Source: Lingula anatina (lineage: Eukaryota > Animalia > Brachiopoda). Taken from it: a stretch of DNA of 64,000 nucleotides. Under the pieces are notes generated by a model. The model was not told the origin of the DNA, ran no database searches, and was given only the letters and a program-made list of their open reading frames with translations. The translations under genes were made by a program, and so were the position numbers. Location: NCBI GenBank assembly GCA_051362555.1, contig CM120640.1, forward strand, positions 9,424,001 through 9,488,000, given 5' to 3'. Shown here piece by piece: positions 1-64,000 of this stretch. Every line of letters starts with the position of its first letter. Position 1 is the first letter of the stretch.

Positions 1-1734
1 GTAGGTCTATAAAATCCTTTAGATCAGGGATGCACCAGCCTAATCTGCACCCAGAATTATAATTAACAGAGAAAGAGATGTTTGGAGCCTTAATAAACCT
101 CGAGCCTTTTCATATTAATTGATGTAGTTAACAACACAGGTGGGCTGCTATAAAATAACCAGCAGCAAGAGTCCATTAACATGTAAAGATATCTGTTAAT
201 GTGATAAAACTTTATTTTTCAAGTTTACAGAAACATGCAAATAAAAATTAAATATATTTTAATCTTTTATGTGTTACAATCTTCTACCAATTCAAAATCA
301 AGACTGCTCACTTTTTTTCACAGTTAACATAAAAGCATTTAACTAGCAAAATATTTATCAATATAAACTATATATTTTTAATTAATGCTTGTGTTGGGAA
401 ATTATCTAAACTGGCAAAACAAATATACAGTATATACTAAATTATTGGCAAAGACTATAATTTCATTAATAGTGCAATATACTTCGGGAGTCTCTTGCTA
501 GAGCAGTAGCACGCATGGTAGTCAGACACACCATCACCACTCAGCTCCCTGTGTGCAATCATTACAACACTCGGGACATCACTGACCAATCGCAGGTCAA
601 CTCCTTAATACTTAATTACAACGCGTTCACCATGTGCGTCCAGCATCAGATCAATCCCAGCAACCGGACCGCAGTCACAAAAAGTGTACAAGAATACCAC
701 CTCTACATAACATGCCACAACACAAGACCGCCAGAAGGTAAGAAACTTTATTTTAAACTCACCCCACCTTCAATACTTGCCAACCTCGCTCAAGTATCCA
801 TCTCAAAGGTATATAATAACTCTTCGTATGAGGTCTATATTTCACAATAAAAACATTGTGAATAACTCATAGAAATATAACATATTCTGTTTTACGACAA
901 AAACAGGAGTAATAGCTATTATTCTGATATCTGAGCTTGTCTTCAGACCACGTGACCTCCACTGATGGCTATACTCTGTTATAATCTCTTAAAAGATTTT
1001 AACAAAAAAACTAACTATTTAGAAAAAAAAACAGGGACTAACTTTGAATGTAAAAATGGATTCATTAACCATTGGTAAGTATGGGAAATTTGTTGTTTAC
1101 TCCTGGAAAATTCATTTTTGGCCAAAATGAATAAGTTATTATCCCTTTAACAATTTATCACGCCACTCGGTTGTCAAGGTGTTACTGCTCAAGCAACATG
1201 GGGTGACTCCCGCTCTTGCCACCAACACCAACCAATTATTGAATCGAGCAAATAATTTCTTCCACTCCTCTCATATAGCAACTATAAATAAACTTGCCTA
1301 AGGCAGTTTCATTGGCACCAATATTTCACCCTTTGTGTGCAGTTTCTCTGCTGTACTCCCTACATAACCTTACTCTTGAAACAAAACCTGTGCAGTACTG
1401 TTTTATTGACATAAATAGAGTGCAATTTTTACCACTTTTATAATTTGAAAAAAGCAACCATGACCTGACAATTTTCACTGTATTTAGTTACCACCTCCCA
1501 AAAAATATTTTGCATACATCCATACACATTTAAAACTTACGCAATTAAAATAATTTTTATTCTTCAATTATTCACTGATACATGACAGTATAATATTAAT
1601 TGCAATGTATGGTGTATTAATTAATGTATGATGGCAAAACAATCTGACCCTTCAGAAAGGTCCAGACAAGATGACCCCTGTCTAGTGTTAAGAAATCATC
1701 CCTGCTAGAGCCTGCCCAAGGTCCTGTAAGTGTA

Positions 1735-3557
1735 TTAGACTGGTGTACCAGGTCCTAGAAGTCCACTGTCAGGGGCAGAGTCCCAGATGACTTTTTGGAC
1801 ACCTTTAAACTGTGGATGCTTAGCATCTGCCACCAGGGACAGCAGGGCACTCTCACTTGTGGTAAGGAAGGCACCAGCTTCCTTCATCCGCTGTAAAGCA
1901 AACATTCTGAAATGTAAAAGTACTTTGAAATTGAATCCGGTGTGCAACATTAAAACAAAGCCTAGCAGTCTGTCTGAAAGCACTTCATCATATGGCAACG
2001 ATGACAATCATACAACTGTCAATCAGCAAAGTGTTAATCAGCATCATAAACTTTACATAATTGTTTGGGTCTTTCTACATGCAAATTGTGTTATACAGAT
2101 TTATCTTACAAACATGTATAAACATATATGACACTGACTTTTAACAATCCATCAGATTTATACCACCATTTTGTCTTAAAAACCATATCTACTGTACCTG
2201 TCCACCATGCTCCTAGATGATATACCATCCACTATGACGTGAACATCATATCCCCTTTCTAACAGGTCCAGTGCAGTTAGCTGGATACAGACATGACCCT
2301 CTATACCACACAGTAATATGGATTTTATATCTGGAATTGTGAATTGTTAAAAATTTTTGCATAATATGAATGAGCCAGGTTATATATTCATTTGTTAAAA
2401 GTAATATGACTTCGAATTTTTTTACATTACATTCTACTTTTAATTTGCCAGATGGTGCGTTTTCTGTGTCTAGTCAAGCAGTTCCTTTTCACATTATGTT
2501 GTACATTTGCAAGGTATATACACTGGAAACCAATTGACTGTCATTAAAAACAACATGTATTCTTCATGTATTAAACTGTAGTATCCACTATGTATCTTAT
2601 TGAAGTGCCATCATTTGGTGTTTATAGAAATACTGCAAATCTGTAATGATGAGACAACATTGTCACATATTTTCTCACAGTTACTAAACTATTTGACAGT
2701 ATGCAACACCGAAGGTGAGAGCTAGTAAGGGGAGAATTTAAGAGGCTTTACAGCACACACCATTCACCTTAACTTTACTTGTATCTTTCAAGCAAAACAG
2801 TGAAAGAGGAAAATGTACATAACATTGATGTAGCTACAGTATGCTAGTAGGCTCATTGTTTGGACTACCACAGTAGGTGAGTAGCTACCAACCTGGGTAT
2901 TTGCTAAGGTGTTCCTCCACCTCTGGTATGGCCATTGTAAATTTAGTCTTTGGGAATACTTTATGGTGCTTCACATTCAGTTCACTTACAGTTGGACCAA
3001 GACCTAAACATTAAAACCATGTTAAATATTTATTGATAAGGGTTGATTTTATTACTCGTATGAAGCATTTAAATGAAAAACACTTAGTTCTCACTACATA
3101 ATAATTTGTGTTTTAATTTTTGTACTTTATTAAGGGTTACTATGGTAATATATACAAGTGTAATAATAATTAAATTCATTCATTTTGTATTTCGAAATAC
3201 AAAATTGCAAAGAATAATAATAATTACTCTAAATTTATCTTCAATCCCCCCCCCCAAAAAAAAAAGAAGAAGAAGAAAATGCAATTTGAAGAAATTAGAG
3301 GCAACCTAGATGTAATGTACGATCAAAGGTCGTACGGCAACGCTATCATTATCAAGGCGTTCCGTCTACTGACCTTTCGGGTATTGCTCAGTCACAACAA
3401 CAGGCATATTCAAATGTTCACTGGCAGCAAGCACCCTCCTGGCCACTTCAATAACTGCAGGATAATAGCTTATTGTTTTACGAAATCCTTCTTGCATGTC
3501 ACACAAAAAGAAGGCGCTGGATTGCACCGCAATCTTCCCTAGCTTACGACCAGACAT
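1735..3557 (-). CDS. ISOC2: Isochorismatase domain-containing protein (ISOC2-like), 4 exons: 3557-3374, 3003-2893, 2330-2198, 1906-1735
   Basis: Spliced translation [26 protein letters not shown]...[14 protein letters not shown]...FPKTKFTM...[46 protein letters not shown]...TTSES...HPQFK. All three introns are GT-AG with consistent phases. ISOC1 vs ISOC2 orthology is a judgement based on the short N-terminus. Confidence 0.9.
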
Positions 3558-4996
3558 GCTGTCTTGTTTTCTTTGGTTGAAAATAGTGCTCCGCACACAA
3601 ATGATTTGATAAAATCTCTACCTAAATAACTTAAATTCATAATAGCTGATGATCACGTATACAAAAAATAATATTGTAAAAATAAAGCACCACCAACATT
3701 TGATTTAACATTATAAGATAATATTTATTCTAAAATTTCTATGTAGCAGTCCGAAGTGCTTGACCTTCACTTCAAGATGAGCCCAAATGATTGCTGTATC
3801 TTACGTTGTTGATTTTGATCAAGCTAAAGAACCTTTATGATATTTAACTAAATATTTTAATGAAAATGGTTTATTTTAACATAATGCACTAACTGTATGA
3901 GCGAAATATCTGACTAGCTTATCTTGAGAGCGATGTCAAATTTTTAATTAAAACACGCACCACAAATGTCATTAAAATGTTAAAGGTCGATTTGACCTTT
4001 TCTTCTTGTAGGGAGGGGTAGGGAGTCCAGTTAAAAGCAGTTGAATTTAGTTGTTTTTCGTTTTTCATTAGTTTTCAACCTGCCAATACATATTGAACTT
4101 TCGAAGTGGCCCCTGAACTGTGCAATGACCTAGATAGCTAGTTAGCTATCTCGGTTCATTTATGTGCTCAGGGTGCTGCAGCAGCGTAGGTACAGCTAGG
4201 CGACGCTAAAGGTGAAGTCTGGGGCAGCTGGACTAGTGGGTGATTAAGCAGACCAACCGAAGAGTAGCTGTTATTTGTGCATGTAAATAATTTGGGAAAT
4301 ATTTAAGAAGGGGTAGATTTTGTACTTTTTGCCTCAGTTTTCGGTCTTCCTATTTATACTGGTATGCAAACGTACCCTTACCGTTACCTCTTGATCCTTA
4401 GCGTTACCGTTAGAATGTTGCGTTTGTTACCTGGGATTTTATGTTTCGTTTGTTGCTATTGAGAATCATTTTGTTCAGTCTTTTAGTTCCGCTTATTCGA
4501 TGAGTCGCAAGTTCATTTATAAAGGTCAGTTTACAGAGATAACTAAGTTGTGAACAATTCATATATAATAATATATAATTTTATCACCAAAACGATGATT
4601 ATTGCAATTATTCTGGAACCAGTGCTTGCCACCGGACCATTTTACCTCCATAGATTGCTGCTCTCTGTAATAATCTCTTAAGATTAAGTTTGATCCTTTG
4701 TATGGGGGTGAAGTTATCCCTTTAATATTTCTTAACTTAGCTTGCCTCCATTCTTATAACATCCAAAAATGAATATTAGAGGAAAGTGCAGCAACCGAAG
4801 ATTAAATCCTCCCAGGGACCAAGCAAAACAGAGAAACATGATCTAGCCTGCTGAGCAACGCCAATTCAACGAGTCAGTGAATGCATTGTTTACAAAAGGT
4901 CCTACCAAACAACAGTTGTTTGGTGGGTGGCAGGTTTACTTATCATCATATTGGTAGACCACTTCTCCGGTCAGCTTAGCTACCTTGGTAGGTGTG

Positions 4997-5029
4997 GTGC
5001 TGGATTGCAACGTAATCTTCGCTGGCTTA
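4997..5029 (-). pseudogene. Decayed duplicate fragment of ISOC exon 1
   Basis: 28/33 nt identical to 3514-3546 in the same orientation, with weaker similarity on both sides; no intact ORF or ATG. Confidence 0.45.
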
Positions 5030-6559
5030 GACACAGAGTTTTGCTCTGTGTAAAATTGAGTATGCTTTGATTACCATAGGCTGAAATCAATCTAGAACCA
5101 AACCTTTATGCTGGATCCTAGAATCAATAAACTGTTTCATTGTGTAAAACTTCAGAACTTCAGAAAAGTGCATGTCATTCCAGCCTTACATTGTTCTGTA
5201 ATATAATGGAATACAATGGGATTTTTATATACTAGATAGTCAATATGAATAGGCCTACATAGACTGGGTTCAAGTTTTTATTTTATGCTCCTATTTATTT
5301 ATTTATTTATTTATTTTATTTTATTTTTTTTCATTTTTTTTTTTTTTTACTTGAACTGGATATGGGGATTCGCCCAATTTCAATCGTGGAATTCTCTAAT
5401 GTTGGCACCAGCAAAATAAAAGTAGTAATAATAAATAAGTAAATGATTTAATCTATTAGATTAAAAAAAGAATACCAAAGGAACTTTGTAGCTTTTAAAG
5501 GATAAGGTGGCTATGCATCAACTGTCAGTGTTTTTAGTACCACCAGCGTGTACGCTGGCGGTACTCATGGTTTTAGTCCCGACCCGTCTCGTCCGGCTCT
5601 GCCGGCTCCGCCGGCTCCGTTGGCTCCGCCGGCTCCGCGTACTGGCGCCGGATACAAGTCACCGTTACCGCTTCTCCTCCTAGACCGCAAGGACCCCTGT
5701 CCTCATCTCTTGGATTTAGGTCACATATAACCTCAACTTGAACCCCCAGGTTTTTTTGTCTCAGTCAGTGCATTAACCTGGGCGTGACGCTCGTTGAAAT
5801 GCACCCTTGTCAAAATTTCTGAAAATTCAATGCCAATTATCTACCCTATGGAAGGAATTATGGGAAAATTTTCTACAGACGGCTTTCCAAAAGTCATATG
5901 TGTAGATTTCAAATATGCCCTTGGATTTGACCTTTGACCTTTATTTCAAGGTCAAACGGGCCAAAATTTTCAAAAAAATGAAATTTTTTACAAAAAAAAT
6001 ATTATATGTGCTGTTATTCAGACACTACACAGACTTAACCAATGATTTTATTGGAAAATGTTACCCTTCAGGTCATCTTTCATCTGTGTGAATTTGGGGT
6101 CAATCGGTGCATTTTCACGGGTGTAGCGGCCATAAGATACCGAAACTGAAAACTGTCTCTAATTCGGGAACCGTTAATGCTAGAGACCCATTCTTTTTTG
6201 CATTTTGTAGAGCATGTAAAGCCCAACACTGGAGGTGGTCTCCGTTTTTTTGTATTCCATAAGGTTTTCGAGTTACGCTGTATCAAAAAGTACATATTGG
6301 TGGTGAAAGCAAAATGTGCAGTACGGTAATGGATAATAAATTTTGAACTCTGGAAAAATAAAACATAAAGCTTGGCAAAGCAGACAACTTGTGGTCAAAA
6401 ATGACATTATTTCATCAAATTTGAACTTCTGGAACTTCAAAGCACCTCCCATTTCAAGAATTTTTGACCAAAATGACCTTTTCTTTATTTTAATTAATTT
6501 TTTCTGTAGGAAATTTATGGCACATTAAGGTAACTCCGAAATTATAACATTTAGTCCCT

Positions 6560-9500
6560 TATATCTCTAAAACTGGCAGAGATAGGTCCATAGTTACTAT
6601 TGAAGTTGAATAGGAAGTCATATACTGGCAATCTTACTGTGACCTTGAAATTGACCTTTGACCTACTTTTCACCATAAATTGAACTTTGCAAATTTTGCC
6701 TCCCTTTTATCTCCAAAACTGGCAGAGATAGGTCCATAGTTACTATTGAAGTTGAATAGGAAGTCATATACTGGCAATCTAAATGTGACCTTAAAATTGA
6801 CCTTTGACCTACTTTTCACCATGAACTGAACTTTGCAAATTTTGCCTCCCTTTTATCTCCAAAACTGGCAGAGATAGGTCCATAGTTTCTATTGAACTTG
6901 AATATGAAGTCATATACTGGCAATTTAAATGTGACCTTGAAATTGACCTTTGACCTACTTTTCACCATGAACTGAACTTTGGAAAGTTTGCTTCCCTTTT
7001 ATCTCCAAAACTAGCAGAGATAGGTCCATAGTTACTATTGAAGTTGAATAGGAAGTCATAAACTGGCAATCTAAATGTGACCTTAAAATTGACCTTTGAC
7101 CTACTTTTCACCATGAACTGAACTCTGCTAATTTCTTTCTCTTTTAACTCCAAACCTGGCAGAGATAGGTCCATAGTTACTATTGAAGTTGAATAGGAGG
7201 TCATATATTGGCAATCTAAATGTGACCTTGAAATTGACCTTTGACCTACTTTTTATCATGAATTGAACTTTGCAAATTTTGGTTCCCTTTTATCTCCAAA
7301 ACTGGCAGAGATAGGTCCATAGTTACTATTGAACTTGAATAGGAAGTCATATACTGGCAATCTTACTGTGACCTTGAAATTGACCTTTGACCTACTTTTC
7401 ATCATGAACTGAACTTTGCAAATTTTGCTTCCCTTTTATCTCCAAAGTTACGCTGTATCAAAAAGTACATTTTGGTGGTTAAAGCAAAATGTGCAGTACG
7501 GTAATGGATAATAAATTTTGAACTCTGGAAAAATAAAACATAAGGCTTGGCAAAGCAGGCAACTTGTGGTCGAAAATGACATTATTTCATCAAATTTGAA
7601 CATCTGGAACTTCAGAGCACCTCCCATTTCAAGAGTTTTGACCAAAATGACCTTTTCTTTATTTTAATTAATTTTTTTCCGTAGGAAATTTATGGCACAT
7701 TATGGTAACTCCAAAATAATAACATTTAGTCCCTTATATCTCCAAAACTGGCAGAGATAAGTCCATAGTTACTATTGAAGTTGAATAGGAAGTCATGTAC
7801 TGGCAATCTTACTGTGACCTTGAAATTGACCTTTGACCTACTTTTCACCATGAACTGAACTTTGCAAATTTTGGTTCCCTTTTATCTCCAAAACTGGCAG
7901 AGATAGGTCCATAGTTACTATTGAAGATGAATAGGAAGTCATCACCCTGAGCTTCAGAGCTGACTTGACACTAATCTTTTCACTGTAGCCTATCTCCATC
8001 GTGTCAAGTAACCTCTGACCAGATTCGAGTGCCCCCGCCGCCCGCCAATCAAATTTAAAGCCCGCTCTCAATGACTCATTGAACGATCTAGCCAATGAAC
8101 GCGAACGAGTCAAAGCGCGCTTTGTTCAAATCCGGACCAATCAAAGATAAGGCTGAATATCAGGGACTTGCCGTAACCTGTGGGCAGCACGCAAAATACA
8201 TCATCCCTCAGTAGATAATGATGCAGGGCATCATACTGCTCTGGTTTCAATTCCGATATACTCCATGCTTTCTTTGTGTACGGTTATGCACTCAGAACCA
8301 CTCGGAACTACTCGGATGTCTCCGCACTCGACAATAACTATGTTGTTAGTATGGAGCTTGCGGAATCAGCCGAGGATTGCCGATTGACGATCAACCAATC
8401 AGCGTTTTCACCAAACTTTGGTGAAAAATTTTGAAACATGGATTCTATTGGCTTATATAAAATAGGTCAAACTATTTTCGTCAGAGGTTACTTGACACGA
8501 TGGAGATAGGCTACAGTGAAAAGGTTAGTGTCAAGTCAGCTCTGAAGCTCAGGGTGGAAGTCATATACTGGCAATCTAAATGTGACCTTGAAATTGACCT
8601 TTGACCTACTTTTTATCATGAATTGAACTTTGCAAATTTTGGTTCCCTTTTATCTCCAAAACTGGCAGAGATAGGTCCATAGTTACTATTGAACTTGAAT
8701 AGGAAGTCATATACTGGCAATCTTACTGTGACCTTGAAATTGACCTTTGACCTACTTTTCATCATGAACTGAACTTTGCAAATTTTGATTCCCTTTTATC
8801 TCCAAAGTTACGCTGTATCAAAAAGTACATTTTGGTGGTTAAAGCAAAATGTGCAGTACGGTAATGGATAATAAATTTTGAACTCCGGAAAAATAAAACA
8901 TAAGGCTTGGCAAAGCAGGCAACTTGTGGTCGAAAATGACATTATTTCATCAAATTTGAACATCTGGAACTTCAGAGCACCTCCCATTTCAAGAATTTTG
9001 ACCAAAATGACCTTTTCTTTATTTTAATTAATTTTTTCCGTAGGAAATTTATGGCACATTATGGTAACTCCAAAATTATAACATTTAGTCCCTTATATCT
9101 CCAAAACTGGCAGAGTCAAGTCCATAGTTACTATTGAAGTTGAATAGGAAGTCATGTACTGGCAATCTTACTGTGACCTTGAAATTGACCTTTGACCTAC
9201 TTTTCACCATGAACTGAACTTTGCAAATTTTGCCTCCCTTTTATCTCCAAAACTGGCAGAGATAGGTCCATAGTTTCTATTGAACTTGAATATGAAGTCA
9301 TATACTGGCAATTTAAATGTGACCTTGAAATTGACCTTTGACCTACTTTTCACCATGAACTAAACTTTGCAAATTTTGCTTCCCTTTTATCTCCAAAAGT
9401 AGCAGAGATAGGTCCATAGTTACTATTGAAGTTGAATAGGAAGTCATATACTGGCAATCTAAGTGTGACCTTGAAATTGACCTTTGACCTACTTTTCACC

Positions 9501-9650
9501 ATGAACTGAACTCTGCTAATTTCTTTCTCTTTTAACTCCAAACCTGGCAGAGATAGGTCCATAGTTACTATTGAAGTTGAATAGGAAGTCATATACTGGC
9601 AATTTACTGTGACCTTGAAATTGACCTTTGACCTACCTTACGATGAACTT
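6560..9650. repeat. 146-bp tandem repeat array (about 13 units in blocks of 6+3+4) interrupted by two re-duplicated ~300-bp flank segments and a MITE
   Basis: The GAAGTCAT/TGACCTTTGACCT motifs recur every 146 nt; segment GTTACGCTGTATCAAAAAG... recurs at ~6272, 7446 and 8806. Confidence 0.95.
7943..8556. mobile_element. 614-bp MITE with 77-bp TIRs and 8-bp TSD (hAT- or P-like), nested in the satellite array
   Basis: TIRs 7943-8019 and 8480-8556 match at 76/77 nt and start with CACCCTGAG; GAAGTCAT is duplicated at 7935-7942 and 8557-8564. Confidence 0.93.
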
Positions 9651-10154
9651 AACTTTGATTGTACCATTTTAAGTTATATATATTTTTTGCGTATTTTGAA
9701 AATTCTTGTTGATTGCATTTTTATAGCTTGTCAAGCATAAGACTGGTGGCTGTGTCCCTTATTTTGTGTATGTGGGGGTCTATACAAGTGCGCTTGCTCC
9801 AGCTGGTGGTACAATATTCGGAGGCGGTATCGCCTCTCTGATCCTCTAGTTTTGATTTGCAAACATGCTTGATTTACAGCCATGAGAGACCATAGGCATG
9901 ACTTGCATTTTTGTGTTTGCTTATTTAAATCAGGATTACAAAATGGTTCCATTTGGTCTATGTACCAATGTAGTGAGAATGATTGAAATGCATGTTTTAA
10001 GTAAAATTGGTGAACAAATATAAAGTTATAGTAGGTTGAATAATATATTGACTGTGATACTCTGTTTATTGTGTAGGATGGCATTTCCATAAGCTTTTTT
10101 ACTGTCAACCAGTGTCCATGCATTCGGACATTTAACTAATTAAATATACTAAAC

Positions 10155-13100
10155 ATGCTTTTTGGTAAGTGTTTTGAATTTGTTCATATGTTTTGTGATC
10201 CTGCAGCTTATTTCCTACTGATAAAGAAAAATCCTTTTTTTTTTTTCATTTAAGAGTCAGGCACCTGCATCTGACTACGTACATACATTTTCCTCAGAAA
10301 CACCATAGAAGGAAAACCCTATTAGTGTTACTTATTATACTCAGAATAACAGCAATGACTTTAAGTACTGAAATACAGCTCAGTTTTAAAACCACTTTTA
10401 TTAATTTCTTTCTTTCTTTCTTTCTTTATTAATTTATTTATTAATTAATTTATTATTATTATTATTATTATTATTTGTTTGTGAACTTTTCACACTTTGA
10501 AATTTTCAAAGTGTGAATTTGACAGTAGTACATAATTAAAATTTGGTTTATTAATTATGATGTTCAGCACTATATACATAATATTACATGGAAATTGACC
10601 TAAAAACATTTAGTGCATTGTCATAGTTAATTCCATAAAAGTAAAACTGAGTTACTTATTATTCTTAAACTGACAAGAATGATTTGAAGGACTAAAATAA
10701 CTGTGGAGTTAAATCAGCCTGATTAGATTATTTTTTCCTGAAGTTAGATGTTTTTGTTAATTTTTCACTTTTCACAAATGGCATTTTCTTGGTGTTTTTG
10801 AATTCCAATGGGACTGAAGCCATGTGCTACTTATATTTAGTCTTTTCCAATCCAAAAGAAATCATTTTTCAGACATATGCAGATCCGAAAAGCATTGCAT
10901 GAACATTGCATTTTTTTTTTCTGTAGGTATCCTTTTGTCAGCAAACTACTGATGTAATACGTAGCTGAAGAGATTGCACATACTGTTTGTCCGAGAAAAA
11001 AAGTGGTCAACAAGAAAAAAGAAGAAAAAAAAAGAAAAACCTGCACATTGGTTGCTGATTACTGACAGCTGGCAATAAGTCATTTGAAAGGAGACAATGT
11101 ATACAAATTACAAACAGAGGTACAAGCCCAAATTTTGAAATAAATTAGATTGATTCTTAATGGAGCATATTATTTTCAATGAAACAAAAGTATGTAATTA
11201 ATTAATGAATACGAACATTTAAGGTTAACTTTTTCTTCCATGGCACTCAACAAGACTACTAGCATTCAACACAGTAAAAAAAATGTAAAATAAGTATACA
11301 AGAAGATTTGTACTGAGTTACTTATTATTCTTAAACTGTACCGATTTGTGAACTTTTTTTTTAGCTCAGAGGCAGGTGTTATCACAGGCCAGTCAAAGTC
11401 CAGATCATTTGTTTCCTTCTCCATAAATGGAAAGGCCTATCAAGGTAGTCTTTTGATACTTACATTTGTATATTTTAATCAGAATTTATAATCTCAGAAT
11501 TTAGACTTTACCGTGATATATAAAAGTTTAAGGCAAAGGAAGAAAACCAAGTCTGAAGTAAAATTCTTCAGTATTTAAAATTGTTTAGTTGTAGTATGCT
11601 ATTCATCGGTCTTGAACAAAATACTTTTCCTTGGGGGTCATTTTTTAACTTTTGCTCCCAATTTCTTAATAGATATTTTAGGCAGATTTTAAGTTGGATT
11701 TTATTTCTCTTCTAGTCAGTGGTGAACACAGCCTAGACACTCCTCTGGCAGTTTTTATTCGTGATGTAGCGGGCTTAAAGGGAACAAAGATCTCATGTCG
11801 GGAGGGAGGATGTGGTGTTTGTATTGTTTCAGCTAAGAAGTATGACCCAACCACCAAGAAGTGTATTACCATTTCTATAAATTCGGTATGCTTGTTGTCA
11901 CTACTGAAAAACATGGTTTATTGTTGACTTTCTATTCTTTTCAAGAAAAGCTGAACTTTGAAATATATATATATTTGACTTAGAATTGACAAGTTCTCAG
12001 CTGTTTGTATACCATACAAAACCCTGGAGTTTAATTCTGTTTATGATTAATGTTCTGATCAGTGTGGCAAATATGAAAGCGTAGCTTATAAGGATGACTC
12101 AGACCTTTGAAAGCTTGCATGTGTTAATAGAAGTCTGTTTTCTAATTAGAAAATCTAAAAATCGCATTGAAAATGAAAGAAAAATTCTTCTTTTAATATA
12201 ATATTTTATATATATCTAAGTAGTTAAATCTTTAAAACAAGATTTATATATTTTATGTGCCAATTCTTCATAAATTGTTAAAAAAGATATTTAAATTCAT
12301 TTCAGTGTTTGTGCCCTGTGTATTCCTGTGATGGCATGGAAATCACCACAGTGGAGGGACTGGGGGATAAGACCAATGGCTATCACCCCATCCAAACCAG
12401 ACTGGCAGATTACAATGGAACCCAGTGTGGCTTCTGCAGTCCAGGCATGGTCATGAACATGTACAGGTAGGAGATTGTTATGAAAGTATGGAAAGGGTGG
12501 TTTTGTTAGGTAACATTCAGCCACTAATGCAAAAAGAAAAGAAATGGAATTGTACATTGTATTAATTCAAATTGGTACATGTGTCTTTAAATCAGCCATG
12601 CGTTATGCATAATGGCCATTCCAAGCATTCTACTCCACACATTTTCCCTTTGTAACATCTTTTTTTCTTCTAATTTTTTTCAAATGATGCTTTGAAAAAG
12701 AAACTTGATGAAAATACTTAACATTAAATGTCTGAGTGTAAGTTGGAAGGAAGAGAAATGTCAGAAAGATTAAGTAAAAAATATGGAATGGCTCATGAAG
12801 TGGGAGATGTTGAGTACATATTTAATGAAATGTTTGCATTTATGCATATCTCAGTCTGATAATATAGATCTGTCATTAATGCATGGTTTATATATGATAT
12901 TCAGCTTATTGAATGAAAACCCGAAACCTAGCAGTAAGGAAGTGGAGGACAACTATGATGGCAACATTTGCAGATGTACAGGTATGATTTTAAAACTAGA
13001 TCATAGTTTTTAGTGGGCTTGATTTGGTCTTAAAGTGCAATTTAAGATCACAAAAAGTCTTACATGATCTTAAACCATGAGTAAGACCATTTCTGGCCTA

Positions 13101-16100
13101 ACAGCCAATTAAGTTGTCTCCCCTTACACATTCTCCTCTTGTGAGCAGAGGTATCCTCTATTGTGAGGGGAGGTATCACCCATTGACCACTTAAGTACAT
13201 GTAGATGTTAGATCACTTTTGATCTTAAAAGCAGATTTAGTCCATTTTAAGACAACTGCTGTAATGATTAAGATTGTGTAAGATCACTTGTGATTTTAAA
13301 TTGCACTTTAAGACCAAATCTAACCCACTAGTGAAAACTAGATCATAATTTTTAAAAAGTATTTCAACTCTTTAATATACTCAATTCTCTGAAACTTGGA
13401 GTATTTTTATAAAGAAAGGATCTATTTTTGATAAAAACAGGATTGTTATTCATTTTATTGCAGGGTATCGCCCTATAATGGATGCCATGAAGTCATTTTC
13501 TACAGACGCTCCAACTTCTACTACTCTACCATGTGGAGTAATTGATTTGGAGGTAGGTGTCTTGTAACAGCTTGCAATTATCTTTTGATGGAGATCAGGC
13601 CTACCCAACTACCAGTAAGCATTTCACAGTGTCATATCCAGAACAAATTTTGAGATGAGATGCACTACTTTTCAACCCCGCTGAGAATCATCACTATCAC
13701 ATTGCGTACTAGGCAAGAGGTGTGTCGCGTCTGCTACTTCAAAGCATGTAATGACACACACCTTGAAAACGGGTAGTGTGGTCCAATCTACCGGTGAATT
13801 CAGGATCATTCAGTGCCGAGTCTGGTAGTTGGGTAGGCCTGGAGATGGTTCACAAAGAAGGCCTCAAGTTTTTATGCATTTTTGTTTATCTTATCCCATT
13901 GTACACACTCTACTGTTTTCTGTCAACACTACAGGACATTCCAAAGTATCTCCCTCTCACAACTTTTAGTCTCTGTAAAAATTTTGTCACTTTATTCCTT
14001 CCATTTTAGTACAGGGAATGTAGAAGGTGAAACTACTCATATATTTTTTTCATTAGAAATGATATGTAGAAGGGGAACAAGAATTATAGAGGCAAGTTGC
14101 CTTCATAAGATATGAACTCAAGATATGAACAGGAGCAAGAAAGAAGTCTGAAATAAGCTGTCAGCATTAATTGTTTTTCAGGACCTTGGTGCCAGGTGCT
14201 GTGGCAGTGGCCAGGCTGGGTGTAATGGTGTCTGTAGAAATAAAGTGCCAGGCTGTGTGGACTTGGGGCAAATAGAGATAACTGTGGGGGACAAGTGTTG
14301 GGTGAGGCCCACCAGTTTGGCAGATACATTCACCATCATGAATACTATGCTAGCACAGGGGAAAACTGTCAGACCTTTCCTGGGAAACACTTCTGTGGGT
14401 AAGGACATTTTGGGATGTACATGAGTACAGACAGTTTGGGATTTTGGTGTGGACAATTTGGGATGTGGGTATAAAGACAAGTTGGAAATGGAATAAAACT
14501 TGGACATTTTGCTCTTTTCAGCTCCTTAGCACTTTGCCAGCTATATTATATTAATTATGTGCACCTATCTAAATGTCACAGCATATAATGTATGGCTGTA
14601 CATGATAAGATGATGTTTAAGATAAGAATAATATGGGCCAGAAATATACATATTAAAAAGCTATTTTGATAAATAGGTGACAAAAAGATTTAGCTTATCA
14701 GCTAGTGGCTGTTTATTGTGCCTTCCATAATGTATTATTGTTCACCATGAATGTTACAACAAAAAATAGAGTTGATAATAATGTTGCAAGTGCAATTTTT
14801 TGCATGACATGTCATTGTTAATGCTAGTTTTAGTTTCATGAAAAACAGGACAAGCTGGTTGTACATTTTCTTTATGGTGGCACTGTTTGGATGACATAAA
14901 GTTGTTTTCATTTTCTGTATTTAGTTCTGTGATAATCACTGCAAAAGTATTATAATTAAGAGGTGAATGAATAGATAAAAAAAAACTGATCAAAATTAGT
15001 GATAAACCTTTTGTAAGGAGTGTAAGACTTAGTTGGAATTTAACCCAGATTAAAGGACTGGTGGATGCAGGATTTCAAGGAAGGGCTTTTTTAGTGCTCT
15101 TATGGTTTAGATCTTTTACGTTAATTGTCAAATTGTAGACTGAAATAATATATTGATATTATTCCAGGCATATTCAAAGATGATGGTCCATTTGATGTTT
15201 ATATTGACCTGAAAGGTGTGGAAGAGCTCTACAACATCTCGGTGTGTACCTTAGAATTATGTTACTATTAGAATTTAACACATGCACATTGTATTTAAAT
15301 TCGGGTTTGACATTTATAAGCACCATTTGAGAATCACACTATTTGTGTATAAATGAATGTACCAACATGTACATGTAGTTATACAAAGTATTGTTGAAAT
15401 GTAAGTTACATACATTTTTCAGTACATTGCATGTACTTGAATTTATCAGATGAACTTTTATTTAAAGGGTTTTATTGTCTTTAGAGTCTGAATTGGGAAA
15501 TTAAAGGAGCTTTACAGGACATGAATGTGACTGTTGGGGATTTTCAAATTCTTTGAGAGAGACTCTAGAATTTATTTTTAATGGAAAAATGCGGGAGTGG
15601 CCCTTGAATGTACCTTTAGAATAATATAATAGCTACCCTTTTATTCTGAACAGCAAACCAAACCAGTGACCTTTGGTTCTAATGTGAGCTTGTCTGCAGT
15701 GAAGGAACTGGTGCAAAAGTTGTCCACACAGCCTGGTTATGGCTACTGCAAAGGTTTGCTGCACCATCTGGATCTTGTGGCCAGTAAATCTGTCAGAGAT
15801 GTAAGTACTATAATTACTCAAGAAATTCAAATAGCACAAATTCATTTTGATAATATTTCCTTAAAGAATTATGCTAGAATGTAATAGTTTTATGCTGTTA
15901 CTTTTCTTCTAGTGTGGAAGCTGGGCTGGTAATGTGATGATGAAGCAGAAGCATCCAGATTTCCTTTCTGATGTCTTTGTCATCTTGCAAACTGCAGGAG
16001 GTGTTCTCAGCATTGGTAGGCCAGGAGTAGTTCCTGAATTTTTAAAATGAAATTTTGAGTTAAATATTATGATAAGTATCAAGTCATCATTTTAAGATTT

Positions 16101-19100
16101 TATTTGTTCATTAATTAACACTATAAACCTGTTGAGGGAGGGTTTTTTCTTGGCTAACTTAATTTATTTTATATTATATATTTTATATACATTGTTAGTA
16201 AAGTGTTTCATCTTTTATAGCAGTTAAGAGAGGTTTATGTATATGTTGCCCATGAAAAGACAGGCTATGTTTAATGCCTCTTTAGGTGACGGCAGTAAGG
16301 TGAAGACAGTGAGTCCTGTGGAGTTACTGAAGGAGGACATGGATAGCAAGTTGTTGTTGAGTTGTGAGCTGCCTCCAAGAGATGACAGCTACTTTGTGCA
16401 CTCATACAAAGCAATGCCAAGGTCAAGGGTGTGTAAGAGAATTTTTATAGCATTGACAGATATGTATGATAGATTATTTTTATTATTGTTTGTAATAAGT
16501 ACTTAAGAGCGTGGCATGATGTTATTCTTAAATATTTTTGAAAAAGGAATGTTTTTTTTTTAATCATTAAATCATCAAATTTTAGTATGCAAAGGAAATA
16601 CAAGAATGAAATGAATTTATGATATTTTAAAAAGTATTTGTATGCTGTGCTCTCTTCCAGTTTTCCCATGCTTATGTGAATGCAGGTTTCATCATGAAGG
16701 TTGATACTGCTAACAATTATACAGTGGTTGAGAAACCAATGGTGATTTTTGGAGGCTTTGGTGCTCATTTGGTAAGTCAAAACATTTCTCACTTTTCTTT
16801 TGTCCTTTCTTTTTTTTTTTTTTTGGGGGGGGGGGGGGGAGGTGCCATTAAACTCCATTTTAAATATTTTGTTGAAGAGAGTAGTCTTTAATTTTTTAGT
16901 ATTGGAATTTCAGAACAGAGCAGATCAATTGGAAACGTATCTTAATGGAAAGAGCCTGCTTGATCCAAATGTGTTGACAGGTATTATGACATTTATATTA
17001 CCAATTGCTTAGCTGAAAAATGTATAAACATGTAGTTCTTCAAGTTCAGTTTTATGTACTTTGTAACTTTTCCCCATGTAAATTGAGTTGTGATAACTCA
17101 GAAGAAAATTTGTTGTGTGAGATTATCATTGCAAAAGTTTCAGTGGACATGACAGTGTTTTGTTCACTGCAGGAGCTCTGTCTGTCATTGAGAAAGAAAC
17201 CCAATCCACTGCAGACTATGTGTCAGCAAGTCCAAAATGTAGAACTGAACTGGCCCAGGCTTTTTTCTATAAGGTATCTTCACTTTGTATAAGGCAAGGG
17301 TATTATTATTTATATAGAACAAAATTACACAAATTTAACTCACACAATCTCAGTGCTTTTCTGTTTATGAGTATCATGTACAAAGTCTATTAATGCTGTC
17401 GGTTCAAGTAATGACCTGCAAAGAGTGACAATTAAACCTAATAAACCATTTTCAAAATATTATAGTACCTATTCTCCTGTGTTTGCAGTTCCTTCTCAAA
17501 GTATGTGAAAACAAGATACCAGCCAACCTGAAGAGTGGGATGGCCAACCTTGACCGTGCACTCTCTGAGGGTCAGAGGAAGTTCCCAACTGACCAACAAA
17601 GCTGGCCTGTGAACCAACCATTAATGAACACACATGGCAAGACACAAGTAAGGGACACCTGTTTCTGTAATTACGAAACTGTTCTTACAGATTTTGTGAT
17701 ATCTCAACACTTTAATTTTAAGTAAAAATTAAATAATAAGTTTATCAAGTTTTAAAGAAAATATCAGTGTTTTATGTGATTTATCCACTCATAAATTGAA
17801 TGCCCAAAGGTTCTCTGGTTTGAGCTAATGAAATATTTTGCTCAGAATCATTTTGACCTTATAGACTGTAAGGAATGTGCATGTAGGTGTAGTGAGCAAG
17901 ATATAAGTGTACTGGAATGATAGCTCTTTTGGGAAAAATTAACATATACAAAAATGGATGTAAGAAGTGAAGATTACAACAAATGATATGTTTTGTGACC
18001 CAGCTACCACTGTAGTAAAAAAATTTGCCTGACCTTACTCATCTCACTATCCACGATGATATGAACTTTTCTAGGATTCTATACAATACAAATCTTATAA
18101 TCAACATTTTGGTCCTTGTCAGACTTCAGGTGAGGCAGAGTATGTGAATGACATACCCACTATGCCAGGGGAGCTCCATGCAGCCTTGGTCATAGCTGGA
18201 GTGGGGAATGCCAAGCTGGACAGCATGGATGCCACAGAGGCATTGGTGAGTTGTTGTAGAAGGTGGATAAATGATACCATGCGCTTCAGGTCTCATGGGT
18301 GTCAGCTTCTTCATTTTTCAAACCTCATGTGCTTTGACTGTCAGTTGCAAGTCTGTTTGGTGTTAGCCTGGATGCCAATTGCAGACAGGCATGCACTTGT
18401 CTAGATTTCATGGCAGGAGGGCATATGATGTAATAGACATATTTAATAGACATATCTAACATTCGCAAATTAGTGCAATAAACTTCAATCACTATCAAGC
18501 AATTGTCTGAAGTTCAGATGCAACAAGTGAGCATGAACAGGACTTTTTAAATGAAGAGGCTGACACATGTTGCCAATGAAACTGTTGCTTAATAGGCAAA
18601 TAAACTCTGAATGGTCTGTTTTGTAACATTTGCTATTATGTGTATCTTTAAGATACAGCTTTGTTAGTCATGTTGTCGTGTGTATAACCATGAAATAAAA
18701 AAAGAAATTAAGTAAATGATTATTTTCAATGAGAAAAGGTGATTATTCTTCCTGTACTGTACCTCAGTATCAGCTGTCACTGTTGAAAATAATGAAAAAA
18801 TACAAAAAAAGTATAAGTCTACAAATGACTATTTTGTTCACATATTTACCAGTACTTTTTAAAAATTAGAATTTACTTGTATACAGAAAATGCCAGGAGT
18901 TGTGAAGTTCATTACAGCAAAAGACATTCCTGGAGTGAACAGCATTGCCCCCAAAATAATGGAACCTGAAGAGGTAAGAAATAAAAAAAGAGAAATATTT
19001 GCATATGATATTAAATTTTGATTTAAGGTGTTTGTAATATTTTGAAAAATAAACTTGTTTTTGTTAATGAAACTTTTAGAATCTCTGAATGGCCTTCCTT

Positions 19101-22100
19101 ATAAATAGAATAGTATATATTTTTTATGTTTAATTTATTTTAGTGTTTGGTGTCTGAAGACATCTTGTATGCAGGACAGCCTGTGGGAATAATTGTTGCA
19201 GGTATGAAACATATAAAAATATGCATAATATCTTAAAAATTGCTTCATCAAATTAACACTCAGGGATAAAGAAAACATGCTGATGAAAGGTATTTTATTA
19301 TCATGGGATGTGCAATTTGGATTTATTTACTCCTCATTCTTAATGCCAGACCTCTATAAAATAATAGCAGATGAAAATTCTGGGGGAAATATGTTTCAAT
19401 TTTTATTTTAGAATCACAGCTTATTGCTGATGCTGCAGTCAAGGCAGTGAAGATTACATACAAGGATAAAAAGACCCCAATTCTGACCTTTGAAGATGCC
19501 ATCAAGCACAAATCCTTCTACAAGGACCCAGAAAATGAAATCACCATTGGAGATACAAAAGGTACATAGATATATACATATATTTAAATATCCTACAAAA
19601 CCTCTAACACTTTCAGAAGATATAGATCTGTGTGTCATAATAATTGCCTCATACTGTTCATTTATTTGCTGGCATGTTGAATGCCCTGCAAGTGTACTCT
19701 TTCTGTAAATTTATCATCTCATGTCATTTCAGCTGCTCTGGCCACTGCCCACAAGGTCATCAAAGGAAACATTGAAGTGGCCACCCAGGCACACTTCCCT
19801 ATGGAGACACATGTACGTTCATAGTATTTTGTGTTGTAAAGTGTAGTGTAGTGTAGAGTAGCGTAGTGTAGTGTAATGCAGTGTTGTGTAGAGTAGCACA
19901 ATGCAGTGCATTGTACATGTAGTGTAGTGTAGCATAGCATTCAGACCGTTGATGTTTGATGGTTCATATGTTATTTCATATATCATGTACTAAAAGATAT
20001 ATAATATAATTTCACAATATTTAATTAAATGCAACCTGTAGTTTTTATAAATAAATGGAAGTATTGTTTTTATTGGTAATAAGCCTGTGTTTCTAAAAGT
20101 GCTTTCTGTTAAACCTATATAAGAGGTTCTTTTTTTTAAAGTGCACTGTTACCATCCAACTACAATGTACATGTATATCTAGTGACTTGGACGCAAATAT
20201 GATGAGCCTGTGTTTATGTTCTTTACAGATCTGCCTGACAGTTCCCAAAGAAGATGGCTACAATGTCTACGCTGCTACACAGTGGATGGACTTCGCACAA
20301 AATGCAGTAGCACAGGTGTTGGGGGTGCCTTGTAACGAGTAGGAAATTTGTTAATTATGACTTAATATTACACAGTTGTAGTCTACATCTAAGTTTAAAT
20401 TTTACAATTTAGGTTTTTATACTGTTAAGTTTTCGTAGGAAGAATGTATTATCATCTGCATATCCCCTCCTTTTGGTTTACTTAAAGACACACGAAGATA
20501 TATGGAACCAGTAGCATTTAGCTATCCAGAAATTTCAACACGTTTCCCTTTTTTATCAAAATATACCAAAATATTTCACAGAATTGTGATCTATAAACCA
20601 GTGTCTTAGTTTTAGGTTTGCATTTTTTTTTAGTTTTACTCATGATTTAGGTAAGGACTGGTGCATTTCACAAATGACATTTAGGATTAGAAATTGAAAC
20701 TTGAAAATAGGTTCACAGATTGTCATTGTTTAATGGTTTTGGACAGGACACATATTGGAAATAAAGGGAAAATTCCCAAGATTTTTATTTTAGGTCTAGT
20801 GGACAAAGTATGCACATGAACAGAAGTTGATAATATGTTTCAGTGTTAATATGGAAGTGAGAAGACTGGGTGGTGCTTACGGTGCAAAAATTTCTAGAAG
20901 CTTCCATACAGCCTCAGCCAGTGCCCTTGCTGCACACCTGTTACAAAGGTAAAAATAATTAAAATGAATAAGTTAACCCAAAAAAATATTGTGATAATAC
21001 TGTGTATCGTTATACAAAAATACATCAAAATTCACTAAATAACCTATTCTGTTCAGCATTTTTACTGCATTTACATTTTACTGCTTTGCTGTCTTGTTTT
21101 ATAAACTCAATCTCTCATATTTTCTGTTACAAAGATGAGGAAATAATACTGTGCAAAAAGATTCCTCTGTTTATCAAAGATTAATTTAGTAATAGAGAAG
21201 ATTGCAGTTTTATTGAATTAATTTCACTGTAGTTTAACACTTCTTTTCTTACAGACCTGTCCGCCTGTTAATGACTATGAACACAATGTTGGAGTCCTGT
21301 GGCAAAAGGTTCCCCTACTATGCTGAGTATGAGGTAATGAGAGGTGAAATGTAAAATTACTCTCCACCTGCACTGGAACTGTTGATTGGGAATTCAATTT
21401 CAGTTTTAATTAGTAGTAGTAAGTCTAGAGAGAAAAAAATCACCCCAGAGGTTTATTTATTTATTTATTATTTTCTCTGTTGTCAAATAAAATTGACTTG
21501 CTGAAATGCATAATACACTTTATAATGCAGTGATTAAGTAGTACATGCTCATAAATTACAAAGATGCAGTGTCAATTATCTAAAATGATAACAGGATTCC
21601 ACAGTGTATGTTGATGTATGTTGTAGGTTGGAGTGAGTGCAGAAGGCAAGCTACTGGCTGTAGATGCTAAGATCTATGGTGATTGTGGTTCCAATCGCAA
21701 TGATTCCACCATCAAGCATACCATGGGGGTCATGGACAATGGTATAGTGTGCATTTAAGAAGAATTTGATAAATAAATGATAGTTGACGATTAATGATTA
21801 TCAGTAGGATTCTTGTAGTCTATTTATAATATTTTTTATAAATTTCTTGTTGTTTATATGTTGATAGTCCTTCTGTTATTAATATTTTCTGTACACTGTT
21901 TATAGTTGGAAGCATTTATTTTTATCCTGGATTGTCACAGTGACAAAAAGTATCGTTTGGAATTTTGGAAGGGACTTTTTGTGGTAAAATAAATAGAATG
22001 CAGTATCAAGATGTTATTTTGATGTTGTATGCTTCTGTAGGTATGCTAGTTTATGACCATGAACGGAAGCTTTTCATCAGCTAATGTAATTGTTATGTAC

Positions 22101-25100
22101 TGTTTTCTTTAGATTTTTTAACAATTGTTCTCTATTCCAGCTTACCAGTGTGATAACTGGCACACATATGGAGTGACTGTAAAGACCAACACACCACCCA
22201 ACACTTACTGTAGAACTCCAGGTGAGTAGAAACATTCAAATTTTGTTAATGCCACCTTTTCCTTTTCACAAGGTTTTATGTTGTGATGCCTATAGTATAC
22301 CATGATTTTATCATGGTTTAGTGATAAGTCTTCACAGAATATAAGATGATGAATTTATGGTAATAGAAGTTGAAGTCAGTGATTTTGTTTCTTTTGTAGG
22401 CTATACACCAGCCATATTCATCATGGAGAGCATCATAGAACATGTGGCCAAGGCACTGAACAAGGATCCAGTGGAAATCCGTAAACTCAATTTGTACAAG
22501 GAAGGAGAGGTGAATTAATATACTTTTCAATAACTATGAAAATACATTGTGCAGTCTTTTCTATTTATTAGGTATCACTAATACTTCAGTTGATTATAAA
22601 ACCCTAAAAGAACTTTTGAATTATCTTATATGATTAATTGGAAATATTTTTGTCATTTTTTATGAAAATGCTGGATTTCCACTGGTGAATATTTTATTCC
22701 ATATATGAAGATGTGCACAAGAGGGAAGGCATGCCATTTTTCACACATTTAGAGGGATTTACCTTTCTTTTCTGCCTTTTGACAAAGTAATGTATTTCAA
22801 CTAACCATATTGGACATTTTCAAGTATTTGTATCTAGAGGTCCAACTGATTCACACAGTTCTGTTATTTCAGACTACTCTACGCAAAGAGGTTCTGCAGT
22901 ATTGTAGTGTGTCCAAAGTCTATGACCAGCTGCTGAAGTCAGCAGATGTGCAGGCCAGGGCACAGAAAGTGGCTGACTTCAATAAGGTAGGTTGTAACCG
23001 CCTTTTGGAGTTTCATTAGTGCTTCAGTGTAAAGCTGTAAGATTTGTTACATTTTAAAGAAAGAACCTGCCTCTTTTCATTTTCTTACTATAAAGCACAT
23101 TTATTTAATACAGTGATATTTTCTCTTTTATTTATTGTAACATTCAGAACAACCGTTGGAAGAAGCGTGGCATGTGTGTTATGCCCATGAAGAATGCCGT
23201 GTCCTGGAACTGGTATATGGGCAATGCATTGGTCAATATCTTCAACCATGATGGCACAGTGGCTATTGCACATGGTGGTATAGAGATGGGACAAGGTATC
23301 AACACCAAGGTACAGGAGTTCCAACTAAGAACGGCTTTTTTTTACAAAAATAAGAAAGACAAACTGTTTTTTATTTTATTATGATACATGCTTTTTTCAT
23401 TAAATGTAATTTGAAATACAGGAGTTTTTTAGTTACACATTTTGCTTGCAAATTATTCCCCATATACATGTATACAGTTTATATATAGTATATGAAAATG
23501 GTATGAAATATATAGATGGATGTGGGACATTTTAAAGTAACAGCATGTTATACTTAATATAAGTAGACTATGTGATAATTTTTCTTCAAAGATAATGTTT
23601 TGAAATACAGTTTTTGATCAATTGCATGTTACAGGTAATTCAAGTAGCAGCCCATACCTTGGGCGTCCCAATAGAGTTGGTTAAGTGCAAGCCAAACAGC
23701 TCCATGTGTAATGCCAACAATATTGCAACGGGTGGGAGCATCACCAGTGAAATGTCCTGCAAGGTAATGCCACTCCCAGCTGTTATTTTAAAATTTGGGA
23801 AGGGGGGGGGCAAAATGATTATCTGTATTGAATATAATTCTTACTGGATCTAACTCTAACTAGGTTGTTGCATTGCTACCACAGTAAAATGTTCTTGTTT
23901 AATAGAAACTGCCCCTCATTATATTATTTTATTTTGTGTAACAATAATTATAAAACCATTACTGATTTTAAGGCTGTGTATGAGTGCTGCAAGACATTGA
24001 AAGAAAGGTTGGAACCAATCCAGCAAAACCTGCCACCTGACACTCCATGGCCACAGATAATCCAAGCAGCATTTTGGCAAAAGGTGGATCTGTCAGCCAG
24101 ATATTAGTAAGTGAAAAATGACAATTAAATGCAAGAAATTCCAGAATATGTTATTGTTAAAAAATGTATATGCACGTGCATGTTATGTAAGATAAAAACT
24201 CAAAAGAAAACAATTTATTGCAGCGTTGCTCCCCGCGGCTCTGGGCCTGATTACTTTGTGTATGCTGCTGCATGCAGTGAGGTGGAACTGGATGTTCTAA
24301 CTGGAGAAACAGTGGCACTGAGAACAGATATTTTGTATGACTGTGGAAAAAGGTGAGCAGAGAAAACCCAAATTTATATGAAATTTAAATATAATTTGTT
24401 TATATTTATCAGAATTAAATGATGAATACTTTTTATTTTAGATTCATGTTGCTGTTTTCAAAATCTAAATAAATGCCTTTAAAGGTGTGATAGACATTTA
24501 CTTTGTTAAATTTGCATTTAAAGTGTCACGATAAATTATTTATTAGATGAGTTGTAGCTTATTTTTAGCTGTGGTGTTGATTTGGATGCACTCATTTCTT
24601 ATTTCAGTCTTAGCCCAGAGATTGACATTGGTCAGATAGAAGGATCTTTTGTGATGGGTTTGGGCTACTGGATGACAGAAAAGACCAGATTCAACCCGGA
24701 GACTGGAAGAAACATCACTCATGGAACATGGGTATGGAAATCATTTCATCAGCAAGATTCAAATTATTATTTTTCACCTTATACTAGACTTTTCCTTTAT
24801 CTCAAACAATTCTTGTCATGTGGGTTTTTCATTTGTATTTGTTTGAATTAATATGATGATTGCTAACTTAAATCTTAAAGTGATGAACATAATTCCAATT
24901 CCTTAAGTGAGTGAGTTATGTCTCTGCTGTTTAGACTACTGTACTAACAGTTTCCTTTTAGTAAAGTTACTTTTTCAGTTATATAAAAAATGCCCTTTTG
25001 TCATAGAAGTGTCCATGTTTTAATTTATGCCACTAATTATTTTAAGGAATACAAGGTGCCCCTGGCTAAAGACATCCCCAGGGATTTCAGAGTGGAACTT

Positions 25101-25746
25101 CTTGATGAAGCACCTAAACCAGTAGGGTTCATGGGATCTAAAAGTAAGGGAAAATGTCTATCCCTAGTTAACTAAAATTGAAATAATTATTTTTGTAATT
25201 TACATCTCTTATGAGCATCAGTGTGTTTGATAAATTTTAATACTTGATTTCCATTGATGAAAAAATTATTTTTAACTTTATACTTCAGCTGCTGGAGAAC
25301 CACCACTTGTTCTCAGTATGTCTGTACTGTTTGCTGCCAAACATGCTGTGCAGGCTGCCAGAGCAGACATTGGGAAAGACAAAGAATACTTTGCTTTGAG
25401 TAAGTGGACCACTAGTGTCTGAATTTACTCCAAGTTATGTCAAAATTTCTTTAAAAGGACTGCTAATTCCAATTCTCAAGTTTATGTTTTAGTGAGATTT
25501 CATTTCCACTGATAAGTTGGTTGTATTTTTAACATATAAGGGTGGATGCTTAATATTTTACATCTCTGATTCTAATTTTTTTTTTAGGAGGTGGGGTAGT
25601 TTTTATATTTTCCTTTTAAATTAATGTTGAACCAATGATATGATGAAGAATTAATTTCTTTTTATTTTCCAGATGGCCCTGCAACTGCAGAGGCCCTGCA
25701 GCAAGCCTGCCTTGTGGAGCCCAAACACCTGACCTTGAAAGCCTAA
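10155..25746 (+). CDS. Aldehyde oxidase / xanthine dehydrogenase-family molybdo-flavoenzyme (AOX-type), about 35 coding exons; start codon tentative
   Basis: 2Fe-2S motifs [38 protein letters not shown]; FAD domain [20 protein letters not shown]; Moco domain [64 protein letters not shown]. Exons join in frame through GT-AG introns to TAA at 25744-25746; AATAAA at 25801. The first securely homologous exon is ~11370-11444; ATG 10155 is inferred. Confidence 0.93.
13011..13330. mobile_element. ~320-bp MITE with long imperfect TIRs, TA at both ends, in an AOX intron
   Basis: TAGTGGGCTTGATTTGGTCTTAAAGTGCAATTTAAGATCACAA at the left end matches the reverse complement of TTGTGATTTTAAATTGCACTTTAAGACCAAATCTAACCCACTA at the right end; similarity extends to roughly 70 nt. 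Confidence 0.85.
13596..13841. mobile_element. 246-bp MITE with perfect 20-bp TIRs and apparent 5-bp TSD
   Basis: CAGGCCTACCCAACTACCAG (13596-13615) / CTGGTAGTTGGGTAGGCCTG (13822-13841); GAGAT on both sides (13591-13595, 13842-13846). Confidence 0.85.
19840..19935. repeat. Degenerate (GTGTA)n pentanucleotide microsatellite in an AOX intron
   Basis: gtgtagtgtagtgtagagtagcgtagtgtagtgta... Confidence 0.8.
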
Positions 25747-27573
25747 AGACACAAGAGGCTGGAATGTGGAGTGGGCAGTCTACATCTTATGCATTGAAAG
25801 AATAAACACTCCACCAATTAATTTTGCCCATGTGCATCTTTTATATTCCAAGTCAAAAAAGTATTTCAGGATATCCTTGTGATATAGGACAAAGGGCAGG
25901 GATGATGAGTTTTCAGTAATATTTTTCATTGAATGAAAAACCATAGGTAATACATAGACAAATTTATTGAAAATGAAGCCTTATATTGTCATATTTACTC
26001 CTATGCCTTTTTTTCAAAATTTGATACCAGAAAAAAACAGCAAGAGAAAATGGCATATATTTTAAGCACGATTCAAATTTTAATTGTTTTATATATTCCT
26101 TCCACATTCCAAGTTTTCATATGTTTTCTTATATGTTATTTTTCTTTTATTATAAATCCTTAGCTTTGAAATAATTTTCATATTTTAACATTCATTGAAA
26201 TATTGAATAGAAAACATTGAGCGTTATAAAGGAAAGCACTTGTATCTGGAAAAGTATAAATTACAAGAATGGAGCTATTCATATCCCAGCACAAATGAGA
26301 TCTATTTAATTGGATGCTTGTGTGATAGAAATTGTAAACTAATTAAATGGAAGATGGCCATTAAGTGCATATCTTTTTAGTGCCATTTGAAGCCTATCTG
26401 TATTCTTTACAAATACAATATCAACCACAATTAACCCAGTGTACAACGTTATAGACATCTATTTAAGTGGAAACTTGTGTGACATTTCAGAACTTTTTAA
26501 CGACTAGTATTTAAATGGAAAATTTTGCCATTTAGTATCTATTTAATGCCATTTAAAGAATATATATATCTCTGTATTCTTTATGTACAAATGCAGTTGC
26601 TTGGTCTAAAGTTTGAACTTTCTATAAGAAGGGAAAAGGGAGCCATTTTGATGGTTTTGAATGAAAAAATGTTTAAAGTGGGTCTTACTGATTTAGCCAG
26701 TTATTTTGAAGATGAATATTTCTCTGAATCTTTGTCTTATTTCTCATAAATACCAATTAAGAAAAAATATATCAAAAGTGCAATGTCTTTTTGCATCTCC
26801 ATTTCTCACCATTACTGTGCAGCAAGTAGTATCCATCAAGCAAACTATAATTGGCTAGAAGTGTAGGGACAACTGCTTGTGACATCTTTCAAGCAAGTGA
26901 GGTTCATAATAACTTGTTTTTGAATTATTTTTTATTAACTGTTGCCCCACAGGCCAATTTCGCTTTAGATTATGTTCTCCAAACAACACTGATGCCTTTT
27001 ATTTCTGCACATTTCAGTATGACCCACTTTGAATAGATTTATCATTAAATGTGGACAGTGTAACAACAGTATATAACATATTTGTTATGTTAACAGAGCC
27101 CAAATATAAAAAAGAATAAAACTGTAGATTCACAAGCTATGCTAAATGTTTGCATTTTTCTCAAAAAAACTTAGCTTTGCAAGCATTTCCTAATGGAATG
27201 AATCAATTTAGCCGAGTTTAACTTATAAAACAGTTTTTTACATTTAATCAAGTTTACACAAGGCATGACTTGCAAAATCACATAATTCCACTGTTTTTAA
27301 TTCAGTCCTTCAGGCAACCCTGAACTTCTGGCCAATAGGTGTTGGTGCCAATATTCAGATTCCAAGCTCGTGTCTATTACACAGAGCACATTACAACACC
27401 TTGAATGTCCTCTATGAAGGGATCAAAATTTATTTACTGAAGGGCACATCAATCAGTAAAATGGAAGATACTTTTTCATAATCCTCATGATGTGTTTGAA
27501 AACTGAAGTGTAATCTAGTCAATCTCGGGTGTAATTTGTATCACAGACATATGTAACACACGATAACAAGTTT

Positions 27574-28350
27574 TTAATCACTGTCGTCATGCTGCCTACT
27601 TCTTATTGATCTTTTGCCTTGTTTTCGACTTTTAAACTTTGTGCTATCTGGTCTGGATTCTTCTGTGATGGACTTTTCTGAATCTTCTTCTAAGTGTTCT
27701 AAATGAAGTGTAGCTGATGCTGCTGGTTTAGCAGCATCCATTTGTTTAAGTTTTGTCTTTGGTTTCGGCTTCTCTCCTATCACATACTCAGGCATGACAA
27801 CTTTGCCTCCTCGAAACTCGGGTTTAGATGAAAAAGTGTGAGAAGTATCATCAGACAAATGTGATGGTGCTGGTTTTTTGAAGACTGGAACCTTAGATGC
27901 CCCAGGATAATCTTCATCACTGACTGAATCTTTAGCTGAACTTTCTCTTAATTTTCGTCGCTCCTCAAGAAAAGACAGAGCTGCACTCGTATTACTGGCT
28001 TCGGACAACTGACTCTCCGGGACATCCAAGTCATATCGTGTCCATTTCTCTGGGTGAATGCGATAATCTGGAATGTTTCTATTGCCCCTCCGTTTAGCTG
28101 GCACAGGAAATCTTCGGGGAGGCGCTGGTCGTTTGAATGGTCTCCTCAGCTCTTCCACCACCACGGGTTCCGATTTCAACAATTTATCGTCCTCTGCCCT
28201 GTCTGATCTCCTTTTGTGCTTTTCATATGCATGGTGTTTATCTTCTAACGCGTTGAGACAAGAAAACACATCGGAGCTCTTGTTCTTAAAGGAGGTACTG
28301 ACTCCATTTAAAGCAAATCCTGACTGTTTGTTGTCTGGTGAAGAACTCAT
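27574..28350 (-). CDS. TSSC4: TSSC4 (U5 snRNP assembly factor), single coding exon, 258 aa from ATG 28350
   Basis: Family motifs FKNKSSDVFSCL, PDYRIHPEKWTRYDL, SNTSAALSFL, KVVMPEYVIG, LHLEHLEED; uninterrupted ORF. Confidence 0.88.
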   Translation of the reverse strand: MSSSPDNKQSGFALNGVSTSFKNKSSDVFSCLNALEDKHHAYEKHKRRSDRAEDDKLLKSEPVVVEELRRPFKRPAPPRRFPVPAKRRGNRNIPDYRIHPEKWTRYDLDVPESQLSEASNTSAALSFLEERRKLRESSAKDSVSDEDYPGASKVPVFKKPAPSHLSDDTSHTFSSKPEFRGGKVVMPEYVIGEKPKPKTKLKQMDAAKPAASATLHLEHLEEDSEKSITEESRPDSTKFKSRKQGKRSIRSRQHDDSD

Positions 28351-28765
28351 GATCTTGTTTGTGTACACAAGAGCATAAATGTTTGTCAGTAAATAGTATT
28401 ATTAACTAACAAATACTTTAAAGACGTCGAAAAGATGTTTTTGTTTACATGACCCAGAAACCACGCACCTTCAAGGGCGCAGCCATATTGAATACGGAAA
28501 TAGCCGAAGTTGGCGGCATGTTTTTTCATGTCAATTAAATCCAATATATGTAATTAAACATTGATATGTGTCATTACATATGCACAATTTAAGAATTTAG
28601 ATTACTTAAGAAAATAATTTTAGTAGGAATTTAGTTTTTCGTTTTTCTGAAAAAAGGCGGAAACAGTCGAGCAGCCGGCGCCATAAAGAGTTAGCTTGTC
28701 ATTGTTCAGATACTGACGGTGCTACACCAGATATTTCGGATTATTAGACCTCCGATACTACCAAA
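28351..28765. promoter_or_regulatory. Putative bidirectional promoter TSSC4/ACTL6A
   Basis: Start codons diverge ~415 bp apart; local CpG enrichment and YY1-like GCAGCCATATTG and GGCGCCATA motifs. Confidence 0.65.
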
Positions 28766-37361
<8,596 letters not shown>

Positions 37362-40273
37362 ATATGTGCATGATTGTTGAAAGTGACAGTTTCCTCTGGA
37401 CCATAGTTTTTTTATTTTTTAGGTTCAATGAAAACAATTTTCCTACAGTAAAAAGGAATATGATGAAAATCATGGGTTTTAAAATGTGTACATTATCTTT
37501 GTATAATATATAAAGTTGGCTGTCTAACATACAAATGAATTGTGGAGAGCTAAATGTATTTTTTCCAAGTGTATATAGGACTCTTAAGGTAACTTCCATC
37601 ATCACTTAAGGTTGTTACTAATTATAAATTTGAGTCAGAGTATGAGAAATGTCCATTGTTTTCTCAATTTAGAGACATCATACCTTCCTGTATGTATCTT
37701 TTATGACATACTTCATGTAAATACATATAAAACATACTTGTGGTTTGTTTTTATTGTTTGCAACAAAACCAAATGCTTGTTCATTTCTCTCTCCTTGCAC
37801 ATAACATCTACTGTTTATACAAATTGGTTTTAAAATTTAACAAATGCTCTTTAAAATAGTAAGTCTATGGTTGCATATATGAGGTGATGTTACTTAGATG
37901 TCTGAACCAAATACTAGAAACACACTTCAACCTCTTTATTGTAACATCAACTTTTATTCACTACTCTCATGTATCAAAACCCATTTTTTATATAAAATAT
38001 TTAAAACCACTAGCCAGAAAAAAATTTAATGTATTCTCAGTCATTCTTCAGCTACAAAATGATTTCACCAGATTTTTCAGCTGTACACTTTTCTCCCTCT
38101 TCTATGCTCATGTGGACATCGATGTGTGAATTTTAAATAAAATGAAAAAATCTAACTCAGTATTTTTACAACAAAATAAACCAATAACTAAGAAATTATA
38201 TCCCTTTATATTCAAACTTGGCATAAATAAAAAATACCACGAGTAGAATTAACAATGAACATCAGGCCTTATCATTATAACACTTAATACCCTTTTTTTA
38301 TTGGCCAAATGTTACTCGCCCAGCTTGAAATCTACACATTTTTTCAGTTAATAAAACTGACACATCTTTGGTTTGTTGCTTTTCTTAAATCAAACAATTA
38401 TTATGTATAGACACCACCATATGTTAACTTTGTTTCAAATAAGAACAAGTCTGGTGGCCCCCCTCTTGCTGACTAGAGCAGCTTTCAAAAATTTAACTAC
38501 AGTAATGAACAAAATGAATAAATGAATTTCCATAAAATACCTTTGAAAGGTTAGTTGGCTTAGTGTCTTAAAGTACATTATCATGAGCTACAGGAACTGA
38601 GAAAAATTTTAAAATGAGGTTTTAGATCGTTTAAAATTTTTAATTACTGTCCCACTATTCGCTGGCCTGAGAAGATTCATCGACATGGGTTATTTCTCAC
38701 ACTGCATGAGCTGTTTTAGATGTGCAAAGTTATATTATGCTGAAATGTATAATAAATAAAAAGAAAAGCTTTGTATACCCCTGACTTTGCTAAACTTGAG
38801 CCAAGTGACAAAACTACAAAAATTTCTCAAAGTAAAAAAAAAAATGTTCTATCAAGCAAAATGTGGAGAAAAAGCAATCACTTAAGCAGACTACACAGTT
38901 ACTTGTACATTTAAATGCAAATCCAACATTGTGCCAAAATATACCCTTTAAAGAAGCTGGAATATTCCAAGTCCCTACTTAAAAGTATGCCCCGACAAAG
39001 TTTACGGCATAATTTGGCAATTACCCAATCAATTCAAACAAAAAATTTTCATGAAACAATGCTCAGTGCGTAACTGTTACAATCGTTCAGTTAAAAAAGT
39101 TCTGAAAAGGTAAAGGACTTTGTCTAAGAAAGTATATCAATGTGAGTGACTGTAAATGATAAATCTTCAAAAAGTAAAGTATCAGAGTAAGTAAGAAGTT
39201 CAAAAATTTCAAGTAATTACCATATACCTGTAAACAAAGCTAGTTTTTAATTGATGCAAAGATATACATTTTCAATTAAACTGCTGGCAAACAATTGTAT
39301 CCTTTTTCTGAATTAACCCTTATTTATAAATATACTAAAAAAATATATCATTTAAAGGAGTGCTTTAACATGTGAAAAGATCTTGTGGATTAATCCAGTT
39401 ATACTACCAACTTAGTGGTAAGTTATTCTTCACTAGTTTAAATTTACAAATGTCAAAATATTTGTTTAACAAGCAGAGAGCATACTTTTAAGTTACTTTA
39501 GCATGAAAAATGCTCAAAATGGAAATGGGACTCAAATTTATCTCCTGGGAGATAACCCTAATGTCTGGCTACATTACCAGTGCTTATGCTTTAAATCACA
39601 AATCTTATGTCACATCCTTTGTTTCATAAATAAAATGGACAGTTATATAGCAGTTTCTATGCACATTATCTTCACGGAAGACTTACTGGTAATCATTCCT
39701 TGTAATGAAGCTATAAATATGTAGCAATCATCCTGCATGAGACCCTGATTACTTTTCCAGCATAATTACCAAATGTGATATAAAAATACCACATATTTCA
39801 GGTGACTAATAATCACAGCCAGTGCCAAAACAGACATTTATGATTCAAAGACTGCTTTATGGATTATGAACATAACACATGAGTAATAGCCTTTTTTTCA
39901 GCAACCAAGTTTGAAGTTTTCACAGCAACACCAACTTCAATATTCTGTGCATTATTTACAGTTGGGTGAGGATTCTGGTATTATTCACTAACAAAGATTA
40001 AAGTGCATGATCAGAAATGGAATTGATTTTGAAAAATCATTGTCAATCATAACTTAATCTTCCTTTTTGTACCATCCAGATAACGTTCACTGTCTACTGG
40101 CAACAAAAACTCCCACACTACAGTTCTACTCTGGAGTAAATTAAACATTTAAAGCAGCCTTTTTTCTGTTTAAAACAGGAAAAAAAGCATCAAGAGTAGT
40201 CTTTACTGATTGTTGTCACTTGATTTTTAAAGGTGATGACACAAGAAGCTGCTTTTGACACATTCAGCTGACC

Positions 40274-43200
40274 TTACGATGACTCAAAATTTATGTTTCC
40301 ACCATACAAAGCAAGTAAAAGCATGACTCCAAATCCAGTTAGAAGGCCCAAATTTTGGATAATAAATATCTTGGTTTTCCCCTGACCTACATTTTGTTCA
40401 TCTTCTGTTGCATGGTTAACTTCTGGCATCTGAAGCAAATACAAATGCATCAAAATAGATTTCTCAAATGTTGCAATTTTTTTAAATTTAAATTTGCACA
40501 GAAAAATAAGATTTAGAATAGAACTGTTTACTTTTTTACTGGACTTACCATGTCAGCTAGAGAGATGTAAAGAAACATTCCCCCTGCTAGTGCAAACACC
40601 CACTCATTAGCAGCGGTTGCCTCGGAAACCAGAATACCAAGGATCAGACCGAGGTAACAGGCACATGCAGAGAGGAAGTTGTAGCCAACAGCCTGCCAAC
40701 GACTCATCCCAGCATTTAACAGGATTGCAAAATCACCTAAAAGTCAACAAAATAAAATATTCAATTTTTTCTTTTGCTCATCAAAATTCACTGATATCAC
40801 TTGTACCAAAGAATATTTCAAGAAAATGTATAAAATTAATTCATAAAATGTTAACTTAAGATTTTATTATATATATGCAATAAAATTCAAAGCACATGCT
40901 TCAAACAAAAATTTTTTAATCTTTTGTGAGAATTTGTAAATCACTTAATTATCTTTTTCATTTTTGGAAGTTTAGCAAGACTGTCAATCTGTCCTCTCAT
41001 ACATCAAATACATGTGTATTTAAGTATCTGTTAACTACAAGCATCCTTACCCAATTCATGAGGCAACTCTTCACATATCACAGCAACAGAGACAGATATT
41101 CCAAGATAAATACTCTCTGTGAAAGCAGCCCCTATGGAAAGACCATCTATAAAATTGTGGACAGCATCACCAAAGATGATCATCCAAGCAACAGGGGCTA
41201 TTTTTGGTTTCTTCACTCCACTTTTGCTGCTCTGCCTCTTTATGGCATTTGAAATTGGATAGTGACTATGGCCATGGTTACCCTGGTTTCCCTGGTTATT
41301 GGTGTCAGACTGGTCCGCCATAGCACCATTCATCAGATCCTGTAAGTAGCATAAAGTGCACTTATATTATTTATTTAGTACAGATTTCACAATTGTATCG
41401 GATTCACAGGATGGTGACAGGGAAGTTCAAAACAACTTAATGTTGACAGTACTTTTTATTGGTAAATATATTATGCTTTAAATATCTGTGTTAAAATATC
41501 AATATTTCTGTTAACATCTATCTAAATGATTGGACATAATAGTAATTACTCGATCTTTTCAATGGGGAAAAAATAATGAATTTTACAGATACTGTTTTTT
41601 TAGGTTATAATTTCTTAAAGTTAGTACTTTCCTATTGAGTGGTAGCAACAAAATGAAAAGGCAGGCTACTCTGTGGTTATATTCTATGCAGTAAAAGAAC
41701 CACAAATACTATACAGAAGTAAATTTTTTTGTGATTATAAAATTATGTACCTGAAAGTTTGATCATTTTTGCCCATAGAAAGATCAAGTCATTACCATAC
41801 ACTGATTATTATAACTCTTCCCTTTTAATCTGCTATTGTTATTTCCTGTTTTATCTTTGTGGTAAAAAAATGAACAGAACTTTAAGATACAGTGAGACTG
41901 TCAATTACAAGATAAAACAGGTTCAAATAGCAGAAGTCACAATTTTACGTTAATTTTCTGTTTCCACCATTTGAACCATTATTATTCTTATTAAACAATG
42001 AAAGCAGAAACTTCACATTTTCATTACCACAGAGAACACACTTCTTAATGTCACAGAGATTAGTGCAATCGTGCCAATTCTCGAAATGCTGCTACAACTG
42101 CATATGCAATAAGCACACATGCACTATTAAGAAATAACTGCAAATTAATCTAATAATAATAATAGTTCAATTTATATATCAATTATACACTACAACATGA
42201 ATATACCTAACGAACTGAACATGCAAAAATGGTGATTTCATAGCAAAATAGCTGACTGGCTAGTTTCTTGAACAATACGTAAACACAATATTAGATATTG
42301 GCTTAGTTGAAAAAAATAATAAAAACAATGGTGGGCCAATGGTCAGAGAAAAAAGACAGATTCCATTTAGACTAAAGAACATTAAATTAATCCTGAAATT
42401 GTGTTAAATAAGAGTTCTCAACAAACTGAAGAAAAAGTGAAAGAGAAATATGACAAGATATGGAATCACATGTGCCACCACCTTTAACTTGAAAGATACT
42501 TCTACAAGTTTTCTATATTATAATATATAAATTCAAATTAAAAAAAAACCCTGAAATACCAAAACTGTGTGGCTAGATCAAGATTAAGATTTAGTCTTGT
42601 ATAAAACATACATCATACAAAAGCATGTGGTGTCAGTAAAACTGCAATGAGATAAGCTGCAAACAGGCACAGAAGACATCAAACAGGTTTAATATATGCA
42701 TCATGCCGGCTTCAATCTTTTTTGTGGAGTTAAGAGTGCCAAGCCTTGGTTCTTACATACCTGGACGCGTAACTCCACCCCATCACATTTCACTGTCTCT
42801 CTTTTCTGCGCAGAAGGTGAGGCCTTAGACACTGCATCAAACTAATGGGAAGAAATTCTGCCTTAACCAGCCTAACTATCAAAACTTCATACACCTGCTT
42901 TAAAAACTATGGCTTCCATAACATTTTTTATAAATGGGCCATTTCATAAAAAGATTTTTTACTTTGATAGAAAGTGAAAAAAACAGTGTGTCATTTTATC
43001 GTGTTTTATGTGAGCCTTAGATTATTATTATTTTTTGTGTGCCTGTGCATATGATTACTTGAGTGGCATAAGAGTAACTGAAAAAAAGAGAAAGAAAAAT
43101 AATAGCAATTTGCTAGTAGGCTGAATTATTTTAACAATTCAAAAATTTTAATAACTCAAAAGGTCAGTTTTATAGCTTTAAAAACATTGAAACTTTAGAG

Positions 43201-46200
43201 CTTTTTACATTTTTAAAGATCGGCTCCAATTTTATGACCACCAGCCTGGCTAGTCTTTAGACAGAGAAAGTTTATACAGAGAAGAGAGATGATGCAAGCT
43301 GGTGTGTCCAGTTTTCATTCAAAGCTAATTTAAGATGAAGCAGTAGAAGCTATTCAAAGCAGCATATAGGCCAAGGTAAATATGTGCAACCCTCCTGATG
43401 ACAAAAAGGGATCTCTATGCAAATCAAAAGCAGTTTCCATTTGTCTTATAAAATCATAAATTCCCAATAGAAAGATTACCAAGTACAAAACAGCTGAACT
43501 CACTGTTTTATATCCGACTTAGTGAATTTTTGTTGTTTTATAATAGAAAGTTAATCTGCCAAAGCACCCATGATCCATCTATATTATGGTTGCAAAAAGC
43601 ACCACAAGTGACATACATAAGTGTTTCTTAACAAAGAAGATTTACAAAATTCCAAAAGCTGCAAGTTAGTCATCTAAGTTGGTTTGTTTCCTTTTTTCTT
43701 TTACTCTACTGACACAAAATAGTTATAGAAAAGGGTTTAAGTGCAGTTATCATAAAAAATTATTAGTATAAAGATGTTGGCAAAGAGATAAGCATAAGTA
43801 AAAGAGAAACTAGATAGCAAGGAAGGCAATAAGCAGATATCTAACATAAAATTTAAGGAAACAGATAAATTTAAGGTGAATGTCATTAGAAAAAATGGTG
43901 GTTATCTCCGGGAAAGCAGGAAATATCATTATATTATCTTTATAATTGGTTAAATACCAGCCGTTTGGTTGCCAACTAGCAAGTTTAACATAATCTAATC
44001 GTGTATAATGATGGAAATACATGGATTAATTTACCTATGAACTCCATTACATGCCATATATGAGAATTCCATCTGCCTGTTATCATGGATAAGTAGATAT
44101 GACTTCACTGAAGGTCAGAGCCAATAGACAAGCTTGTCCCCAAGAATTCATAACTTTGAGAAATTCAGATGATCTAGCTAAAACAACTTGGTAAACCACT
44201 TATAAGGCTTCCCAAAATTAAAAACACCATGCAAGCCCCATATCTCTGTGTAGGCCTGGGGAGTGCCAAAACTAAAAGATATGTTTACTATTGCTTATGT
44301 ATATATGTATACATATATATTTACAACTTACATTGCATGCATCATTCTCTACCCCTTCCTCTCTCTCATTGTCATCTAATAAATCAGCACTGCTCTCATT
44401 GCCCTGCATGATTCCATACTTGGCTGCCCCCTCCTTCATTTCAGGTGGAACTTTCAGCTCTGGATCCACTTCAACATGGGTGTGAGTTTGGACTGATGCC
44501 AGAGTGGCTATTTCTTCATAGGTTCTACGCCTTTCTTTCTTTTTCTAGAAAAATACCAGTTGAAAAAAACTGAAATCAGCTTGAGTATAAAGTGTAAAAC
44601 ATAATCAGAAAACAGATTTGCAAGGTATTCTACAAAAAAGGATACCAAAACAAGTTTTAAATTTCACTTTTTTTTTTTCAAAACTTGATTACATATCATA
44701 ATGTGGGGGGAGAAAAAAAATGTTGCAGCCATTCTACAAAAGACCATCAATTTCATTATATGATACAGTGCACTGGTAAAAGCCATATGTTATTTCAAAT
44801 ATGACTAAGACAATTACCAGTTTAATATCCAGGTCTAATAAAAAAGATCATTAATTTTATTCCCTCATATCACACTGTATTTCCCTCAATGAGGTAATGT
44901 CGTACAATTTAAGGCCTTGGACAAAGTCGTCAGAATGTTTTACAAAACCCAGGAAAGTGATATTTAACCAAGGCACAACCAAGGTTGATAACAACGCACT
45001 GACTTAAAAGCAAAAATGCGCTTTTGTTTTATTATATAAAATGTAATTACTGAATGTCAATATTCTCCAAGAATAAATCAAAAGCTGCAACAGCACTGTC
45101 ATCTGACACTGCTGTCGTCTGATTGATAATATATGCAGCCATGAATTTTCCTATTCTTTCTTTAATTTGATAAAAAATAATAATAAATCACATTATTGGT
45201 CAATATTCTGTTTGATCAGATCTCAAATTCACATATATAAGACCGTAATATATGCTAATAATAAAGTGAGATCTATTACTGCCTTACCTCTTTTCTGTAC
45301 ATGATTGCCTTCATGGTATACTCTAAAATAAAGAATAAATATATTCCCCCTAGTACTGTCAGTCCTTTCCATATATATGCACCTTCTTCATCATATTCTG
45401 CTAATCCAAAAGACTGGAAAGACAACAAAGTTAAGATTTAAACATTATAAATATCATTCAACAATAATGTTGAAAAAATGTAGAAAAGAAAGAAGAAACC
45501 ATCACAACTAAGAAGACAGTATTCATACAGTATTCAAAAAAGTCTAAAGAGAAAATGAAAATTTCCAACAATGTTAACATAGCAAAGGTAAAGGATAGAA
45601 CTTAATTTGACAGACGTTGGCAACTTTGTCATTTGTGTAATTAATCTTTCATATTCTGTAGAACCTACTCTATTCAAATAGTATTTTAGTAATCAGTTTT
45701 GCGAAAAGTTCTATGTAAACACTTTTCCTTATGGCAAGATTTTTGATGTTCCTAGTTATTTTATCAGTCTTAATATTTTCTACCAAATCATACTGAAATG
45801 GCAAGAATTAAAACATATTCAACTGAAGTTGTAGAGCTAGATTAATTTATTACAATTACTCACATCTGGTATCAAGAAAAACAAAGCACTTCCAGCCAGT
45901 GTTCCTACAGCAAGGGCCACCATGAATATCAGTAACTTTTTGTAGAAAAATTTGTTCATGAAAGGGACCAGGAGCACACCAAGGAGAGCACATATATTGG
46001 TTATAGTCACAAACAGAATACCATATCCCCAAACTGAAACAAAATAATATACAACAAATTATATCAGTTGAAAAATAAAAGACAGTGGCATTTTACTCTT
46101 GGTCACTATTCAGCTTAAATTAAGATTATAAACCAATTTGACAATGTTTCAAGTATTGCTCCACTGGCATTTAGATAAAACAGAATTAATTAATTGGTTC

Positions 46201-49023
46201 TTACCTTCTCCTTTTGTAGGCTTTTTAGATTTGCTGCTTTTTGCCAAACGAGGTATAAAACATTTTTTATTCTGAGCTTGATACAGTAGAGTCGGGCTTA
46301 TCTTTTTCAGGGTAACAGAGTTGATAGTGCTTCTATTGGGTAGGGAATGGAAAGAAACTATTTCTTCAGCTGTGAGGCACTGAAAAAGAAATAACTGATA
46401 CGTAAGTTGATCACATCTTAACCCAATTTCATTGTGTGAGGTCATTTCCACAAGACTTTTTAACATTAAAAATTTTTGAAAATTGGTATTCATTTATTTT
46501 TACAATTGATTTACTTTATTTATTTATTATTATTATTCTTTTTTCTTCAAAATTTCCTGGTTTTATAACATTTGGTGTTAGGCTTCAGTATACATATGCA
46601 TCTGGATTATGATTACTCTTGATGCTCCTTCAGTTGGGAAATAACCACTGAAGTCAATATGACCCCATTCATTAATTAGAAGATTATTTAGCCACAAACT
46701 TCCACATACATGTTACAAAAATTTTGACTTTTAACCAGGCATTCAAACTCACATGCAATCAAGGTACATTACTACCTGTATCAGGAAATCTTTTTGTCCC
46801 TGTATGTTAAATTTTTATTGTGTCACAGTATTTTCTATGTACGTTTGTGCTACACTCCTTTTCAGGGTATGCTTATCAATGACATGTATGCCACTGTGCA
46901 GTAAACAGCACTACAATATGCACTTCAAAAAATTAAAAGTTAATACAAAACAAAGATATTATTACTCAGGCAAGACAGACTGGCTATAAAGGCTATTGTG
47001 CGGGTGAGATACATCCAATACAAGACTTTTACAAGTTTTTAGTTCTGTGTGAATATGGCTTTGAGTGAAAATAGCAAATAGACATAAAAAGACCCAATTA
47101 GGTATGGCAGGATACATAATATGTTGCTATAATAAGTTCTACCAGTAAGTATTTATCACTAGCATAATTAAAATTTGATTGAATATTTGAATAAAAGTCA
47201 CTTATTGTCATCAAAAACAAGGTCATAAACTCTTGTGAGCAGAGAGATACATGAATTATGAAATGTAATTATAATATCCTTTCAGTGCAAGAAAACAAGT
47301 ACCAAAATCAACAGCTGCTGGCCACTTCTCATCACTAATTCAGAAAATAATTTCCAAGCAATCAATCATTAATCTTATGAATTTAAGCCTTCCAAGCCAG
47401 GGTTTTCATGCCAAAAACTCATATCTAACAAATTTTCTTGAGGTAAAGGGCATTTTCCCCCTGACTTACCAACCTTAAATCTTCCTTTTGTAACACTTGC
47501 CATAACTCTGTAACAATATTAGATAAACCAAAAGAACAAAACTCATGCTTTTAGCATTTTCCACATATTCCATTTATTTCATTGACTTGATACCAGATAT
47601 CGTGAGACTCTCAGGCTATGACCTGGAGGTTATTTCTAATTGTTTCGAGGTGGCTGACAACAGAGGTAAAACAAGGGACGGTGAACATGATTATTTTTTT
47701 GTGATCATGATTAAGGCCATTTATCTGTAAGTTTATGTTTTAAAAGTTTTTACAGTAAAACATCTCAGGTAAGTTTAACAATAGGTGATTTATGCTCTTA
47801 GAATGCTTTTAAAACCCTGGCTTGGATCATTTTAAATAACAAATATATGCTAGTGGGATCTTATATACAATAAATTAATACATCATCATATAAAAAATAG
47901 AAAAAATTATGAATTTATTAATTTATTATGTTTCCAAAATAGGACTTCAAAGGGATTGTCAATATTTTTATATTAAATATACTGAGTATTTTCATGGTGA
48001 AAAGTTAACATCAGCATTTACTTAAGTATTATTTTCTCCCTAATTCTAATTTCTCTTTCATTCACCTGTTTTGATGTGCAACTTTCCCCACTTTCCAAGT
48101 CTCAACTTCCTTGATTTTTTTCCACAAGCCCCCATACACATATATATTCTTTATGTTGTTAAACTGTAACAGCTGCATAATAGCTCACCATATACTACCT
48201 AAACCATTCACGCTGTTAATGTGCAACACACCTGCTGCAGAAGCAGGCAGTGGAATTACATGTGTATCTGACAATTAATGCCAACACTTAAATATTGAAT
48301 TTTTTTATTCATGTCTTTCTTACAATCCAAACAATATTTTACTTTCTTCTACTTTTTATCTAGAGTTATAAATTTTCAAATATGTTTTATTTTATTTTCT
48401 TTTATTTATTTATTTATATATCATGACTACAGGATCAATCAAAATCTTTAAATATCACTTATATTCATTGTGTAAGTATTTCTTCTGATTCATATTGAGG
48501 GAATCACAAATGATATCATTCCCCATACCTATCAATGAATAATTCAAATCATGACTTTGTCTCCTCTGATGAACCCCGAACAAAAAAGCCAGAAAAGAAA
48601 TCAACCACCAACATTTGTGTAACTATTCATATATAACTTTAAAATGAAAACCCCCTTCAAAACTTATTTGAGTAAAACATAATTATAAGATAAAGTCAGC
48701 TCTACCAGGCACTGGTAGAACCAGTTTACCTTTTCTTTGAGACAAGCCTCCGACGCTGAAGGTATCGAATCTGTATCTGGGTTCACGTAACAAGCATGGT
48801 CCCCGTTATCAGAAGTGGCCCCGTGACTATCGGCAAGATTTTGGTCTCCGCCATCCTTCAACGCTTCCAACAACGAACTTAACTGGTCCACGCTCAACGT
48901 GTCGTTCGACCCATACTTACTCATCAAATTTCTCACAAAGAAATCATCCTTTGATATTCCCTGACAGAATGTTGCCGTTGCAACGAGGTAAACAAAGACG
49001 GAAATATGAGTTAAAATCACCAT
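40274..49023 (-). CDS. LIV-1 family ZIP metal transporter, ZIP8/ZIP14-like (SLC39A8/14), 8-9 exons
   Basis: Signal peptide [22 protein letters not shown]; PAL-like motif SPTLLYQ; TM motifs [85 protein letters not shown]; stop at 40274-40276. Confidence 0.93.
47391..47826. mobile_element. Probable old MITE (~436 bp) in SLC39A intron 1
   Basis: Perfect 16-bp inverted termini TCCAAGCCAGGGTTTT / AAAACCCTGGCTTGGA; TSD not clear. Confidence 0.55.
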
Positions 49024-49483
49024 ATCAAACGGCTGTGTAACTTTCTCCTAGCTCACGTTATCCAAAGTTAACTCCACAGTGAGATGGGTGAAATGTGACC
49101 GTGGTTGATCTTCGTTCCACGATAAAGCGATCATAATGTCATGAGCATGGTCTTTCCCACATCAGCAAGGTCATTTTCAGGTCAAGGTAAAGGTCGTAAG
49201 GCTTATGCGCGTTTAAAATTAAAAAAAAAGTGCTGTAGAAAAAATATAACCTACAGAAACTATTATCAGCTAATTGTGATGGTAGTTTTCACATCTTTAG
49301 AATGTAGCTGATAAAATATACAGTGTCCTGTGTTCCACTGTGGGGAATTTCATTTGTCTTGCGCAAATATCTCGTTCTCCAGGCTGCGAAGATTCAAAAG
49401 TGAAGAGGATTTCCCGGCACGAGCGAGAAGCATCAAATGTCTGTCTCAGATACCAGGCGTCGCACGCAAGTTTTTAACCAAAC
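49024..49483. promoter_or_regulatory. Putative bidirectional promoter SLC39A/FBXL18
   Basis: Divergent ATGs ~460 bp apart, locally CpG-richer than the surrounding introns. Confidence 0.6.
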
Positions 49484-52400
49484 ATGACCGAATTCCTCAC
49501 CTTGTGCGACGCTGTGCTACTAAACATTTTGCAATACCTTGAATTAAGCGACATTTTGCGTTTGTCTTTGACTTGCAAACGATTGAATAGAGTGTGTTAT
49601 GATGAATCCTTATGGAGGTGAGCATCTAATTGACTAATTAAACCTCCCAAAAATTACGTAAGGTGTTTTGTTCCACAATAAATGTTCAGAGTTTTTTTCT
49701 AAAACCTGGGCTTATCTCTGAATTACACCAGGTACTATAATATCATCCACCTTTTGTCGTTGAAGACTGCCATAAACTGACTTCTTAATGCAAGATATAT
49801 GTGACTTCATTCCCATAGGGACCATTCCCACAGATATTTGAATCGATCTTTCTCCCTGGGGAGTCTCACAAAAGTGCTATTTACTTAACCAGCTTAAATG
49901 TCTGTCATGCCTAGTAATGCTTTTAGGGGGTAATTATCTTTACCCTCTAGCTGATTCGGTAGGCATGACAGACAATAAAGCCGGCTCAGTTGATAGCAAT
50001 TCAGTAGACTCCCCAGGGAGTTAGACCGATCCAGATGGATCAATCTAGGCATGGGAACCCAGTCATAGACCCATCATACTAGCTGGATCTATATACTAGT
50101 AACTCTGCAAGACTTCTCTCTAAAGTGCTCTCAGTGTTATCAGCTTCATTGTCTGCCATGCCCCCTCAAGTAATTGGGGGTAATTGACTGTCATTAATTA
50201 CCCCCTAGAAGGTTGAGCAGGCATGCCAGATATTTAAACTGCTTACACTGAATGCACTTTACTGCTCAAATCCCATCAGTAGGATTCAGAGGGAATGCTC
50301 CCTATGTCTACATCTTAATTGCATTTGCATGTAGTGCAAAACATTAATAGGGATGCTAATTTATACATTAGTATTCATGATATGTTATATAGCCAGTTAA
50401 AATGAAAGACATTATCAGTTTTTTTCATTTACAGTTTAATTTTTATTTTAGTGAAGTATAGTTCAACATAAAAGAGTCTATGACAATCTTGCAGTACATA
50501 TTTATTTTTCTACCAAAAATAAAGCTTCCCTTTCTCTTTTTATTGCCTCCTAGGGATGTAAGCTTTGAAAAATGCAACAACCTCTCTTTGCAGCAGTTCA
50601 AATGCTGCATAGGTAGAAGTTGGAAACACATCAGCGGCTTAAACATGAACTACATGCACTGGATACCAGGAAGGTATAATAATAATAATAATAATAATAC
50701 CAATATTTATTTATGGTCTAAAATCCATATCAAATGTTCATTAGACTTTACTGGAGTAAAATGAACAGAATAAGATGAATAAAGTCAGTAAACAAATAGA
50801 CAGTTAAGTACAATATAAAGACGAAAAGCCAGTCAGATCACTTATAAAACTTTTTGAAAATAAAAGTTTTTAATTCTTTTTTAAAACTGTCCGCAGACTC
50901 TTTCGTTTTTATGTATGTTGGGAGAATTTCCATTCATTTGGCCCATAGATAGACTTGAAAAGTTATGTCGCCGTATGTTCTCAATCTGGCATTACATGGC
51001 AAAAACATGACATATGGCAAAAACGTGAGCAAAAACTGGTCCAGTGATCTTAAATTACATTTTGGAGCATAATGAGGAACTAGTTTTAGTAGGTACAGGG
51101 GTGCTGATTGATAAAAAATTGCATGCATAAAGGTTAAATTTTTGAATATAATGCCTGCTCTAACAGGGCTCAGCCGATGCAACAGTATTGGTACATGTAC
51201 CAGGGGCCTGTTTCAGACTGGCATTTGGTCTTTATTCCAATTGTTCCTTGTATTAACCAGCCTTTAGTTATATCCTGTTTCATTGAAATCCATGTCAAAC
51301 TGTAACATGATTAATGAGAATTAAGTGCGAAGGCAGTGCAGGAAATGTTAGAAAAACATCTATTTACTTCTCAGCTACAGCGCATAACCACAAAAACTGC
51401 AAAATTACAAAGTGCCATCTAAGCATAGGAATACTAATCAATTTATAATTATAATAATATTAATAATAAAAATAATAATGGTCTAATGATCACCCAAAAG
51501 TTTACAGATACATCTGCCCCAGTTGTAGAAATCACTAATATGACAAGATCACTGAGTTAAGTTTGGTACTTAAGTTCAGAATAAATGTACAGAAGTTCAA
51601 CTAAAACTTTACTTCACATATCTAGACTTATATCTTAGCTTGTAATTTGACAGTGTGATCATGGACAATGTAATTAAGAAATGCAATACCATTTGAAGTT
51701 TCTACTTTTCTTTCTAGGTACATACAGTGGGCAGCTATGAAGTGCAAAAACCTTCGCAGATTGTCAGTGTTGGGGTGTGGTATTAAGATTGAGCAGTGGG
51801 CAAAGATTCTTATTTCTGGCAAAGACCTTTTGGATATATCGATACCAATTTATCAATTGGAGGATCTCCTTATTGACAGACTTATGGAATCAAGTTTAGA
51901 TAACACAACAGACAAATCTCTGGAGTCAGGTTTTAGAGAGGTGAAAGTAGCTTTACAAAACCTGCAGTGCCTAAGAATTGACATCGCCAATGAATTGTGC
52001 CAGAGTTTAGCAGTAGATAGAAGACTTGAGTGCACATGGATAACTCATTGTCAAAATTTAGAGATACTGACATTGTCAGTGGCTGGATATTATACACTCG
52101 GGAGATTGCTACCTGATGTGGTACTACCAAAATTGCAGCAGTTCTACTTCTGCAATGACTATGACAGTCTGCCATCATGTTACTTGCAACCGTTTTGTAA
52201 TGTTGTCTGTTGGCCACAAAAGGCCTCTTTAAATGCTTTACATAATGAAGTATCACATATGACATATGGCTGGTTTTTAAAAAACATTGACTTGCTTAAA
52301 ATGGAGAAGATGCTAACTTATAACCTCTTTCAGGTCTCTGGCTTGACACCCCATTTTAGCAAATGTGCTCAGAGTTCTTTAAAACATGTTGGCTTTATTT

Positions 52401-55400
52401 CCTGTATGGAAAGTGCCGAGACTTTGATGGCAGTTTGCGATGATATTGGTGAGAAGTGCCCCATGCTCAGAAGTTTCAGCTTGTGTCATTCATGTTTAAA
52501 ATGGAATGGAGATAATACACCCGTGAGTTTGTTTTACCATAATTTTATGGAGAGACAATTTTCTTGAAGTTATGATGTTTTTTGTGAATCTTTTATTTTG
52601 TGAATTTTTCGATTCCCAGGTGTGACCTTAAATTTTTAAAGGTCTGAAGCCCATTGCTAGCTACATTTTTTTAATTTTCATGGTAATGGTCATACATAAT
52701 AGATGATTGTTGATTTTCCTGTAAAGCATTATGTAAAATAGCACTAAAAATGTATGTCACTGTTGCTATTAGAGTTGTCATTTGATATCTGTCCATTTGA
52801 CAGCTTTGCTGACTTGTTTATCTTTCTTAAACATAATGGAATTCTTTTTTATTACAATTGACACTTAGAGTAAAAATAACATAGCATCAATATGCATTTT
52901 ACTATGGTTAGACTTATAACTTAATGAATTTATAAATTGCCTGATTTTCCTTAATTACAGAGAAAATTTATGAAATGCCTCAGTTTAGACAAGCTTCCAT
53001 ACCTCAGTACCTTGAGTCTATCTGGTGTGCATTTTGACAATGAACCAAGTGTGTGTGATATGCTAGCCAATCTGAAAGGTAAAAGAAAGATTTTACACTA
53101 AATTTTAATTGTTAGAATGACCTGTCACAACAAATAGTACATGTATGTACACAATTGCCAATGTTTGTTATGTTAAATATATTTTACATCAATATTGGAT
53201 CATAGTAATAATAACTATAATCATTATTATTGATAATTCAACTTACTTATATATATATATTTTATGAAATATATATATATATATATATGAAAAGTCAATA
53301 TCTCAGCTGTTAAAATAAACACATTTTAGTCAAAAGTATATATAGTAGAAGGTATGATTTGATTTAAAATCTTGTAGAATCAAGACAAATGTGAAGAATA
53401 CTTTATTCTGTATCCTGAAAAAAGAAAGTTCCTAAATGATGGTCTTGTTATTAACTTCTTAAACAATAATCACTTAAACATATGGGTTTTTCTTGTTTTA
53501 TTTTTGCAATGAAATATTTCAAATTATTATTCTATGTAATATTTTATGAACAAAAAATAATTTGTCTATTTTGCAAGCATCACCAACACCAAAACTTTGT
53601 ATTATGTAAGTAGTTGGAAAGCCTACTGTCAGTATTATGATAAATGCTATATTTAATATTTCCTCTTTAGCAATGAGGAGGTTGTCGTTGACAGCATGTG
53701 CAATTCAGGATCCATGTGAAGAACCTGTGACTCGAACCAGTTATGCTGCTCCAAATGGCTTTGGAAAAAGACGAAGACTTGGTGTCCAAACAACCGAGGT
53801 AAGCAGTTGCCATCTCATCATATAATAATGTGTGGATCTATTTGCTCATCAGAATTGTTTGTAGTAGACATTATGTTAAAAGAGACAATGAAAATAAGGA
53901 TTTCACCATGATTCTGAAATTAGTAAAATGTTTTCAAATTAGAGAGTTGACTAGATGCCTAAGTTAAATTGCTGTAAAGTAGGAGCTTCTTTTAAGAACA
54001 GTAGATTCATTGTGCTGTTGCAGGGTTTGTTGAATTTAAAAAAAAAAGGTTTTTCATTGTTTTGATAGACTAAGTGAGACAGTCATACTGTAACAGCTAA
54101 TGCAATCATCAGGTTTTGCTCTGATCTTCATTTAAAGAGTGGCACCCAACATGTTGTTTTACCTCCAGAGAAAAAACGGCCATTCCCAACTTGGTGCAAC
54201 CCCAAACAATACAGAGGTCAAGTTTAAGGAGATGGTACTTTCATGTCCCAGGATGGAAGTATTTGATCTTGTGGGAGCACCTTTTATCCCTGTTTTTAAT
54301 CAATATTTTGATGTGTTGATTAAAGATGGAGTTTATTGGTAAGTGTGTCTGTAGCATCATGAAATAGTGACTTTACAAGTATAAAATGAGTTCTTATCAA
54401 GGTCCAGTCTTTAGAATCATTATTTTGATGCACACTAGATACAGATATTTCCAGTCAGTTTAAGAATGCATTCTACCAAATTACCAATATATGTGACCCT
54501 TGTAAACATTAAAAGGGCTATTGATGGGGCATCCCTTTCTTAAATCTTCCTATTTTCCTTCCAAATACATGCAATCTTTACTAAAGTCTTAACAAAATGC
54601 CACAACTTTTTTTTAGTAAAGGAATAACCACAATGGCTTAAAATTGCATTTGTTGTGAACGCCTAGGGCACATTAATACTACATGCCTTGAAGTATAAAC
54701 TGGTTACCTTGCTGTTTGTTAGTTCTAAAGTGATTTTTACTTTCCTCCAGTGGTCAGCCCATAGGGAATGATTTCCCTTATTTGGAAAACATCAGTGGGT
54801 GGTACCATCTTAGACAGCTCACTCTAGCTAACCTGCCAGGTAAGATGATTGATTCTATTGCTACTCCATACTTAAAAGGGACACCAAATAAAATATCTAA
54901 ACCAAATTAGTTTGTCTCAGCTTAAAAGTTGAAGTGTCTCAGGAGGAAGGATGGGGAGTAAGATGGCCATCAATCAGTATGAAGTATGCAGCTGGGCTTA
55001 AGATTTAGTAAGCTGACTATGTAGCAGTTTGTGTTGAAGCTCAGTCTAGACCTAGAGGGGAATCAACCAGTATGAATAAATAGTGTGTTGATGTTTCACT
55101 TTGAAAATGAATAAGAGCAATATATATTTTGAAATCATATCAGAGATGTATTACAATAACTGTGAATGCTAAATATTCTAGATTGGAAAACATTAGCTTA
55201 CGTATGTCTCTGATTACAAATCCTTCATTTATGTTTCTAATAACAAGCAATTTCTTTAGGTTTGAGAATAGGACACTATTTACATAGGATCCTGTCTTCA
55301 TGCCCCTGGATAGAGTTCCTGTCTTTGGCAAGCCTGGGGCCTTCTCATGCCTGCACATATGACAAGCAGCTGGCAGAGGGGTTGAAACACTGCAAAAACC

Positions 55401-56716
55401 TGGTTGATTTCAGGTTTGTGTGGCAAAGTTTTGTTTAAGTGTGTCACATTTATGTACAAATATGGCAGTTGGAATTGTGGCATTTGACCAATGAGATCTA
55501 GGGTACTCGAATCCTTAAATTATGCCTTGATGCATAAATGACTGTAATAAGGTGTAAAAGGTATTAGAGAATAAATAGTACTAATAAGTACTAGTATAAT
55601 ACTAATAAGTATATCTATATTGTATGATTATGAGTAAATTAATGCTTATCCAGGCAAGAACCAAAATGCTGTGATTTCAGAATTAAATAAATATTTTTTT
55701 GATGTACTATTTTAACCTTTAGCAACAATTGTTTTAATAAATTATCAATTGTCATCACCGGCAGTATACTCTATTATAAAAAATACAAAACAGTAAACAT
55801 TACTTTAAACATTTATAAGTACAGTTTATACATTTAGAATATTACTTTGTGTTCATCCAGATTGGAAGAAAGATACTGCAAGTTGGGCCAGTACATCATT
55901 CCTGCACTACAGCACTGCTGTAAGCTGCAGAGATTGTGTGCCATTACAAATAAGACTGGAGTGGAGAAGCACCTTCTTCTCAATGCTGTGAAGAAGGTAA
56001 TTTTTCTCTTCTTATCCAGGACCCTGGTGTGATTAGTCCCAGTCCTTTAATGCTGTTTGGTCAGAATTTGTTTTAATAAACTAATCTACGGGGACATCCT
56101 CCTTTGATTTTCCAAATGAAACTGCAAGTTTTAACTTTAGAAATATGAAATAATCGGAGAGATAGCAAACAAAACCTCTTTCACGAACAATATTTTAGAT
56201 ATTTTCACTGTGCTCTTTCCTTTTCATTTTAGCTTCCTAATTTGTCTGTGATCCAACTGTTTGTGGGAATGACGGATGCTGCATGCCAGGAACTGCAGAA
56301 GGCCCTCATTCAGTATTATAAGTACGGAGAAGGCACATTGATAAAATTAAATTCTAAGGCTAAGAATGAGTGGGCCTTACATTTGTAGAACGAATTTTGA
56401 GTATACATCCACATATAAAATTTTTATAATTGAAATTTAATGCACTCATCAGTTTTGCAAAAAAAAAAAAAAATTAATGAGTGTTAAAGTTATTAGATAA
56501 AAATTGAAGTTAATAATTTTTTTATTTAGAATGCTTTTTTTTTTTAGATCCAGCAGTGATTGTCCAGGGTTTAGCATAGCTGTCATACAGCTGAAGTCAC
56601 GGGTTGGTCTCTACGATTATTTGGACTTTGTCAGGATGATGCCTCGCAACCATTACAAGGAAATCACGAGATTTCAGCCAAGAGTTGACCAGTTTATGTC
56701 AGAAACTAGAGTATAA
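49484..56716 (+). CDS. FBXL18: F-box/LRR-repeat protein 18-like, about 11 exons (49484-49617, 50554-50673, 51718-52522 ... ending 56716)
   Basis: F-box MTEFLTLCDAVLLNILQYLELSDILRLSLTCKRLNRVCYDESLWR; FBXL18-like segments HWIPG, LSLSGVH, APNGFGKRRRLGVQ, LRQLTLANLP, LKHCKNLVDFRLEERY, LQRLC, HYKEITRFQPRV; phases consistent. Confidence 0.85.
49801..50240. repeat. Two adjacent related foldback (hairpin) elements in FBXL18 intron 1
   Basis: Nested arms CTCCCTGGGGAGTCT/AGACTCCCCAGGGAG and TGTCTGTCATGCCTA/TAGGCATGACAGACA around ~49937; second hairpin TGTCTGCCATGCC...GGGGGTAATT/AATTACCCCC...GGCATGCCAGATA around ~50191. Confidence 0.75.
50676..51190 (-). mobile_element. 5'-truncated degenerate LINE (L2/CR1-group) 3' end with (TAT)n tail
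   Basis: Minus-strand translation resembles the post-RT C-terminus of L2/CR1-group ORF2: IIFK...SAPLYLLKLVPHYAPKCNLRS...RTYGD.TF...LPTYIK...DSFKKELKTFIF; ends in a trinucleotide tail at 50676-50699. Confidence 0.75.
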
Positions 56717-58846
56717 CTACTTAAGAGTTCAGGATTTGGTTCCTTCATTTTGTTCCAATTTTAATGGTATATTTAAACGTCATTTCAGTCAGTTTACCTA
56801 GTTAAAGAGAAGAATTAATTGGTATTCCACATATTACTTTAAATTTGTAATTGGCTCTACTCTAGATGATAAATATCCCTGGTTTAAATAAAATATGAAG
56901 CCACATATATTGGTGTATCCGTTTGAGATTTAATAAAGCAATTACCAAGATGCATTTTAGTAAATTAAGTATTACCGATGCAGCATTTTGAAAAAAATAT
57001 TGAGAAAATAACGATCGTTAAAACCGTTCTTGAGTTCCAAGTTTCACTTTTTGAGTCAATCTCTATATGGAGATAAAAGCGATTTTTAATTCCAATTTTA
57101 AAATGGCTAAAATTTCCAAGAAAAGTTTTCACTGTATAACATTCTTGGGCCTTAAAATACTTCGTTGCATTGATCTCTGTTATGTGGTATTATTGTACGG
57201 AGGTGTGGAATAAGATCTGATTGTCATGAAATTGTTCATTACTCTTGCTTTACTGAAGTAAATATGACCCGTTTTGATTGATTTTTTCTTATACCGCAAT
57301 ACTTATCAAACTTAAAGTGGAGTGAATTAAGGCGTAAGGTACATATTTTACGTTATTTATTTGTTGGAGGAAATGTATACAAAAGAAAACCAGCCATTAT
57401 GTGTAAACCGACACGTCTTTGTATATACTGATTTCTGCTTTTATTTCTAATGGAGGGCACGTCCTCAAACACCATGAAATGTAGTAATTCTCACCATTCC
57501 ATGGTGTTTTAAGAATATAACTTAATAAAGTTTACAGATGCTATATATATATATATATATATTACTGAAATGCGTTAGCTACTACCTTACTCGACAATTT
57601 CAACTAATCGCAAGACTTTCGACCCTGCACTTTATTTTTCGCATCTTTAGAAGTTTGCAACGCAAATGTTCTTACTTTGTTACTTAAAACGGCGGGGTTT
57701 TGTTAGGAAATGTCTTTTTCAGTGTTTTTGACATAATGAAGTCGTTGGTTTTGATTTCAAAGGAGACTTGAATGACAATAGTCACAAAAATCAAGGGCGT
57801 TTATTATCATCTGATCAAAGTGCGAGTCATTTTGCGAACCATTCAATGATTTCTGCACATTTTGTAACCACAACGCAATTACTTTATCCCTTAGTTTTTA
57901 TTTCTGGTTCTAAAGATTTTTCTTTAGCAAATTATGCTGGAAAGATACGCGTTTTCCATTACTGCCTACGTATATGCCTCCTGCTTGGAGAAAATGAAGT
58001 TGAATGTTTTAGCCCAGCGCACACTGAAACGAAGGAAGGAAAGCTTATTTTGGAGCGTTGAATATATAGTATTGGGTCAAAAAAAGCAGGTTTATCTTGG
58101 GTTTGAGGAGATTTAAATACTGGTCTGTGACTATCTTTCTACTGAAGTTTTTTTTTTTCGTAAAACGAGACCTGAGAGGAAAGTCGAAAAAAAAAAGAAT
58201 TTTAATGAAAGATTCCCAACAGAAAAGACCAAGTTGTTATTTCACAAGGTCTGAACCTAACAGAAGTTATGGCTGGAAAGCTCATTTGTCAGTATAAAAA
58301 GTTAGTAGAATAAAATTAGTCGAAATATGGCCTTTGTTATCCCGCAGAGAGAATGCTCCGATTTGGACTGGCAGTTGCAATAAGAAATGGTCCATACATA
58401 ACGGAGGCGCCTTGTGTGAGCTAGAATAGTTGCATATTGATAAAATGTATCGTTCAACACCAGTGTCGCGAGATTTGTGGCTCAGCTTGTAGTTTGCATC
58501 GTGCGCTGGTCTCAAAAACTTGCATCACTACAGTTCGGGGTGACATAAGTGACCCTGGTACTGAAAATCCTGCTGCCTTGGCTAACCTCCAGTACGGTGT
58601 CAACCTGATCGACAAAACAAAAAGCCACAGATAACTGACCTGGAACGGGCCCGTCGGCATGTTGAAAATCACTAGCTTTGCGACAACTTACTGTTGAAAC
58701 CGTACACTGTAGTTCTTGATTTCGGCATGTTTTGGAGCTTAGTTAGTGAAAAAAAAGAAGTGTTGAAATTATTCGAATACAAGGGCCCGTTAGTTACAAT
58801 GTATGGTGAACAGTATGTGCGCGCTGTGGACACAAAAGACTTGAAA

Positions 58847-60035
58847 ATGTGGAAGCTAATAGTTACATTTCTAGTCGTCGCTGCCTTTTTCCATGGAAAT
58901 TCAGGAGCAAGGTTTGTTGAACACTTTTTTCGCCGAAGACTTTCAGTGAATCGGGAATTTTCTATATACAAATCAAATATGTTAGTGAATAGTGAATATT
59001 GTCTCGTTCATGACGGGTCCTTTCGTTTGTCAGATAATCAGTGGCAGACCAGTAATATTGTTAGACGAGCTCGGTCCGTATTACTTCTCATTTGCTTCGT
59101 TGAACAAACACCACTTTTGAGAATATAAAATTATATTGGTATTTCCAATGCTGACAGGTTTTTCTACATTAATATTTTTTATACATATGTTGAAATTATG
59201 AAAATGGTTGTGATAAACATGACTGGATCAAATACAGGAGAAGTCGTTTAGAAGCTGTTTTCATAATTAAATTCGATCAATTCTACCTCGAAATCAGTCG
59301 GCGTAGAGGGAATATAAGAGTTTATATAAAACACAAATAAAAATATTTCGTTACGTCACGAAGTGCACTTAAGCAATACAAAGTTAGTGTGTCCGTAACT
59401 ACCAGATTGCACTGACCAAACCACGGGTTCGTTGTGATATTCCGGAGTTTCCAAGGTATATTTTATATTTCTCGTGGATTTTGTCTCTTTTGGACCTTCT
59501 TCAGACTTATCGGACTCGTCCAGTGAAGAACAATTCTGATACAGTCCAAGTTACCGTAGATGTTGTCTTGCTGCACGTCAATTCTCTTGATGTTAACTCA
59601 CAAGTCTTGTCAGTTAACGCGTATCATCGTATGGTAGGGGAAATGTGTCTGGTGTCTAGTAATAACATGAAAACAATTAGAAAAAAGGTCCGTTTTAACT
59701 AGTTATGATGTTAGTCGAGCCACTGAAAATTCGAGCAATGAAAAAAGTGAAAGTGTATATTGTCCCAGCATCCATTCCGTGAAAAATATGTGCCAGGTAT
59801 TAATTTTTTTTATTGTCTACAATTTAAGAAATAAATTTGGTTTAAATTCACCAGTGGGTCCAAAGTAGATGTGTATTTGCCATCACCTCCAATCACGACC
59901 AAATGGAAACATTTTTATAATATGATACATTTTTAGGGCAATATGTAAATGTGTAATGCCTCTGTGAGATATACTGAGATATTCTTTTTACGAATTTTGG
60001 CAGTGTGTGTGTGTGTGTGTGTGCGTGCGTGCATG

Positions 60036-60075
<40 letters not shown>

Positions 60076-61207
60076 GGGGTGCAAAAGGGAGCTGTAGGCA
60101 CCATCTAGTTATGTATCTGTTAATGGTTCTAGAGCTGGCGTGACCGGGATCTGGTGTGGGATCCTCAGTTCAGAGGAGGAGTGCGGAGGATGCATGTAAT
60201 GTCCTCACTTATTTGGCTCCCAGACATTGTGCTGCTGAATCTGTGAGTTGATTTCATATATTCACGTTCATTTTCCTTGATCTTCTTGTATATATGTTTG
60301 TTTGTTTATCTATTAATTAGTTAATTTACTTTTTTTAATGAGAAAAAAGGTCATAATTGCGCTACCAGTGTGCAGTGGATACCGGACTTGTTAATGTTGT
60401 ATTTTCATGTTTTGATGAAAAGTACATATACATTGGTAGCGTTGATGTCAGCTATTTAATTATGCTGTGTTTCAGTCGCGGTGCCAGTAAGCTGCTGTTG
60501 GACCCGAGAGCAGTAGTATCCCATGACGGCACGGTGGTCTGGATACCTGTATACCAGCACAGGTAAAACTGGACATAATGGAGTCACTTCATGATTTCCA
60601 TATTTTTTAATATTTGTTCAAATGAACAGCTCTAATTTCTTTGTTTTTGGAAATTTCTGCTGGGCCAGTAACTTAATTCTGCTTTGCAAACGTAGGCATA
60701 AGACCATTGCACCATATGTTCATCAAAATATAACGAGACAATTACAAGCCCCCAGGGTGATTGTTGAATGCATAGGTCTTGTGTTGTCAAACCGTTTCGA
60801 AAAGAATATCATAGATCATAGATCCTAGACACCATATGATCTGATTTTATTCCTGTTTCAGCGCTCATTGTAATACTGATCTTGGGCGTTACAGTCAGGA
60901 GTGCAACCTCAAATTTGGATCATGGTCGTATAATCAGAAGGAAATAAACCTTGCCTACGGGGCTCAGAAAATGGATCTAAGCAACTTGGAGCCAAATCGG
61001 GACTGGGCTGTACAATATACTGCAGTGAAACGAAATGCGATTTCTTATAGTTGTTGTCCTGGTGAGATTTTCGTCGATTTGACTTATTCCTTGACATTAC
61101 GGATGAAGAAAAACACCTCATCAGCCCTGACAGCCAGTTCTGGATTTACTGACAGACCTTTTGTAGTCATATTTGTAGTGTCTTTGATTGTTGGTATTAT
61201 GGTTTAA
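58847..61207 (+). CDS. Acetylcholine-binding-protein-like / nAChR alpha-type ligand-binding domain with no TM1-TM4 and a C-terminal GPI-like signal; exons 58847-~58911(?), 59505-59633, 60133-60242, 60476-60562, 60862-61207
   Basis: Signal peptide MWKLIVTFLVVAAFFHGNSG; RPVKNNSDTVQV, SWRDRDLVWDP, IWLPDIVLLN, VSHDGTVVWIP, C-x10-C-NLKFGSWSY, YSCCPGEIFVDLTYSLTLR, then a S/A/G-rich spacer and 15 hydrophobic residues before the stop. The junction between the signal exon and exon 2 is unresolved (the obvious donor is phase 2, the obvious acceptor phase 0). Confidence 0.85.
60003..60072. repeat. Compound (GT)n microsatellite
   Basis: GT runs interrupted by gcgtgcgtgcatgcat. Confidence 0.95.
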
Positions 61208-61520
61208 CAATTATTCCCCCCCCCCCCATCATTAATTACGCTAACGATTTCAATCAGCCTATTATTAAATTTCACTTTTTTATTTAAAAATTCAAAATTT
61301 TGGATTTTTCTATCAGCATCTCATTATTGGACACGTGCACTTATTTAATTTTTAAATATTTTTCTTTCTTTCTTTCTTTCTTTCTTTCTTTATTTATTTA
61401 CTTGCATTATGGATTTTTTTATTTCATGTATTAATTTTTGCTCCTGTACTCTTCATTCTAAAAAATACATGTACTTATACATCTAGCTAAATGAGGTTTA
61501 TAACTATGTTTTGGGGTAAC

Positions 61521-61554
<34 letters not shown>

Positions 61555-61718
61555 GAGAATAAAATAATTACACCAAAAAACCTTTATTCCACGTCTTCAT
61601 TATATCTAAAGCAATGTCTTCATCATCGAAGTATTTAAAGGGAATGGTGAAATTTTGATGTCAGGGTCTTTGCTCTGCATCTCTAACTTTTGTTTCCCTG
61701 TCCGCGTTTGCAACAGAA

Positions 61719-63026
61719 CTAGCGAAACCCTATGGCCACGCCCGTTGCACGCGCCCACTTATCACTACTGGTATAGGCACCACATCCTCCAAAGTGGAGT
61801 TCGGTGAAGAAGAAAAACTCGTTAGGCATCGTGCGTCCAGATGGCACTGGCTTGGCGGAGTTGAGCCATGCGCCATAGAAATTGGCTCCAATGCCAGAGC
61901 CTCCATAGGAACTTGGTGGCACTTCACGATGATTTGGAAAGAGAGCGAAGTAACTGGCCGGGTTACTGCCGCAATGGTTGAACGTGATTGCTCTACCGTT
62001 GCTTCTTATACCTTGAAATTTGAAACTCGGGTTGTTAGCTATATTTGCTGGCAGGAATCCCAGAAATAATTTCGGCCCCATTGCCCTATTAACAGGGTTC
62101 GTGTATCCCAAATGTGAGTTGATCTGAACTGAAAGGGGGGTGGAGGCATATCGCTGTAACTGTCGCAGGACGGTGAACGGCTGCCTACCATTGTCGTACG
62201 AAATACGAAGCAACACGTGGGATTTATCAGTGAAAATGCTGGCCAGGTTAAGATTAGTACCCGTCACGATCGCCTGTCGTGAAAGAAAAGTATACCCTCC
62301 CCCGTTGATTCCCATCTCACAGTAAACACGTTGGTAGCCTGTGTTGGTGAGGATAGCGTATTCCCCGCCTGCAGCGTTTGGGTTCGCGTTAAGGATAGCC
62401 TTGCATGAAGTATATGCCTCTACGGAACGAAAAAAAGTTATTTTAAGTTTAATATAAGTCAAGTTCTCACTCTTTTTAAACTGGAACATTTACAGTTTTT
62501 ATACCAAAATCGAGCCGTAACACACGTCAACACACAACCTGTACTTATCAATAATTCAAAGTCTGGGGCATATTGGTGGTGGGGGAGTTTTGAGGGGCTG
62601 TGAGGGAGGGAAGGGGGGTGAATTGAATAAGTGCAGTAGACAAGAGAAAAGAAATATCCTGATATACCTATAAATGTGTACCTGCTCAAATTAAGTCTAT
62701 GATTATTTTAATATTTGATTTTGAATGACCATTAAACTGGACGCAATTAAGTTGTTAATCTGATAGTTTGAAGTTTGGGAGTTTGAAAATCAACAAGATG
62801 GGATGCCCTAGCTCAAATGTAGTTAGTAAGAAATGTATTCAGGACCCTCGAAAAAAATGACTTTTGCACCAAAATTCCGTACACCAGTAAAAAATAAGAT
62901 TGGTACTGGTAGTGACGCCAAGGTTGAGAGAGAGAGAGAGAGGGACTTACCCTGCTTATCCGTTCCATAACTTCCCTCAGAGAAATGAGTCAAGAGCGAG
63001 GCTACAATTAAACCCGAAAATAACAT
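61719..63026 (-). CDS. Secreted 258-aa protein with fibrinogen/intelectin-like N-terminal motif; exons 63026-62951 and 62419-61719
   Basis: Signal peptide MLFSGLIVASLLTHFSEG; phase-1 GT-AG intron; SCKAIL...GEYAI...VYCEMGINGGGYT matches the FReD-type SC...G.Y.I...VYCDM...GGGWT signature. Confidence 0.85.
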
Positions 63027-63077
63027 TCTCGTCTGCTGTCAGGAGAACTGACATGGTAACGTTGCATAATTAATTCC

Positions 63078-63084
63078 TTTTATA
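63078..63084 (-). promoter_or_regulatory. TATA box of the secreted-protein gene
   Basis: CTATAAAAGG on the minus strand ~52 nt upstream of ATG 63026. Confidence 0.65.
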
Positions 63085-63114
63085 GAGCAGTCCCCTACTT
63101 GATTGCTTTTTCAG

Positions 63115-64000
63115 AATTCACGTTTCCCGTCAATTTTCATAAAGGAAATTAATTCATTTACCACGGAAATGAGTGTTCTTGTCCGACCGTGGAAAGTGGG
63201 TGGGTGTAGCATAGGGTAACAAAACTAACATTTATACCCAGTGCAGTGTGGATGTATGATCAACCGGTTATATGTATATGTCGCTTGGCTTCGGCCGAAG
63301 AGATGACCAATTTAACGTACGACCTAGAAATGTCGATCACTCACCTGTTAAGAGCACAGAACGCCTGACCTTGATATCTCAGAACACGGAGAAAACGACA
63401 TTGTACGTCAAATTATGAAATCAATTAACAAAATTGCAAACTTAAATCACGTTTCCGGTTACTGTCTTATAATGGAAGTTAAGTATTTTACAAGGGAAAA
63501 TGAGTATTTTTAGATTCTGGTTCGACGGTTGGGTTGGGGGGGGGGGGGAGTGGACATAGGTTAATATTTATATACCAATTGTAAAATTACTGTTGTATCA
63601 TCCAGTTACATGCACATGTCACTTGACCTCGCCTTAAGAAATGATCAGTTTATTGTCAGATTAAAAATGTGAATCACTCGCCTGTATTGAAGAGCGAAAT
63701 CCGCCCGACCTCGAAATCCCATATATCCGGGTTACAGAGAAAACACCATACCGCGTTAATTATAAAATCAATTTACAAACTGCAAACTTAAATCACGTTT
63801 CTGTTTCTGTTTTATAATGGAAATTAAGTCATTTACAATGGAAATTAGTGTATTTTTGGTGTTGGTTCGACCGTTGGGGGGGGGGGGGGGGGGAGGGGGA
63901 GCATGTAGAGGGTCTATACGGTATAGATACCCACTGTACAATGAGTGTATGATCAGCTTGCTGCATGTGCACATGTCACTTCGACCGAAGAAATGATCAT
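63115..64000. repeat. Diverged ~330-350-bp tandem repeat, about 3 copies (last one runs off the window)
   Basis: TCACGTTTC..., GGAA(A/G)TTAA, CGAC(C/G)GT+G-run, ATGTC(A/G)CTT and AAGA(A/G)ATGA recur in the same order from ~63115, ~63445 and ~63791. Confidence 0.8.

Follow-up and report, generated by a model that had tools for sequence, protein, structure and literature searches.

Can an animal keep an acetylcholine-binding protein (AChBP) on the surface of its cells? AChBPs are the usual structural substitutes for nicotinic receptors; they have been described as water-soluble, secreted pentamers, and what they do in the living animal is under debate (Saur, 2012, PMC3423370; spider study, PMC4569296). 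The question is raised by a gene of the brachiopod Lingula anatina, found in a stretch of 64,000 nucleotides that was analysed as a whole and is called the window here (GCA_051362555.1, contig CM120640.1, positions 9,424,001 to 9,488,000). An earlier note, made from the letters of this stretch, had proposed that the gene joins a signal peptide to a complete extracellular domain (ECD) of the Cys-loop receptor type and ends in a GPI-anchor signal at the point where a receptor enters its first transmembrane (TM) segment. Its central proposal, a channel-less, AChBP-like protein with a predicted GPI-type tail, was strengthened by RNA, two RefSeq models, the loss of gating motifs, a failed test for a remnant of M1 and five further genes of like design.

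Gene structure and transcription

A search with the last exon recovered a 255-residue L. anatina protein (P0001, XP_013397242.1; 97% identity), whose residue numbering is used for the window protein. A second model of this cluster, P0003 (XP_013379011.1, 271 residues), is 100% identical to the window over exons 3 and 5. Both models are intact, differ from each other at three residues only and end in the tail read from the window; the RefSeq name 'alpha-6(-like)' that both carry is an automatic best-hit label. When the two proteins were aligned to the window by tblastn (E<1e-8), the five coding exons of Table 1 were matched and nothing else. Exons 3 and 4 and the coding part of exon 5 have AG/GT ends, and the donor after 58911 is phase 2 and supported by RNA. 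In-frame upstream ATGs lie within the 5' UTR at 58727 and 58799, the latter being the start in XP_013379011.1. The tail reads exactly as the earlier note had quoted it, and no TM exons were seen between the stop codon (61205-61207) and the convergent open reading frame ending at 61719, in agreement with that note's statement on TM1-TM4.

Between 6 and 30% of each RNA run was searched, and three of the seven runs tried gave zero reads at the gene. Exons 1-2 received 3 reads in run X1, 4 in X2, 12 in X3 and 0 in X9, with 0 in the introns, and exons 3-5 received 7 in X1, 2 in X7 and 0 in both X4 and X8. The first mates of X1-X3 all lie on the - strand, the pattern that most stranded libraries give when the + strand is transcribed. 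In X3, four reads carry the junction 59633->60133, and with it the M|SW boundary that had been assigned to the 110-nt exon; an exon of 110 nt is conserved in nAChR genes. At the 3' end, where a transcript closing after the tail had been expected, reads of X1 cross the stop codon and reach about 61336. The RNA is thin: no joint is listed among exons 3, 4 and 5, and no single + strand read covers both the tail and the ECD portion of exon 5. The best-scoring donor of the region is an internal GT at 61062, inside loop C, from which splicing to TM exons outside the window had been considered. The sole read pair spanning this GT, from X7, runs through it unbroken, but its orientation is opposite to that of X1, so that it supports the uninterrupted frame weakly, and a minor isoform spliced at 61062 may exist. 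The window gene is real, spliced and weakly expressed.

The convergent neighbour (61719-62421, - strand) appears as a single large exon, with upstream exons likely at about 62950-63040. It gave no Pfam match; over its first 47 residues it shows a weak likeness to the N-terminal subdomain found in lectins of the fibrinogen-like type (E 0.015 for the intelectin XEEL). A dispersed repeat is present in several intergenic copies in both orientations (6080-9640 and 32660-34160), and two further blocks are similar to it (63290-63620 and 63660-63990). The other genes, between 1700 and 56700, are presumably an isochorismatase-domain gene, a xanthine dehydrogenase/aldehyde oxidase, a TSSC4-like gene, an actin-like 6 (BAF53) gene, a ZIP zinc transporter and a leucine-rich/F-box-like gene.

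Table 1. Features of the window gene, in positions of the window.
Feature	Position	Strand	Basis
5' UTR, start approximate	58650..58846	+	RNA depth from bin 58650-58699
Exon 1, predicted signal peptide	58847..58911	+	RNA depth stops at 58911 and the joint starts there; AlphaFold helix 2-16
Missing exon-2 acceptor and first 18 coding bases, just before 59492	59480..59504	+	RNA, RefSeq proteins, window search
Exon 2, incomplete: last part of helix alpha1, beta1-beta2, loop D (Tyr72)	59492..59633	+	Pfam, tblastn, RNA
Exon 3, 110 nt: WxPD motif, loop A (Leu110 for Tyr93)	60133..60242	+	Pfam, RNA, tblastn
Exon 4, 87 nt: loop E region	60476..60562	+	Splice ends, RNA, tblastn
Exon 5, coding: Cys loop, loops B, F and C, beta10, linker, hydrophobic tail, stop	60862..61207	+	Pfam, RNA, tblastn
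Shortened Cys loop C144-x10-C155, without FPF	60869..60904	+	Sequence comparison
Loop C: Tyr203, vicinal Cys205-Cys206, Phe211; holds GT 61062	61046..61072	+	Sequence comparison
Polar Ser/Ala/Thr linker, predicted omega region and spacer	61103..61156	+	Rule-based scan
16-residue uncharged C-terminal block, mean KD 2.95, nothing after: predicted GPI-signal tail	61157..61204	+	
3' UTR in RNA; possible poly(A) signals 61264, 61548, 61558	61208..61336	+	RNA

The frame at exon 2

An in-frame junction to the signal exon, whose absence the earlier note had listed as a sign of a pseudogene, is lacking in the assembled copy but is intact in RNA of other animals. The only good acceptor in the window lies at 59504 and is phase 0; joined to 58911, it leads to a stop at codon 29. 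In two reads of X3, 58911 and 59492 are separated by 18 additional bases, and the residues that match these bases, in helix alpha1, are present in both RefSeq proteins. The 18 bases were sought across the window and are absent (the best match has 4 mismatches), and no AG precedes 59492 in the window. Since the bases occur in the reads and in the RefSeq proteins, are absent from the window and have no AG to accompany them, the simplest reading is that the assembled copy has lost the acceptor together with 18 coding bases. As it stands, this copy is frameshifted at exon 2, either by an assembly error or as a null allele. The transcript is in frame in other Lingula animals. The heterozygosity of the Lingula genome is given as 1.6% (PMC4595640). 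Two other explanations were tried. Donors at 58916 and 58946 would give exon 1 an open frame with a helix-like N-terminus and were ruled out by the RNA depth, which stops at 58911. Micro-exons within intron 1, as an origin of the 18 bases, were not found in the window.

The ligand-binding domain

The Pfam family Neur_chan_LBD (PF02931) was matched by three of the four LBD exon frames and by the whole RefSeq protein (E 2.5e-42; profile positions 1-213 of 216, residues 23-221), and Pfam gave no match to Neur_chan_memb in the RefSeq protein. An AlphaFold model built from a 25-row alignment had a pLDDT of 89.9, with 52-68 in the tail, and its top Foldseek matches were nAChR ECDs (E 2e-23; TM 0.9 by target length, the targets being isolated ECDs). 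The signal peptide is predicted, from sequence and model, as a hydrophobic N-terminal helix. The single 19-mer with KD>=1.6 lies at the C-terminus, and there is no internal TM segment. The signal peptide and the complete Cys-loop ECD of the earlier note thus stand, on a signal exon from 58847 and the Pfam LBD, but the domain is not a canonical one.

The binding and gating residues were read by eye from alignments with solved alpha subunits and from the alignment A2, with positions in Torpedo/alpha1 numbering. Trp149 of loop B (Trp162), Tyr190 (Tyr203) and Cys192-193 (Cys205-206) of loop C are kept. Aromatic residues are found at Tyr198 (Phe211) and in loop D, and the loop A position Tyr93 is occupied by Leu. 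The gating contacts are gone, the Cys loop being C-x10-C without FPF, a motif that couples to the membrane, the equivalent of Glu45 being Val and that of the pre-M1 Arg209 being Met. In A2, loop A is non-aromatic in three of five tailed genes (Leu, Lys, Val), whereas Tyr or Phe is found in 19 of 19 untailed ones (again by eye), hinting at an altered ligand preference across the tailed genes. With the loop A Tyr lost, the ligand need not be acetylcholine.

Among 163 proteins, 134 single complete ECDs were scored, 97 with a canonical Cys loop and 37 without. Of the latter rows, which include near-duplicates and two fragments, 32 have 43 residues or fewer after the ECD. A short loop goes with the loss of the channel, which argues against the window gene being a receptor model that was clipped recently. 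Judged from its sequence, the window protein is a long-diverged, channel-less protein of the AChBP type.

The C-terminal tail

The tail comprises 34 residues past the ECD and consists of a polar Ser/Ala/Thr linker with small-residue triplets, a short spacer and a hydrophobic end. In the GPI pattern described in the PredGPI paper, a linker of 11 residues is followed by small residues at positions omega-1 through omega+2, by a spacer that runs as far as omega+9 and by hydrophobic residues up to the end (PMC2571997). Asn225, Ser227, Ala232 and Ser233 (61136) were returned as omega candidates, with the best fit at Ser233, by a hand rule run without a specificity control, which passes any Ser/Ala-rich linker. 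By this rule, Ser233 (ASSG) has the geometry of the pattern, with the spacer FTDR, a hydrophobic block from omega+7/8 and 22 residues after omega. The tail is predicted to be a well-formed GPI-type signal.

Over its most hydrophobic 19 residues the tail has a mean KD of 2.03, which is sufficient for a TM call. In canonical receptors, however, the first hydrophobic block lies a median of 6 residues after the ECD (within 14 in 92 of 93), as against 17 in the window protein. A profile of M1 was built from 65 of 93 M1 segments, 28 being dropped as they could not be anchored. Against this profile the tail scored -18.4, a value reached by 951 of 2000 shuffles; the median was 30.9 for true M1 segments and -15.8 for M4 controls. 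A score at the level of shuffled sequence indicates that the M1 signature is gone.

Relatives with the same architecture

The hit list held 5328 entries, of which the best 150 were examined; no close orthologue was found among these 150, and the next best was at most 38% identical. Three of the 149 other listed hits share this design, having a short loop, a polar linker and a hydrophobic block at the end, and two more cases were added by follow-up. These five genes are P0036 of the tubeworm Ridgeia piscesae (KAK2187458.1), P0140 of the chiton Liolophura sinensis (XP_064598611.1), a second Lingula gene, P0158 (XP_013380740.1), and P0041 and P0163. In the seven tailed rows, which represent six genes, the block lies 15-22 residues after the ECD and the loops have 8-10 residues, all without FPF. 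By the hand rule, omega-type small residues occur at GPI distance in five of the six genes, P0140 having none. P0163, P0041 and P0036 are 26-34% identical, form one clade (support 89-90) and share D-[NS]-[ASG]-[AS] aligned at the predicted cut. The 1327-base contig of P0163 contains one unbroken open reading frame with signal peptide, tail and stop, and 430 bases downstream. Its database entry begins at an internal Met; further upstream in the same frame, the contig has an ATG that opens a signal peptide (L001 62-170). As predicted from these proteins, the tail design is found in at least three phyla.

The second Lingula gene has two RefSeq isoforms. Isoform X1 (XP_013380740.1) is tailed, and isoform X2 (XP_013380741.1, P0120) ends five residues past the ECD, so that a switch between an anchored and a secreted form is predicted for this gene. 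It retains the loop A Tyr and a loop D Trp.

The search for orthologues sharing the tail, as proposed in the earlier note, thus yielded five distant genes but no close orthologue, and trees of 124 and 46 ECDs gave the window gene no settled position. The AU test (p 0.678) does not reject a single origin of the six tailed genes, nor does it establish one; the constrained tree scored 16 log-units better than the tree from a quick free search. Word-index homologue searches, which have low sensitivity, gave nothing beyond the Lingula cluster and a single nematode receptor, and three proteins for the tailed alignment. The nearest clusters in the ESM Atlas were LBD-only families of molluscs and arthropods (score 0.86-0.89), which serve as leads only.

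No hydrophobic segment ends 25 of the 32 short-tailed non-canonical ECD rows. Receptor names are attached to many soluble AChBP-like proteins in the databases, from abalone, scallop, oyster, copepod and others, for example P0024, P0029, P0047, P0066, P0094, P0096, P0097, P0099 and P0107. AChBP-type proteins look far commoner than described. Non-canonical Cys loops also occur in P0104, P0105 (scorpion), P0073 and P0125, which are full-length or nearly so and have TM domains; C-x10-C without FPF is found in P0104 and P0105, so channel-less proteins are not alone in having a short loop.

Proposed mechanism and alternative explanations

The reading proposed here, to which an even chance is given, is that the gene encodes a GPI-tethered ligand-binding oligomer that would bind at the cell surface without conducting. 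The low-level spliced transcript, with its stop codon and 3' UTR right after the tail and no channel exons, would yield a protein that has lost its gating contacts and retains the loop B Trp, the loop C Tyr, the vicinal Cys-Cys pair and an aromatic loop D. The signal peptide would lead this protein to the ER, where GPI transamidase would cut near Ser233 (or Ser227/Ala232). As in the rest of the family, subunits would probably assemble into pentamers with pockets between them. In AChBP pentamers the five C-termini and the Cys loops mark one face (PMC3423370), so that anchors at the C-termini would give the pockets the orientation that they have in a receptor. Ligands that are small and cationic, such as acetylcholine, choline or toxins, could then be buffered or intercepted at the surface with no current, and a phospholipase could shed the protein. 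The loss of the loop A Tyr suggests that acetylcholine is bound less tightly or that the ligand is a different one.

The same protein, anchored by GPI or otherwise, could instead act on proteins or minerals, by co-assembly with or shielding of nAChR subunits or by control of shell mineral as in ACCBP, though this is unlikely. The distribution of loop A aromatics between tailed and untailed genes would suit such a role, an anchor would set the protein in the plane of real receptors, and ACCBP governs the crystallisation of calcium carbonate (PMC3423370). Against this, the binding residues of loops B, C and D are retained, and AChBPs of Biomphalaria are also described with one Tyr replaced by Phe, in loop A or in loop C (PMC3423370).

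That the tail is an uncleaved single TM anchor, possibly a drifted M1, in a type I membrane protein with no cytosolic tail, is judged rather improbable. Its hydropathy would allow this, AlphaFold places a helix at 242-254, the 'RPF' ahead of the block resembles pre-M1, and all 10 of the lophotrochozoans surveyed by Jiao and colleagues (2019, PMC6896357) have LBD-TM models. However, the block has only 16 uncharged residues with nothing after them and is preceded by a 17-residue polar linker with small-residue triplets; as M1, it scores no better than shuffles and lies below the median of the M4 controls.

Little credence is given to a pseudogene, a truncated receptor or an artefact of the gene model. 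The frameshift of the assembled copy, the low expression with its empty runs and the strong donor inside loop C would all be accounted for in this way, yet the frame is restored in RNA from other animals, the two RefSeq models are intact and only three residues apart, reads continue past the stop, and FPF is lost as in the soluble AChBP-type hits, unlike the 97 canonical ECDs. An ordinary secreted AChBP with an incidental hydrophobic tail, or one trimmed by proteolysis, would agree with the solubility of the described AChBPs and with the lack of a hydrophobic end in most short-tailed non-canonical ECD rows, but is scarcely credible given a linker, small residues and a hydrophobic block at equal spacing in six divergent genes.

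It is likely that animals have a surface-tethered form of AChBP. More tentatively, and with somewhat less than an even chance, the tailed genes, from a brachiopod, an annelid, a chiton and other marine animals, may represent an unrecognised lophotrochozoan class of AChBPs anchored by GPI. The class may have arisen once, and alternative splicing in it would toggle between a secreted and a tethered, sheddable pentamer that tunes cholinergic signalling or traps toxins. If true, the tethered form would take a third place, between the soluble AChBP and the channel, and, being bound to one cell surface, it would make function testable with cells, ligand and phospholipase release. Some mollusc and annelid 'LBD-TM' models dismissed as receptor fragments would also be complete genes.

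Comparison with known systems

The AChBPs of Lymnaea, Aplysia, Bulinus, Biomphalaria and Capitella and the spider CsAChBP share with the window protein the LBD-only design, a Cys loop of non-canonical length and the vicinal cysteines of loop C. The Cys loop is described as variable in AChBPs (PMC4569296), and the window protein likewise has a hydrophilic, variable Cys loop and a signal peptide and LBD with no channel. Aplysia AChBP chains were matched by phmmer with E 3e-23, and vertebrate alpha subunits scored higher (E 6e-34). AChBPs differ in being described as soluble, whereas the window protein has a GPI-like tail of 34 residues and no loop A Tyr. With the nAChR alpha subunits (alpha6, alpha2, alpha1, alpha9) it shares the ECD fold, the loop B Trp, YxCC in loop C and the 110-nt exon with M|SW; these subunits differ in having M1-M4 and a C-x13-C loop with FPF, as well as the Glu45 and Arg209 whose equivalents the window protein has lost.

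ACCBP of pearl oyster and abalone is likewise an AChBP-type lophotrochozoan protein of a shelled animal, a likeness drawn from description and not from sequence. It is a soluble di-pentamer that binds amorphous CaCO3 (PMC3423370), whereas the shell of Lingula is calcium phosphate. The LBD-TM models tabulated by Jiao and colleagues also combine an LBD with one predicted hydrophobic segment; Table 1 of that paper gives between 2 and 11 for each of 10 mollusc and annelid genomes and 0 for two cnidarians and two vertebrates (PMC6896357). The count was made by SMART only, and many may be truncated models. The terms 'GPI', 'AChBP' and 'Lingula' have 0 occurrences in the main text of that paper, and AChBP is not mentioned in the available text of MolluscaGenes (PMC13174522). 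As the earlier note had supposed, no natural GPI-anchored AChBP or nAChR ectodomain appeared among the entries and abstract openings listed by full-text searches of open-access PMC and bioRxiv. A GPI-tailed AChBP is apparently undescribed as such. A GPI-linked alpha1 ECD was reportedly engineered by West and colleagues in 1997.

Lynx1/Ly6 proteins and the GPI-anchored forms of cholinesterase are also GPI-tethered and cholinergic, and AChE occurs in anchored and soluble splice forms. Their folds differ from that of the window protein, being three-finger and alpha/beta hydrolase folds respectively. In contrast to both, what would be tethered in Lingula is the receptor's own ligand-binding domain.
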